From positions 128,001-192,000 of the forward strand of contig CAVTHS010000014.1 in assembly GCA_963734535.1 (NCBI GenBank): a stretch of DNA of 64,000 nucleotides. The letters are read 5' to 3'. Shown here in pieces: positions 1 through 64,000 of the stretch. Source of the DNA: an uncultured Chloroflexia bacterium (lineage in GTDB: Bacteria; Chloroflexota; Limnocylindria; Limnocylindrales; CSP1-4). A program made the position numbers and the translations under genes. How positions within the stretch are numbered: position 1 is the first letter of the stretch; each line of letters begins with the position of its first letter. The notes below the pieces were generated by a model, which worked only from the letters and a program-made list of their open reading frames with translations, made no database searches and was not told the origin of the DNA.

Positions 1-2791
1 GCTCGCATCGTCGACGGTGACCCGGCTGATCGCGGCCGGCATCCAGACCGTCTGGTCGACGGACGGCGCGGTTCCGTCGGCGGGGAGCCGGATCGCGGTG
101 AGCGACTTCCCCGTCGCCGCGTAGATCATCGGCGCGTCGAGTCCGTCGACCTTGACCAGGCCGGTGGCGCCACCCGTAATGGGGATGTCGCCGGTCACGG
201 CCCCGCTCTGCGGGTCCACGAACGCCACGCCGCCCGCGTCGGCCACCGCCACGCGCGGCACGCCCGCGACGCTCAGCCCCGCCAGCGAACCGCCGGCGAT
301 GGCGGCGTCGAGCTGGGCCCGCTGGTCCTTGATCGCGGTGGCGATGGTCACCCGGGGCGCGCTCGAGCGGAGCTGCTCCTCGTACGTGGCGGCCGTCCCG
401 CCGAGGATCCGGGCAAGCTCCGCCGCCGCGCCGGCGGGATCGGTCACCGCCGCCGGATCCGCCACGAGCGCGTCGACCGTGCCCGCGTCGGCGACGTCCG
501 CCCGGCCGGGCAGGCTGAACGAGGCGAGATGGGCGCCGCTCGTCACGTCGAGCGAGACGAGCGAGTCGCCGGGCGTCGCCGCGATGAGGGTGGCCCCGGA
601 GTCGGTGAGCCAGAGGCGGTCCACCGCGCCACCGGCCGATCCGAGCGGGTCGAGGGTGACCGGGGCCGCCGCGCCCGTGTCGCCCGCCCGAAGGTCGCCG
701 GCGCTGACGGCCGTGTCGAGGGTCAGGATGTCGCCCGACGCGGTGCCGACGTAGAGGCGGTGGCCGGTGGCGTCGAGCGCGACGGCCCGGGCGCCCGGCA
801 GCACGAACGTTGCCAGGCGCTCGCGGGTCTGCAGGTCGAACACCCGCAGGTCCGCGCCCGTCGCCACGTAGAGCCGGTCGCCGCCCTGGCGAACGCTCCC
901 GACGGCAACCGGGTCGACCCAGCCGCGGTTCGGTCGCGACGTCGGCGACCGGCACCCCGAGCGTGCTCGTGGCCGTCACCCGGTCGTCGCCGAACGCGAC
1001 GAGCCCGCCGGCGATCGCGTACTTGGCGAGATGCGGATGGGTGTACTCGTAGATCGCGTGGGGCTGCCCGTAGCGCCAGTCCTGCAGGAACTCGGCTGCC
1101 GTCCGCGCGTGGTAGACCTCGTCGAAGTGCATCCGCGCGGGCTCGCCCAGGCGGAACGTCCGCAGGCAGAGCGACACGACGACCAGCACGACGATGAACC
1201 AGAGGTCGAGACGGTCGAGCCTGCCGCCGCCTTCGCGATGGAGCAGGTGCGAGCGGTCGAAGCTCGCGCGGCTCGCGAGCGATCGTGCTCCCCGGGCCGC
1301 CCGGCCGAGGCCCGCCGCGAGCGCGAGCCCGCCGGCCGCCGGGAGAGCGCCCAGCTCCGGGGCCACCCGTGCATCGTCGTCGGACTCGGCCATCCGGGCG
1401 GCGGACGCGTCGGTCTCGGCCGGCGACGGGCGGACAAGGAACCACAGGCCGGCCACCAGCCCGCCGGCGTGGAGCACCGCGCTCGTCGCCACGCCGCTCC
1501 ACGAGCGCACGGCATCTCCGAGCTGGGTTCCGAGCCCTCCGAACGCGAGCAGCATCGGGGCGAGCCCCAGGTTCTCGTAGAACGGCTCGGTCAGGATGCC
1601 GTAGAGGTTCGCCGTGTTCGCCACGGCGAGGACCGCGTACAGGCCCGCCCAGCGGGGGCTCACCGCGAGCAGCACGGCCCCGAGCGCGAAGAACGGGAAG
1701 AGGTACCGCTCGTGCACGCGCGTCGGCAGGACGAAGAAGGCGATCGCGATCACGGCCAGGGCGACGAGCAGCGTGCGCCGGTCGTCGCGACGCCAGATCG
1801 TCGCGGCGAGGAACGCGATCAGGCCCAGGAGCAGACCGCTCCCGACTGCGATGGCGGGGATGCCGAACACGAGGAAGCCCGCACCGCCGTCCGGGCCGGG
1901 CGTCGTCAGGTCGCGGATCCAGGTCCCGCTCTGGGCGAGGCCGTTCCCGTCCTGCGTGACCAGGGCCCACGGGTTGAACGCGTTGACGGTCAGCCACGGG
2001 TAGCCGGCCGCAGTGTCGAGGATCTGACGGAACAGCCCCACGATGGTCAGCCCGAACGGCAGGCACAGGAGCTGGGCCGTGGCAAGCCCGACGAGCGTCG
2101 TCGACACGAGGCGGCGCGGCCCATGGCCGGGCGGCCGCGTGACCAGGTTGCGGCGCAGGATCAGGATCGCTGCGAGCGGGATCAGGATCCCGAACTGGGG
2201 CTTGATGATCGCGGCCACGGTCGTCAGGAGCGCCGCACGTTCGTCCCGCCCGCGCCACAGCTCGCGCACGGCGAGCAGCAGGACCAGCGTCCCGACCGAG
2301 TCGACCTGGGACCAGACCGCGCTGTCGAACCAGGTGACCGGGACGAACAGGACCACTGCGGCGGCGACCAGCGCCGGGCGGCGGCGGGCGCCCAGGTCGG
2401 CCGCGAGCAGGAAGACGGCGACCGCGAGCCCGAGGTCGGCGAGGATCGGGGGCAGCTTGAGCAGGGCGCCCGGGGACCCGCCGGGGAGGCCGAACAGCTG
2501 CGCGACCAGGCCCAGGCCCCACAGGACATAGAGGTAGCCGGGCGTGTAGTCGATGAAGATCGGGCGGTCGTAGATCCCGAATGGCCCGTTCCTGGCGAGC
2601 TCCACCGCCCAGCCATCGAACGAGTTGACGTCCACCTTGAACCCCGACCCGGGCAGGAGGACGTATGCGATGATGAGCCGAAGGGCGAGGCCGAGCGCGA
2701 GAAGGATGCCGAGCGGGACGGCAACGTCTCGAAGCCGCACCCGGGCCCCCTCGCCGGCCCGCGCCCGCTCGCCCGGTGCGGGGCCAGCCAA
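1..2791 (-). CDS. Large lipid-carrier-dependent (GT-C) glycosyltransferase: N-terminal GT-C domain, PMT/GT39-like motifs and a beta-propeller-like insert. Runs off the left edge; apparent +1 frameshift near 925
   Basis: Not in the ORF track. My minus-strand translation from TTG 2791 (GGAGG SD upstream) gives DYTPGYLYVLW, FDSAVWSQVDS, FFVLPTRVHERYLFPF, RLGEPARMHFDEVYHART and YEYTHPHLAK. After the shift it reads GDRLYVATGADLRVFDL and GHRLYVGTASG. Confidence 0.8.
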   Translation of the reverse strand, partial: MAGPAPGERARAGEGARVRLRDVAVPLGILLALGLALRLIIAYVLLPGSGFKVDVNSFDGWAVELARNGPFGIYDRPIFIDYTPGYLYVLWGLGLVAQLFGLPGGSPGALLKLPPILADLGLAVAVFLLAADLGARRRPALVAAAVVLFVPVTWFDSAVWSQVDSVGTLVLLLAVRELWRGRDERAALLTTVAAIIKPQFGILIPLAAILILRRNLVTRPPGHGPRRLVSTTLVGLATAQLLCLPFGLTIVGLFRQILDTAAGYPWLTVNAFNPWALVTQDGNGLAQSGTWIRDLTTPGPDGGAGFLVFGIPAIAVGSGLLLGLIAFLAATIWRRDDRRTLLVALAVIAIAFFVLPTRVHERYLFPFFALGAVLLAVSPRWAGLYAVLAVANTANLYGILTEPFYENLGLAPMLLAFGGLGTQLGDAVRSWSGVATSAVLHAGGLVAGLWFLVRPSPAETDASAARMAESDDDARVAPELGALPAAGGLALAAGLGRAARGARSLASRASFDRSHLLHREGGGRLDRLDLWFIVVLVVVSLCLRTFRLGEPARMHFDEVYHARTAAEFLQDWRYGQPHAIYEYTHPHLAKYAIAGGLVAFGDDRVTATSTLGVPVADVATEPRLGRPGCRRERSPGRRPALRGDGRGPAGVRPADPRAPGNVRAAGRPGRRARRHRPPPLRRHRVGRHPDPRHGRQRRRPSGGRHGRGGPGHPRPARIGRWRGGPPLAHRLRGHPHRGDARRLARLARRDERRPSRLVQPARPGGRRRRGHGRRARGGSGGGDRSRRRGGGACPDPRRDGRHVRGAAPLERAPGDHRHRDQGPAGPARRRHRRRFAGGAERRGRAARGGGRRGRRGVRGPAERGRDRRHPHYGWRHRPGQGRRTRRADDLRGDGEVAHRDPAPRRRNRAVRRPDGLDAGRDQPGHRRRCE

Positions 2792-2848
2792 GGGAAACGG
2801 CCTCCGTGAACGAGCGCTGAGGTGGACCGGAGTATAGCCGAGGGTTCG

Positions 2849-4229
2849 GTGCCCCTTCCCCGTCGCGCCGTCCCCGTCGCCGCCCCATCCCGTTCGACGC
2901 TCGCCGTCGGGATCGGCCTGGTCGTCGCCTGCTTCGTGCTGTACTCCCTGAGCCGGCCGGCCTGGCAGACCGTCTACAACCACTTCGTCTGGCAGGCGGA
3001 CGCGTTCCTCCACGGCGAGGCCTCCATCAGGTACCCGGTACCCGCGACCGGCACGTCGCCGGGGAACGACTTCTTCAACGACGTGGTGCGGGTGGTCGAC
3101 GCTGCCGGGAACCAGACGGGCCGCGGGATGATCCCGTTCCCGCCCCTTCCGGCCGTGATCCTCCTCCCCTTCGTCGCCATCTGGGGAATGGCCACGGACC
3201 AGGCCTTGCTGGCCGTGGTGTTCGGCGCCCTGGACGTCGGGGTCGCGTTCTGGCTCCTTGGTCGGGTGCCCATCAGGGCGGGGCTTCGCGCGGCCCTGAC
3301 GGTCTTCGTGGGGGCGGGCAGCGTCCTCTGGTATGCCTCGTCGCTGGGAACCACGTGGTTCCTCGCCCACGTCGTCGCCCTCGGGCTCACCCTCGCCGCG
3401 GTCGCGATCGCCCTGGACGCCGACGAACGGTCCACGGCTCTCGGGCGCGAGGCGGCGCGCCGGATTCCTCGACCGGCGGCAGGTGCTCGCGGGCCTCCTC
3501 CTGGGCCTCGCCGTGACGAGCCGGCTGACCGTGGCGTTCGGGGTGGTCTTCCTGGTCTTCGTCGGCGGGGGTGGCTCCTGGGTGCGGCGTGCCGCGGGCG
3601 CTGCGCTCGGCATGGCGATCCCCGTGGGTCTGCTGCTTGCCTATAACCTCGCCGTCAGCGGGACGCTCTTCAACCCGGTCTACGAGTCGCTCTACCGCTA
3701 CGAGGTCTGGGCATACCCGGACCTCAACTACCACGCCGAGTGGTCGCTCCAGGACCTCCGCTACATCCCCCAGAACCTCGGGATCATGCTCTTCGGCGCG
3801 CCGGACGTGATGCCTCCGTGCGGCACCGGCGTCCCGCGCGAGATCTGGAGCGCCGCCGGCTGCTCGTGGCTGGTCCCCCGACCAGTCGGGATGAGCCTCC
3901 TGCTCACGAGCCCGGCCTGGCTCCTGGCAGCGGCATCGGCCCCCCTCCTGCGCGACCGGCGGGTCGCGGGCGGCCTCCTCGCCACGCTCGCGATCGCGGT
4001 CGTCAACCTGATGCACTTCTCACAGGGCTGGGTCCAGTTCGGCTATCGCTTCAGCCTCGACTTCGCGCCGTTCCTGCTCATCCCGGTCGCGCTCGGCGCC
4101 GAGCGGCTGCTGGCCGGGCGCGGGCGGAGAGCCGCCGCGTGGGGCGGTGTGCTGGTCGGCGGCCTGATCGTGGCCTCGGTGGCCGTGCAGGCCTGGGGGA
4201 TCGCATGGGCCCGGACCCTGGGCTGGTGA
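2849..4229 (+). CDS. Polytopic membrane protein, probable GT-C glycosyltransferase; apparent +1 frameshift near 3460
   Basis: Track ORFs 2822..3646 and 3333..4229 join into one TM-rich protein (YNHFVWQADAFLHG, PFPPLPAVILLPF, GWVQFGYRFSLDFAPF). Confidence 0.65.
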
Positions 4230-5828
4230 GCGCGGCCCGTCCGCCGGCCCCGGTCCCTCGCCCGCCGGCGGCTCGCTGGCGCAGCCCGGCACGCGTCGGC
4301 GTCCCCGTGCTCGTGGGCGTGGTCGCCTTCGCCCTCGCGCGCTCGACGCTGCTTCCCGGCCTTGCCCTGTGGGACACGGGCGAGTTCCAGGCCGTGGCCC
4401 CCGTGCTCGGCACCGCCCATCCGACGGGATATCCCAGCTACATCCTGCTGGGCTGGGTCGCGAGCCTGCTGCTCGCACCGTTCGGCGAGCCGGCGCTGCG
4501 GATGAACCTTCTCTCCGCCATCACGCTGGGCGCGGCCGCCGGACTGACGGTCGTGCTGGTCCGCGGGCTGACCGGTCGAACGCCGGTCGCAGCCGCGGCC
4601 GGGATTCTCCTTGCGCTGACCCCGATCCCGTGGCGAGTCGGGTCGTTCGCCGATCCGCACATGCTCCACCTTGCCCTGGTCGCGGCGATCCTCGTGCTGC
4701 TGGCGGGCTGGGAGTCGCGGACGCGGGGCGGCCGGCCGAACGCGGACCGCTGGCTCGTCGCTGCCGCTGCGACGTATGGCGTCGCGCTGGGCAACCAGGG
4801 GCTGACGGTCCTGCTCGCGCCTGGGATCGGCCTCTTCGTCCTCGCTGTCGAGCCTGGCGTCTGGCGGCGATCGGCACAGCTCGGCCGCTGTGTCGCGGCC
4901 CTTCTCGGCGTCGCGGTGGTCCTCTACCTGGAGCTGCCGATCCGCGCCGCGATGGGCGCGCCGCTCGTCTACGGCCACCCGGACACGTGGGGCGGGTTCT
5001 GGTACGTGGTCCTGGGACTGCAGTTCGGGGGCGCGGTCAGCGGGCCGTTCGCGGACCTCGCGGGCAAGGCTGGCGCGCTCGTCAGCCTTGCGACGGCCCA
5101 GTTCGGACCGCTGGTCGCGCTCATCCCGGCCAGCTTCCTCGTCGTCGCGATCCGCCGGCCGCGATATGCGCTCCTGACCGGCTCGTCGCTTGTCGTCACG
5201 TGCTGGTTCGCGGCGTCCTACACGAATGCCGACATCGAGCGCTACTACCTCGGCCCGATCCTCCTCGTGATCAGCTGGCTCGCCATCGCCGCTGCGGCGG
5301 TGGTCGACGGCGTCGCGGCGCAGTGGCTCATCCTCGAGGACGAGCCCGGCACGCGACGGCCGGTCGTGGCCACGATCGCGAGCCTCGTCGTGGCCGTCGC
5401 CCTGGTTGCGCCGGCCGTCCTCGCCGCCCCAGCGACCCGGCTCACCGCTGACCAGTCCACCGACACGCGGGCCGCGGACTGGAGCCGCTGGGCCTTCCGG
5501 ACGGCGGAGCCGGACGCCGTCTTCGTGACGTGGTGGGGGTACTCCACGCCGCTGTGGTACCGGCAGGTGGTCCTGGGCGAGCGGCCGGACGTCCGGGTCG
5601 TGGACGACCGGACCCGCCTCGACGCGAGCCTGGGCACCGTGGACGACGTGATCAGGGCCAACGTGGGGAGCAGGCCGGTCTATCTCGTGCGACGCGACGA
5701 GGACCTGGCCGCGCTCGAGGGCGGCTGGCAGCTGGACGTGGTGCCGGACCCGGGCGGGCTCCAGCCCCTCCTCCGCGTGGTGGGCCCGCGTTCGGCGCAG
5801 CGGCGGCCCGGGTACGATTGCGCCGTGA
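4226..5828 (+). CDS. DUF2723/GT117 (TMEM260-like) membrane glycosyltransferase
   Basis: WDTGEFQ...LGTAHPTGYPSY motif plus TM helices. GTG overlaps the upstream TGA. The probable true stop is TGA 5826-5828 in the +1 frame (GTGA overlap with the next gene). Confidence 0.75.
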
Positions 5829-6610
5829 GCGAAGACGCCGCCACTCTTTCCGTCGCGCCGGCGCGAGTCCCGGCGCTCTCGTACTTCTTCCCGGCCCACA
5901 ACGAGGAGGCCAACCTCGAGGGGCTGGTGGAAGAGGCGCTCGCCGCGCTGCCGGCCCTCGCGGACCGGTTCGAGATCATCATCGTGGACGACGGTTCGAA
6001 GGACCGGACCGCGCAGATCGCGGACGCGCTGGCTGCCGCCAGCCCGGACCTCGTCCGGGCCGTGCACCATCCGACGAACCTCGGCTACGGCGCAGCGCTC
6101 CGCTCGGGGTTCCGGGCCGCGCGGATGGACCTGGTCTCGTTCACCGACGGCGACCGGCAGTTCCGGGTCGCCGACCTCGGCCGGCTGACGGGCCGGCTGG
6201 CCGGCCCGGACACCCCGGACGCCGTCGTGGGGTATCGGATCCGGCGGGCCGATCCCGTGATCCGGACGCTCTACGCCCGTCTCTACCGGCTCGCGTACCG
6301 GTCGCTCTTCGGCCTCCGCATCCGGGACGTGGACTGCGCGTGCAAGCTCTTCCGGCGCGATGCGCTGGCGCGCGTCCGCGTCGAGTCCGGCGGGGCGTTC
6401 CTGTCGGCCGAGCTGCTGATCAAGGTCCGCGCTGCAGGCGGGAACGTGGTCGAGGTCGGCGTCGACCACTACCCGCGCACGGCGGGCTCGCAGACGGGGG
6501 CCAGGCCGTCCGTCATCTGGCGCGCGGTCACCGACTTCTGGGGCCTCCGCCTGCGGCTCTGGGCGAACCGCGAGCGGGCGCTTCGGCGGGGTTCCGCGAT
6601 CGTCGGCTGA
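5825..6610 (+). CDS. GT2 family glycosyltransferase (polyprenol-phosphate sugar synthase-like)
   Basis: FFPAHNEE, IIVDDGSKD, FTDGDRQF and DVDCACKLF motifs; TACGAT -10 lies 6 nt before GTG. Confidence 0.85.
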   Translation: MSEDAATLSVAPARVPALSYFFPAHNEEANLEGLVEEALAALPALADRFEIIIVDDGSKDRTAQIADALAAASPDLVRAVHHPTNLGYGAALRSGFRAARMDLVSFTDGDRQFRVADLGRLTGRLAGPDTPDAVVGYRIRRADPVIRTLYARLYRLAYRSLFGLRIRDVDCACKLFRRDALARVRVESGGAFLSAELLIKVRAAGGNVVEVGVDHYPRTAGSQTGARPSVIWRAVTDFWGLRLRLWANRERALRRGSAIVG

Positions 6611-6665
6611 GGGACAGCCGCCTCGCGCCGCCGGGTGTCCGCCGCCTCCGACCCGTGCCCGCGGG

Positions 6666-7205
6666 TCACTCCCTGGGCGGCCCCTCGCGGCGGTCTTCGG
6701 TCCCCGGCTCCATGTCGAGGGAGTTCACGAAGTCACGGAAGACGGAAAGCCTCGACTCGTCGATCGGGCCGCCGGCATCCTCGGTCGGGGAATGGTCGGG
6801 CACGACGCCAGCCCGGTCCAGGACCGCCTCGGCCGCGAAGATCCGGGCGCCCGTGCGAACGGCCAGCGCGAGCGCGTCCGACGGTCGCGAGTCCACCTCG
6901 ATCGGCCGGCCCCCGACCTCCAGCATCACCCGGGCGTGGAACGTCTCGTCGGCGAGGTCCGCGATGATCACCTCGCGGACGGTCGCCCCGAGGACGTCGA
7001 GGACGGTCGCGAAGAGGTCGTGGGTCAGTGGTCGCTCGGGTGACTGTCCCTGGAGCTTCATGGCGATCGCGCTCGCCTCCCAGGGCCCGATCCAGATGGG
7101 GAGGTAGCGGTCCTGCTCGAGCTCGCGCAGGATCACGACGTGCTGGGTCGACAGCATGTGGACCCGCACGCTCTCGACGGACATCTCGATCAGGCGACCG
7201 ACCAT
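6666..7205 (-). CDS. Bifunctional nuclease family protein (DUF151)
   Basis: LPIWIGPWEA, RPLTHDL and DSRPSDALALA motifs. Confidence 0.9.
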   Translation of the reverse strand: MVGRLIEMSVESVRVHMLSTQHVVILRELEQDRYLPIWIGPWEASAIAMKLQGQSPERPLTHDLFATVLDVLGATVREVIIADLADETFHARVMLEVGGRPIEVDSRPSDALALAVRTGARIFAAEAVLDRAGVVPDHSPTEDAGGPIDESRLSVFRDFVNSLDMEPGTEDRREGPPRE

Positions 7206-7244
7206 GGGCGGGATTATCCCACCTCGAGGTGTCGCCGCCGCGCG

Positions 7245-9575
7245 CTACGGGCTGGGCGTCGGCCGCGGGGTGCCGGACGGCTTCCTGGTCGCCGTCGCCT
7301 TCGGCGAGGCCTTCGGCGAGGCCGTGGGCGCGCCGGACGCCGCCGGGCTCGCCGAGCCACCGGGCAGCGCGCTGGCGCCCGGCGACCCGTCCGGGCCGGT
7401 GCCCGGGACCTGCTGGAGCGTCGCGGTCCCCAGCGTCGCCCCATCGATCCAGAAGATCGCGGGAGCCTGGCCCGGCGACCGGGGCGCGACGTAGAACCCC
7501 CGGAGGTCGGTCCAGGCCGGGCCGCCGCCGGCCGGCCGGTACTGCGCCAGGTAGGCACCGGTCAGCTTGTCGAACGCGAGCACCCGCGCATTCGCCGCGT
7601 CGAACACGTACAGGGTGCCTTCGCGGCGCGGGTCGGGCGAGTCGACCAGCGTGTACCGCCGGATCGGGCGCAGCGCGTCGTCGCCCGGCGGCGCCAGCGC
7701 CCAGTCACCCGACCGACCGCCCACGAAACGCTCGACCAGGCCCCCGTCGGCGAGATAGACCTCGCCGTCGATGTACATCGAGGTCACCTTCGAGACGTCC
7801 TGCGGGGTCGTCAGGTAGCCGGTCGCGGCGGCGGGATAGCTGGAACCGTCCGCGAGCATCGTGTAGCGCAGGATCTGCTGCTCCGACGGGTCGATGACGT
7901 ACAGGTTGTAGAGCGCCGCGTTGAAGTTGGCCACGAAGGTCCCGATCGCCATGATGTCGTTGCCCCAGGTGGCGGATTCCTGGACCGGGAGGCGACGCAG
8001 GGTGCCCTTGCCCGTGTCGTCGGCCGGGCGCCAGCGCCAGAGGATGTTCTTGTCGTCGAGCATGAGCAGGTCGGGACCGCCAACGGCAAGGTAGCGCGGC
8101 ACCCCCACCTTGATGCCGGCGCTCGCGACGACCTGGCCGGCCTTCATGATCGGGACGGCCTTGCGGGCCTGGAGGCTGATCCGGTAGACCGCCTTCGTTG
8201 TGCGGTCGAGGACGTACGGCGCGCCGTCCGGGCCCTGGACGAGCCCGGCGAGGTCGAAGGCCGGCTTCTGGGATGCGAAGGAGAACGCGGTCTGCGTCGC
8301 GATCTCCGCGACCCCATAGAGGCGGTCGAGCCCGGCCGTCGCCCGCAGGCGCACGGGGTCGAGCGTGGACGCCGGGATCCCGGCCGTCGCCGCCGTGGCG
8401 ACCTGGACCATCGCGTCCTTGAGCAGCTGCTCCGCGCGCCGCGGGTCGGCCGCGATCAGGTCCGTCCCGTTGTCGAAGACGAACCGGACATCGTCCCGGG
8501 CGGTCGCGAGGGCCTGTTCGCCCGCGGTGATCTGCGGGATCTGGGTGGTGGCGCCGGAGCCGCCGAGGACCCAGAGGCCGACGCCGAGGAGCGCGACGAT
8601 ACCGACGAACGCGAGCACCGCGTAGGCGGCCCGGCGCTGGGATTCGCGGCGGGTCGCCGCGGGCGTGACCCGCCGATAGCGGGTCCCGCGCCGTGGCAGC
8701 AGGTCCTGCACCCGGTCGACGACCCCGGCAAGCCCGCCACGGATCGCGTCGCGCGCCCGGCCGGCGCCCGACGAGACCGCGGCCAGCCCGCCCCCGACCG
8801 AGTCAGCGAGGGGGATCGGCGAACGGTCGGGGAGTCCCGCGAGGGGTTCGGGCGGCCGGACCGGGACGAGCCGGCCGCGGTGGGTGGTGGCCGAGACCTC
8901 GCCTGCCTCCAGGGCGAGCGCGGCGTCGCTGCCCGTCCCGCCCGCCGCCACGAAACGGTGGTGGAGGTGCTCCATCGCCGCCTGGGGGTGCAGCGTGACC
9001 ACGGCATCCTTGAGCTCGTCCGGGCCGAGCTTCGCGGTCAGGTTGGTCGAGACGAGGACGAGCGAGTCGCGGACTGCGATCTCGCCGCGCCACACCTCCG
9101 GGGTGATCTCCTCCATCGGCAGGCCGTTGGCGCGGGCCACGTCGGGCAGCGTCAGCAGGTGGGCCTGCCGGACGAGGTACGCCTCGGCGGGACCGGTCGT
9201 CACGACGTAGAGCTCGTTCCCGCGGACGACGGCCAGGCCGATGCCGATCGGGCCGGTTGGCCCGGCTCCCAGGGCAAGGCGCTCGCGCTGGGCGAGCAGG
9301 CGGCGGTTCGCGGCGCGGATCGCCTTCTCCAGGCACACGACGAGGCCAGCGGACTCGTCGTAGTAGTACTCCCCCTGGATCGTGTCCGCGACCACGTGGG
9401 TCGCCTCGCGCAGGCGCCGGCCCCGGCCGACGCCGGTCACAACGAGGAAGAGACTCCCCTTGGAACGGGCCGTCGCGCCGATCGTCGGCTCGACGATGGC
9501 GACGGTGTCCGGGGAGTCCTCGAGCCGCTCGGGCTCGGCCACGAGGCCGAGCTTCATCTGGAGTCGGACGGCCAT
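7245..9575 (-). CDS. Membrane protein: degenerate PP2C-like N-terminal domain, one TM helix, extracellular beta-propeller-like domain, Pro/Ser/Thr tail
   Basis: GSLFLVVTG..LEKAIRAANRRL..GPAEAYLVR..DSLVLVSTNL follow the PP2C motif order; TM AAYAVLAFVGIVALLGVGLWVL; repeats NLYVIDP, EVYLADG, TLYVFDAANARVL. Confidence 0.7.
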   Translation of the reverse strand: MAVRLQMKLGLVAEPERLEDSPDTVAIVEPTIGATARSKGSLFLVVTGVGRGRRLREATHVVADTIQGEYYYDESAGLVVCLEKAIRAANRRLLAQRERLALGAGPTGPIGIGLAVVRGNELYVVTTGPAEAYLVRQAHLLTLPDVARANGLPMEEITPEVWRGEIAVRDSLVLVSTNLTAKLGPDELKDAVVTLHPQAAMEHLHHRFVAAGGTGSDAALALEAGEVSATTHRGRLVPVRPPEPLAGLPDRSPIPLADSVGGGLAAVSSGAGRARDAIRGGLAGVVDRVQDLLPRRGTRYRRVTPAATRRESQRRAAYAVLAFVGIVALLGVGLWVLGGSGATTQIPQITAGEQALATARDDVRFVFDNGTDLIAADPRRAEQLLKDAMVQVATAATAGIPASTLDPVRLRATAGLDRLYGVAEIATQTAFSFASQKPAFDLAGLVQGPDGAPYVLDRTTKAVYRISLQARKAVPIMKAGQVVASAGIKVGVPRYLAVGGPDLLMLDDKNILWRWRPADDTGKGTLRRLPVQESATWGNDIMAIGTFVANFNAALYNLYVIDPSEQQILRYTMLADGSSYPAAATGYLTTPQDVSKVTSMYIDGEVYLADGGLVERFVGGRSGDWALAPPGDDALRPIRRYTLVDSPDPRREGTLYVFDAANARVLAFDKLTGAYLAQYRPAGGGPAWTDLRGFYVAPRSPGQAPAIFWIDGATLGTATLQQVPGTGPDGSPGASALPGGSASPAASGAPTASPKASPKATATRKPSGTPRPTPSP

Positions 9576-9663
9576 GCGATTCGACGGACCTGACGCTCAG
9601 AGGCGGGCCGGCGTGACGCCGGTGGCGGGCAACCGCGCAGGCGGACATCGCCGCCCACCGGGG

Positions 9664-10023
9664 TCACCGGATGATACCCCGGCCCACCACCACCCGCAGC
9701 GATTCCGCCCGGATTCCGTCGGCCATCGCCGCGTATGCCGCGAGCAGGCCGTCGGCGCGCAGGAGCAGCTCCTGGCCGACGATCGGCGCGCTCGCCTCCA
9801 CGACCAGCACCCCGTCCCGCTCCAGCCGCACGGGCCGGGATCCACCCGCCGCCGCCGGCGCGTGGTCCTCCACGAGCCGATCCCACGCGGCGACGGCGCG
9901 CGCCCAGCGCAGCTGCTCCTCGAGGCCGAGGGCCCGGGCCGCCTCGGGCAGGAGATCGCCCACCCGGCGCGGCTGCCGGCGCCGCGGGACGCGCTCGTCG
10001 TCGAAGGGGCGGGCCGGCGACAC
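9664..10023 (-). CDS. dciA: DciA/DUF721 family protein
   Basis: Follows recF; W..LV and GVLVVEASAP..GQELLL pattern. Confidence 0.75.
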   Translation of the reverse strand: MSPARPFDDERVPRRRQPRRVGDLLPEAARALGLEEQLRWARAVAAWDRLVEDHAPAAAGGSRPVRLERDGVLVVEASAPIVGQELLLRADGLLAAYAAMADGIRAESLRVVVGRGIIR

Positions 10024-10032
10024 GCGGTGACC

Positions 10033-11172
10033 TCAGCCGGCCCGCGGTCCCACGAGCCGGGCGCCCAGGGTGGCGTCCGGGACGACCTCCCAGGCCGCCC
10101 CGATCGCCCGCAGGGCCGGATCCAGGTCGTCGAGCGTGGTCGTCGTGACGAACGCCTGCGGCAGGCCCGCGATCCGCCGGACCAGGTGGCTGCGGCGCGC
10201 CGGATCGAGCTCGCTGAAGACGTCGTCGAGCAGGAGGAGCGGGGCCCGGCCGTCGTGCGCGGTCAGCAGGTCCAGCTCCGCGAGCTTGAGGGCGAGGATC
10301 GCCGTCCGCTGCTGGCCGCGCGACGCGAACGTGGCGAGGTTCCGCCCGTCGAGCCGGAAGGCGAGGTCGTCCCGGTGCGGGCCCACCAGGGTGACCCCGT
10401 TCCACCCCTCCTTCTCGGCCGTGTCGGCGAGGCGCCTCGCGAGCGCGTCGTGGTGGCTCTCGCCCGAGGCGGGCGCCACATTGCTCTCGTAGGTGATCGC
10501 CAGGCGTCCCTCGTCGGCGGCGATCTCCGCGTGGGCGGCGAGGAGCGGGGCGGAGAGCTCGCCGAGTGCGCGCTGCCGGGTGTCGAGGATGGTCGCCCCG
10601 GCGTCGACGAGCCTGGTGTCCCACGGCGGCAGCTCGTCGCGCCCCGCCTGTCCTTCACGGATGGCGCGCAGGAGGGCGTTGCGCTGGGCGAGGATGCGGC
10701 CGTAGGCAGCCAGGTCGGCCGGGTGGGCCGGGCTCCGCTGGGCGGCCAGCGCATCGAGCATGCCTCGGCGGAGCGACGGCGGCCCGACGATGAGCAGCAT
10801 CTCTTCGGGCGCAAAGACGACCACGCGCAGGAGCCCGGCAAGGGCAGTGGCTCGTCGGGGAACCCCGTTGACCCGGATCCGCTTGCGGCCTCCGGCCGGT
10901 CCTTCGCGAACGAGCGTGACGTCGAGCTCGAGCGGGTCGAGGCCCGGGAGCTCGCGGCGGGTGTCGACGCGGGCGAACGGGGCATCCCAGCGGATCAGCT
11001 CGGCGTCCGCCAGGGTCCGGTGCGACGACCCGCGGGCGCACACCACGAGGGCCTCGAGCAGGCTCGTCTTCCCCGCCGCGTTCGGGCCCCAGACCAGGTG
11101 GGCGCCCGGTCCGAACGTCGCGGCCAGGGTTGCGTAGCCGCGGAAGCCGCTGAGCGAGACGGAGGTCAGCAC
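10033..11172 (-). CDS. recF: DNA replication/repair protein RecF
   Basis: GPNAAGKTSLLEA, GPHRDDL, ASRGQQR, LLLLDDVFSELD. Confidence 0.97.
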   Translation of the reverse strand: MLTSVSLSGFRGYATLAATFGPGAHLVWGPNAAGKTSLLEALVVCARGSSHRTLADAELIRWDAPFARVDTRRELPGLDPLELDVTLVREGPAGGRKRIRVNGVPRRATALAGLLRVVVFAPEEMLLIVGPPSLRRGMLDALAAQRSPAHPADLAAYGRILAQRNALLRAIREGQAGRDELPPWDTRLVDAGATILDTRQRALGELSAPLLAAHAEIAADEGRLAITYESNVAPASGESHHDALARRLADTAEKEGWNGVTLVGPHRDDLAFRLDGRNLATFASRGQQRTAILALKLAELDLLTAHDGRAPLLLLDDVFSELDPARRSHLVRRIAGLPQAFVTTTTLDDLDPALRAIGAAWEVVPDATLGARLVGPRAG

Positions 11173-11213
11173 CGGGCTGGACGCGGCCAGGAGACCCGGT
11201 CGCGCGGCCGCCG

Positions 11214-12332
11214 CTACGAGGTGGTCCGGACCGGCATGACCACGTGCGTGTAGTCGCGCCCGTCCGCCGGCCGGAAGACGCCCGGAGAGAGCGGCCCGTT
11301 CAGCTCGATCACGAAGCGGTCCGCGTCCACGTTCTGGAGCGCGTCGCTGAGGTAGCGGGCATTGAAGGCGATCGTCGTGCCGTCTCCCTCGATGGTGGCG
11401 TCGACCAGGCCCCGGTGGTCGCCGACCTCGGCCGCGGCCGCCACGAGGACCTGGGCGGCTCCGTCGGGCGCGACCTGCATCCGGACGATGTTCGCGGAGG
11501 AGCTGGCGATGAATCCGGCCAGCCGCACGGCCTTGAGAAGGTCGTCCCTGTCCACCTCGACGCGCGTCGCGTGGGTGGTCGGCAGGACCTGCTGGTAGTT
11601 GGGGAACTGGCCGTCGATCAGCCGGCTCACGACGTCGATGCCCTCGACATGGAAGAGGATCTGGTTCTTCTGCGGCGAGAGGATCAGCTCCACCGGGTCG
11701 TCAGTGTCGGCCAGCACGCGGGCGAGCTCCGCATACGAGCGGGCGGGGACCACGATGCTCGTCTCCTCGACCGCGTCGAGGGTTGGGATCGTCGTGATCG
11801 CAATCCGATAGTTGTCCGCCGCGGCGAGGGTGAGCCGATCGCCCTCGAACCGGGTGAGGACGCCCGTGAGGATGGGTCGGGCCTCGTCGGAGGCGGCCGC
11901 GAAGGTCACCTCGGACAGGGCTCTCCGCAGGACGCGCTGGCTGATCCGGGTGGTCGGGCGCTCGCCCGCCGCGGGGATCGCCGGGAACTCGTCGGCGTCG
12001 ATGCCGCGAAGGGTCGTCTCGAAGTGGCCCGCCCGGAGGAAGAGGCGGTCGCCAGTTCGGACCTCGAGGTCGACGCGCTCCTGGGACGGGAGGCCGCCGA
12101 CGATCTCGGCGAAGAGGCGGGCCGGAACCGTGATCGCGCCGTCTGATTCGATCCGCCCCGGGACCCAGTACGTGATCCCGATCTCCAGGTTGGTCGCGGT
12201 CAGCTTGAGGCCGGCGTCCTCGGTCCGGAGAAGCACGTTGGCGAGGACGGGCAGCGTGCTGCGCCCGGAGACCGCGTGGCCCACGACGGAGAGGCCGCGC
12301 GCAAGGTTCTCGCAGATGACGGACAGGTTCAC
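11214..12332 (-). CDS. dnaN: DNA polymerase III beta sliding clamp
   Basis: STLPVLANVLL, ATNLEI, RLIDGQFPNY, AFNARYL and VVMPVR; start GTG 12332 lies inside the long track ORF. Confidence 0.97.
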   Translation of the reverse strand: MNLSVICENLARGLSVVGHAVSGRSTLPVLANVLLRTEDAGLKLTATNLEIGITYWVPGRIESDGAITVPARLFAEIVGGLPSQERVDLEVRTGDRLFLRAGHFETTLRGIDADEFPAIPAAGERPTTRISQRVLRRALSEVTFAAASDEARPILTGVLTRFEGDRLTLAAADNYRIAITTIPTLDAVEETSIVVPARSYAELARVLADTDDPVELILSPQKNQILFHVEGIDVVSRLIDGQFPNYQQVLPTTHATRVEVDRDDLLKAVRLAGFIASSSANIVRMQVAPDGAAQVLVAAAAEVGDHRGLVDATIEGDGTTIAFNARYLSDALQNVDADRFVIELNGPLSPGVFRPADGRDYTHVVMPVRTTS

Positions 12333-12772
12333 GGGACAGTCACTCCGGGTGCTCGGGACAGGGGCGGACAGGGGAGGTCCGGCCGGCCGGGACACGATGG
12401 ATTCGTGGTTTGGTGCATGGTCGCATATCGAGTCATCACCGTCGTCATCATGGTGTTGACGGAGTGGACCGACGCGCTTCGCCGCGCTCGGGCGACCGGT
12501 GGAGGAACGCCGTCCGAAAGGGGGAAAGCGCGCGCGGCCGGCGGACGGGCCCCGGGTCGAGGCGTGGACAGATAACGGCCCCGCGGGACGGAGCCCGCCA
12601 AATCGTCGATGGAGGGTCCGGCGATCCCCCGCGGGACGCCCGCCGCGAGGGAGCATTGTCCACACGGCAACCAGGTTTTCCACCGATTTCGGGCATTTTT
12701 CCACACGCAGGGTCGCCGCCGGCCCGGTTCGCGACGGGGCGGCCGTCCGCGCGGCACGCGGCGAGTCGCGCG
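12333..12772. other. Replication origin oriC (dnaA-dnaN intergenic)
   Basis: DnaA-box-like TTGTCCACA 12656-64, TTTTCCACC 12676-84, TTTTCCACA 12697-705, and CTGTCCACG (-) 12563-71. Trio-like GAT GAC GAC GGT GAT GAC (-) at 12432-12451 sits beside degenerate boxes at 12454-12471. Confidence 0.8.
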
Positions 12773-14140
12773 TCAGTCGGCGTAGATCAGCTCGCGGACC
12801 GCGGCGATGTCGCGGCGCATCTCGTCGTTGATCGCCGCCTCCCGGTTGATCTTGTCGTAGGCGTGGAGCACGGTCGAGTGGTCGCGCCCGCCGAGCTCCG
12901 CGCCGATTCGCAGCAGGGAGACGTCCGTCTCCTCGCGCATCAGGAACATGGCGATCTGGCGGGGCGTGACGATCGCCTTGTCGCGCTTCTGGCCGCGCAG
13001 CGCGTCGAGCCCGACCCCGTAATAGTCGGCCACCGCGCGGGCGATCTTCTCGGTCGTGACCTGGCGCTTCTTCGGGTTGTAGAGGACGTTCGAGAGGACC
13101 GCCTGGGCCAGCTCGATCGTGATCGGCATCGCCCCCATGCTGGCGTAGGCGACGACGCGGTTGAGCGCTCCCTCCAGCTCGCGGATGTTGCTGACGACCT
13201 TGCGCGCGATGAACTCGATCACGTCCGACCCGATCGGCACGGCCGAGTCCTCGGCCTTGGCGCGCAGGATGGCGATCCGCGTCTCGAGGTCCGGCGCGGT
13301 CAGGTCGGCGATCAGGCCCCACTCGAACCGGCTCCGCAGCCGCTCCTCGAGGGTGATGATCTGCTTCGGCGGGCGGTCCGAGGAGAGGACGATCTGCTTG
13401 CCGTCCTCGTGGATCGCGTTGAACGTGTGGAAGAACTCCTCCTGGGTCCGCTCCTTGTCGGCGATGAACTGGATGTCGTCGATCAGGAGCAGGTCGATGC
13501 GCCGGTAGCGACCGCGGAAGTCGTCGATCCGACCCTGCTGGATGCTGGTGATGAACTCGTTGGTGAACTTCTCGCTCGTGGCGTAGACGACGCGCTTGCG
13601 CGGGAAGCGAGCCACGACCGCGTTCCCGATGGCGTGCATCAGGTGGGTCTTGCCCAGGCCCACGCCGCCGTAGAGGAAGAGCGGGTTGTAGGCATGGCCG
13701 GGACGCTCCGCCACCGAGAGCGCCGCGGCATGGGCCAGGCGGTTGGCGGACCCCACGATGAAGTTCGAGAACGTGTAGCGCGGGTTGACGTTGGCGGCCG
13801 AGCCGTCGCCGCCGACACGGGTGGGCTCGACCCGGACGTCGTGCGCCGCCGCAGCCGCGACGACGCCATCCGCCCCCGGCTCGGCGACGACCGCGTCCGC
13901 TCGCACCACGAACTCGACCGCCACGCTGTAGCCGACGATCCGGGCGAGCGTCTGCGAGATCAGGGAGCGATAGCGCGTCTCGAGCCAGTCCTTCGCGAAC
14001 CCGTTGGGGACCGCGATGCGGAAGCGCGTGTCGTCGACCTCGACCAGGGCCGTATGCCGCAGCCACGTCTCGAAGTTGGCCGGCGACAGGGCGACCTGGA
14101 GCTCTCCGAGGGCCGCGCGCCAGATGTGTCGTGTATCCAA
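12773..14140 (-). CDS. dnaA: Chromosomal replication initiator DnaA
   Basis: YNPLFLYGGVGLGKTHL, LLIDDIQF, RLRSRF and GGRDHSTV; probable TTG start at 14140. Confidence 0.98.
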   Translation of the reverse strand: MDTRHIWRAALGELQVALSPANFETWLRHTALVEVDDTRFRIAVPNGFAKDWLETRYRSLISQTLARIVGYSVAVEFVVRADAVVAEPGADGVVAAAAAHDVRVEPTRVGGDGSAANVNPRYTFSNFIVGSANRLAHAAALSVAERPGHAYNPLFLYGGVGLGKTHLMHAIGNAVVARFPRKRVVYATSEKFTNEFITSIQQGRIDDFRGRYRRIDLLLIDDIQFIADKERTQEEFFHTFNAIHEDGKQIVLSSDRPPKQIITLEERLRSRFEWGLIADLTAPDLETRIAILRAKAEDSAVPIGSDVIEFIARKVVSNIRELEGALNRVVAYASMGAMPITIELAQAVLSNVLYNPKKRQVTTEKIARAVADYYGVGLDALRGQKRDKAIVTPRQIAMFLMREETDVSLLRIGAELGGRDHSTVLHAYDKINREAAINDEMRRDIAAVRELIYAD

Positions 14141-14337
14141 GACGGACGACCCTGCATGACTCGGGCCTGCGGGCCCGGCGGTACTCGGTGACCGGTTCCG
14201 GGCAGCACGAACTGGACCAGAAACCACTGAATCGACACACGGCGGGACTACCCAGGTGGCCGAGCGACCGCTTCTGGGCGGCCCCCGGCGTCGCCCGGAG
14301 GTTGCCCGCAGGCGTCCCGGCGACCGTGGGCCGACGC

Positions 14338-14367
14338 ATGGTAGCACCGCCCGGACCGGCCCCGCAA
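14338..14367 (-). promoter_or_regulatory. Putative dnaA promoter
   Basis: TTGCGG-18 nt-TACCAT with extended TG on the minus strand. Confidence 0.45.
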
Positions 14368-14470
14368 GGCAATGTGGCACCCAAACCGTCATACTCCCAG
14401 GGGGTATATCGGGACACCGCCGCCGGGCACCATTCGGCTCTCCGGGCGCCCCCGGCGAGAGCGACGCCGT

Positions 14471-14499
14471 TTGACACCCCGGAGGGGACCTTCCATAAT
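14471..14499 (+). promoter_or_regulatory. Sigma70-type promoter of the rpmH operon
   Basis: TTGACA-17 nt-CATAAT. Confidence 0.75.
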
Positions 14500-14611
14500 C
14501 GCGCGGCGTTGACGTGCCCTTCGCCTCCGTGCGGGCGGCGCGTCCACGTGCCTTCTGGGGGCGAAACGACCGAAACCCCTGGGGCCGGACGGTTGAGGAT
14601 CACGACACCCG

Positions 14612-14746
14612 ATGAAGCAGACCTATCAGCCGAAGAAGCGCCATCGCGCCAAGGAGCACGGCTTCCGCGCCCGGATGAAGACGACCGGGGGTCGCCGGGT
14701 TCTTGCCGCGCGCCGCGCCCGGGGCCGGAAGCAGCTGACGGCCTGA
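14612..14746 (+). CDS. rpmH: 50S ribosomal protein L34
   Basis: [44 protein letters not shown] (below the ORF-track cutoff). Confidence 0.97.
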
Positions 14747-14781
14747 CGCCGACCTCGGGCCGCGACAACCGGCGGCTCGCG

Positions 14782-15117
14782 ATGCTCACCCGGCCGGCGG
14801 ACTTCGCGGCGCTCCAGGCGTCGAGGACCACTCGGTCCCACCCGCTGATGACCGCCCGGTTTCGACGGACCGGCCTCGACCAGGTTCGCTTCGGCTTCGC
14901 CACCGGACGGGCGGTGGGGGGAGCCGTGATCAGGAACCGGACGCGCCGCCGCCTCCGGGAAGCACTCAGGGTGATGGCGCCCTCGTTCCAGCCGGGCTGG
15001 GACGTGCTCATCATCGCTCGACCCGCGCTCGTGGCGGCGGACCACCGGACGCTCGTCGAGGTACTGGAACGGCTCCTCCGGCGCGGAGGGGTCTTCGGAG
15101 GATCGACGCCCTCGTGA
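14782..15117 (+). CDS. rnpA: Ribonuclease P protein component
   Basis: [25 protein letters not shown] (RNR motif); follows rpmH. Confidence 0.93.
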
Positions 15118-15320
15118 AGCGGATCGGGATCGGGCTCATCCGGCTCTACCGAACCGTGTTCGCGTGGCTGCCGTCGAGCTGCCGGTTCTATCCCACCTGC
15201 TCGCACTACACGGAGCAGGCCATCCAGAAGTACGGCCTTCTCCGGGGAGGCTGGATGGGAGCGCGGCGCATCGCCCGCTGCCACCCATGGAACCCCGGTG
15301 GCTATGACCCGGTCCGCTAG
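15114..15320 (+). CDS. yidD: Membrane protein insertion efficiency factor YidD
   Basis: [10 protein letters not shown] and [16 protein letters not shown]. Confidence 0.96.
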
Positions 15321-16530
15321 GTGAGGCAGCTCTACGTGTCGCTCCCCCGTCCGCGCCGTGAGCTGCTGCTCCCGCTCCTCCTGATCGTCGGAGTGGCGCT
15401 CCTCGTGGCTGCCTGCAGCCCCTCGGGGATCGTCCCGGTCGGCAGCGGCGGGGTTGCCGCCACGGCAGCGCCGCACCCGCCGCTCACCCCGGCGCAGCCC
15501 GGCGCCGACCCGGTCTCGCTGATGGCCTGGATCTTCAACCCGATCTTCCAGCTCCTCTACATCCTCCTGGTCTGGCTCCAGAAGGTGACCGGCGACGTCG
15601 GCGTCGCGATCATCCTGATGACGCTGATCGTGCGGGCGGCGCTCATCCCGCTCTTCCGCCGCCAGATCGTCTCCACCAAGCGGATGCAGCTGATCCAGCC
15701 GGAGCTCAAGGAGCTCCAGAAGCGCTACAAGGGCGACCGGGCCAAGTACAGCGCCGCCCAGATGGAGCTCTTCAAGGAGCGCGGGGTCAACCCCGCGTCC
15801 GGATGCCTGCCCCTGCTCCTCCAGCTCCCGCTCCTGATGATCATCTACTCGGTGATCAGCCAGGGCCTGACGAACCCGGACCCGCAGGCGATGTTCAGCT
15901 TCTTCGGGTTCCACCTCGTGGACTACTCGTGCGTCAACCACCTGGGCACGGCCGCCTACAACGCCTATCAAGCCCTGCATCAACACGACCGTGGCGTGGC
16001 TCGGGAACCTCGATGTCTCGAAGCCCTGGACCCTCTTCCCGGACGTCGCGTTCCTGAGCTGGTTCAGCCTCCTGGCGGCCGCCTCGGCGGTCCTCCAGCT
16101 GGTCCAGAGCCGCATGACGATGCCTCCGTCAACGGCCGCCTTCAGCGACCAGAACTCCAAGGTCCAGCGGCAGCTCGTGATGTTCCTGCCCCTGATCTCG
16201 CTCGCCTACGGCGGGTTCCTGCCCGCCGGCCTGTTCATCTACTGGATCGTCACCACGATCTTCGGGATCATCCAGCAGTACCTCATCGTCGGCTGGGGCT
16301 CCACGTTCCCGCTGTTCGGCTATACACCCGGCTTCGCACGCGACCATCGCCCGCGGTTCCCCGTCGAGGAGCCGACGATCGAGGTCGGGAGCGCTCCCGG
16401 CACGGCTCGCAAGCCGGCAACCGTCCGTCCGCCTGTGGACCGCACGCCGGCCGCCCGCACAGCTTCCGCGGCGGCCACCGTGCGACCCCGAGAACGAGGC
16501 CGTCAGGGCCGCCGAGGGAGAAAGCGCTGA
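15321..16530 (+). CDS. yidC: YidC/Oxa1 membrane insertase with lipobox; apparent +1 frameshift near 15967
   Basis: LVAAC lipobox; IQPELKELQKRYKGD and GVNPASGCLP in the first frame; LPAGLFIYWIVTTIFGIIQQY in ORF 15991..16530. Confidence 0.92.
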
Positions 16531-16532
16531 GC

Positions 16533-17657
16533 ATGAGTGAGTACCGAGAGTTCACCGGCAAGTCCGTCGAGGAGGCCCTTCGCCACGCTCGCGAGGAATT
16601 CGGGGTCGGCCTGGACGAGCTCGATTTCGAGATCCTGACCGCGGGCAGCCGGGGAGTCCTCGGCATGGGCGCCGAGCCGGCCCGCATCGTCGCCGCGCCC
16701 AGGGCAGCCCTCGGAGGTGCCGCGCCGAAGCGCGAAGCGGCCGCCGCGACCCCGCTTCCGGCCCCCGTTGATCGCGGCCCGCGCCGCGACGACCGACCTC
16801 CGCGCCGTGACGACCGTCCCGCGCGGTCGGATGACCGCCCGGCGCCGGCTCGCCCGGATGCGGCCCGCGCCGACCTTCCCCGGACCGACGCCCCGCGCCG
16901 TGACGACGCCCCGCGCACCGAGGCCGCGCCGCGTGCCGACGCTCCGCGCCGCGACGACCGACCCGAGCGCGTCCGGGATCGCGGACCGCGCCGCGACGAC
17001 CGTCCCGGGCGGTCGGATGATCGCGGACCGCGCCGTGATGATCGCCCGCCCCGGCGGTCGGATGACCGCCAGCCCCGAAGGTCCGACGACCGGCCCGGGG
17101 CATCGGCCGTGTCCTCCAGCGAGGCCGACGAGGTCCAGTCCGCGCGATCGCTCGTTCGCGAGCGCGAGGAGCTGCAGGCCGCAGAGGCATCCCCGGCCGC
17201 GCTCGACGCCGGGAAGCGGCTTCTCGAGCAGCTGATGCAGCACATGGGGTTCTCGGTTGCGGTCAACATCGAGACCGGCGAGACGAACCGCCTCAACGTG
17301 ATCGGCGCCGATGACGAGGAGCACGAGGCCCTGGGCGCCCTGATCGGCCGCAAGGGCGAGCGACTGTCCGCCCTCCAGCACATCGTGAACCTCATGCTGT
17401 CGCGCGAGATGGGCGAATGGACCCGGGTCCTCGTGGATGTCGAGGGCTATCGCGGCCGGAGGGAGCAGCAGCTCCGGGAGATCGCCGACCGGGCCGCGGC
17501 CCGCGTGGTGGAGACCGGCAAGATGCTCCAGCTGGAGCCGATGCCGGCCCTCGAGCGGCGCTGGATCCACCTGGCGCTCCGGAACCACCCGGCCGTCGGG
17601 ACCCAGTCGATCGGCGAGGAGCCGAACCGCCGCGTGGTCGTCGTTCCGAAGGCATAG
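16533..17657 (+). CDS. jag: Jag/EloR (KhpB) RNA-binding protein
   Basis: FTGKSVEEAL (Jag_N), ALIGRKGERLSALQ (KH), LEPMPALERRWIH (R3H). Confidence 0.93.
   Translation: MSEYREFTGKSVEEALRHAREEFGVGLDELDFEILTAGSRGVLGMGAEPARIVAAPRAALGGAAPKREAAAATPLPAPVDRGPRRDDRPPRRDDRPARSDDRPAPARPDAARADLPRTDAPRRDDAPRTEAAPRADAPRRDDRPERVRDRGPRRDDRPGRSDDRGPRRDDRPPRRSDDRQPRRSDDRPGASAVSSSEADEVQSARSLVREREELQAAEASPAALDAGKRLLEQLMQHMGFSVAVNIETGETNRLNVIGADDEEHEALGALIGRKGERLSALQHIVNLMLSREMGEWTRVLVDVEGYRGRREQQLREIADRAAARVVETGKMLQLEPMPALERRWIHLALRNHPAVGTQSIGEEPNRRVVVVPKA
16770..17097 (+). repeat. Coding low-complexity repeats (R[RS]DDRP / DRGPRRDDR) in the Jag linker
   Basis: About 10 imperfect cgccgcgacgaccg / cggtcggatgaccg units. 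Confidence 0.8.
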
Positions 17658-17790
17658 GCCGGGAGCGCGCGCCGTCGCCCGCCGGGCCGCGGCTGGCACC
17701 GGACACCGCCGCGAGGCGCGCCGATACGTCGTATCACGGCCGGCCTGCTAGAGTCGCCTTCCGACCCGCCCGCACCGAGCACTCGAGACC

Positions 17791-19674
17791 ATGGACACCG
17801 CCCCCCGCCACTTCCCGATCGGCCGCCTCCTCTTCGCGGTCGTCGCCGGATTCGTGCTGGCCGCGGCCGTCGGCACGGGCGCGCTCTTCGCATTCGAGGG
17901 CCGGTACGCGGACCGGATCTACCCCGGCGTGCGCGTTGCGGGCGTCGACGTCGCGGGGCTCGATCGCGGGGCCGCACGGCACGTGCTCTCGTCGGCGCTG
18001 GCCGGCTACGCAGCGGGAAACGTCGTCGTCAGCGCGGACGGCGGATCGGTACAGATCGCGGACAAGGACCTGGGCCGCACGGCGGACATCGAGGGGCTCC
18101 TCGACGAGGCATTCGCAGTCGGCCGCTACGGCGACACGATGGGCAAGGCCGCCGACGGCGTGCGGAGCCTGGTCCGGGGCACGGAGATCGCACCCCGCGT
18201 GATGCTGGACTCCGGAGCGGTCGCCCGGGCGGTCATGGCGGCCGCGGCCCGGCTCGATACGCCGGCGGTGGGTGCCACGGCCACGACAACTGCGACCGGC
18301 TTCGCCACGACACCGGCGGTCGGGGGTCGCGGCCTCGACCAGGCGAGCCTGGTCGACCTGATCACGCAGCGCCTCGCCGATCCGTCCGCGCCCGACCGCG
18401 TTGAGCTGGACGTCCCCCTGGTCCCCGTCACTGCGGCGGTCAGCGATGCGGCGGTCAGCGCAGCGGTCTCGGATGCGATCCGGATGGTGGCCGACGTGAC
18501 GCTCGCGAGCGGCAAGGAGACCTGGACGATCCCGGCATCGACCGTCCGCGGCTGGATCACGTTCGCCGCGACGCCCGATGGCCGCTACGCACCCGTGGTG
18601 GCCCAGGACGCGGCCGTCCCCGCCCTCACGGTCCTGACGAAGAAGGTCGACCGGGACGCCACCGACGCGAGCTTCCTGGTCGGGAAGAACAGCACGGTCG
18701 TGGGCGTCGTCGCCGGCAAGGACGGCCGGAAGCTGGACGTCGCGGCGACGAGCCCGCTCATCGCGCAGGCGGTCCTCGCGCGTGCGGCGGACGGCGCCCC
18801 GGCCCAGCCGCCGAGCGTGGCTCCCGCACTGACGACCGTCGCGCCGAAGCTGACCACAGAGCAGGCCCAGAAGGCGGCCCCGCTCATGCAGCAGATCTCG
18901 ACGTGGGTCACCTACTACGACGTGAGCGACCGGAACGGGTTCGGGGCCAACATCACGATCCCGACCCGCACGATCGATGGCTACGTCGTGCCTGCCGGCG
19001 CCATCTTCGATTTCTGGCAGGCGGTCGGCGAGGTCAGCGCCCGAACCGGGTACCTCCCGGGCGGGGCGATCATCGACGGCAAGACCGAGCCCACGGGGGC
19101 GCTGGCTGGTGGGATCTGCTCGTGCTCTACGACGCTCTTCAATGCGGCCGTGCGGGCCGGGCTGGAGATCAAGTCCCGGGCCAACCACTACTACTACATC
19201 GACCGCTACCCGCTTGGCCTGGACGCCACCGTCTTCGAGAGCGGCTCCGGCTCGGTGACCACGATGTCCTTCCGCAACGACACCGCGTTCCCGATCCTGA
19301 TCCGGGGCTATGCGTCACCGGGCGTCGTCCGCTTCTCGCTCTTCAGCGTCCCGACGGGACGAACCACGAAGTTCACGAACCCGATCGTGACAAACCGCAA
19401 TCCCGGGATCGAGACGACCGAGTACACCTCGAGCATCCCCGTCGGGACCTCCAAGCGCCTGGAATACCCGACCATCGGCATGCACGTCACGCTCTCGCGG
19501 ACCGTGACCGACGCGTCCGGGGCCGTGATCCACCACGACGTCTTCAACTCGTCGTACGCCCGCGTGGACGGCCTGACGCTCATCGGCCGGGCCGCCACCC
19601 CGGCCCCGCGGCCCAGCCCGAGCCCCGCCCCGATCCCGAGCGCGGAGCCATCGCCGGCGCCGTCGCCGAGCTGA
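17791..19674 (+). CDS. VanW family protein with N-terminal TM and PG-binding-like region
   Basis: AGGICSCSTTLFNAA, YPLGLDATV and FRNDT; Pro/Ser tail. Confidence 0.88.
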   Translation: MDTAPRHFPIGRLLFAVVAGFVLAAAVGTGALFAFEGRYADRIYPGVRVAGVDVAGLDRGAARHVLSSALAGYAAGNVVVSADGGSVQIADKDLGRTADIEGLLDEAFAVGRYGDTMGKAADGVRSLVRGTEIAPRVMLDSGAVARAVMAAAARLDTPAVGATATTTATGFATTPAVGGRGLDQASLVDLITQRLADPSAPDRVELDVPLVPVTAAVSDAAVSAAVSDAIRMVADVTLASGKETWTIPASTVRGWITFAATPDGRYAPVVAQDAAVPALTVLTKKVDRDATDASFLVGKNSTVVGVVAGKDGRKLDVAATSPLIAQAVLARAADGAPAQPPSVAPALTTVAPKLTTEQAQKAAPLMQQISTWVTYYDVSDRNGFGANITIPTRTIDGYVVPAGAIFDFWQAVGEVSARTGYLPGGAIIDGKTEPTGALAGGICSCSTTLFNAAVRAGLEIKSRANHYYYIDRYPLGLDATVFESGSGSVTTMSFRNDTAFPILIRGYASPGVVRFSLFSVPTGRTTKFTNPIVTNRNPGIETTEYTSSIPVGTSKRLEYPTIGMHVTLSRTVTDASGAVIHHDVFNSSYARVDGLTLIGRAATPAPRPSPSPAPIPSAEPSPAPSPS

Positions 19675-19687
19675 CCTCGAGGCGCCG

Positions 19688-22060
19688 TCAGGCGGCGGCG
19701 TCCGCCGCTCCCACCGCGACGGACTCGCCCGCGTCGTCGCCGAGCGACAGGTAGAGCTCCTCCTCCTGGGCCATGTGCAGGCGCAGGATCGCGTCCAGGC
19801 CATACAGGACGCGCCGCAGATCGACCAGGTCCTCGTGGGCGGGGCCCTCCTGCGGCAGGTCCCCCACCAGCCGGTCGTAGAGGCCGATCAGGTGGAAGAT
19901 CTCCGTGTGCGTCCGATGGAGCGCGGCCGTGGCGTCTTCGTTGCCGATCGCCTGGGCGAGCATCGGGTAGACCGCACGATCCTCCTGCTGCTCGTGCCGC
20001 ATGAGGTCGTCGACGAGGAATGAGCGGGTCGACTCCAGCGCCGCCCCGGCCGCGAGGGCGGGCAGAGCGTCGATGCCATCGGCCAGGCCGCGGATCCGTG
20101 CAAGCGCCGGCGCAAGCTCGCGGTGCTCGGTCCGCAGGCCGGCGCTCGTCTCCGCCCAGCCCGGCACATGGGCTCGCACCTCGGTGCCGCCGCGAAGCGC
20201 GCGAAGGGCGTTGAGGATGACAGCCACGTCGATCGCCTCCTGGAGCAGCGCCCCGGCCACGACGGGCAGCGCGCCGACGGCCGCGAATCCCATCGCCACG
20301 AGCGACATCGCCATCCCGGCCACGACGCTCTGGATGGCGATCCGGCGGGACCGTTTCGCGAGCCGGATCGCCTCCGCCAGCCGGTCCAGGCGATCAACCG
20401 TGATCACGAGATCGGCGGCCTCCGAGCTGGCCGTCGCGCCGCGGGCGCCCATCGCGACGCCCACGTCCGCGATGGCGAGCGCCGGGGCATCGTTGATGCC
20501 ATCCCCGACCATGACCACCGGGCCGAGCGCGTCGGCCATCTCCTGGCGGACCGCGTCCACCTTGTCCACCGGCGTCCGCTCGGCCAGGACGCCATCGACG
20601 CCGATTGCCGCGCCCACCATCTCCGCGACGGAGGCGTGGTCGCCGGTCACCATCACGATCCGCGTGATGCCCGCGCGCCGGAGCGAGCGGATCGCACGCG
20701 GGGTTTCCGGCCGGATCGGGTCGTCGAGGACCAGGGCGCCGGCCAGGCGGTCGTCCGCCCGCACGAAGACGTGCGTGCTCCCCTCTACGGCGCCGCGCCG
20801 GCGCAGCTCGCGTGCCCACGCGGGGAGGCTCCCGCCGCCGGCGCCGACATGACCCGCGAAGTCCGCCGACCCGACCTGGACCTCGCGGCCGTCGACGCGG
20901 CCCGAGACGCCGGAGCCGGGCGTCTCGACGACGTCGGTCGGGAAGGCGAGCGTGAGCCCTCGTTCGCGCGCCCCGTGGACGATCGCGGCCGCGAGGACGT
21001 GGGGGCTCACCTGGTCGACGGAGGCGGCGAGGCGCAAGACATCATTCGGGTCGGCGCCCGGCGCCGCCTCGACGCCTGCCAGGCGCGGCCGTCCCGCGGT
21101 GAGCGTGCCGGTCTTGTCGAAGAGGAGCACGCGGGCACGGGCGAGCGTCTCCAGCGGCCCGCCGCCCTTCACGATGATCCCGCGTCGGGCGGCACGGCTG
21201 AGGCCCGCCACGATCGCGATCGGCGCGGCCAGGAGCAGCGGACAGGGCGTCGCGACGACCACCACGGCAAGCGCCCGGTTGGGATCGCCCGAGATGAGCC
21301 ACGCGAGGCCCGCCACGGCGAGCGTGAGGGGGACGAAGAGAACCGCATAGCGGTCGGCGAGCCGAACGAATGGTGCCTTGGAGCCCTCGGCCTCCCGGAC
21401 CAGGCGGACGATGCCGGCATACGTCGACTGCTCGGCGATGGCGATCGCCCGGAGATCGAAGGGCCCGCCCGCGTTCAGGGTCCCGGAGCTGACCTGGTCT
21501 CCTTCGGCGCGTGTGACGGGTCCCGCCTCCCCGGTGAGGGCCGATTCGTCGAGGACTGCCGCGTCGCCATCCACGAGGCCGTCGACGGGGACGACCTCGC
21601 CGGGCATGACCAGCAGCCGGTCGCCGACGATCACCGCGTCGATCGAGCGGGTGACGAGCTCGCCGTCCTCGTAGCGGTGGACGTCGCGCGGCGCCCTGGC
21701 CAGGAGCGCCGTCAGCTCTCGATGCGCGCGCCCGGCCGCGTACCGCTCCAGCGCCTCGCCGGTGGCGAGCATCAGGGCGATGATGGCCGCCGCGAGGTAC
21801 TCCTCCATCGCCAGCGCCCCGCCGATCGCGAGGATCGCGATGACGTCGACGCCCGCCTTGCCCGTCAGCACGTCGCGCAGGATCGACCAGGCAAGCCGGA
21901 CCCCGACGATCGCGGAGGGAGCCACCCACGCGATCCTCGCGAGGTCGTCACGGCCGGCCCACGCGAAGGCGATGCCCAGCGCGAGCCCGGCCGCGCAGAA
22001 CGGGAGCAGCGCGGCGCCGAGGAATCCAAGGACGCGAGCAAGCAGTGTCGGGGATGGCAT
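19688..22060 (-). CDS. Heavy-metal P1B-5-type ATPase with C-terminal hemerythrin domain
   Basis: TGE, ATPCPLL, DKTGTLT, GDGINDAP and LLQEAIDVAVILNAL; tail EH..HEQQED..H..HMAQEEE. Confidence 0.9.
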   Translation of the reverse strand: MPSPTLLARVLGFLGAALLPFCAAGLALGIAFAWAGRDDLARIAWVAPSAIVGVRLAWSILRDVLTGKAGVDVIAILAIGGALAMEEYLAAAIIALMLATGEALERYAAGRAHRELTALLARAPRDVHRYEDGELVTRSIDAVIVGDRLLVMPGEVVPVDGLVDGDAAVLDESALTGEAGPVTRAEGDQVSSGTLNAGGPFDLRAIAIAEQSTYAGIVRLVREAEGSKAPFVRLADRYAVLFVPLTLAVAGLAWLISGDPNRALAVVVVATPCPLLLAAPIAIVAGLSRAARRGIIVKGGGPLETLARARVLLFDKTGTLTAGRPRLAGVEAAPGADPNDVLRLAASVDQVSPHVLAAAIVHGARERGLTLAFPTDVVETPGSGVSGRVDGREVQVGSADFAGHVGAGGGSLPAWARELRRRGAVEGSTHVFVRADDRLAGALVLDDPIRPETPRAIRSLRRAGITRIVMVTGDHASVAEMVGAAIGVDGVLAERTPVDKVDAVRQEMADALGPVVMVGDGINDAPALAIADVGVAMGARGATASSEAADLVITVDRLDRLAEAIRLAKRSRRIAIQSVVAGMAMSLVAMGFAAVGALPVVAGALLQEAIDVAVILNALRALRGGTEVRAHVPGWAETSAGLRTEHRELAPALARIRGLADGIDALPALAAGAALESTRSFLVDDLMRHEQQEDRAVYPMLAQAIGNEDATAALHRTHTEIFHLIGLYDRLVGDLPQEGPAHEDLVDLRRVLYGLDAILRLHMAQEEELYLSLGDDAGESVAVGAADAAA

Positions 22061-22218
22061 CCCTCCAGTCTATGGCGGCCCATCGCCCGGTTCGCGAGTC
22101 CCGGGTCCCGCCGAGCCGGGCCGTTCGGCACGCTCGCGAGCGGATCCTGCAGCGAAGCGCAGAATCGGGGCCGGCCGTCGGCGCACACCGCCCGGCACCG
22201 AACCGCGGGAGATCGAGC

Positions 22219-23250
22219 ATGACGATGCATCTGGAGCTCGCCGAATCGCCGGCCGTCGCCAGCGGCCTTCTCGCGAGCGCAAGGGCGCCGCTGGCCCGCG
22301 TTGCCGACGAGGTCCGTCGGCGCGGGACCCGGTTCGTGCTGATCGCAGCCCGCGGCACGTCCGATCACGCCGCCACCTATGCCCAGTACGTGCTGGGTTC
22401 GAGGAATCGGCTCCCCGTCGGCCTGGCGGCCCCCTCCCTGACGTCGCTCTACGGGAGCGGCCCGAGCGTCGGTGAGGCGCTCGTGATCGGGATGAGCCAG
22501 TCCGGCCGGTCACCCGACATCGTCGCCGTGCTCGACGAGGCGCGCCGCCAGGGCGCGTTGACGCTCGCGATCACGAACGACCCGGGTTCGCCGCTGGCCG
22601 ACGTCGCCGACGTCGTCGTTCCGCTGGAGGCCGGGCCGGAGCTGGCGGTCGCGGCCACCAAGACCTACGTCGCCGAGCTCGTGGTGGTGGCGCTTCTCTC
22701 CGAGGCGCTGCGCGGCGGCGAACCCGATCCCGGGCTCGCGAGGCTGCCCGCTGCACTCGCCGGGACCCTCGACCTCGAGGCGTCGATCGTCGAGCTGGCC
22801 GGCGGGCTCGCGCCGGCGCCCGCCTGCGTGGTCTTGGGGCGGGGATTCCAGTACCCGACTGCGCGCGAATGGGCGCTCAAGCTCAAGGAGGTGGCGGGCG
22901 TCTTTGCCGACGCGTACTCAGCGGCGGACTACGAGCACGGACCGATCTCGCTCGTCGAGCCCGGGCTGCCGGTGCTGGCGGTTGTGTCGAGCGGGCCGAC
23001 GCTGGCCGGCCTCCTCGTCCTGCTCGAGCGGCTCGCGGCGGACGGCGCCGACCTGCTGGTCCTGTCCGATGCCGCCGAAGCGCGTGCGCTCGGGAGGGGC
23101 TCCCTCGCGCTTGCCGGCGACGTCCCCGAGTGGCTGGCGCCGATCGTCGCGGTCCTTCCCTGCCAGCTTCTGGCCTATCACCTGGCGATCGCGCGCGGCC
23201 GCGACCCGGAAGCGCCGCGCCATCTCCGCAAGGTGACGCTGACGCGCTAG
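22219..23250 (+). CDS. SIS-domain sugar-phosphate isomerase/deaminase (GlmS C-terminal-like)
   Basis: ARGTSDHA, SQSGRSPD, VAATKTY, EWALKLKE, HGP and PRHLRKVT. Confidence 0.88.
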   Translation: MTMHLELAESPAVASGLLASARAPLARVADEVRRRGTRFVLIAARGTSDHAATYAQYVLGSRNRLPVGLAAPSLTSLYGSGPSVGEALVIGMSQSGRSPDIVAVLDEARRQGALTLAITNDPGSPLADVADVVVPLEAGPELAVAATKTYVAELVVVALLSEALRGGEPDPGLARLPAALAGTLDLEASIVELAGGLAPAPACVVLGRGFQYPTAREWALKLKEVAGVFADAYSAADYEHGPISLVEPGLPVLAVVSSGPTLAGLLVLLERLAADGADLLVLSDAAEARALGRGSLALAGDVPEWLAPIVAVLPCQLLAYHLAIARGRDPEAPRHLRKVTLTR

Positions 23251-23300
23251 CCGGGCTCAATTCGCTGGTGATCCCGCGGCGCTCAGGTGCTCCCGCGTCG

Positions 23301-24005
23301 TCAGGCGTCTGCCTCCACGCGCGGGCCGAACGCCACGCAGCAGGCACCCGGGATCGCCACCGGGCGAGGCCAACGATCAGTTTCGCCGACGCCGGAGCGG
23401 ATCCCGTCGAGCATCGCCAGGTTCATCGCGCAGGTCAGGCCGCGATGGTCGGCCACGAGCGCGTCGAAGGGGCAGTTGCGCAGCACGACGAGCGACCCGT
23501 CCTCGCGCGGCTCGTAGCCCGCGCCGCGAAGGGCGGCGAGCAGCGGGTCGGCGGGCTGCGCCGCTGAAGCAGGGACCCCGTCGACCTCACGTCGTGCCGA
23601 CGTGCCGAGCGCCTCGCCGCGGACCCGCGCGCCGGCGAGCACCGCCGTCGGGTCCGTCATCTCGAGCGCCGCGGCGAACAGGTCGGCTGCCAGCACATAT
23701 CGCCGGGCGGGAAGCGACACCTCGACGACCTCGTCCGCGCGGCGGTAGAGCTTCGCGGGCCGCCCTGCGCCGGGACCGCTCCGGCCGCGCAGCCGCCGGT
23801 ACTCCGCGGTGAGCAGGCCGGCGCGCAGGAGTCGCTCCAGGTGGAACGCGACGAGTGGCCGGCCGATCCCGAGCGCGTCGGCGGCCTGGTCCCGTCCGAC
23901 CGGCTCGTCGCTCCCGGCGACGTACTCGTAGAGCCGTCGGCGCGTCGGCTCGTGGAGCGCGGCGATCGCTCGCACCGGGTCGGCCGGCGCACGTCGGGCG
24001 TTCAC
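23301..24005 (-). CDS. ArsR-like HTH transcriptional regulator with C-terminal Cys motif
   Basis: ALHEPTRRRLY, FHLERL, GAGRPAKLY, RNCPF..CAMN..CC. Confidence 0.85.
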   Translation of the reverse strand: MNARRAPADPVRAIAALHEPTRRRLYEYVAGSDEPVGRDQAADALGIGRPLVAFHLERLLRAGLLTAEYRRLRGRSGPGAGRPAKLYRRADEVVEVSLPARRYVLAADLFAAALEMTDPTAVLAGARVRGEALGTSARREVDGVPASAAQPADPLLAALRGAGYEPREDGSLVVLRNCPFDALVADHRGLTCAMNLAMLDGIRSGVGETDRWPRPVAIPGACCVAFGPRVEADA

Positions 24006-24064
24006 CCCGGCATTCTACTGCACAATATCGCTAACGAAACCAGCCAGCGTGAGCGAGGCTCCGG

Positions 24065-24901
24065 TCAGCCCGCCACGGCGAGGGACTTGAACTCCTCGAC
24101 TTGGCCGCGAATGGCCCGCTCCGTCGGGAGCCGTTCGATGCTGGAGGCGCCGAAGAAGCCGGCGACCCCGGGCATCCGCGTGAGCGCGCGGCCGACGGTG
24201 CCGGGTTCGTCGAACGGCCCGCCGTGACAGATCACGATGATGTCCGAGCGCACGCCGCGGCCCGCCTCGGCGATCGCCATCACCCGGTCGATCGCGTCGT
24301 CGAGCGTGAAGGCGACGCCCGCGCCGATGGTGCCTGCGGTCGTCAAGCCGACGTGGGCGACCAGCTGGTCCGCGCCGGCACGGGCCATGGCCCGCGCGTC
24401 GTCCGGGTTGAAGACGTACGGGGAGCAGAACAGGCCGATCTCCGAGGCGAGACGGATCATCTCCACCTCGCGGTCATAGCCCATTCCCGTGGCCTCGATG
24501 TTCTTCCGGAAGTCGCCGTCGATCAGGCCGACCGTGGGGAAGTTCTGGACGCCATCGAAGCCCATCTCCTTCAGCTGCCGGAGGAAGACGGGCATCAACC
24601 GGAACGGGTCGGTTCCGCAGACGCCGGCGAGGACCGGTGTATCCCGGACCACCGGCAGCACCTCGGCGGCCATCTCGACGACGATGCCGTTGGCGTCGCC
24701 GTACGGCATCAGGCCGGCGAGCGAGCCGCGACCGGCCATGCGGTAGCGGCCGGAGTTGTAGATGATCACGAGGTCGGCGCCGCCGGCCTCGGCCATCTTC
24801 GCCGAGATGCCCGTGCCGGCACCACAGCCGACGATGGGCCGGCCCGCGTCGATCTCCGCCCGGAGACGGCGCAGCACCTCGGTGCGGGGAATGAACGGCA
24901 T
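24065..24901 (-). CDS. TIM-barrel / PEP hydrolase-like protein (Tm-1 C-terminal-like)
   Basis: [33 protein letters not shown] and [11 protein letters not shown]. Confidence 0.9.
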
Positions 24902-24947
24902 CGGATCTCCTCCTGCTGGGGTGTGGTGTTCGTGCCGGGCGCGGCTG

Positions 24948-26162
24948 TCAGCGCCCGTCAAGCATCTCGAGGAGCGTCTCGGCCACCCTCCCCGAGAAGG
25001 CCGGATCGTTGATGTTCGCGTCGACCTCGATGACCGGGACGCCTGTCCCGACTCCCGCCCGGATTGCCTCGAAGCAGGCGGCGTCGGCCGCCGGGTCCCA
25101 GAACTCGTGTCCCGCGGCGTCGAGCATGGAGACGCCTCGGAGGGGCAGCAGGACGGCGACCGGAGCGGTCGCGGCGCGTGCGGCCGCGGCGATCATCTCG
25201 CCGATACGGCGGTTCTCCTCGGCGTTCGTGCGAAGGAGGGTGATGTTCGGGTTCCACGCGTAGAGGTTCCGGTCGTGGAAGCGTGCCGGGACCGTCTCGA
25301 TGCCGCCGAAGTTGGCCATGTCGACACAGCCCGGCACGAGGACGGCCGGGATTCCCGCGCGGGATGCCGCCAGGCAGCGTTCGGGTCCGGCGCTCAGGAC
25401 GCCCCCACAGACCTCGTCCGCGAGCTCGGTCGTGGTCATGTCGAGCGAGGCGGTCACGTACCCATCGGCGATGAGCCCTTCCATCGTCCGACCGCCGGTG
25501 CCCGTGGCATGGAAGACGAGGACCTCGTAATCGCGGGCCTCGAGGATGGCGCGGGCGTGGTCGACCGCCACGGTCGTGTTGCCGAACATGGAGGCGACGA
25601 TGAGCGGCCTGTCGGCTCCGTCGGTGGGAATCTCAGCTCGAACCATGCCGGCGATGGCGCCCGCTGCGTTCGCGAAGATCCGGCGGCTCAGCCGGTTGAA
25701 GCCAGCCACGTCCACGATCGAGGGCATGAACGTGATGTCCTTCGTGCCCGCATAGGCGCTCACGTCGCCGCCGCCCAGCGTCGACAGCATCACCTTCGGC
25801 ACGCCCACGGGGAGCGCCCGCATGGCGGTGGTCGCGATCGATGTGCCGCCGCTTCCTCCCATCGACAGGATGCCGTCGAGCCGCCCCTCCGCGTGGAGCC
25901 TGCCCACGATGACCGCCAGCCCGTCGGCCATGGTGCGCATCGCCTCGTCCTTGTGGTCACCCGACGCAAGGCGGGCAAGGTCGCCGCCGACCGCGGCAAC
26001 GACCTCCTCGCGCGTGATGTCCGCGCGGAACCCGGGCGGGCCCATCACCCCGACGTCGACCACCAGGGTCGCGAGCCCCTGGCCCTCGATCAGCCCCTTG
26101 ACGTACCGGAACTCCTCGCCCTTCGTGTCGAGCGCTCCCGCGATCACGACTGTCTTCACCAT
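24948..26162 (-). CDS. Tm-1-like ATP-binding domain protein (UPF0261)
   Basis: [21 protein letters not shown] and [10 protein letters not shown]. Confidence 0.9.
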
Positions 26163-26278
26163 GCTCCCCTTCTCGATCCGGCGGGCCAGCGATGCGCGAG
26201 GGCCGACGCTCAACGATTGCTCAAGGTCGGGCTCGCGACTGCGTGATTCTGCCACCACGGGTACTAGTATCGGAGCAC

Positions 26279-27919
26279 ATGGTGGCATTCGTCGGAGGGC
26301 GTAGCGTGGTGGGCCGGGTCGCCGGTCGCCGCTCGGCGACGGCGATTGCCGTCGCGATATGCCTGGCGCTGGGCGGCACGACGCTGGCCGTCGCGGCGAT
26401 CCGCGCGGTCGTCCCGGACGCGGCCCCCGTCTACCTGCTGGCCGTCCTGGCGGTCGGCATGCTCCACGGGACGGCGCCCGCGGTGGTGACGTCGGTCGGC
26501 GCGTTCCTGCTCTACGACTTCCTGTTCGTCCAACCCGTGTACACGTTCACGATCTCGAGCCCGGACGAGTGGCTCAACCTGCTCCTCCTGCTGGCCGTGG
26601 CCGTCGTCATCGGGCGTCTCGCGGCGCTCCAGACGCAGCGCGCGCAGGAGGCGGCGGACCGCGCGCTCGAAGCGGAGTCGCTCTACGGGATCACCGGCGT
26701 CCTCGCCTCGACGAGGACCGTCGCCGAGGCCACGCCGCTTGTCCTGGCCCGGCTTGCAGAGACCACCGCGATGGATCGCGTCTGGTTCGGGCTCGGGCCG
26801 GCGCCCACCGAGGAGCGGATCGTCGCCGACACGGCCGCGGCCGAGGCGCTGCCGGTGCCGGGCTGGCACGTCGTCCTGCAGCGCCCTTCCGACGGCCCGG
26901 TGCGCTGGGCGCGGACCCACGTGGGCCGGCCCGGCGCGCGGCGATCCGAGAAGGCGGTCGTCCACCGCGTCCGCGTCGAGGTCGCCGGCGAGCTTCTCGG
27001 CTCGCTCTGGGCGCTGCGGGCCCGCGCCGAGCACGATCCGGACCGCGCCGAGACCCGGATCCTGGCGGCCGCAGCGGACCAGCTCGGCCAGGCCGTGGTC
27101 CGGGACCGCCTGTCGGAGGAGGCCACGAACGCCGCGATCCTCCGCGAGAGCGAGTCGCTGAAGTCCGCGCTGCTGGACTCGGTCTCCCACGACCTGCGGA
27201 CACCGCTCGCCACGATCCGCGCGGCCGCCGGCAGCATGCTGGATCGAAGCATCGGCTGGAGCGAGGAAGAGCAGCTCGGGGCCTTCCAGACCATCGATGC
27301 CGAGGCCGAGCGGATGGGCCGGCTCGTGCGCAACCTCCTGGACCTGAGCCGGATCGAGGGCGGTGCGCTCAGGCCGGAGCTGGCCGCCCAGGATGCGGGA
27401 GAGCTGGCTCGACAGGCCGTAAGCCGGACGCACGCGCAGGGGAAGACGATCCGGGTCGACATCCCGCTGTCACTGCCGCCCGTCCTCGTCGACGACGTCT
27501 ACATGGGCCAGGTCCTGGCCAACCTGCTCGAGAACGCGGTTCGGTACGGCGGTCCCACGATCGTGGTCCAGGCCCGCTTCCTGCCCGACGAGTCCACCGT
27601 CGAGGTGAGCGTCGCCGATGACGGCGACGGCGTCCCGGTTCGCGCCCTGGCCCACCTCTTCGACAAGTTCTACCAGGTGCCCAGGTCGGACGACCTGTCC
27701 CGGCGCGGGATGGGAATCGGCCTGACGGTGGTGGCAGGGCTCACGCGCGCGATGGGTGGCACGGTCCGCGCCCAGCGTGCCGTTGCCGGCGGCCTCGTGG
27801 TCGTGGTCCGGCTGCGCGCCGCAGACGCCCCACCCTCCGCAGACGCGTCGCCGACCGCAGACGCGTCGCCGGCGGACCGTAACGAGCGCACCCCGGTTAC
27901 CGCCGAGAGGGCCCGATGA
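26279..27919 (+). CDS. kdpD: KdpD-like sensor histidine kinase lacking the N-terminal KdpD/USP domains
   Basis: DUF4118-like TMs (YDFLFVQPVYTFTI), SVSHDLRTPL, NLLENA and GMGIGL. Confidence 0.85.
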   Translation: MVAFVGGRSVVGRVAGRRSATAIAVAICLALGGTTLAVAAIRAVVPDAAPVYLLAVLAVGMLHGTAPAVVTSVGAFLLYDFLFVQPVYTFTISSPDEWLNLLLLLAVAVVIGRLAALQTQRAQEAADRALEAESLYGITGVLASTRTVAEATPLVLARLAETTAMDRVWFGLGPAPTEERIVADTAAAEALPVPGWHVVLQRPSDGPVRWARTHVGRPGARRSEKAVVHRVRVEVAGELLGSLWALRARAEHDPDRAETRILAAAADQLGQAVVRDRLSEEATNAAILRESESLKSALLDSVSHDLRTPLATIRAAAGSMLDRSIGWSEEEQLGAFQTIDAEAERMGRLVRNLLDLSRIEGGALRPELAAQDAGELARQAVSRTHAQGKTIRVDIPLSLPPVLVDDVYMGQVLANLLENAVRYGGPTIVVQARFLPDESTVEVSVADDGDGVPVRALAHLFDKFYQVPRSDDLSRRGMGIGLTVVAGLTRAMGGTVRAQRAVAGGLVVVVRLRAADAPPSADASPTADASPADRNERTPVTAERAR

Positions 27920-28653
27920 TCGCCTCCGGGGCGTGGTTGCTGGTCGTCGAGGACGAGGAGCCTGCCCGGCGCCTGCTGCGGGCGTACCTCGCTCGACGCG
28001 GCTACCGCGTGGACGAGGCGGCTTCCGCCAGGGAGGCGATGCGTGCCTGGGAGGCGCACCGGCCGGATCTCGTCCTTCTCGACCTGGGCCTTCCCGACCT
28101 CGATGGCGTCGAGGTCATCCGGCGCATCCGGCGCGACGCCGTCACCCCCATCATCGTGCTGTCGGCCCGGGGTGAGGAGCGCGACAAGGTCGCCGGCCTG
28201 GAGGCGGGCGCCGACGACTACCTGTCCAAGCCGTTCTCGATCGGCGAGCTCGAGGCGCGCATCCACGCGGTGCTGCGTCGGCTTGGGCCCGACGTGGGTC
28301 CGGACGGCAGGCTGCGGCTCGGGCCGATCGAGCTCGACCCGGTCCGCCGCTCCGTCACCGCGGCCGGGGATCCGGTCCATCTCTCCCCGCGTGAGTACGA
28401 GCTGCTCAAGGTGCTCCTGTCCAACCAGGGCCGGCTCGTGACACGCGAGCGCCTGCTCCGGGCGGTTTGGGGCCGCGAGCACGCGGGTGCGCGCGAGTAT
28501 CTCCACGTCTACATCGGACGGCTTCGGCATAAGCTGGCCGACGCGGGCGTCGGTCCCGCGATCGAGCAGATGATCGCGACGGAGCCAGGGATCGGGTATC
28601 GCGTGGCGGCTCCGACGCCCGCGGCGCCGCTCGAGGCGCCGGCTCCGGTCTGA
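27916..28653 (+). CDS. kdpE: KdpE-like OmpR-family response regulator
   Basis: LLDLGLPDLDG, GADDYLSKPF, YLHVYIGRLRHKL and TEPGIGY. Confidence 0.9.
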   Translation: MIASGAWLLVVEDEEPARRLLRAYLARRGYRVDEAASAREAMRAWEAHRPDLVLLDLGLPDLDGVEVIRRIRRDAVTPIIVLSARGEERDKVAGLEAGADDYLSKPFSIGELEARIHAVLRRLGPDVGPDGRLRLGPIELDPVRRSVTAAGDPVHLSPREYELLKVLLSNQGRLVTRERLLRAVWGREHAGAREYLHVYIGRLRHKLADAGVGPAIEQMIATEPGIGYRVAAPTPAAPLEAPAPV

Positions 28654-28718
28654 CGCGCGCCGGTCTCGACAGATCCGACCCGAGCGGGCAGCCGATGGGC
28701 GTGGCGCCAGCCCAAACG

Positions 28719-28738
28719 TTTAGGCCGACTTAAGGCCG
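28719..28738 (+). promoter_or_regulatory. Tandem direct repeat, candidate KdpE binding site
   Basis: TTTAGGCCG / TTAAGGCCG with an 11-bp period, upstream of the kdp operon. Confidence 0.55.
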
Positions 28739-28790
28739 CCGGTGCCCGGAAGCAGGCCGGCCTCTTGGACCCCGGGCGGATGCTCGAGGC

Positions 28791-29060
28791 ATGCCACACG
28801 TGAGCGGCCCCGACGCGTTCAGGGACGGAACCACCGCCTACCGCCTGGCGAGCGAGGTGCGAGAGGTCGAATCCGCGATGGCGCTGGTCCGATCCGGGGC
28901 CGCGACCCGCGTCACACTCACCGGCCTGCGCTTCGCCGAGGCCGTCCTCCGGCAGCTCAGCCCGGATGCGCAGCGCGATGGCATCGCGCTCGACCCGCTC
29001 TACTGGCCCGACGATTCGGGCTGCGACGTCGTCGTGAGGCGAACCGATGACGACGCCTGA
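28791..29060 (+). CDS. Hypothetical 89-aa protein, first gene of the kdp operon
   Basis: GC3-rich ORF; GATGCT lies 6 nt before ATG; overlaps the next gene. Confidence 0.65.
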   Translation: MPHVSGPDAFRDGTTAYRLASEVREVESAMALVRSGAATRVTLTGLRFAEAVLRQLSPDAQRDGIALDPLYWPDDSGCDVVVRRTDDDA

Positions 29061-29472
29061 CCGCGCGGCCCGGGTCCTGCTCGTCGAGGACGACCTTGGC
29101 CTCTCGGGAATCATCGAGCGTCACCTTTGCGCTCGCGGCCACGACGCGCGCGCGTCGGCGTCGGTCGAGGATGCGATCGAGTTGCTCCGGGCGGGTTTTC
29201 GGCCGACCGTGGTCCTGCTGGACATCAACCTGCCGGGGGCGTCGGGCTGGAACCTGCTCCGCGGTCCCGAGCTGGCGGCGGCCGGATCGCCGCCCGTCTA
29301 CGTGGTCAGCGCGACGTCGATCCCCACGGCGCGCCTCCGCGAGTTCAACGTGGCCGGCTTCCTGCCGAAGCCGTTCGCACTGCCGACGCTCGTCGACGTC
29401 GTGGAGCGGACGCACCCAACGGGCGAAGGCGCAGCCGAGACCGTGGCCGGAGGAGGCCTGGATGCTCTTTGA
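29047..29472 (+). CDS. Single-domain response regulator (receiver only)
   Basis: LLVEDD, LLDINLP and FLPKPF. Confidence 0.85.
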   Translation: MTTPDRAARVLLVEDDLGLSGIIERHLCARGHDARASASVEDAIELLRAGFRPTVVLLDINLPGASGWNLLRGPELAAAGSPPVYVVSATSIPTARLREFNVAGFLPKPFALPTLVDVVERTHPTGEGAAETVAGGGLDAL

Positions 29473-29554
29473 CCTCGCGATGATCGCCCTGACCCTGGTC
29501 TGGGCACTCGCGTTCTTCGCGTTCCTGTGGCTTGCGAGGAAGCTCGCTCGATGA
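29462..29554 (+). CDS. 30-aa single-TM peptide upstream of kdpF
   Basis: GGAGG SD; MLFDLAMIALTLVWALAFFAFLWLARKLAR; ATGA overlap with kdpF. Confidence 0.7.
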   Translation: MLFDLAMIALTLVWALAFFAFLWLARKLAR

Positions 29555-29640
29555 ACCTCGGCGACCTCGTGGGGGGCGTGATCGCACTCCTGCTCGGCGT
29601 GTACCTCTTCTGGACCCTTCTCCGGCCCGAGGACTTCTGA
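29551..29640 (+). CDS. kdpF: K+-transporting ATPase subunit F
   Basis: MNLGDLVGGVIALLLGVYLFWTLLRPEDF, with the YL...L.PE.F signature. Confidence 0.9.
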   Translation: MNLGDLVGGVIALLLGVYLFWTLLRPEDF

Positions 29641-29643
29641 GCA

Positions 29644-31356
29644 ATGCCCAACCTCCCGGGCCTGGTCCAGATCGTCACGGTCCTGGCCGCCATCGTCCTG
29701 GTGACCCGCCCGCTGGGCGGGTACATGCGGCGCGTGTTCGAGGGCGAGCGGACGTTCCTCTCCCCTGTCATGCGACCCATCGAGCGCGGGATCTATCGGG
29801 TCATGGGCGTGGACGAGACCGTCGAGCAGCGCTGGACCGGCTACGCGGTGTCGATCCTGGTCTTCGCCTTCGTCGGCATCCTCGTCCTGTACGTCCAGCA
29901 GCGGGTCCAGGGCTCGTTGCCGCTCAATCCGAACGGCTTCGGAGCGGTTCCCCAGGACCTCTCGTTCAACACCGCCGTCAGCTTCGAGACCAACACGAAC
30001 TGGCAGAACTACAGCGGCGAGAACACGCTGAGCTACCTGACCCAGATGGCCGGGCTCACGGTTCGGAACTTCACCTCGGCCGCGATGGGTCTCGTGGTTG
30101 CCATCGCCCTGGCTCGCGGGCTGGTCCGACGCTCGGCGACAACCATCGGCAACTTCTGGGTGGACGTGACTCGGAGCACGCTCTACATCCTGCTCCCGAT
30201 CGCCTTCGTGGCGGCGCTCGTGCTGGTCTCCCAGGGTGTCGTCCAGACCCTCAATGCCTCGACCACCGTCCATACGCTCCAGGGAGCAAGCCAGACGATC
30301 AGCGTCGGTCCGTTCGCGTCGCAGGAGGCGATCAAGGAGCTCGGCAACAACGGCGGCGGCCCCTTCAACGCCAACTCGGCCCATCCCTTCGAGAATCCCA
30401 ACGGGCTCACGAACTGGCTCGAGATGTTCCTGATCCTGCTGATCCCGTTCGGCCTCACCAACACCTTCGGGCGGATGGCCGGCAACGAGAAGCAGGGCTG
30501 GGCGCTGTTCGCCGCCATGATGGTGCTCCTCGTCGTGGCGATCGCCGTGGTGACCTGGAGCGAGCAGCAGGGCAACCCGCTCTACCCGCAGGCCGTGAAC
30601 ACGGCCCTCGGCAACATGGAAGGCAAGGAGGTCCGCTTCGGCGCCGACACGAGCGCCTTCTTCGCCGCGGTGACGACCGGCACGAGCACCGGGGCCGTCA
30701 ACTCGATGCACGACAGCTTCCTGCCGCTCGGGGGCATGGTGCCGCTGGTCCTCATCCAGCTCGGCGAGATCACCCCCGGCGGAATCGGTGCCGGCTTCTA
30801 CGGCCACGTGATCTTCGGGGCGATCCTGGCCGTCTTCATCGCGGGCCTCATGGTCGGGCGGACCCCCGAGTACCTTGGCAAGAAGATCGAGTCATACGAG
30901 ATCAAGATGGCCATCCTGGCGGTGCTGGCCATGGGTGGCAGCATCCTCATCTTCTCGGCCATCGCGTCGGTCGCTCCAGCGGGTCTCGCCGGGCCCCTGA
31001 ACTCCGGGCCGCACGGCTTCAGCGAGATCCTCTACGCGTTCTCGAGCCAGACCGGCAACAACGGCTCGGCGTTCGCGGGCCTGACCGGCAACACCCTCTT
31101 CTACAACCTGTCGGGAGCCTCGGCGATGCTCATCGGCCGCTTCGCGGAGATCATCCCGGCCCTCGCGATCGCCGGGTCGATGGCGGCCAAGCGGCGGGTC
31201 GCGCCGTCGCTCGGAACCTTCCCGACCACGGGTCCCATCTGGGTCGCGCTGCTCATCGGGGTGATCGTGATCGTCGGCGCACTCACCTTCTTCCCGGCGC
31301 TCTCGCTGGGCCCAATCGTGGAGCAGCTCAAGATGGCCGCAGGCCAGGTGTTCTGA
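29644..31356 (+). CDS. kdpA: K+-transporting ATPase subunit A
   Basis: [29 protein letters not shown] and NNGSAFAGL. Confidence 0.97.
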
Positions 31357-31357
31357 G

Positions 31358-33559
31358 ATGATCAATCCAGCCCGCACGCCGACTATCGGGGCACGCCTCG
31401 TCCGGGCGGTCATCGACACGGGTCGCGGCACCCGCCGCATCCAGCGCGCCGAGCGCGAGGCGACCGCCGGAGCGCCGGGCGCCCCGAGGACGCCGCGGGG
31501 CATCTTCGATCCTGCCCTGCTGCGAGCCGCGCTCCGGCCGGCCCTTCGCAAGCTCGACCCGCGCGAGCTCTACAGGAACCCGGTCATGTTCGTCGTGGAG
31601 GTGACCGCAACGCTCGTCGCGCTGGTCTTCCTGGCCGACCTGGCGGGCATCACGACGGCCGCGACGGGCGAGGTCGGGCGGTCGCTGGGCTTCGAGCTCC
31701 AGATCGCGGCGTGGCTCTGGTTCACGGTCTACTTCGCCACGTACGCCGAGGCGCTCGCGGAGGCGCGCGGCAAGGCCCAGGCCGCGTCGCTGCGCAAGAC
31801 GCGTTCCGAGACGGCTGCCCACCGGCGGCGAGCCGACGGGACGCTCGAGGACGTCGGCTCGTCGCTCCTCCGCTCGGGAGACGTCATCGTGGTACGGGAC
31901 GGCGAGACGATCCCGGGAGACGGCGATGTCATCGAAGGCGTGGCCTACGTCAACGAAGCCGTCATCACCGGGGAGTCCGCCCCGGTCCTCAAGGAACCGG
32001 GCACCGACATCCGGAGCTCGGTCACCGGCGGCACGACGATCACCAGTGACACCCTCACCGTGCGCATCACGGCGAACCCGGGCGAGACATTCCTCGACCG
32101 GATGATCGCCCTCGTCGAGGGTGCGAAGCGACAGCGGACGCCAAACGAGATCGCGCTGTTCATCCTCCTCTCCGGCCTGACGATCGTCTTCCTGCTGGCG
32201 ACGGCGACCATCCGGCCGTTCGGCCTCTACGCGAACGCACAGCTGGGCCTCGTGGTCCTCGTGGCCCTGCTCGTCTGCCTGATCCCGACGACGATCGGGG
32301 GTCTCCTTTCGGCGATCGGCATCGCGGGCATGGACCGCGTGGCCCGCTTCAACGTCCTGGCGATGAGCGGCCGCGCCGTGGAGGCCTCCGGCGACGTCGA
32401 CGTGATCCTGCTCGACAAGACGGGCACCATCACGTTCGGCAACCGGCTGGCGTCCCGGATCGTGGCCGTGCCCGGCATCGACGAGCGCGACGCCGTCGAG
32501 GCAGCCCTGCTCACGTCGCTCGAGGACGAGACGCCGGAGGGCCGTTCGATCGTCGAGCTGGCGCGAACCCGGCTGGCCGCGCTGGGCGGGGCTGCCGACG
32601 TCCGGTCCGTTCCAGCCGGCGGGGCGGTGGCCCAGGTCGTGCCCTTCTCTGCGCAGTCGCGGACCAGCGGCGTGATCCTCGCCGACGGGACCGTCGTCCT
32701 CAAGGGCGCGGTGGACGCGATCGAGGCCGCCCTCGACGGCGCGGCGCCCCCGGCGCTGAAGGCGCTGAGCGACGAGATCGCGGGGCTCGGCGCAACGCCC
32801 CTGGCGATCCGCCGGAACGGGACGGTCCTGGGCGTGATCGAGCTCAAGGACACGGTCAAGCCCGGTCTCCGCGCCCGGTTCGACGAGCTTCGCCGGATGG
32901 GCATCCGGACGATCATGGTCACCGGCGACAATCCCCTGACCGCCCGGACGATCGCGGAAGAGGCCGGCGTGGACGACTTCATGGCCCAGGCCAAGCCAGA
33001 GGACAAGATCGCCCGGATCCGGGCCGAGCAGGCCGAGGGCCACCTCGTGGCGATGACCGGGGATGGCACGAACGACGCCCCGGCCGTGGCGCAAGCGGAC
33101 GTCGGGCTGGCGATGAACAGCGGGACGTCGGCGTGCAAGGAGGCCGCCAACATGGTCGACCTCGACTCCGACCCGACCAAGCTGATCGAGGTGATCGCGA
33201 TCGGCAAGCAGCTCCTCATCACCCGCGGCGCGATCACGACCTTCTCGATCGCCAACGATGTGGCCAAGTACTTCGCGATCCTGCCGGCGATGTTCGCGGT
33301 CGCGTACCCCGAGCTTCGCTCCCTGAACGTCATGGGTCTCGGCACGCCGGAGAGCGCCATCCTCTCGGCGGTGATCTTCAACGCGCTGATCATCATCGCC
33401 CTGGTCCCTCTTTCCCTGCGCGGCGTCGCCTACCGGGCGGCACCGGCTGCCGAGCTCTTGCGGCGCAACCTCCTGATCTACGGGGTCGGCGGCATCTTTG
33501 CGCCCTTCCTCGGGATCAAGCTGATCGACATCCTCGTCACCGCCGTCCACCTGGCGTAG
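31358..33559 (+). CDS. kdpB: K+-transporting ATPase subunit B
   Basis: [25 protein letters not shown] and [14 protein letters not shown]. Confidence 0.97.
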
Positions 33560-33568
33560 AGGTCTCCG

Positions 33569-34150
33569 ATGCGTGCGTTCGTCCGTCACCAGCTTTGGCC
33601 CGCAGTCGCCAGCCTGGCCCTCCTCACCCTCATCACCGGTTTCGTCTACCCGGCCGCCGTCACCGCGGTTGCCCAGGCCGTCTTCCCGAGCCAGGCCAAC
33701 GGCTCGTTCATCGTGGTGAACGGGACAACGGTCGGATCGAGCCTGATCGGCCAGGCCTTCAGTGACCCGAAGTACTTCTGGGGCCGGCCGTCGGCCGCCG
33801 GCGCGAACGGCTACGATGCGACCGCCTCGGGCGGCTCCAACCTTGGCCCCACGTCCAGGGCGCTCATCGATCGGATCACGAAGTCGGTTGACGACATGCG
33901 GGCAGCGAACGGGAACGCCCCGATCCCGGTCGACCTCGTGACGACCTCCGCCTCGGGGCTCGACCCGGACATCAGCCCGGACGCCGCCGAGTACCAGGTC
34001 GCACGCGTGGCGCAGGCGCGCGGCATGACCGCCGACCAGGTCCGGGCGCTGGTCGCGAAGCACACGAGCCAGCCGATCCTCGGCTTCCTGGGTGCGGCGA
34101 ACGTGAACGTCCTCGAGCTGAACCTGGACCTCGACGGGCTGTTGCGATGA
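33569..34150 (+). CDS. kdpC: K+-transporting ATPase subunit C
   Basis: YFWGRPSA, SASGLDPDIS and VNVLELNL. Confidence 0.96.
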   Translation: MRAFVRHQLWPAVASLALLTLITGFVYPAAVTAVAQAVFPSQANGSFIVVNGTTVGSSLIGQAFSDPKYFWGRPSAAGANGYDATASGGSNLGPTSRALIDRITKSVDDMRAANGNAPIPVDLVTTSASGLDPDISPDAAEYQVARVAQARGMTADQVRALVAKHTSQPILGFLGAANVNVLELNLDLDGLLR

Positions 34151-35304
34151 GCACGGGAGCCAGCGACCCGCAGCGCCCGACCGCGGACCAGATGCTGGCG
34201 CGCCTGCAGGCCGACGAGCGTCCGGCCCGCGGTCGGCTCCGGATCTACCTGGGGATGGCGCCCGGCGTCGGGAAGACATACAAGATGCTCGAGGAGGCGC
34301 ATCGCCGGCACGATCGCGGCACGGATGCGGTGGTCGGGTTCGTCGAGACGTACGGCCGCCGGCACACGGCCGCGCTGCTCGACGGGCTCGAGGCGGTTCC
34401 GAGGCGGCGGATCGAGTACCGCGGCGTGGTGGTGGAGGAGATGGACGCCCAGGCGATCATCGACCGGCATCCGACGGTCGTCCTCGTCGACGAGCTCGCC
34501 CACACGAATGTGCCCGGCGCCGATCGGGAGAAGCGTTGGCAGGATGTCGAGCTGATCCGCGATGCCTCGATCGATGTCATCAGCACCTGCAACGTGCAGC
34601 ACATCGAATCCGTCGCCGCGGTCGTCGAGACGATCCTGGGCGTTCCCGTCCACGAGCGCGTGCCCGACGACGTCGTCCGCATGGCCGACGAGATCGAGCT
34701 CGTGGACATGAGCCCCCACGCCCTCCGGCAGCGGATGAGACACGGGAACGTCTATTCCCCGGACCGGGCCGCGATCGCCCTGGAGCGCTTCTTCACCGAG
34801 CCGAACCTCATCGCCCTGCGCGATCTCAGCCTGCGCTTCGTCGCCGGCCAGGTGGACCGCGAGCTCGAGGACCGCGTGGCCGAGCAGGGCATCGGCGTTC
34901 CGCCGGTCACGGAGCGAGTGACCGTCCTGGTCGACGAATCCCTGGCCTGCCGGCGGGCCGTGCGTCGCGCCGCATCGCTCGCCTCCGCGCTCCATGCCAC
35001 GCTCCTCGCCGTTGCCATCGAGTCAGCCGGTGTCCAGCTGTCGCGCGACCGCCAGCGGGACCTCCAGTCGAACGTCGACTACGCGGTCGATCTCGGCGCA
35101 GAGATCATCCGCGGCGAGACGTCGGACCTCGCCAGGGGCCTCGAGGAGGTGCTGCGAGACCAGCGCGTCACGCATCTCGTGCTTGCCCACCACCCTCGTC
35201 ACGGGATGGATCGCCTCGGCAGGCCGTCGCTGGCCGAGCGCATTCTCGCCGCGGTGCCGGGGATCGAGGTCCACCTGATCAGCGAATCGCCTCCGGTGGC
35301 ATGA
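34147..35304 (+). CDS. Stand-alone KdpD N-terminal plus USP-like domain protein
   Basis: YLGMAPGVGKTY, VDELAHTN, KRWQDV and NVQHIES; no TM or kinase domain. Confidence 0.9.
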   Translation: MSTGASDPQRPTADQMLARLQADERPARGRLRIYLGMAPGVGKTYKMLEEAHRRHDRGTDAVVGFVETYGRRHTAALLDGLEAVPRRRIEYRGVVVEEMDAQAIIDRHPTVVLVDELAHTNVPGADREKRWQDVELIRDASIDVISTCNVQHIESVAAVVETILGVPVHERVPDDVVRMADEIELVDMSPHALRQRMRHGNVYSPDRAAIALERFFTEPNLIALRDLSLRFVAGQVDRELEDRVAEQGIGVPPVTERVTVLVDESLACRRAVRRAASLASALHATLLAVAIESAGVQLSRDRQRDLQSNVDYAVDLGAEIIRGETSDLARGLEEVLRDQRVTHLVLAHHPRHGMDRLGRPSLAERILAAVPGIEVHLISESPPVA

Positions 35305-35372
35305 GCGCACCCGGCCCGGGCCGGACGAGCACGGGCGGTGCGGAAGGGGGCCGTCGGGTGCAGAATCGCCGC

Positions 35373-36398
35373 ATGCCATACGTTCCAGCTCCCACGCGCT
35401 ACGACGACATGCAGTACCGGCGATCGGGACGGAGCGGGCTCCACCTGCCCGCGATCTCGCTCGGCCTCTGGCAGAACTTCGGGCACGGCCGCCCGATCGA
35501 CGGCCAGCGCTCGATCATCCACCGTGCCTTCGACCTGGGCATCACCCACTTCGACCTGGCCAACAACTACGGGCCGCCGTACGGCTCGGCGGAGGAGAAC
35601 TTCGGGCGAATCCTCGCCTCGGACCTTGCCGGCTACCGGGACGAGCTGGTCATCTCGTCGAAGGCGGGATACGACATGTGGCCGGGGCCGTACGGCGAGT
35701 GGGGCTCCCGGAAGTACCTGGCGGCGAGCCTCGACCAGAGCCTTCGCCGGATGGGTCTCGATTACGTCGACATCTTCTACTCCCACCGCTTCGACCCGGA
35801 GACCCCGCTCGAGGAGACGATGGGTGCCCTCGACGCCGCCGTGCGGCAGGGCAAGGCGCTCTATGCCGGCATCTCCTCCTACTCGGCAGCCCAGACCCGA
35901 GCGGCGGTGGCGATCCTGCGGGCGATGGGAACGCCGCTCCTCATCACGCAGCCGTCCTACTCCATGCTCAATCGCTGGATCGAGGGAGGCCTCCTCGACG
36001 TCCTCGGGGACGAGGGTGTCGGCTGCATCGTGTTCTCGCCGCTCGCGCAGGGCGTGCTGACCGGCAAGTACCTCCGCGGCATCCCCGCGGGTTCGCGCGC
36101 GGAGTCGGGCAGCTCGCTCTCGCCGGAGCTCCTCGCCGCCGAGACGCTGGCGAAGGTGCGCGCGCTCGCCGACATCGCCGGGAGGCGGGGCCAGAGCCTG
36201 GCGCAGATGGCCCTCGCCTGGGCGCTCCGCGACCCGCGGGTGACCTCCGCGCTCGTGGGAGCTGGCAGCGTCGCGCAGCTCGAGGAGAACATCGCCGCGC
36301 TCGGGAACCTCGCGTTCTCCGCGACCGAGCTCGCCGAGATCGACCGCTACGCGACCGAGAGCGGGATCAACCTCTGGGCGGCGTCAAGCAAGTCGTGA
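35373..36398 (+). CDS. Aldo/keto reductase (L-glyceraldehyde-3-phosphate reductase, YghZ-like)
   Basis: ISLGLWQNFG, HFDLANNYGPPYGSAE and MWPGPYGEWGSRKY. Confidence 0.92.
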   Translation: MPYVPAPTRYDDMQYRRSGRSGLHLPAISLGLWQNFGHGRPIDGQRSIIHRAFDLGITHFDLANNYGPPYGSAEENFGRILASDLAGYRDELVISSKAGYDMWPGPYGEWGSRKYLAASLDQSLRRMGLDYVDIFYSHRFDPETPLEETMGALDAAVRQGKALYAGISSYSAAQTRAAVAILRAMGTPLLITQPSYSMLNRWIEGGLLDVLGDEGVGCIVFSPLAQGVLTGKYLRGIPAGSRAESGSSLSPELLAAETLAKVRALADIAGRRGQSLAQMALAWALRDPRVTSALVGAGSVAQLEENIAALGNLAFSATELAEIDRYATESGINLWAASSKS

Positions 36399-36466
36399 GG
36401 CGCCGCGTTGGGCCGGTCTCCGCCGGCCGGCGGAGACCGATCGCCAGCACCAAGGGGGAGAAGATC

Positions 36467-36883
36467 GTGGACTGGAAGCTCGAGCTCATCGTGGTCCCCG
36501 TCTCCGACGTCGACCGCGCCAAGACCTTCTATCTCGAGAAGGCCGGTTTCAGCCTGGACGTCGACCATGTCGCGGGCGACTTCCGGGTCGTGCAACTGAC
36601 GCCCGCAGGGTCTGCGTGCTCGATCGCCCTCATGCGGCACACGGAGGGAGCCGCGGGGTCGCTCCAGGGTCTGCAGCTCGTCGTCACCGACATCGACGCC
36701 GCGCGTTCCGAGCTCGTTGGACGAGGGATGGACGCGAGCGAGATCTTCCACTTCGAGTCCGGCCGGCAGGTGCCGGGCCCCGATCCCGAGCGCGCCCCGT
36801 ACAACTCGTTCCTCTCGTTCAGCGACCCAGACGGCAACGGCTGGATGGTCCAGGAGGGGAGGCGCGCCGAGTCGCCGGCCTGA
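36467..36883 (+). CDS. VOC/glyoxalase family protein
   Basis: VPVSDVDRAKTFY and FSDPDGNGW. Confidence 0.88.
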   Translation: MDWKLELIVVPVSDVDRAKTFYLEKAGFSLDVDHVAGDFRVVQLTPAGSACSIALMRHTEGAAGSLQGLQLVVTDIDAARSELVGRGMDASEIFHFESGRQVPGPDPERAPYNSFLSFSDPDGNGWMVQEGRRAESPA

Positions 36884-36959
36884 TCGTCACGCCCGAAGGG
36901 CCGGGGGAGGCCGAGCCGGCGGACGTCGCAGGCGACTCCGAAGCCGTTCGCGGCCATGG

Positions 36960-37187
36960 TCACCGGGCGGTGCGCGTCTCCACCCCGCGGTCGTCGGCCT
37001 GGCCGGACGGCTGGACAATCCTGCCCGACCACCCACCCCCCTCGGCCTCGACGAGCCGCTCGAGCTCGCCCTGGTCGAGGAAGATGCCCCGGCAGTCCTC
37101 GCACTGCTCGACGAGGATCGTGCTGCGCTCGTACGGGCGCATGCGCCCGCCGCACTTCGGGCACGCGAGTTCGCGCGAGGCTGTCAT
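36960..37187 (-). CDS. Small zf-TFIIB-like zinc-ribbon protein
   Basis: CPKC-x17-CEDCRGIFLDQGELE; AAGGAG SD. Confidence 0.85.
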   Translation of the reverse strand: MTASRELACPKCGGRMRPYERSTILVEQCEDCRGIFLDQGELERLVEAEGGGWSGRIVQPSGQADDRGVETRTAR

Positions 37188-37311
37188 CGGCTACTCCTTC
37201 GAGGTGGGGTCGAGCCGGGACGCGCGCCGATCCGAGGAATGCCAGGCCGGCCGCATCGGGGAGGGTGGTGGCGACGGAGGGAGTCCATCAGCGGCTCCGG
37301 CAGGAACGTAT

Positions 37312-37406
37312 CGAAGGTCTCGCCCGCTCGCACAGCGGCCCGCCGACCGGGCGTGCCAGCGGCCCGCCGGGATGTCGATCGAACGGAGGTGGACTACTCC
37401 CCTTCG
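37312..37406 (-). ncRNA. yybP-ykoY (Mn2+) riboswitch
   Basis: CGAAGGGGAGTAG ... TCGACATC ... GGCGAGACCTTCG with P1 = CGAAGG/CCTTCG; TATGAT -10 at 37413-37418. Confidence 0.82.
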
Positions 37407-37655
37407 CGCTCCATCATACGGAGACGCCTCGACTCCGCTCATGCCGCTTGGCCTGAAGGTCGGCTGAACGGCTCTCGCGGGGCTGGGCCCCGTCGCGCCA
37501 CCTCGCGCGCAGGCCATCCCGGGCCTCATGGGCCGTTGCCGCGGGCAGATCGGCCCTTGTCGCGCCTCGCTGGCGGCGTCGACGATCGCGGGGCGGCGAT
37601 CGGCGCGACCCCGATTGAGGTCCAACGCGGGCTGCGCGCGCCCGCCGGAGGTGGC

Positions 37656-38606
37656 ATGTCTCTCGTCATCGACGGGCTTCGCAAGCGCTTCGACGAGGTG
37701 GTGGCCCTCGACGGCGTCGGCTTCACCGTCAACCCCGGCCAGGTGTTCGGCTTCCTCGGCCCCAACGGTGCCGGGAAGACCACGACCATGCGCATCGTCC
37801 TCGACATCCTCCACGCTGACCAAGGCTCGGTGACGTGGAAGGGCCAGGCCGCCGCCCGCGTTGCCAAGCGCACGTGGGGCTACCTGCCCGAGGACCGCGG
37901 GCTGTACCCACGGATGAAGGTCCTCGATCAGCTCGTGTTCTTCGGGTCGCTCCATGGGCTCACGCGCGCCGACGCGGCAGCGCGCACCAGGCACTGGCTC
38001 GCCCGCTTTCGCATCAGCGACTATGCGACGCGACGGGCCGACCAGCTGAGCAAGGGCAACCAGCAGAAGGTCCAGTTCATCGCGGGAATCCTGCACGACC
38101 CGGACGTCCTCCTCATGGACGAGCCGTTCTCCGGCCTCGACCCGATCAATGCAGCCCTCCTCAAGGACGCGTTCCTGGAGCTGAAGGACCGGGGCAGGGC
38201 GATCGTGTTCAGCACCCACCAGATGGACCAGGTCGAGGAGCTGTGCGATGCGATCGCGATCATCGATCGCGGCCGGATGGTGGTGAGCGGCGCCACGGCC
38301 GAGGTGCGCCGGCAAGCAGGGCGCCGGGTCGTGCAAATCGCCGTCGCCGGCGACCCGGATCTCGCCTGGCTCGACGCCCTGCCCGGCGTCCTCGTGACTC
38401 GCTCGGGCCTCGACTACCACGAGCTGGACGTTCGCGACGGGGGCAACCCGGACAGCATCCTGCGCGCCGCCTTCGATCGGGGCGCACAGGTGACCCGCTT
38501 CGAGATCGCGGACCCATCGATCGAGGATATCTTCATCGAACGCGTCGGGGTGACGAGCACCGAGGAACGAACGCTGGCGGCCGCGCCGGCGGAGGTCGCC
38601 CGATGA
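37656..38606 (+). CDS. ABC exporter ATP-binding subunit (NatA/YhaQ-like)
   Basis: GPNGAGKTT, LSKGNQQK and DEPFSGLDP. Confidence 0.92.
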   Translation: MSLVIDGLRKRFDEVVALDGVGFTVNPGQVFGFLGPNGAGKTTTMRIVLDILHADQGSVTWKGQAAARVAKRTWGYLPEDRGLYPRMKVLDQLVFFGSLHGLTRADAAARTRHWLARFRISDYATRRADQLSKGNQQKVQFIAGILHDPDVLLMDEPFSGLDPINAALLKDAFLELKDRGRAIVFSTHQMDQVEELCDAIAIIDRGRMVVSGATAEVRRQAGRRVVQIAVAGDPDLAWLDALPGVLVTRSGLDYHELDVRDGGNPDSILRAAFDRGAQVTRFEIADPSIEDIFIERVGVTSTEERTLAAAPAEVAR

Positions 38607-39970
38607 GCCCGGAGTGGTCGGCCAACGTCGCCAACATCGGGGCCGTGACGCGCCGGGAGTTCGTCACCCGGACCGGCAACCGCGGCTTCATCATCTCGAC
38701 CCTGATTCTCGTCATCGCGTCGGTCGCGATCGGGCTGGCGCCCGTGGTGATCCGGTTCATCGACCGTAACACCACCCAGACCGTCGCCGTCTACGCGGGA
38801 GCGGCCGACCTGCACGGCGACCCGGTGGCCACCCTCGACGCGCTCCTCAATGCCGCGGCCGGCACCCCTCCGCCGAACGGATCCGGCGCGAACGGCGGGA
38901 AGAGGGACTTCACCGTCGAGCCCGCCGCCGACCCGGCTGCCGCACGCCAGGGCGTGCTCGACGGAACGCTGAATGCCCTGGTCGACATCGAGCGAGACCC
39001 GACAGGCGAGCCCGTCTTCACGATCTACGCCAAGGATCCCGGGACCAGCCGCACGGTGACCCTGATCCGCCAGGCGGTCGCCTCCATCGCGATCGCCGAC
39101 CGGCTCGGCAACGCGGGCCTCTCGGTGGCCGAGCAGTCGCACCTCTTCTCACCCCCGACGGTGCGAGCCCTCTCGCCCGACCCTGCGAAGCAGGGCCCGG
39201 ACGGGCAGCCCTCCCCTGCAAAGACCGCGACCGACGAGATCAGCAACTTCGCGGTCACCTTCGGCCTGGTGATGTTCCTCTTCCTCGCCGTGATCATCTA
39301 TGGCACGTGGATCGCGATGAGCGTCGTCGAAGAGAAGACGAACCGGGTGATGGAGATCATCCTCTCTACCGCTTCGCCATTCCAGCTGCTCGCGGGCAAG
39401 GTCCTCGGGGTCGGCGGCGCGGCCCTGACGCAGTACCTCGCGGTGCTGGCGGCCGCGCTCGCCGCGATCCTGCTCCAGGGCCAGGTCGCCGCCCTCGTGC
39501 TCGGGGATTCTGGCGGGCTCAGCCTGCCGACGGGGCTCACGCCGGGAATCCTGCTGGTCTTCTCGGTCTACTTCGTGCTGGGGTTCATGCTGTACGCGGT
39601 GCTCTTCGCGGCCGCGGGCTCGCTCGTGAGCCGCCAGGAAGACGTGAGCCAGGTCGTGACGCCGATGACCCTGGTCTCGACCGCGGGCTACCTCATCGGC
39701 CTGTATGCGTCCATCGGCATCGTCGACGCGAACGCCTCCTGGGTCGTGGCTCTCTCGTGGGTCCCGTTCCTCTCGCCATACATGATGCTCGGGCGCCTGA
39801 GCGCCGGCGAAGCCGGGCCGGTCGAGGTCGTCGGGACGATGGCGCTCATGGTCGTCACGATCGTCGTCGCCGTCTGGGTGGCGGCCCGCATCTACAGCGC
39901 CGGCGTCCTGATGTACGGCCAGCGGCCCGGCATCCGGCGCATGTGGAAGGCGCTCCGCGAGGCCCGCTGA
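38603..39970 (+). CDS. ABC-2 type permease (NatB/YhaP-like)
   Basis: SVVEEKTNRVMEI, LLAGKVLG and ARIYSAGVLMYG. Confidence 0.9.
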   Translation: MSPEWSANVANIGAVTRREFVTRTGNRGFIISTLILVIASVAIGLAPVVIRFIDRNTTQTVAVYAGAADLHGDPVATLDALLNAAAGTPPPNGSGANGGKRDFTVEPAADPAAARQGVLDGTLNALVDIERDPTGEPVFTIYAKDPGTSRTVTLIRQAVASIAIADRLGNAGLSVAEQSHLFSPPTVRALSPDPAKQGPDGQPSPAKTATDEISNFAVTFGLVMFLFLAVIIYGTWIAMSVVEEKTNRVMEIILSTASPFQLLAGKVLGVGGAALTQYLAVLAAALAAILLQGQVAALVLGDSGGLSLPTGLTPGILLVFSVYFVLGFMLYAVLFAAAGSLVSRQEDVSQVVTPMTLVSTAGYLIGLYASIGIVDANASWVVALSWVPFLSPYMMLGRLSAGEAGPVEVVGTMALMVVTIVVAVWVAARIYSAGVLMYGQRPGIRRMWKALREAR

Positions 39971-40182
39971 GTCAGCGACGCGCCGGAAGAACGCCGACCA
40001 CCGGGGTCCCGGACGCCATGGGCGTGGCAACGTGAGGGCGTGGGTCACCCTCACTGCGCAGGCGGCCGTCGTACGCCGGCGCGCTGGTTCGCGGCCAGTC
40101 GGATAGACTCGCCAGCCGGCTTCCGCCCGAAGGACGGAGGGCGCGACGCGCCCACCCGGCCTCGACTCGCGAGAGGAGCCCC

Positions 40183-40986
40183 ATGGCTGCAGTCCCCGCC
40201 ACGTTCGGCCTCGCCACCGTCAATGGAATCGAGCTGGCCTACCAGGTCCACGGCAGCGGCAGGCCGCTCGTCCTGCTCCATGGCGGATTCGGGTCGGTCG
40301 AGATGTTCGGGGCCAACGTCGCTGCCCTCGCCGCGGGTCGCTCCGTCATCGGCGTCGACCTGCAGTCCCACGGGCGGACGCCCGCCGTCGACCGGCCGAT
40401 GCGCTTCGAGACGATGGCCGACGACGTCGCCGCCCTGATCGGCCATCTCGGCCACGAGCAGGCAGACGTCATGGGCTTCTCGTTCGGTGGCGGCGTTGCG
40501 CTCAGGACGGCGATCCAGCATCCGGATCTGGTCCGCCGGCTGGTCGTCGTCTCCGCGCCCTTCAGGCGCGACGGGTGGCATCCCGAGATGGTCGCCGGCT
40601 TCGCAACCATGGGCCCCGAGATCGCGGAACCATTCAAGCAGACGCCGATGTACGCGACCTACCGCGAGATCGCGCCGCGCGTGGAGGACTGGCCGATCCT
40701 CGTGACGCAGCTCACCGGGCTGCTCAAGCTCGACTACGACTGGACCGACGAGGTGCGCGGCCTGCCCATGCCGGTGATGGTCGTCGCCGGCGACGCGGAC
40801 GGCCTGCCGCCTCGCCACGCGGTCGAGCTCTTCGAGCTCCTCGGCGGTGGCCTGCGCGATGCGGTGTGGGACCACTCCGGGATGACCAGGCACGCACTTG
40901 CCATCCTGCCTCGCGCCACCCATTACGAGATCAACGTTGCGCCGGCCCTCGCGTCGAGCGTCGCGGCGTTCCTCGACGAGGCCTAG
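40183..40986 (+). CDS. Alpha/beta hydrolase
   Basis: LLHGG, DLQSHGRT and GFSFG nucleophile elbow. Confidence 0.9.
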   Translation: MAAVPATFGLATVNGIELAYQVHGSGRPLVLLHGGFGSVEMFGANVAALAAGRSVIGVDLQSHGRTPAVDRPMRFETMADDVAALIGHLGHEQADVMGFSFGGGVALRTAIQHPDLVRRLVVVSAPFRRDGWHPEMVAGFATMGPEIAEPFKQTPMYATYREIAPRVEDWPILVTQLTGLLKLDYDWTDEVRGLPMPVMVVAGDADGLPPRHAVELFELLGGGLRDAVWDHSGMTRHALAILPRATHYEINVAPALASSVAAFLDEA

Positions 40987-41087
40987 GCCCCGGCTCGGCA
41001 GCCGCGTGACCGCGAGGGTCTTCCCGTCCGGCGGGGACCGCGGGCACGGGTTCGGGCCTCGCCCCGGCATGGGATGATCGGCAGCCG

Positions 41088-42158
41088 ATGGAAGTCGCTG
41101 CATTCGCCGTGGGCGTGCTCCTCCTGGCGCTCGCCTTCTGGGACCTGTTCGAGACGGTCGTCGTGCCACGGCCGACGCCGGGCTGGTTTCGAATCAGCCG
41201 GTACCTCGTGCGCGGCTCGTGGCGCGGTCTCCGGGCCATCCTGAGCGCCCTGCCCGCCAGGTCCCACGACACGATCCTGGGGCTGTTCGCCCCTGCGGCC
41301 ACCGTCGCCCTCCTGGGAGCCTGGCTCGTCACCCTCATCGCCGGGTATGGCCTGATCCTGTTCGCCCTGCGCGATGAGCTGCGGCCGGTGTCGCCCGATC
41401 TCGGCAGCTCGCTGTACTTCGCCGCGAGCTCCGTGCTGACCCTGGGGTTCGGCGACATCGTGGCGACCGGTGCGGCGGCGCGCATCGTCATCGTGGTGGC
41501 GGCGGTGACCGGCCTCGGGACCGTCGCCCTCGTCGTGACCTTCCTCTTCTCGCTGTACGGCTCATACCAGCGCCGCGAGATCCGGGTCGTCGCCCTGCAG
41601 GCGGCGGCGGGGGCACCGCCCTCGGCCGTCGCCCTTCTCGAGAACTACGCCCTGCTTGGCCTCATGGGGCGCCTCCCCGACCTCTTCCTCGAATGGGAGG
41701 ACTGGGCCGTCGAGGTCCTCAATTCGCACATCGCCTACCCATTGCTGGGCTTCTTCCGCTCGAGCCACGACAACCTGTCCTGGATCAGCGCCCTCGGGAC
41801 CATCCTCGACGCCGCAAGCCTGGTGCTCACGACGATCAGCGGCGTGCCGCGTGGCGAGGCCAAGCTGGCCAAGCGCGTGGGCACGCACCTGGTGGAGGAC
41901 ATCTTCAACCTCGGATTCCGCTCCGGCATCCCGACGGGCCTGGATCGCGCGGCATTCGACGCGGCGTGCAGTCGTCTCGAGGAGGCGGGCTACACCCTCG
42001 AGGCACGCGATGCCGCCTGGCCCCATTTCGAGGCCGCTCGCGCCACCTATGCGCCGCGCCTGGAGGCGATGGCCCGCTACTGGGCCACGCCGGCAACGTC
42101 GTGGCTCGGCGATCCGGTCGGTTTGAGGGCGCCGCTCCACCCGGTGGATGACCCGTAG
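41088..42158 (+). CDS. Potassium channel family protein (Ion_trans_2-like)
   Basis: LYFAASSVLTLGFGD filter; SHIAYPLLGFFRS. Confidence 0.82.
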   Translation: MEVAAFAVGVLLLALAFWDLFETVVVPRPTPGWFRISRYLVRGSWRGLRAILSALPARSHDTILGLFAPAATVALLGAWLVTLIAGYGLILFALRDELRPVSPDLGSSLYFAASSVLTLGFGDIVATGAAARIVIVVAAVTGLGTVALVVTFLFSLYGSYQRREIRVVALQAAAGAPPSAVALLENYALLGLMGRLPDLFLEWEDWAVEVLNSHIAYPLLGFFRSSHDNLSWISALGTILDAASLVLTTISGVPRGEAKLAKRVGTHLVEDIFNLGFRSGIPTGLDRAAFDAACSRLEEAGYTLEARDAAWPHFEAARATYAPRLEAMARYWATPATSWLGDPVGLRAPLHPVDDP

Positions 42159-42363
42159 GGTCTTCCACGAATCCGTGCGCGGCCCGGCCGCGTGAGCAGT
42201 TGCGGTCTGCCGGCGGGCGACACCTTTTCGTCCGTCCTGTGCCTGCCTGTTCCGACGACTTCGACATCGCGCATTCGGCGTTCCGCTCGAGACGGCCGAT
42301 CGGCGGCGCTTCGAGGAACGGAGCCACGCCTGACGACGCTCGCCGCCAGCGGACCGCTCGGGG

Positions 42364-42543
42364 GCGGCCCTGTCCACGCTCGGGGTCTTGGTCCCGCCCG
42401 GCTCGTGGCAGGTGACGGTTGCCGCGTCGGCTCTCGCGTCGGCGGCTCTCCTCGTCATCTACTTCGATCCCCAGCTCGTGCTCGGCATCGGGATCGACGC
42501 CGTCCTGCCCTGGATCGTCGTGGCCAGGGCGTGGGTGCCGTGA
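42364..42543 (+). pseudogene. 5'-truncated remnant of a membrane-protein gene
   Basis: Frame reads AALSTLGVLVPPGSWQVTVAASALASAALLVIYFDPQLVLGIGIDAVLPWIVVARAWVP* after an in-frame stop at 42331, with no convincing start. Confidence 0.45.
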
Positions 42544-42650
42544 CAGGACCGACGCCACCGGGCGGGACTCTCGGCGCGCAGCGGGGAACGTCGGCCTGAT
42601 CGCGCCCAGCTCCTCCCGTCACACCGGTTGCCGGAGACGGGCATCCGTGA

Positions 42651-43919
<1,269 letters not shown>

Positions 43920-43967
43920 TCGATCGGACGATCACAACATCGATCGGAATCTAGAGAGGAGGACTCA

Positions 43968-45428
43968 ATGTCTGGTACAGACCGTGACGGGTCGCCGATC
44001 CGAGGCCGGCTCGTTCGCAGTCCACGAATCCTTGTGGCCAGCCTTGCCGTGCTGGCGATCATCGCAAGCGCGTGTGCGCCCGGCGCAACGGTTGCCCCGT
44101 CGGCATCGCCCGCGCCGTCAACTGCAGTTGCATCACCTGCCGCGTCCGCGAGTCCTGCCACGCCCGCGAGCGCCAGCCCGTCGGAGAGCGCAGCCGCAGC
44201 CGCACCGACCTGCGGGACTGACCCCGTGGTGCTGAACGCCTACTTCGAAACAGGATTCGATCTGCCCTTCAAGCTCTCCACGGAGTTCACGAAGCAGTTC
44301 CCGAACGTCACCTGGAAGATCAGCCAGGACCAGTTCAGCAACCTCATGACCTCCACGCCGCGACTTCTCGCGGGTGACAATCCACCGGACTTGATCCGGC
44401 TCCCGACCATGGTCTCCCTCGTGAAGGACAGCCTTCTCAAGAACCTCGATGGCTACGTGACGGCGTTCGGCTGGGACAAGTGGCCGGCCGCCCAGCTTTC
44501 CCAGAACCGTGTCGCCGCTGACGGGACTCGCGGCTCCGGATCCCTCTACGCGGCCGGGCTCAACTACAGCCTGACGGGCGTCTTCTACAACAAGAAGCAG
44601 GCCGCCCAGATCGGCATGACGCAGCCACCGGCGACCGTCGCCGAGTTCGAAGCACTCCTGGCCAAGGCGAAGGCCGCGAAGCTCCAGCCGATCATGGCGT
44701 GGAACGCATCGGCCAGCGGCGGCGGGCTTGCCTTCCCGCTCCAGCAGCTGATGGCCGCCTACGGGCCGACGCAACCGATCAACGACTGGATCTTCCAGAA
44801 GCCCGGCGCGACCATCGACACGCCCACCAACCTGACGGCCGCCCAGCACCTGCAGCAGTGGATCGCGGCCGGCTACTTCAACAAGGACACGAACGCGACC
44901 GAGTACACCGACGCCAACGCCCGCTTCGGCAAGGGCGAGGGCGTGTTCATGTTCAACGGTGACTGGCAAGATGCGGCGTATGACACGGCCGCACCGGGCA
45001 ACATCGGGTTCTTCGTCTTCCCGTCGGCGACCGCGGATGGTCCGGTTGCGGCGATGTCCGCGCCGCTCACCTACGGCATCGCAGCCAAGGCCAAGAACGC
45101 GGACTGCGCGGCCTTCTTCCTCAACTGGGTGGCGACCAACCCGACCGCGCGCCAGGTTGACGTGACCGTGGGTGGCTCCAACCCCGGCGGGCCGACGGAT
45201 CTTGCCATCCCGCCGGCGGCAACCGGCTCGATCATCAACGACACGCTGGCCGCGGGCGGCGCTGTCGCCAAGGCCAATGGCGCGATGGACTTCATCGCGA
45301 ACGCGACCGGCACGATCTTCGCGAAGGGCTGGACGCCCGAGCTTCAGAAGATGGTCGGTGGCAAGGAGACTCCGGAAGGCATGCTGAAGGCCGTTCAGGC
45401 CGAGTACCTGACCGAGCTCGCGCAGTGA
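43968..45428 (+). CDS. Carbohydrate ABC transporter substrate-binding lipoprotein
   Basis: IASAC lipobox, Ser/Pro/Ala linker, GVFYNKK and FMFNGDW. Confidence 0.88.
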   Translation: MSGTDRDGSPIRGRLVRSPRILVASLAVLAIIASACAPGATVAPSASPAPSTAVASPAASASPATPASASPSESAAAAAPTCGTDPVVLNAYFETGFDLPFKLSTEFTKQFPNVTWKISQDQFSNLMTSTPRLLAGDNPPDLIRLPTMVSLVKDSLLKNLDGYVTAFGWDKWPAAQLSQNRVAADGTRGSGSLYAAGLNYSLTGVFYNKKQAAQIGMTQPPATVAEFEALLAKAKAAKLQPIMAWNASASGGGLAFPLQQLMAAYGPTQPINDWIFQKPGATIDTPTNLTAAQHLQQWIAAGYFNKDTNATEYTDANARFGKGEGVFMFNGDWQDAAYDTAAPGNIGFFVFPSATADGPVAAMSAPLTYGIAAKAKNADCAAFFLNWVATNPTARQVDVTVGGSNPGGPTDLAIPPAATGSIINDTLAAGGAVAKANGAMDFIANATGTIFAKGWTPELQKMVGGKETPEGMLKAVQAEYLTELAQ

Positions 45429-45449
45429 CCAACGCCGCGGATCGATGCG

Positions 45450-46398
45450 ATGGGCGATAGCGTTTTCCTCCGGGTCGGCCATCACGTCCCCGCGGCATCA
45501 CGACTACGGACCTCGCGCTGGCGCGGGGTCCGTAGTCCCCACCTTGTCGGCTGGCTATTCGTCCTGCCGGCCCTCGCGATGTACGCGGCCTTCGTGCTGC
45601 TGCCGCTGGTCCTCACCGTCCAGTACTCGTTCTACCGGTGGGACGGGATCGGGCCGTCGCAATGGGTCGGTCTCAAGAACTACGTGACCGTCCTGACGGA
45701 CCCCGATCTCGTCGGCGTGATCCTCAACGCTTTCAGATTGATCTTCTTCTTCTCGCTGATCCCGGTTGGTCTCGGGCTCGTCGTCGCATCCGTCATGCGG
45801 CGGGTTGCCACGGGACGTTTCGGAACCGTCACGCAGACGGTGCTGTTTCTCCCCCAGGTCATCCCGCTCGTCGCAGCCGGAATCGCCTGGAAATGGGTCC
45901 TCTCCACGTCGGGCGTCGTCAACCAGGTTCTATCCGCAGTCGGGCTCGACGGGGTCACGCGAGCGTGGCTCGGGGACTTCGACTTTGCCCTGCCCGCCGT
46001 CGGCATCATCGGCGCCTGGGTGCTGATCGGACTGTGCACGATCCTGCTTCTCACCGGCATGAGCAAGATCGACCCCGCCCTGTACGAGTCGGCCCGGCTC
46101 GATGGCGCGGGAGCCGTGCAGGAGTTCAGGTCGATCACGCTCCCGAGCCTGCGCCAGGAGATCGGCGTCTGCATCACCGTCACCGTCATCGCCGCCCTGG
46201 CGAGCTTCGACATCGTCTACATCGCGACGGGCGGCGGTCCTGGCCTGGCAACGACGGTCCCGGGGCTGGACATCTACCAGCTTGCGTTCGCCGGCCGGGC
46301 GGTCGGGATTGGCCTCCGCGCTGGCGGTGGTCCTGTTCATCCTCGTCCTCGCCTGTGTGCTCCCGATCCAGCGCCTCGCCCGTGGGGACGAGGCATGA
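45450..46398 (+). CDS. Carbohydrate ABC permease 1; apparent +1 frameshift near 46307
   Basis: GLKNY and LYESARLDGA; C-terminus GLASALAVVLFILV is in the +1 frame. Confidence 0.85.
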
Positions 46399-47219
46399 TC
46401 GTCGCGCGGCGCGAGGTCTTCACTGGCAGGCTGCTGCTCGTGGCCCTGGTCGCATTCACGGTGCTGCCGTTCCTCAGCCTGTTGTCGGCCGCGCTGGCGC
46501 CCTCTGATTCGACGCCGCTTGGGATCCAGTGGCCGTCGGACCCCCAGTGGGGCAACTTCGTCGACGCGTTCAACGTCGCCCAGATGCCCGCGCTCCTGTG
46601 GTCGAGCACCGTCATCGTCCTCGGCGTGGTACCCGCGGCGGTCGTCATCTCCACGATGGCGGGGTTCGCGATCGGCCACCTGCGAATCCCCGGGGGGCGG
46701 CTGCTCTTCCTGCTCTTCCTGCTGGGCCTCACGCTGCCGTTCGAAGGGATCATCACGCCGCTCTACTACCTGGTCCGCGGCTACGGGATCCTGAACACGA
46801 AATGGGCCATCATCCTGCCGCTCATCGGTCTCTACATGCCGTTCGCCGTGTTCTGGATGCGAGCGCACTTCATCAACATGCCGAGAGAGCTCTCCGAGGC
46901 TGCGCGCGTCGACGGGGCGGGCACCTGGGACCTGTTCCGGCACATCCATCTCCCGATGGCGCGGCCGGCGATCTCCGCCCTGACCATCCTGCTGTCGGTG
47001 TGGACCTGGAACCAGTTCCTGCTGTGCCTGGTCCTCGTCGAGGACCCCCTGCAGCGGACCATGGCGGGCGCGCTCGGTGCCTACCAGGGCCACTACGCGA
47101 CGAACATCCCGCTGCTGTGCGCGGGGTCGCTCCTGATCCTGACCCCGACCCTCGTGGTCTTCCTGCTCTTCCAACGACAGTTCATCTCGGCGCTCCTGCA
47201 AGGCTCGCTGAAGGGCTGA
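46395..47219 (+). CDS. Carbohydrate ABC permease 2
   Basis: ELSEAARVDGA, WNQFL and LFQRQFI. Confidence 0.9.
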   Translation: MIVARREVFTGRLLLVALVAFTVLPFLSLLSAALAPSDSTPLGIQWPSDPQWGNFVDAFNVAQMPALLWSSTVIVLGVVPAAVVISTMAGFAIGHLRIPGGRLLFLLFLLGLTLPFEGIITPLYYLVRGYGILNTKWAIILPLIGLYMPFAVFWMRAHFINMPRELSEAARVDGAGTWDLFRHIHLPMARPAISALTILLSVWTWNQFLLCLVLVEDPLQRTMAGALGAYQGHYATNIPLLCAGSLLILTPTLVVFLLFQRQFISALLQGSLKG

Positions 47220-47292
47220 CGTCGGCACGCCCCCGGATCGATTCGCCCGGTCGAGGCGGCGGGCGATCAACTGGACATGATCGGAGTTGCGT

Positions 47293-48462
47293 ATGTCGGC
47301 AGAGATCCATGGAGGGGCGGAGGACGGATTCGGACCGGTCGCCGACGCATTTGCGGCGAACTTCAGGGACGCGGGCGAACGGGGCGCCGCCGTGTGCCTC
47401 TACGCGCACGGCAACAAGGTCGTCGATCTCTGGGGCGGCGTCGCGGATCGACGGGACCGACCGTGGGCGCGGGACACGCCAGCCATCGTCTTCTCGGTGA
47501 CCAAGGGCGTGCTCGCGATCTGTGCCTACCACCTCGTCGGGCAGGGACGGCTCGATCTGGACGCTCCGGTCGCCAGGTACTGGCCCGAGTTCGGGGCGCA
47601 CGGCAAGGCGGCCATCTCGGTGCGGATGCTGCTCAGCCATCGCGCCGGACTGGTCGCCCTCGATCGGGACCTGACCTTCGACGACGTGCTCGCGTGGGAT
47701 CCGGTCATCCGGGCCATCGAAATGCAGGCGCCGCTGTGGAGGCCTGGTACGGCGTACTCGTACCACACGATCACCTATGGCTGGCTCGTCGGGGAGGTGA
47801 TCCGGCGTATCAGCGGGAAGAGTCCCGGCGAGTTCCTCCGCACGGAGCTCGCACGCCCTCTTGGGCTCGATTTCTGGATCGGGGCGCCTGCGTCGGTGAT
47901 CGAGCGAGCGGCATGGCTCGAGCCACCCATGCCCGATCCGGATCCAGCCCTGGGCGCCGTCATCGCCACCTGGTTCGCAGATGAACCGGTGGCCGATCGG
48001 GCTGGATCGATGGGGGGAGCATTCGGGTTTCCGCTCACCAACGGGCAGGTCACCTTCAACGATCCCGCGATCCAGAGAGCGGAGATCCCGGGCGCGAACG
48101 GGATGGGCACGGCGGACGGCCTCGCTCGGTTGTACGCTGCCTGCGTTTCCGAGGTTGATGGGCAACGGATCATGACGCCCGCGCAGATTGAGGACGCCCT
48201 GGTCGCCCGATCATTCGGACAGCAGGTCTTCGGCCCGCCCGATCGAGGGGAGAGATGGGGCACGGGCTTCGCCCTCGACTCGCCGGCTCAGCCGCTTCTC
48301 GGGCCGCGCAGCTTCGGACACGGTGGAGCCGGGGGAGAGCTGGCATTCGGCGACGACACGCACCAGGTCGGTTTCGGTTACGTCAACAACCAGATGGGCG
48401 GCATCGGCGATGCTCGCGCCACCCGGTTGACCGCCGCCGTCCGAGCGTGCCTTCGTGGTTGA
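47293..48462 (+). CDS. Serine hydrolase, beta-lactamase/family VIII esterase type
   Basis: FSVTK (SxxK), LLSHRAGL, YH..TYG and FGHGGAGG. Confidence 0.88.
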   Translation: MSAEIHGGAEDGFGPVADAFAANFRDAGERGAAVCLYAHGNKVVDLWGGVADRRDRPWARDTPAIVFSVTKGVLAICAYHLVGQGRLDLDAPVARYWPEFGAHGKAAISVRMLLSHRAGLVALDRDLTFDDVLAWDPVIRAIEMQAPLWRPGTAYSYHTITYGWLVGEVIRRISGKSPGEFLRTELARPLGLDFWIGAPASVIERAAWLEPPMPDPDPALGAVIATWFADEPVADRAGSMGGAFGFPLTNGQVTFNDPAIQRAEIPGANGMGTADGLARLYAACVSEVDGQRIMTPAQIEDALVARSFGQQVFGPPDRGERWGTGFALDSPAQPLLGPRSFGHGGAGGELAFGDDTHQVGFGYVNNQMGGIGDARATRLTAAVRACLRG

Positions 48463-48495
48463 TTCGACGTTCATCGAGCCGCAGAAAGGGACCAG

Positions 48496-49954
48496 GTGCG
48501 AAGCGCGCCCCAGCTGATGACGTACCCGGATTCGCTGGGAGGCGACCTCGCGGCCCTTGACGGGCTGCTCCGTGGTCCGCTCGAGGGACTCTTCGGCGGG
48601 ATCCACGTCCTGCCGCCGTTCCCGTCGTCCGGCGATCGCGGGTTCGCGCCGCTGACGTACGGGGAGATCGATCCGCGGTTCGGCAGCTGGGCTGACGTGG
48701 AGCGCATCGCGCAGCGCCACGACGTCGTGCTCGACCTGATGGTCAATCACATCTCGCGACGGTCGATCGAGTTCGAGGACTTTCTCCGCCTGGGTCGCAG
48801 GTCGCGATACAGCGACCTGTTCATCACGGTTGACAAAGTGTGGCCGAACGGAGATCCCCCCGGCGACGAAGTCGCGCGGATCTTCCTGCGCAAGCCAAAT
48901 TCGCCATTCTCGACCGTGACGATCGAAGGTTCGGCGGAGACCGAACGCGTCTGGACCTCCTTCGGCACCCGGGAGTGGTCCGAACAGATCGACCTCGACG
49001 TGACATCGCAGGCGACGCGATCGCTTCTGACCGATTGGCTGCGGTCATTCGCCGCTCACGGAGTCCGGATCGTCCGCCTGGACGCCGTGGGCTACGTCAT
49101 CAAGAAGGCAGGCACCAGCTGCTTCATGGTCGAGCCCGAGATCTACAGCTTCCTCGACTGGATCGTCGGGGTCGCCGACTGCATTGGGCCTGGTCGTCCT
49201 TCCCGAGGTGCACGATCGGTACTCGACGCACCTGACCCTCGCGGCGCACGGCTACTGGACCTACGACTTCGTCCTTCCGGGTCTCCTTCTCGACGCACTC
49301 GAGGCAGGCTCGGCCAGGCACCTGGCCGACCACCTCGCCCGATCGCCTGAACGCCAGTTCACCATGCTCGATTGTCACGACGGCATCCCTGTTCGCCCGG
49401 ACCTTGATGAGATCCTTCGGCCGCGCGAGATGCTCCGCCTGGCCGACCTGGTCGAGCGTCAGGGCGGGAACGTCAATCGCATCCTGTCCGACGCCCACGC
49501 GGACGGTGGCGTCGATGTCCATCAGCTCAACTGCACCTATTACTCGGCCCTCGATCGCGACGACGACCGATACGTCGCCGCTCGAGCCATCCAGCTGTTC
49601 GCGCGCGGGGTCCCGCAGGTCTACTACGTCGGCCTGCTTGCTGGCGAGAACGACCATCAGGCAGTGACCGAAACCGGCGACGGGCGCTCGATCAACCGGC
49701 ATGACTACACCGTCTCGGAGGTCGAGGCGGCGCTTCGGCGGCCGGTCGTCCAGCGCATCTTCGATCTGGTCAGGCTCCGCAACGTCGAGCCTGCCTTCTC
49801 AGGACGTCTCGACGTCACCACCGTGGATTCGGCGACGCTCCGACTGACATGGAGCCTGGGCGCTGATGCGTGTGAGCTCGAGGTCGACCTGCGGTCAGGC
49901 CGAACGGCGATCGCGAGACGCCACGATGGCATCGAACAGCGGATCCTGGCCTGA
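48496..49954 (+). CDS. GH13_18 sucrose (6F-phosphate) phosphorylase; apparent +1 frameshift near 49180
   Basis: VHVLPPFPSSGDRGF, RLDAVGY, PEVH, CHDGIP and DVHQLNCTYYSAL. Confidence 0.87.
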
Positions 49955-49980
49955 AGGGCGCACGAGGTAGGGACGGCACC

Positions 49981-50907
49981 GTGCTCCGCCTCGACGACCG
50001 GTGGGCCTGGGACTCCTGGATCGCGGATACCGGGTCCGACTACCACCTGTTCTTCCTCAATGCGCCCCGATCGCTGGGCGATCCGAACCTGCGTCACCGC
50101 AGGTCCGTCGTTGGGCACGCCGTGTCGTCGGACCTCGTCCACTGGGAGGAGCTCGGCCAGGCCCTGGGCCCGGGGCCGAAGGGGGCGTGGGACGACGTGG
50201 CGATCTGGACGGGCTCGGTCATCCGGGACGACGACGCCTGGTACATGTTCTATACGGGCTCGTCGACGCGTGACCGGGCTCTGATCCAGCGAATCGGCCT
50301 CGCGACCTCGCCGGACCTCCTGACGTGGACGAAGCACCCGGCCAACCCGATCATCGAAGCGGATCCGGCGTGGTACGAGCAGCTCGACACCACGGCCTGG
50401 CATGATCAGGCCTGGCGTGATCCGTGGGTGTTCGCCGATCCCGAGGGCGACGGGTACCACGCGCTCATCACCGCCCGGGCATCGACCGGTCCGGTCGATG
50501 CCCGCGGAGTCGTCGCCCACGCCCGGTCCAGGGACCTCGTCCACTGGGTCGTGCGCCCGCCGGTCTCGGCGCCGGGCGAGTTCGGCCAGCTCGAGGTGCC
50601 GCAGGTCGAGGTCGTCGATGGCAGGCCGATCCTGGTGTTCTCGGTGGGAGCGACCGAGGTCGGGCTGAAGCGAATGGCGCTCCATCCCGACGTGCCGAGC
50701 GGGACCTACGTCTGCCCGGGCGTTTCCCTCCTCGGCCCCTTCGACCTCGAACACGACGCGCGGCTCGTCTCGGACCTGTACAGCGGCCGGCTGGTGCGCC
50801 GGCGAGATGGCGGTTGGGCGCTGCTCGGATTCGTCAACCTCGCAGCTGACGGGGGCTTCGTCGGTGCGATCTCGGACCCGCTGCCCTTCGAGCTCCCCCG
50901 CTCGTGA
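49981..50907 (+). CDS. GH-J clan (GH32/GH68-like) beta-fructosidase
   Basis: WAWDSW, WTGSV, WRDP and QLEVPQ motifs. Confidence 0.82.
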   Translation: MLRLDDRWAWDSWIADTGSDYHLFFLNAPRSLGDPNLRHRRSVVGHAVSSDLVHWEELGQALGPGPKGAWDDVAIWTGSVIRDDDAWYMFYTGSSTRDRALIQRIGLATSPDLLTWTKHPANPIIEADPAWYEQLDTTAWHDQAWRDPWVFADPEGDGYHALITARASTGPVDARGVVAHARSRDLVHWVVRPPVSAPGEFGQLEVPQVEVVDGRPILVFSVGATEVGLKRMALHPDVPSGTYVCPGVSLLGPFDLEHDARLVSDLYSGRLVRRRDGGWALLGFVNLAADGGFVGAISDPLPFELPRS

Positions 50908-50965
50908 TACCGGCCCAGCGTCATCCGCCCGTTCAACACGCGCCGGTCGCAGCAGAGGAAGGAGG

Positions 50966-51339
50966 TGGTGGAGATGGGGGAGAGTCGAACTCCCCGTCCG
51001 AAACCCGTGACCCGGACCCACTACGAGCGTGTCCGATGCTTGATCTCGACCGACCCACCCCCATCGGCAGGGGCGATGATCGGTCCAGCTGCGTGTCCCT
51101 AGATCGGGCTTCGCTCCCGGCTACGCGGCGCTTGCCGGGGCTGCATCCCCGCTGAGTGACGCTTCCACGGCCCACGGGGAGGAGGCCGCTTCCACGCTCA
51201 CCTTACCGCCTAAGCGGCGAGGGCGAGAGCAGGCTGCTTGTTGGCAGTTACTTCGTTTTGCCGCCTTTTAACGAGGCCAGAGCGGCATCCTCGGCTCGCG
51301 TTTCCGGGCTGCAGGGCCCCGTCGAGACCACGCATCCCC
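50966..51339 (-). ncRNA. ssrA: tmRNA; tag reading frame ANKQPALALAA* at 51210-51245
   Basis: 5' GGGGATG pairs with 3' CATCTCC-ACCA (G3-U); T-arm GGAGTTCGACTCT; TAACT precedes resume codon GCC. Confidence 0.95.
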
Positions 51340-51529
51340 ACCGATCGGAGCGGCGCACCGGCCGTTCCGCGCCGACCCGAAGGCCGGCCACGGACATTCT
51401 ACTCCGAGGCCCGATGCGACCCGTGGAGCCCGGCGATCGTCCGGCGGCGATCCCGCCCGTCTGCCCGGTCCACGGCCGCCGCCTCGATCAACCGGTACCA
51501 TCCCGTGACGGGAGCAGGGGAGCCAATCG

Positions 51530-52090
51530 ATGCACGACACCGCGCGCGAGCGCACCGACGCCCGAGCCGCGGGTCCCTCCGCCCGAGCCGCGACCCCGGG
51601 TGACGGCGCCGCGATCGCCCGCATCTACAGCGACGGGATCGAGGACCGGATCGCCACCTTCGAGACCCGCCCGCGAATGGCGTCGGACGTCGCCGCCTGG
51701 TTCGACGGCCGCCACCCGATCGTCGTCGTGGGTGACCCCGATGGGAACGTCGTCGGGTTCGCCGCCACGTTCGAGTACCGGCCGCGCGCCTGCTACGCGG
51801 GTGTCGCGGAGTTCTCCGTCTACGTCGCGCGAACCTTCCGGCGACAGGGGATCGGCCGGCTCGCGATGGAGGCGCTCATCGAGACGGCCGCGTCGGCCGG
51901 CCTGTGGAAGCTCGTGTCGCGTGTCTTCGTGGAGAACGAGGCGAGCCGACGGCTGCTCGTCGACCTCGGGTTCCGCGAGGTCGGCGTCTACCGCCGGCAC
52001 GGCCTGCTCGACGGACGATGGCGGGACGTGGTGATCGTGGAGCTGCTCCTGCCGTCGGCTCTCGAGGAGGCGCCGTCGCCGGGCGCGTGA
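51530..52090 (+). CDS. GNAT N-acetyltransferase (ArsN1/phosphinothricin acetyltransferase-like)
   Basis: GIEDRIATFET, EFSVYV, RRQGIG and GRWRDV. Confidence 0.85.
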   Translation: MHDTARERTDARAAGPSARAATPGDGAAIARIYSDGIEDRIATFETRPRMASDVAAWFDGRHPIVVVGDPDGNVVGFAATFEYRPRACYAGVAEFSVYVARTFRRQGIGRLAMEALIETAASAGLWKLVSRVFVENEASRRLLVDLGFREVGVYRRHGLLDGRWRDVVIVELLLPSALEEAPSPGA

Positions 52091-52168
52091 CGCACCGACG
52101 ATGTCTGCGCCCGGGGCGCCGTGCCGGGACCCGGCCTTGGCTTCCTTCCGACAGTCGAGCTGTTGGAG

Positions 52169-52633
52169 TTATCGCCCCCGGGCAGAGTCGGCCATGGTCC
52201 TGTCCAGGTCGCGACGCGCGTCTCGCTCGGCGATCTCGCGGCGACGGTCGTAGAGCTGCTTCCCGCGCCCCAGCCCGATCTCCAGCTTGGCATGCCCGCG
52301 GCCGTCGATGAAGAGGCGGAGCGGGACGATCGTCAGGCCCTTCGACTTGGTCTTGCCGAGGAGCTCGTCGATCTCGTCGCGATGGAGAAGCAGCTTGCGG
52401 GACCGCTTCGTCTCGTGGTTGAGGCGATTGCCCCCGGCGAATGGGGCGATGTGGGCGCCGACCAGCCAGGCTTCACCGCGCTCGATCCGCGCGTAGGCCT
52501 CCTGCAGGCTGACGTGGCCCGCCCGGATCGACTTGATCTCCGTCCCGGTCAGGACGAGGCCGGCCTCGAACGTGTCCTCGATGGAGTAGTCGTGGCGGGC
52601 CTTGCGGTTGAGGGCGATGGTCGCTTCGCCCAT
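52169..52633 (-). CDS. smpB: SsrA-binding protein SmpB
   Basis: NRKARHDY, EAGLVLTGTEIKSIR and RKLLLH. Confidence 0.97.
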   Translation of the reverse strand: MGEATIALNRKARHDYSIEDTFEAGLVLTGTEIKSIRAGHVSLQEAYARIERGEAWLVGAHIAPFAGGNRLNHETKRSRKLLLHRDEIDELLGKTKSKGLTIVPLRLFIDGRGHAKLEIGLGRGKQLYDRRREIAERDARRDLDRTMADSARGR

Positions 52634-52694
52634 CGGTGGCGGCTCCTCGTGGTGGATGGTGGCGCTGGCATGCGGGTGCGCCTCGCGGACGCAC

Positions 52695-52726
52695 GAAGGC
52701 CGGCTCCGCTGCCGGAACCGGCCCTC
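52695..52726 (-). terminator. Strong hairpin closing the small transcript upstream of smpB
   Basis: GAGGGCCGGTTCCG-GCAG-CGGAGCCGGCCTTC followed by GTGCGT (weak U tract). Confidence 0.55.
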
Positions 52727-52874
52727 GAACGCGTTTCGAGTTGCCCACCCGCTGGGGCGTCCGTCAGGCGGATGCTCCCTGCGAGGTGGTGCAACGACGC
52801 GGACTACTGTCTGTCACTGCACATCACCTCCTTTCGGTTGGCGAAACCGTACATGACGACCCGGGTTCTGGCAA
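52695..52874 (-). ncRNA. Candidate stand-alone structured small RNA or micro-peptide mRNA
   Basis: TTGCCA-17-TACGGT promoter, AAAGGAGGTGAT, 17-codon ORF 52764-52817 and hairpins. Confidence 0.55.
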
Positions 52875-52937
52875 GCACCTGTGCTCGTCCGGCACATCCG
52901 TTTCGCGTCGACCGCGTCGACCGCCGACTTCGCGACC

Positions 52938-54326
52938 TCAGGCAGCCAGCGGCCAGGTCCCGCTCGCGGCCGGCGGACCGAGGGCAGTCAGTGCGGCGTC
53001 GATGTACGGGTCGCCGGTCGGGGTCGTCGTCCCGTCTGTCGCGGTGACCGAGACGTCCGGCGTCAGGCCCTTCAGGTGGATCCAGCGCTTGGCCGGCGTG
53101 AGCCATTTCGCGATCGTCAGCCGGAACCCACCCGAGTTGTCGCTGAGGTCGACCCATTGCTGGACGGTGCCCTTTCCGAACGTCGTCTCGCCCACCAGCG
53201 TCGCGCGCTTCGTGTCCTGCAGGGCGCCGGAGACGATCTCGCTGGCCGACGCGCTGCCCTTGTTGACGAGGACCACGACCCGGATCGCGGGGTCCGTCGC
53301 GACGCCGCCCGGCGAGGCATCCGTCTCGATCTGGGTGCCATCCGCGCTCTCCTCCCAGAAGAGCGGCCCGCTGGCGATGAACTGGCTGGCGATGGTCCGC
53401 GCCGCCGTCACGTAGCCGCCGGGGTTGTCGCGGAGGTCCACGATCACGGACCGCTCGCCCTTCGCCAGGCCCGCCCGAAGCGCGTCGGTGAAGTCCTTCG
53501 CGGAGTTGTCGGAGAAGGCCGCGACCCGGATGTAGCGGACGCTGCCATTCGCCAGGTCCCGGGTCTCCACCTGGGTCTGGACGATGGTGTCGCGGACGAT
53601 CTCCAGGTCGAACGGCGGCTGCGCTGCCCGGACGATCGTCAGGACCACCGGGGTCCCCTTCTTGCCGCGCACTTTCGCGATCGCCTGGTCGAGCGTCAGC
53701 CCGTCCACGCTGGCGCCGTCGATCCCGGTGACCACGTCTGCCTCGCGGATTCCGGCGGCCTCCGCCGGCGACGCGGCGATCGTCGAGACCACGGTCATCC
53801 GGCAGTCGGGCGCGAGCGCCGTGCACGTGCCGCCGCCCGCGGCCGACGATCGGGCCGTGATGACGGCGCCGATCCCCTCGAACTGGCCACCGAGGTCCTC
53901 GCGAGCCCGCTGGAGGTCGGCGGGGCTCATGTACGAGGAATACGGGTCGCCCAGCGCCTTGATCAACCCGTCGATGGCGCCCTCGACCAGCTTCTTCTGG
54001 TCCACCTGGCCGACGTAGCTCCGGGTGATCGAATCCCACGTGTCCCAGAACGGGGCGAAGAGGGCCTGGTCGGCGGCCGGCGTGCCGGGGGTCGTGGCCG
54101 TCCGCGCCCCCAGCGTGAAGCCCGACAGGAAGAGCGCCGCGCCCGCGAGCAGTCCCACCACGGCGATGGCGAGCTGGAGCGACCCGACGCCGCGCCGAGG
54201 CTGCCCGTCGGACCGGACCGTCGGGACGACGGGCTCGACCGAGGTGCTCTCGGCAGGGCGCTCATCTCCCGGGAGGGCGTCATCCGGGGGCTCGGGCGGC
54301 GTGAAGCTCGAGCCGGGCGTCATCAT
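52938..54326 (-). CDS. ctpA: S41 family C-terminal processing protease with PDZ domain
   Basis: DLRDNPGG, SASASEIV and TFGKG. Confidence 0.92.
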   Translation of the reverse strand: MMTPGSSFTPPEPPDDALPGDERPAESTSVEPVVPTVRSDGQPRRGVGSLQLAIAVVGLLAGAALFLSGFTLGARTATTPGTPAADQALFAPFWDTWDSITRSYVGQVDQKKLVEGAIDGLIKALGDPYSSYMSPADLQRAREDLGGQFEGIGAVITARSSAAGGGTCTALAPDCRMTVVSTIAASPAEAAGIREADVVTGIDGASVDGLTLDQAIAKVRGKKGTPVVLTIVRAAQPPFDLEIVRDTIVQTQVETRDLANGSVRYIRVAAFSDNSAKDFTDALRAGLAKGERSVIVDLRDNPGGYVTAARTIASQFIASGPLFWEESADGTQIETDASPGGVATDPAIRVVVLVNKGSASASEIVSGALQDTKRATLVGETTFGKGTVQQWVDLSDNSGGFRLTIAKWLTPAKRWIHLKGLTPDVSVTATDGTTTPTGDPYIDAALTALGPPAASGTWPLAA

Positions 54327-54332
54327 CTGGGC

Positions 54333-55244
54333 CTACCTCGTGAGATAGCTGCGGACCGAGAGCCACGATCCCAGGACGCCGACCCCCAGGCCGGTCCCGA
54401 GCACAAGGAGGATCACGTCGCGCTGGAGGGAGCCGAGCTCGAGGGGCAGGACGCGAAAGAAGCCGTACATGAAGTCGGTGACCGGTCCCGAGGCGACGGC
54501 GAGCAGCGCCAGGGCCGCCACGGCCCCCAGGAGCCCGACGAACGCGCCCTCGAAGATGAACGGCCAGCGGATGAACGCATCCGATGCGCCGACCAGCCGC
54601 ATGACCTCGATCTCTTCGCGCCGGGCGACGACCGCGAGCCGGATGGTGTTGACGATGATGAACAGCACCACGAGGCCGACGAGCAGGAGGAGCACGAACC
54701 CGCCGGTTCGCAGGACGCCGGTCACGGTGGTCAGCTGCTGGACGAGCTTCTGGACCTCGACGACGTCGTCCACGACGTGGTTCCGATCCTGGAGCAGCTG
54801 GACGACGCCCTGGTAGTCGCGCGGATCCACCAGCTTGACCTCGAGGCTGGCGGGGAGCGGGTTGCGATCCAGGAATCCGGTCAGGTCCACCTGGCCCCGC
54901 TGCCGCAGCCGGTCACGGAACTGGGCCAAAGCCTCGTCCTTGGACAGGAAGGTCACGGAACGGACCGAGGGGAGCGCCGCGACGTCCGAGGCCAGGGCGA
55001 CCGCCTGGACGGTCAGGGCGCCCTCGGCGCCCGCCACGTCGTGGAGGTCGGCGACGATCTCCACCTTCTGCTCCACGTACTGGACGCCCGCCGCGAGCCC
55101 GGCCTGGACCAGCCAGAAGCCTGCAAGGAGGAGGAGCATCAGCAGCATCGTCGCCGTTGCCGCGAGCGTCATCAGGCCGTTGCGTCGCAACCCCTGCAGG
55201 CCCCGGGTGACGCTGAACGTGACGAATCGGAAGAAGCCGAACAC
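54333..55244 (-). CDS. ftsX: Cell division permease FtsX
   Basis: NPLPAS and NTIRLAVVARREEIEVMRLVGASDAFIRWPF. Confidence 0.93.
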   Translation of the reverse strand: MFGFFRFVTFSVTRGLQGLRRNGLMTLAATATMLLMLLLLAGFWLVQAGLAAGVQYVEQKVEIVADLHDVAGAEGALTVQAVALASDVAALPSVRSVTFLSKDEALAQFRDRLRQRGQVDLTGFLDRNPLPASLEVKLVDPRDYQGVVQLLQDRNHVVDDVVEVQKLVQQLTTVTGVLRTGGFVLLLLVGLVVLFIIVNTIRLAVVARREEIEVMRLVGASDAFIRWPFIFEGAFVGLLGAVAALALLAVASGPVTDFMYGFFRVLPLELGSLQRDVILLVLGTGLGVGVLGSWLSVRSYLTR

Positions 55245-55246
55245 CC

Positions 55247-56020
55247 TCAGTCCTCGCGGTGGTAGCCGCCGACCTCGTCGCGGACCACGCGCCCTTCCTC
55301 GAGCGCCACGACTCGGCGCCGAAGGGCCGTCACGACACCGGCGTTGTGGGTGGCCATCAGCACGGTGACGCCGAGCTCGTTGATCCGGAGCAGGAGCTGG
55401 ATGATCTCCCAGCTGATGAGCGGATCCAGGTTCCCGGTCGGCTCGTCCGCGATGATCAGGCGCGGCTCATGCACGAGCGCGCGGGCGATCGCCGTCCGCT
55501 GCTGCTCCCCGCCCGAGAGCGTGGAGGGAAGCTGGTCGGCCTGTGCCCCGAGCCCAACCACCGCCAGCGCCCGGTCGACCGCGGGTCGGATTCTCCCGCG
55601 CGGCGTGCCGGTGACCTCGAGGGCGAACGCCACGTTCTCCCGGACCGAGCGGGCGGGGAGGAGCTTGAAGTCCTGGAAGACGATCCCGATCGTGCGGCGG
55701 AGCTCGGGCACCTTCCGGCGCGGAACGCGGGCGAGGTCGCGGCCGTCGAGCACCACGTCGCCGGACGTGGGCAGCTCATCGCGGATGAGAAGCTTGAGGA
55801 GGGTGGACTTGCCGGCGCCCGACGGCCCCACGAGGAAGACGAACTCCCCCTCCCCGAGCGTCAGGTCCACGTCGTGGAGTGCCGCCTTGCCGTTCGGGTA
55901 GACCTTGCCCACGCCGCGCAGCTCGAGGACCGGTCGCACCCCTCCGGTTGTGCCCGCGGCCGTCTCGTCCGGGGATCGAGCAGGTTCGGCGGCTGGCCGG
56001 ATCATGGTGGGGGTCGTCAC
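55247..56020 (-). CDS. ftsE: Cell division ATP-binding protein FtsE
   Basis: GPSGAGKST, VFQDFKLL, LSGGEQQR and ADEPTGNLD. Confidence 0.93.
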   Translation of the reverse strand: MTTPTMIRPAAEPARSPDETAAGTTGGVRPVLELRGVGKVYPNGKAALHDVDLTLGEGEFVFLVGPSGAGKSTLLKLLIRDELPTSGDVVLDGRDLARVPRRKVPELRRTIGIVFQDFKLLPARSVRENVAFALEVTGTPRGRIRPAVDRALAVVGLGAQADQLPSTLSGGEQQRTAIARALVHEPRLIIADEPTGNLDPLISWEIIQLLLRINELGVTVLMATHNAGVVTALRRRVVALEEGRVVRDEVGGYHRED

Positions 56021-56126
56021 GTCTGCCCGAGGCTACCACCGGCCCGCCGATCCGTCCGGTCCAGCCGTCCATGGCCGGGCCGGACGGGGTCAGGTCGCGC
56101 GCCCGGGGGCTGACAGGGCGGCGTCG

Positions 56127-57116
56127 CTACAGGACCGCGAGGGTGATCGGCACGTACCGTTCGAAGTCGGCGAAGGGCCGGTCCCAGCAGATGAGCGCCG
56201 GGAAGTCCTCCAGCCGGAGGCCGCCGGCGAGGAGCGCCGCCACCGCCGCACCCGCCGATCCGGGAACCCACGCGGAGAACGCGCCGACCGGCCGCACCGA
56301 TCCGACGAGGTGGCCCACCACGGGTCCCATCAGCGCCGCATCCTCGACGGCGATCGGGCCCAGCCGCCCGACCTCCGACGCATACCCGTACCCGAGGACA
56401 CTCCCGTCGCCCGCCTCGTAGAGGTAGCCGACACGCCCCTGGCTGCCCAGGAAGGCATGGTCCTCGGGGTGCGCGTATCCCAGCGTCCCGCGATCCAGGT
56501 GCTCCACGGCGGCGGCCAGCCGCCTCGGCCCCGCGCCGTCGGTGGGCCCCGCCCGGAGCAGGTCGAACGGGACTGCGCGGACGCCGGCTGGCAACCCCGG
56601 GACCGGGTGCTCCAGGCGGCCGACAAGCTCCAGCACGGGCACGCGCGGCACCATCCCGAGGCGGCTGTAGAGCGCGTTGGAGACGGGCTGGACGCTGTCC
56701 GTGCACGTCGCGTGCGTGGCGTGGTCGGTGCCCTCCAGCACCTGGGAGAGGAGCCGCCGGCCCAGGCCGCGCTCCTGGTGGCCGGGCTGCACGAACAGCA
56801 TGGAGAGGAACCAGACGTGCTCGCGCCGGATGGCCGAGATGAACGCGACGACGGCCCCCTCCGGCCTGGCCGCGGCATCGGCCGGGAGTGCGTCCGCGTT
56901 CTCCACGGCGACCCAGAACCCATCGGGGTCCGTCGCGAGGAGGTGACCGAGGAGGCCCAGCAGGGGTCCGAACGACGGCGGCATCGGCGAACGCCCGACC
57001 CGGACCCCGTACTCGGAGAGGCCGGCATGCCAGACTTCGGCGCACGCCGGGAGGTGGCCCGGATGCGCCGGGCGGATGCTGATCGCCGGCGCTCCCGCTG
57101 CCGGCGGGCGCGTCAC
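56127..57116 (-). CDS. GNAT family acetyltransferase (two-domain)
   Basis: LFVQPGHQERGLGRRLL and LYSRLG. Confidence 0.8.
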   Translation of the reverse strand: MTRPPAAGAPAISIRPAHPGHLPACAEVWHAGLSEYGVRVGRSPMPPSFGPLLGLLGHLLATDPDGFWVAVENADALPADAAARPEGAVVAFISAIRREHVWFLSMLFVQPGHQERGLGRRLLSQVLEGTDHATHATCTDSVQPVSNALYSRLGMVPRVPVLELVGRLEHPVPGLPAGVRAVPFDLLRAGPTDGAGPRRLAAAVEHLDRGTLGYAHPEDHAFLGSQGRVGYLYEAGDGSVLGYGYASEVGRLGPIAVEDAALMGPVVGHLVGSVRPVGAFSAWVPGSAGAAVAALLAGGLRLEDFPALICWDRPFADFERYVPITLAVL

Positions 57117-57135
57117 GTGCAGCCTCCCGGCACGA

Positions 57136-58258
57136 TCACGCGGGCTCGGGGGCGCCGAGGAGCGGCGCTCCGGTTGCCTCGCGCTCCAGCTCGGCCGCCA
57201 TGAACACGTCGAGATCCCCATCGAGCACGGATGCCGTGTTCGACGTCTCCACGCCCGTCCTGTGGTCCTTGACCATCTGGTACGGGTGGAGGACGTAGCT
57301 CCGGATCTGGTTGCCCCAGCCGGCCTCAACGTGCTCGCCCTTGAGCTTGCGCAGCTCGATCTCCTTCTCCTCCAGGTGCCGTTCCAGGAGCCGGGCCGCC
57401 AGCACCTTTGCCGCGGTCTCGCGGTTCTGCGTTGCCGAGCGCTCGTTCTGGCAGGTCACGACGATCCCCGTGGGGACGTGCGTCAGGCGCACCGCAGAGT
57501 TCGTCTTCTGGACGTGCTGGCCGCCGGCCCCCGACGAGCGGTAGTTCTCCACGCGGATCTCGTCCCAGTCGAGCTCCACCTCGGCGACGTCCTCCACCTC
57601 GGGCATCACCTCGATGAGCGCGAACGTGGTCTGGCGGCGCTTCTGCGAATCGTACGGGCTGATGCGGACCAGCCGGTGCACGCCTCGCTCGGCGCGCAGC
57701 CAGCCGTAGGCCCGCCGGCCGTCGACGTCGAAGGTCACGCTCTTGAGGCCGGTCTGCTCGCCCTCGGTCTGGTCCAGGACCTCGGTCGAGAAGCGGTGGC
57801 GTTCGGCCCACCGCAGGAACATTCGGAGGAGCATCTCCGCCCAGTCGGTGGCCTCGGTCCCACCGGCGCCCGCGCTGATCGTCACGAGCGCACCGCGCTG
57901 GTCGTACTCCCCGGAGAAGAGGAGGGCGGTGCGTTCGCGCTCGAAGGAGACGCGCAACGTCTCGGCATCGCGTTCGATCTCGGCGAGCATCTCGGCGTCG
58001 TCGGCCTCGGCGGCCATGTCCGCGAGCTCCTCGAGCCCCGTTGCCCGCGATTCCAGGTCTCCCCACAGGGTCAGCTCGCCCTGGAGCCCGTCGGCCTCGC
58101 GCAGGATCCGCTGGGCGCCCCGCTGGTCGTCCCAGAACCCGGGGACGCCGATCAGCGCATTGAGCTCCGCGACGCGTGCTTCCTTCGCGGGGAGGTCAAA
58201 GACGCCCCGAGGTCGCGTGGATCCGCTCGGCAAGATCGCGAAGGCCGGACCGGTCCAT
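57136..58258 (-). CDS. prfB: Peptide chain release factor 2 with programmed +1 frameshift at CTT-TGA-C (58201-58195)
   Basis: ATG 58258 gives MDRSGLRDLAERIHATSGRL*, then D-LPAKEARV; GGGG lies upstream of the shift site; SPY and GGQ motifs. Confidence 0.95.
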
Positions 58259-58483
58259 CTAGACTCGGCCTCGCACGTCCTGGAGGAGGATCGGCCGGAG
58301 CTCGATGAGCCGCAGGGCGGTCTTGCTCCGGGCGACGACGGGGTTCACGCAAGCGCAGTACGCGTTATGGGGACACACGCCGCAATTACCGTCGCAGTCC
58401 AGCGCGGCTGCGTAGCTGCAGTTCCTGCAGTCTCGCTCGCACGCGATCAGGTCGACGAAGGCGGCGTCAGTGATCTGCTTCAC
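58259..58483 (-). CDS. 74-aa cysteine-rich protein (CX3CX2C-x7-CX3CX2C-x5-CXC)
   Basis: GAGGGAG SD before GTG; its TAG directly abuts the prfB ATG. Confidence 0.75.
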   Translation of the reverse strand: MKQITDAAFVDLIACERDCRNCSYAAALDCDGNCGVCPHNAYCACVNPVVARSKTALRLIELRPILLQDVRGRV

Positions 58484-58572
58484 CGCTCCCTCATGCACTG
58501 CGATGGCAACCTCGGCCGCTGCATCCCCGCGGGGACGGGAGCTGGGCAGCACCGGCCTTTGGTAATGATGGG

Positions 58573-58601
58573 AGTATACGGGGGTAACGCGCAGCGGCCA
58601 A
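58573..58601 (-). promoter_or_regulatory. Promoter for the Cys-rich ORF and prfB
   Basis: TTGGCC-17 nt-TATACT. Confidence 0.6.
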
Positions 58602-58617
58602 GAGGGAGTTTTCGTGC

Positions 58618-59264
58618 TCAGGGCGAGCCCGGCGTCCCCAGCTCCGGGCCGCTCGCCGCGCCTACCAGCCCGTACAGGGCGAGCGCGCCGAGCTCGTGCA
58701 ACGTGGCATCGAGGCGCGGCGCCAGGCTGGCATCGGTCGGGCTCGTCGTCGTCGGCGATCCGAAGGATGCGATGTCCAGGTCCTTGCCCATCCGGAGGAC
58801 GCGCAGCATGTGCGTCCGGTCCGACACGAAGAGCGCCGATCGCATCCCGTGCTCACGCAGGATGCCCGCGACGGCCTCGAGCGATTCGAGCGTGGACCTG
58901 CCGTGGTCCTCGTCCAGGATCGCGGCGTCGGGAACGCCGCGCGCGACCGCGTAGGCACGGGCGACCGCCGCTTCCGTCGTCCGGTCGCCCTGGCGCCTGC
59001 CGCCCGTCACGATCAGCACGGGGGCCAGCCCGTCCTCGTAGAGGCGCACCGCGTGGTCCAGGCGGCTCGCGAAGACCGGCGAGGGCACCCCGTCATACTG
59101 GGCCGCGCCCATCACCACGATCGCGTCGACCGGACGCGCCTCGTCGACGGCCCCGCGCTGCCAGATCCGGATCGTCGCGTAACCGGTGACCAGGATCCCG
59201 CCGACGACGACGGCGAGACCCACCAGGGCGAGCTCGCGGACCGCGGATCGCCCGACGTGATCGC

Positions 59265-59280
<16 letters not shown>
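58618..59280 (-). CDS. YdcF/DUF218 family protein
   Basis: DAIVVMGAAQYDG, LIVTGG, STLES and THMLR; start uncertain. Confidence 0.85.
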
Positions 59281-62288
<3,008 letters not shown>

Positions 62289-62355
62289 GGGACGGTCAGT
62301 ATAGGCGGGGGGCCTCGGGGTGGCCCGGCGGGCGGACGCCGCTCCGGCGGCCCGC

Positions 62356-62586
62356 CTACTTCCAGAAGCCCGAGCCGTACCCGGCGATGAGCAGCACGAA
62401 CGTCAGCACGCCGAGCGCGAGCCAGAAGAGGACCGAGACGGACGTCCGGGTCGGGTTCATCTCGCGGTTGACGAGCGGCGACGCGTTCCAGCGCGGCGAG
62501 CGAAGCTGGGTCCGCCAGTCCTTCGGAGTGTCGGTGCGCGGCTCCAGGCCGCCCTCGCCGTCGGGTTGATGCAGCTGGAGGGTCAT
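62356..62586 (-). CDS. 76-aa hypothetical protein with C-terminal TM helix
   Basis: ATGA overlap with prs; SVLFWLALGVLTFVLLIAGYG. Confidence 0.7.
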   Translation of the reverse strand: MTLQLHQPDGEGGLEPRTDTPKDWRTQLRSPRWNASPLVNREMNPTRTSVSVLFWLALGVLTFVLLIAGYGSGFWK

Positions 62587-63725
62587 CGGTCTCCGAACGT
62601 CCTGGCCGGCGCGCGGCCGGCGATGTCGGCGGGATGCGCAGGGTCGTGGCGCGAGGTCAGGTGCTCCGAGGGCAGGATCGCGCCGGTCCGGGCGTCCAGC
62701 GTCTGCTCGACGCCGTCCTCCCACAGGATCATCTCCTGCGTGAGGGACGCCTCGCTGCTGAAGAGGGCACCGACCGACTCGCCGCGGTGGATGCGCCGGA
62801 TCGCCTCGCCGATGAGAGGCGCAACGGACAGCGTGGTGATCTGGGGGAGCCGCTTCGCGGTCGGGAGCGGCACGGAGTCGGTCAGGACGAGCTCACGGAT
62901 GGGTGATCCGGCGATGCGGTCGATCGCTCCCTCCGAGAGGATCCCGTGCGTGGCGCAGGCGTAGATCTCCTCGACGCCCTCGCGCACCAGGGCTCGCACG
63001 ATCTCCATCAGCGTCCCCGCGGTGTCGATCTCGTCGTCCACGATGATCGCGCGCCGCCCGCGAACGTCCCCGATGACGTTGAGCAGCTCGGCCCGGTCCA
63101 GGTTGCCGACGCGCCGCTTCTCGATGATGGCGAGGGGAGCATCCAGCAGCTCGGCGAAGGTACGGGCGCGCTTGGCGAAGCCGAGGTCGGTGACGACCAC
63201 GATCTCCGTCAGCGCCTTCTGGCGGAAGTAGTTGGAGAGCAGGTGGACCGCGGTCAGCTCGTCGACCGGGATGTTGAAGAAGCCCTGGATCTGGCCCTGG
63301 TGGAGGTCCATGCTGAGGACGCGGTCGGCGCCTGCCACCGTGATCATGTCGGCGATGAGGCGGGCGGTGATCGGGACGCGCGGCTGGTCCTTCTTGTCGG
63401 AGCGCCCGTAGGCGTAGTAGGGGACGACCGCGGTGATCCGCCCCGCGCTCGCGCGCTTGAAGGCGTCGATCATGATCAGGAGCTCCATGATCGACTGGTT
63501 CACCGGGTGGCAGGTCGGCTGGACCAGGAAGACGTCCTTCTCCCGGACGTTGTCCAGGATCTTGACGAAGATGTTCTCGTTCGCGAACGAGAAGACCTCG
63601 GCCTGGCCCAGCGGGACGCCCAGGTAGCGGCAGATCTTCCGCGCAAGGCCGTCGTTGGCGTTGCCCGTGTAGACGTCGAACGAGTCGGAGTACACGAACG
63701 CCTCCTCCGAGCCGAAGCCCGTCAT
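62583..63725 (-). CDS. prs: Ribose-phosphate pyrophosphokinase
   Basis: PYYAYGRSDKK, DLHQGQIQGFF and DDEIDTAGT. Confidence 0.95.
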   Translation of the reverse strand: MTGFGSEEAFVYSDSFDVYTGNANDGLARKICRYLGVPLGQAEVFSFANENIFVKILDNVREKDVFLVQPTCHPVNQSIMELLIMIDAFKRASAGRITAVVPYYAYGRSDKKDQPRVPITARLIADMITVAGADRVLSMDLHQGQIQGFFNIPVDELTAVHLLSNYFRQKALTEIVVVTDLGFAKRARTFAELLDAPLAIIEKRRVGNLDRAELLNVIGDVRGRRAIIVDDEIDTAGTLMEIVRALVREGVEEIYACATHGILSEGAIDRIAGSPIRELVLTDSVPLPTAKRLPQITTLSVAPLIGEAIRRIHRGESVGALFSSEASLTQEMILWEDGVEQTLDARTGAILPSEHLTSRHDPAHPADIAGRAPARTFGDR

Positions 63726-64000
63726 CCTCCCGACGGACCCGCTCCCGGTGCGGTCGGACCCGCATCGGGGCCGCCATTGTCGCCCATGCCCTCGCGCTCC
63801 GCCAGCCCCTCGCGGAACGCCGCGATCCCGACCACCCGGTCGCCCTCGTTGAGGCGCATCGTGATCACGCCGCGCGCCTCGGGCGAATACCGGTTGACCG
63901 TCGCGCACGTCCGTCCGAACGACCTGGCCGGCCGCGCTGATGAGGAGCAGCTCGTCGTCCTGCTCGGTGACCTGCTGGACGGCGGCCACGTGGCCGGTCT
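63722..64000 (-). CDS. gyrA: 3' end of DNA gyrase subunit A (pinwheel blade); partial, apparent +1 frameshift near 63905
   Basis: DELLLISAAGQVVRTDV, then in the +1 frame TVNRYSPEARGVITMRLNEGDRVVGIA...* overlapping the prs ATG. Confidence 0.75.
   Translation of the reverse strand, partial: RPATWPPSSRSPSRTTSCSSSARPARSFGRTCATVNRYSPEARGVITMRLNEGDRVVGIAAFREGLAEREGMGDNGGPDAGPTAPGAGPSGG

Follow-up and report, generated by a model that had tools for sequence, protein, structure and literature searches.

Manganese riboswitches are taken to turn on exporters. Why, then, should the only one detectable in the genome of a Chloroflexota bacterium appear to control a soluble zinc-ribbon protein of 75 amino acids (hereafter ZR)? 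The locus lies on the minus strand of a stretch of 64,000 nucleotides, which was analysed as a whole and is called here 'the window'. A sequence-only reading of this stretch had placed a yybP-ykoY-type Mn2+ aptamer upstream of a monocistronic gene that encodes a Cys4 zinc ribbon. Every motif it named was found where it had put it, and the open reading frame, its PF13453 match and the convergent neighbour agree with this layout.

Layout of the leader and class of the aptamer

Along the minus strand, the leader begins with a -10-like hexamer, TATGAT (37413..37418), read from the sequence 6 nt 5' of the aptamer. The hexamer is the same in two close relatives, G023 and G029, and at the same distance the relatives in which the aptamer precedes a GDT1 gene have CACACT. 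A promoter scan of the leader found no full sigma-70 consensus; TATGAT may serve as promoter for a transcript comprising the aptamer and ZR. The aptamer itself, supported by two covariance models and by covariation, is 95 nt long (37312..37406). Its switch helix, P1, is formed by the 5' strand CGAAGG (37401..37406), which pairs with 37312-37317, and the L1 core GGGGAGUAG (37394..37402) is identical to GGGGAGUAG in the RF00080 consensus line; this 5' part reads CGAAGG GGAGTAG at 37406-37394. The L3 core, ACAUCCC, occupies 37369..37375, with A37373 at the Mn-coordinating adenosine position as judged by the L3 consensus. On the 3' side, which reads GGGC GAGA CCTTCG (37325-37312), the segment made of GAGA and the P1 3' strand CCUUCG (37312..37321) is the same in all 14 genus sequences. 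It includes, on the 3' side of the switch helix, GAGACC (37321-37316), which is part of the yybP-ykoY class consensus.

A C-rich linker of 109 nt (37203..37311) connects the aptamer to the ribosome-binding site, and no intrinsic terminator was detected in the leader, linker included, by a terminator scan. Its length is not conserved: among the three relatives it ranges between about 55 nt, the value for G029, and about 150 nt, and in G023 it is longer than in G029. It is followed by UCGAAGG (37202-37196), read from the sequence as a complement of the P1 3' strand, which overlaps the Shine-Dalgarno (SD) sequence AAGGAG (37199-37194), the two together spanning 37194..37202. The ZR open reading frame (36960..37187) starts with an ATG at 37187. 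The next gene, on the plus strand, ends at 36883 and is convergent, so that the ZR gene is monocistronic. A search for sequencing runs containing this DNA found no RNA run; the best DNA run held 0.41 of its words, and the others at most 0.10.

The covariance-model search proposed in the sequence-only reading did not give the significant match expected of it. RF00080 did not match the window aptamer at the gathering threshold (45 bits), and relaxing the limit to E<=10 brought no match either, whether 751 nt, 141 nt or the complete genome was searched; at E<=1 none of 36 genus genomes was matched. Scans of the region with Rfam, under both the gathering score and E<=10, yielded nothing beyond chance matches to miRNAs and sRNAs. 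The sensitivity of the RF00080 search is low here, though: only two of the 14 control genomes reached the cut-off, as did a single one of 151 phylum genomes. The best RF00080 score in a family relative was 20.1 bits (L031; E 7e-4 in 241 nt), with GGGGAGUAG and AUCGACAUGCUGG..CCCGGUC aligned against GGGGAGUAG and GUCAACAUACUUGG..CCAUGGC of the consensus. Since the RF00080 test failed, class membership rests on other evidence.

This evidence comes first from conservation. When the 511-nt intergenic stretch was compared by blastn with 60 relatives, 11 genus genomes matched exactly positions 252-350 of the query (window 37409-37311), at 76-81% identity, while the flanks showed no conservation; the matches to G023 and G029 were longer than this block. 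A covariance model, R1, was built from 14 genus sequences (the 11 relatives, G023, G029 and the window). It scored 88.8 bits on the window aptamer, against 23.2 bits for the runner-up within the 64-kb window, and found matches in 21 of 151 family genomes, representing 14 of 49 genera. A second model, R2, gave 83.5 bits on the window aptamer, its sole match in the genome, and matched 23 of 41 genus genomes, as well as 23 of 151 class genomes, among them 14 of 50 in a second family (the unpublished G410 and G429 counted). At ten RF00080-positive phylum loci, R1 landed on the RF00080 site in 5 at E<0.1 and in 7 at E<1.

Pair support was examined on 35 distinct sequences, in alignments fitted to the model built here and therefore biased towards the proposed structure: 95.8% of cells were paired (98.6% for the P1 helix), and 18 of 27 pairs had changed on both sides. 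None of 500 shuffles reached this support, and slid controls were 22-53% paired. The RNAalifold consensus comprises P1, P1.2, the P3 leg and P4. The window aptamer lacks P2 and has a three-way junction like that of E. coli alx. In divergent members of the family, GUAGNCC is followed by an additional hairpin, which makes the junction the canonical four-way one. L1 GGGGAGUAG is nearly invariant throughout the family alignment. For L3, the consensus is ACAUACU, in which the third-position A coordinates Mn2+ (PMC12153347). The window L3 agrees with it at 4/7 positions, the invariant A included, and that of the genus relatives (ACAUGCU) at 6/7, while the TerC- and ZR-linked family members L041, L042, L047, L063 and L068-L071 have an L3 beginning with UCA. 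The minimum free energy of the leader, compared with shuffles, was not lower (z = +1.24), a measure that is uninformative for GC-rich RNA.

The yybP-ykoY-type identity put forward in the sequence-only reading is thus backed by the cores, the covarying architecture, the reciprocal model matches and the gene context in relatives. We conclude that, as far as sequence can tell, 37312-37406 on the minus strand is a genuine, atypical member of the class in a compact, P2-less form. It departs from the class in that no exporter gene lies downstream, ZR being there alone, and from the alx-like subgroup, whose three-way junction it has, in the absence of a U-first L3 and of TerC. Here a riboswitch class already described is paired with an effector gene that is new to it.

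Downstream genes and the zinc-ribbon protein

In all 11 genus relatives, a GDT1/UPF0016 gene is found about 65 nt downstream of the aptamer, and other relatives have a TerC, P-type ATPase or CaCA-like gene at this place. Bacterial UPF0016 genes have been reported under yybP-ykoY control in 328 of 333 cases (PMC7380456). In the window, G023 and G029, the aptamer lies upstream of the 75-aa PF13453 ZR gene only. The claim that ZR is controlled here 'instead of a transporter' is therefore correct for this locus, where ZR stands alone, but not as a general description: the aptamer of the same genus precedes GDT1, and in other genera ZR lies with TerC or a P-type ATPase in one operon under the riboswitch.

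ZR homologues were present in 19 of 151 family genomes. A survey of zf-TFIIB genes following the riboswitch, suggested with the sequence-only reading, showed that the association recurs. A same-strand upstream aptamer (RS) was found at 8 of 20 family ZR loci, the window excluded, with the layouts RS-ZR-TerC, RS-ZR-P-type ATPase, RS-ZR, RS-ZR-M50 and, four times, RS-TerC-ZR. As 7-8 other genera are involved, the association is not an accident of one genome. Three further loci of the 20 adjoin exporters (CDF-ZR-ATPase, CDF-ZR and ZR-ATPase), and the other nine have neither aptamer nor exporter nearby. Among 80 Actinomycetota ZR loci, a same-strand upstream aptamer was detected at 3 (with R2) and an exporter-like gene at 6 (by tblastn). 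These unlinked loci, nine in the family and most of those in Actinomycetota, indicate that the link is confined to a lineage and a subfamily. In the family studied here, ZR genes recur in or beside TerC, P-type ATPase and CDF operons, whether or not the riboswitch is present, so that ZR most probably acts as a small, soluble regulator of Mn or cation efflux, or as a partner in it.

The protein itself has a CPKC...CEDC motif; a helix comes next, then a GGGWSG motif, and the tail is disordered. Residues 9-48 match PF13453 (Zn_ribbon_TFIIB) with 62.8 bits (cut-off 22), and C9, C12, C29 and C32 are invariant among 21 homologues. The AF2 model, of moderate confidence (mean pLDDT 66.8), predicts three strands (15-37), a helix (38-49) and a low-confidence tail, that is, the zinc ribbon plus helix of PF13453 proteins. 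The closest solved structure is 8yoz, ZifS (TTHA0897) of Thermus thermophilus, by phmmer (E 3.4e-8, residues 7-49), and it is also the top Foldseek match of the model (48% identity). ZifS shares with ZR the PF13453-type zinc ribbon and following helix; its match leaves the GGGWSG tail of ZR uncovered, and ZifS has no known link to Mn. No significant NCBIfam family was obtained for ZR, and among fusions 12 longer proteins were found, all with PF13453 only and none informative.

It had also been proposed that the Cys4 site might buffer Mn. Mn2+ prefers O/N ligands, which makes this chemically unlikely, and a role as partner or regulator, suggested by the neighbourhoods, fits them better than buffering does. 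Our literature searches found no paper joining yybP-ykoY with a zinc ribbon, nothing on the PF13453/zf-TFIIB zinc ribbon, and no paper on the function of ZifS/TTHA0897/8YOZ. Dambach et al. in 2015 reportedly surveyed genes downstream of the yybP-ykoY riboswitch, and that survey may already list zinc-ribbon genes.

Possible modes of switching and competing readings

We consider it fairly probable that the yybP-ykoY-class aptamer acts as an Mn2+ ON switch for ZR, itself a probable efflux partner or regulator. A translational mechanism, as proposed in the sequence-only reading, is plausible. The RNA comprising the aptamer and ZR would be transcribed from a promoter just 5' of the aptamer. Mn2+ bound between L1 and L3 would lock the P1 switch helix, as in other class members; without Mn2+, the P1 3' strand CCUUCGA would be free to pair with UCGAAGG over the Shine-Dalgarno, and ZR would be translated mainly at high Mn2+. 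What the sequence shows is a short complementarity: UCGAAGG is a 7-nt perfect complement to the P1 3' strand, a match reached by 3 of 200 shuffles, and it is paired with that strand in the unconstrained minimum free energy fold. Of 17 GDT1-linked leaders, which are related to one another and thus not independent, 15 also contain at +21 to +31 a stretch of 6 nt or more that is complementary to this strand. With P1 forced or blocked, modelled SD exposure went from 0.35 to 0.49 in the window, from 0.30 to 0.63 in G029 and from 0.40 to 0.22 in G023, so that the shifts are small and their direction differs among the three relatives.

A more specific version of the preferred reading is held only tentatively: ZR could be a hitherto unnoticed Mn-induced cofactor (activator, adaptor or metal-delivery protein) of exporters from at least three unrelated families, TerC, P-type ATPase and CDF, the riboswitch being rewired here to the cofactor alone. 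In this genome, no GDT1, TerC or MntP gene was detected; it does encode a CDF (contig C8) and a P-type ATPase (contig C7). The site syntenic with the GDT1 locus was found on contig C7. GDT1 is missing from it, and it spans 433 bp, compared with about 2.6 kb in G007. We also considered that the window locus might be a GDT1 locus from which the transporter had been deleted. None of the GDT1 loci in G006, G007, G011 and G012 shares synteny with the window, and the true syntenic site on C7 leads us to reject this origin. The AKR-glyoxalase-ZR locus has only the AKR gene in common with five more distant genus members.

Among the readings that compete with an ON switch for ZR, the one that survives best, although we regard it as unlikely, is that of a relic: the aptamer would be homologous to working switches and inactive in this clade, having been left or recombined before ZR after the loss of GDT1, and ZR would be constitutive. 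Such a history would fit the absence of GDT1 from this genome, G023 and G029, the collapse of the syntenic site, and the fact that the window aptamer is closest (77-79%) to the GDT1-linked aptamers of its own genus. It would also fit the variable linker and the inconsistent modelling of SD exposure. Also in its favour is the aptamer of G029 (of the syntenic relatives with a long contig, the closest one), in which U replaces A at the Mn-coordinating position and L1 differs by three substitutions. A change of this kind at the Mn-coordinating A is reported to abolish Mn sensing (PMC12153347). These substitutions suggest that constraint on the aptamer may be relaxed, and the RS-ZR arrangement may be decaying in the window clade. 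In the window and G023, however, no change affects L1 (GGGGAGUAG), L3 ACA, GAGA or either strand of P1; all three genomes retain the -10-like hexamer and the overlap of anti-P1 sequence and SD, and adjacency of RS and ZR with intact cores is found in 7-8 further genera.

A second competing reading, quite improbable in our view, accepts a functional aptamer but replaces SD occlusion by an effect on transcription, exerted through RNA stability or Rho-dependent termination, or makes the aptamer an OFF switch. The lack of any intrinsic terminator in the scan and the small, mixed effects in the SD modelling are in its favour, and the C-rich linker (37203-37311) could conceivably load Rho. It is opposed by the overlap of the SD with the anti-P1 sequence and by what is described for the class, in which known members are ON switches for exporters (PMC12153347; PMC8632737).

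It is very improbable that the RNA senses a divalent cation other than Mn2+, such as Ca2+, or responds to pH in combination with metal, ZR then belonging to a general cation-efflux response. The genes linked to the aptamer do include CaCA-like antiporters, Ca/Mn-type P-type ATPases and GDT1, a role in Ca2+ efflux has been suggested for the S. pneumoniae switch and pH effects described in E. coli (PMC8632737), and the window L3 is off consensus at 3/7 positions; conservation extends to the L1 core and to the A that coordinates Mn, however, and GDT1 and TerC are classic Mn riboswitch partners. Chance resemblance in a GC-rich leader without structured RNA, which the missing Rfam match and a fold stability no better than that of shuffles might have suggested, is already contradicted by a conserved block between unconserved flanks, the R1 matches in the family, reciprocal matches on RF00080 sites, covariation and the consistent exporter context in relatives, and has a negligible probability.

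Relation to known manganese systems

In form, the window aptamer resembles that of E. coli alx, which is also P2-less with a three-way junction. Control in alx is translational, the 3' half of the switch helix (P1.1) changing its pairing partner (PMC12153347), as we propose here. The alx switch has a U-first L3 (UCAUUAC) and TerC downstream, two features shared by the TerC-linked members of this bacterial family (UCAU...). Unlike alx, the window aptamer has an A-first L3 (ACAUCCC), as in the mntP-like consensus, and is followed by a soluble zinc-ribbon protein, not by TerC. According to PMC12153347, alx-like switches are exclusive to Enterobacteriales; the window organism belongs to Chloroflexota.

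With the canonical switches (E. coli mntP, L. lactis yoaB, B. subtilis yybP/ykoY; RF00080), the window aptamer shares L1 GGGGAGUAG, an L3 ACA with the Mn-coordinating A, and GAGACC before the P1 3' strand, and its relatives share the exporter genes downstream. It differs from them in the lack of P2, in short, GC-rich P3.2 and P4 helices, in a score below any reportable RF00080 threshold, and in a regulated gene that is no membrane transporter.

For a soluble protein as effector, the nearest comparison is MntS of E. coli. MntS is made at low Mn, whereas ZR would be made at high Mn and has a Cys4 zinc ribbon. It sets a precedent for the modulation of Mn export, through the exporter MntP, by a protein that is very small and soluble, and its overexpression raises Mn toxicity, suggesting action on MntP (PMC8632737). 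The Mn riboswitch regulon of B. subtilis also includes proteins that are not classical exporters, such as YybP (PMC13598126; PMC8632737), but this is a predicted membrane protein, and ZR is a soluble zinc ribbon of 75 aa.

The locus thus points to a blind spot: the Rfam model overlooks an entire lineage of Mn aptamers that are GC-rich and have no P2, and regulon surveys based on RF00080 would miss such switches together with their unusual cargo. The field is still working on the mode of action of TerC and GDT1, and if the cofactor reading is true, exporter activity, not exporter synthesis, would be the regulated step. ZR is a concrete, testable new candidate in bacterial manganese homeostasis.

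Locus and conservation of the aptamer

The hallmark motifs and the 75-aa zinc-ribbon ORF noticed in the sequence-only reading were all present on the minus strand. A TATGAT hexamer (37418-37413), CGAAGG-GGAGUAG (37406-37394), GGGC-GAGA-CCUUCG (37325-37312) and the ATG start codon (37187) could be read from the sequence, and UCGAAGG (37202-37196) overlaps the Shine-Dalgarno (SD) AAGGAG at 37199-37194. The ORF (36960-37187, hereafter ZR) matches PF13453, Zn_ribbon_TFIIB, with 62.8 bits for a cut-off of 22. It was rightly described as monocistronic, since the next gene, on the plus strand, ends at 36883; by eye we take this gene to be glyoxalase/VOC-like, and its translated frame gave no Pfam match. 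Divergent from the element is an ABC transporter (37656-39970, plus strand), whose ATPase gene starts at 37656, encodes ABC_tran and DrrA1-3_C domains and precedes a permease-like ORF. It is missing at the corresponding place of G029, a close relative with an aptamer before ZR, where a homologue of window gene 41010-42158 abuts the aptamer. Plus-strand ORFs at about 31300-35300, a putative P-type ATPase among them, look by eye like a Kdp potassium-uptake cluster, with KdpC-like (33569-34150) and KdpD N-terminal-like (34147-35304) ORFs. The sole Rfam match at gathering score in the window is a tmRNA gene (50966-51339, minus strand, 120.5 bits).

When the 511-nt intergenic region was compared with 60 relatives by blastn, a block at query positions 252-350 (window 37409-37311) was conserved at 76-81% identity in 11 genus genomes, with no conservation of its flanks on either side in these genomes; matches were longer in G029 and in G023, a second close relative with an aptamer before ZR. 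A covariance model, R1, was built from 14 sequences (the 11 genus relatives, G023, G029 and the window). It gave the window element 88.8 bits, the runner-up in the window reaching 23.2. Of 151 family genomes searched with R1, 21 contained the element, spread over 14 of 49 genera. A broader model, R2, had hits in 23 of the 41 genomes of the genus and in 23 of 151 class genomes, including 14 of 50 from a second family, a tally that takes in two unpublished genomes. The E-values of both models are rough because calibration was short.

The Rfam yybP-ykoY model RF00080, the check proposed in the sequence-only reading, gave no hit at gathering score in the window (Rfam 15), no match at E<=10 in the 751 or 141 nt around the element, none in the whole genome (37 candidates scored), and none at E<=1 in 36 genus genomes. 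This search is weak in the present setting: only two of the 14 control genomes, and a single one among 151 from the phylum, passed its cut-off. In the structure line of this 177-position model, the first 25 positions, GGGGAGUAG included, are unpaired. We conclude that the element is real despite the failure of RF00080, and that RF00080 as run overlooks a whole lineage of GC-rich aptamers.

Class membership and proposed switch mechanism

RNAalifold predicted a three-way junction made of P1 (CGAAGG/CCUUCG), P1.2 (GUCC/GGGC), P3 as a long leg and P4 as a short hairpin. Across 35 distinct sequences, in an alignment fitted to the home-built model, 95.8% of cells held standard pairs and both partners varied in 18 of 27 pairs; not one of 500 shuffles equalled these values, and slid controls were 22-53% paired. 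For the yybP-ykoY class, an excerpt of PMC12153347 describes two legs meeting at a four-way junction; for alx of E. coli it gives a three-way junction lacking P2, and the window aptamer resembles alx in both respects. Divergent family members carry an additional hairpin directly after GUAGNCC, which restores the classical four-way junction. Family member L031 scored 20.1 bits with RF00080, its GGGGAGUAG and AUCGACAUGCUGG...CCCGGUC aligning with the consensus GGGGAGUAG and GUCAACAUACUUGG...CCAUGGC. Reciprocally, when R1 was run on 10 phylum loci positive for RF00080, its hit coincided with the RF00080 site in 5 at E<0.1 and in 7 at E<1. The same excerpt gives the L3 core as ACAUACU (UCAUUAC in alx-like switches), with the A at the third nucleotide coordinating Mn; L3 is ACAUCCC in the window, with this A at 37373, and ACAUGCU in genus relatives. 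Sequence cores, architecture and reciprocal hits together point to membership of the yybP-ykoY class, with scores below the formal Rfam threshold.

Aptamers of TerC- or ZR-linked operons in the family (L041, L042, L047, L063, L065, L068-L071), mostly placed before TerC, also lack P2, and their L3 begins with U (UCAU..., UCAA...), apart from one CCAU. PMC12153347 lists such features for alx-like switches and calls these switches exclusive to Enterobacteriales. The features may reflect convergence, or a subgroup wider than reported.

Members of the class use the expression platform as an alternative pairing partner for the 3' half of the switch helix (PMC12153347, excerpt). The complementarity proposed between the 3' strand of P1 and the SD-overlapping segment was confirmed as 7 perfect nucleotides, a length reached by 3 of 200 shuffles, and the two strands are paired in the unconstrained minimum free energy fold. 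Among 17 GDT1-linked leaders, which are related sequences and not independent, 15 contain a stretch of 6 nt or more (GGUCGA[A/G]GG) complementary to the same P1 strand, at +21 to +31; for this reason, alternative pairing of the switch helix looks like the platform logic of the family. Forcing or blocking P1 shifted the predicted SD exposure little and in no consistent direction. A scan of the leader found neither an intrinsic terminator nor a full sigma-70 consensus. We regard the translational ON switch of the sequence-only reading as the most likely mechanism, at about an even chance, the main alternative being Rho-dependent control.

In the G029 aptamer (L003, C4:147548-147641), GGCGACGAG replaces GGGGAGUAG, with three L1-core substitutions, and L3 reads ACUU for ACAU. 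The latter replaces A by U where Mn is coordinated, a substitution of the type reported to abolish Mn sensing (PMC12153347, excerpt). Such changes count as evidence against a working switch in the clade of the window, G023 and G029; at the L1 and Mn-coordinating positions concerned, neither the window nor G023 is altered. The switch may be decaying in G029; alternatively, the substitutions may stem from an error in the MAG consensus.

Exporters and zinc-ribbon genes around the aptamer

In all 11 genus relatives, a GDT1/UPF0016 gene (about 190 aa, two ELGDK(S/T) motifs) starts about 65 nt downstream of the aptamer. Elsewhere in the family and class, the aptamer is followed by GDT1, TerC, a P-type ATPase or a CaCA-like antiporter. 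According to an excerpt of a review (PMC7380456), 328 of 333 bacterial UPF0016 genes lie under a yybP-ykoY riboswitch, and these contexts are the regulon expected of the class. Among 17 further class loci (two from unpublished genomes left out), TerC followed the aptamer in 8, GDT1 in 1, a CaCA-like antiporter in 2, and ZR in none. At L190 (G066 C62), the aptamer has a CDF gene immediately before it and a CaCA-like antiporter after it, all on one strand.

Of 151 family genomes, 19 contain ZR homologues, at 20 loci besides the window, and in 8 of these 20 an aptamer lies upstream on the same strand (R1, filters off). The layouts, with RS for the aptamer, are RS-ZR-TerC (G097), RS-ZR-P-type ATPase (G194), RS-ZR (G107), RS-ZR-M50 peptidase (G161) and RS-TerC-ZR (G108, G137, G091, G191). 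The claim that ZR stands 'instead of a transporter' therefore holds for the window, where the aptamer precedes ZR alone, but not for relatives whose operons include TerC or a P-type ATPase. Three more family loci adjoin exporters without an aptamer: two in G154, where a CDF gene (Cation_efflux and ZT_dimer domains) is directly upstream of ZR (L062 on C53, with an E1-E2 ATPase after ZR, and L072 on C321), and one in G197 (ZR-P-type ATPase). No exporter was found among ORFs of at least 200 aa within 1.5 kb of the remaining family loci. Within the genus, ZR occurs in 11 of 41 genomes; it adjoins the aptamer in the window's genome, G023, G029 and G031 (RS-TerC-ZR), and a P-type ATPase in G010 (P-type ATPase-ZR) and G353 (ZR-P-type ATPase). 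Pairs of ZR paralogues spaced by about 3.3 kb, with a P-type ATPase gene apparently between them and no detectable aptamer, were seen at G197 C1:2018423-2021895, G353 C6:267351-270816 and G010 C18:356-3802. Among the best 80 ZR loci from species representatives, mostly Actinomycetota, only 3 had an upstream aptamer (R2), all in MAGs titled Chloroflexia; exporter-like genes were nearby in 6 and CDF in 1. The link of ZR with aptamer and exporters fades outside the window's family.

The window's genome contains a single aptamer (R2), and GDT1, TerC and MntP were not found in its assembly (completeness about 90%). In two genus relatives, G007 and G011, the RS-GDT1 locus has flanks collinear with contig C7 of this genome, where 433 bp (108369-108802) separate genes about 2.6 kb apart in G007 (L025, 9894-12529). 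The RS-GDT1 cassette is missing from this site, and an assembly gap does not account for the lack of GDT1. Elsewhere the genome encodes one CDF protein and a P-type ATPase that shares 40% identity with its riboswitch-linked counterpart. The AKR-glyoxalase-ZR arrangement is common only to this genome, G023 and G029. The window aptamer is closest to same-genus GDT1-linked aptamers (77-79%), with 75% to the RS-ZR-ATPase aptamer. It seems reasonable that a GDT1-type aptamer may have been rewired onto ZR.

The zinc-ribbon protein as cargo

In 21 ZR homologues, C9, C12, C29 and C32 are invariant, as are R21, G34, L37, D38, G40, E41 and L42. The AF2 model (pLDDT 66.8, moderate) has three strands, a helix and a disordered tail. 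Among solved structures the closest is Thermus thermophilus ZifS (TTHA0897; PDB 8yoz), on whose function our literature search found no paper. Two features of TerC-linked ZRs, runs of poly-Asp and a conserved FLGELxEGFG(D/E) at the C terminus, are absent from the window ZR. Asp runs of 6-13 with this motif were found in L068 (1480-1806) and L071 (1168-1671), both in RS-TerC-ZR operons, and in L070 (1477-1842), an RS-ZR layout; they may form a docking peptide or a hard-cation site. A search for longer forms found no fused ZR.

Judging from gene neighbourhood, ZR would most probably be a partner or regulator of cation exporters and, second, a nucleic-acid-binding regulator. The metal-buffering role suggested in the sequence-only reading comes last, because a site of four cysteines coordinates Mn2+ poorly.

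No description of ZR as cargo of a Mn riboswitch was found in the literature searched, a scope outside which the key 2015 survey falls. We conclude that the element is a P2-less, GC-rich form of a known riboswitch class overlooked by Rfam, and that ZR is a new kind of cargo, whose link to the switch and to three exporter families recurs across genera. Such aptamers and their unusual cargo escape Rfam-based detection here, RF00080 being blind to the whole lineage.
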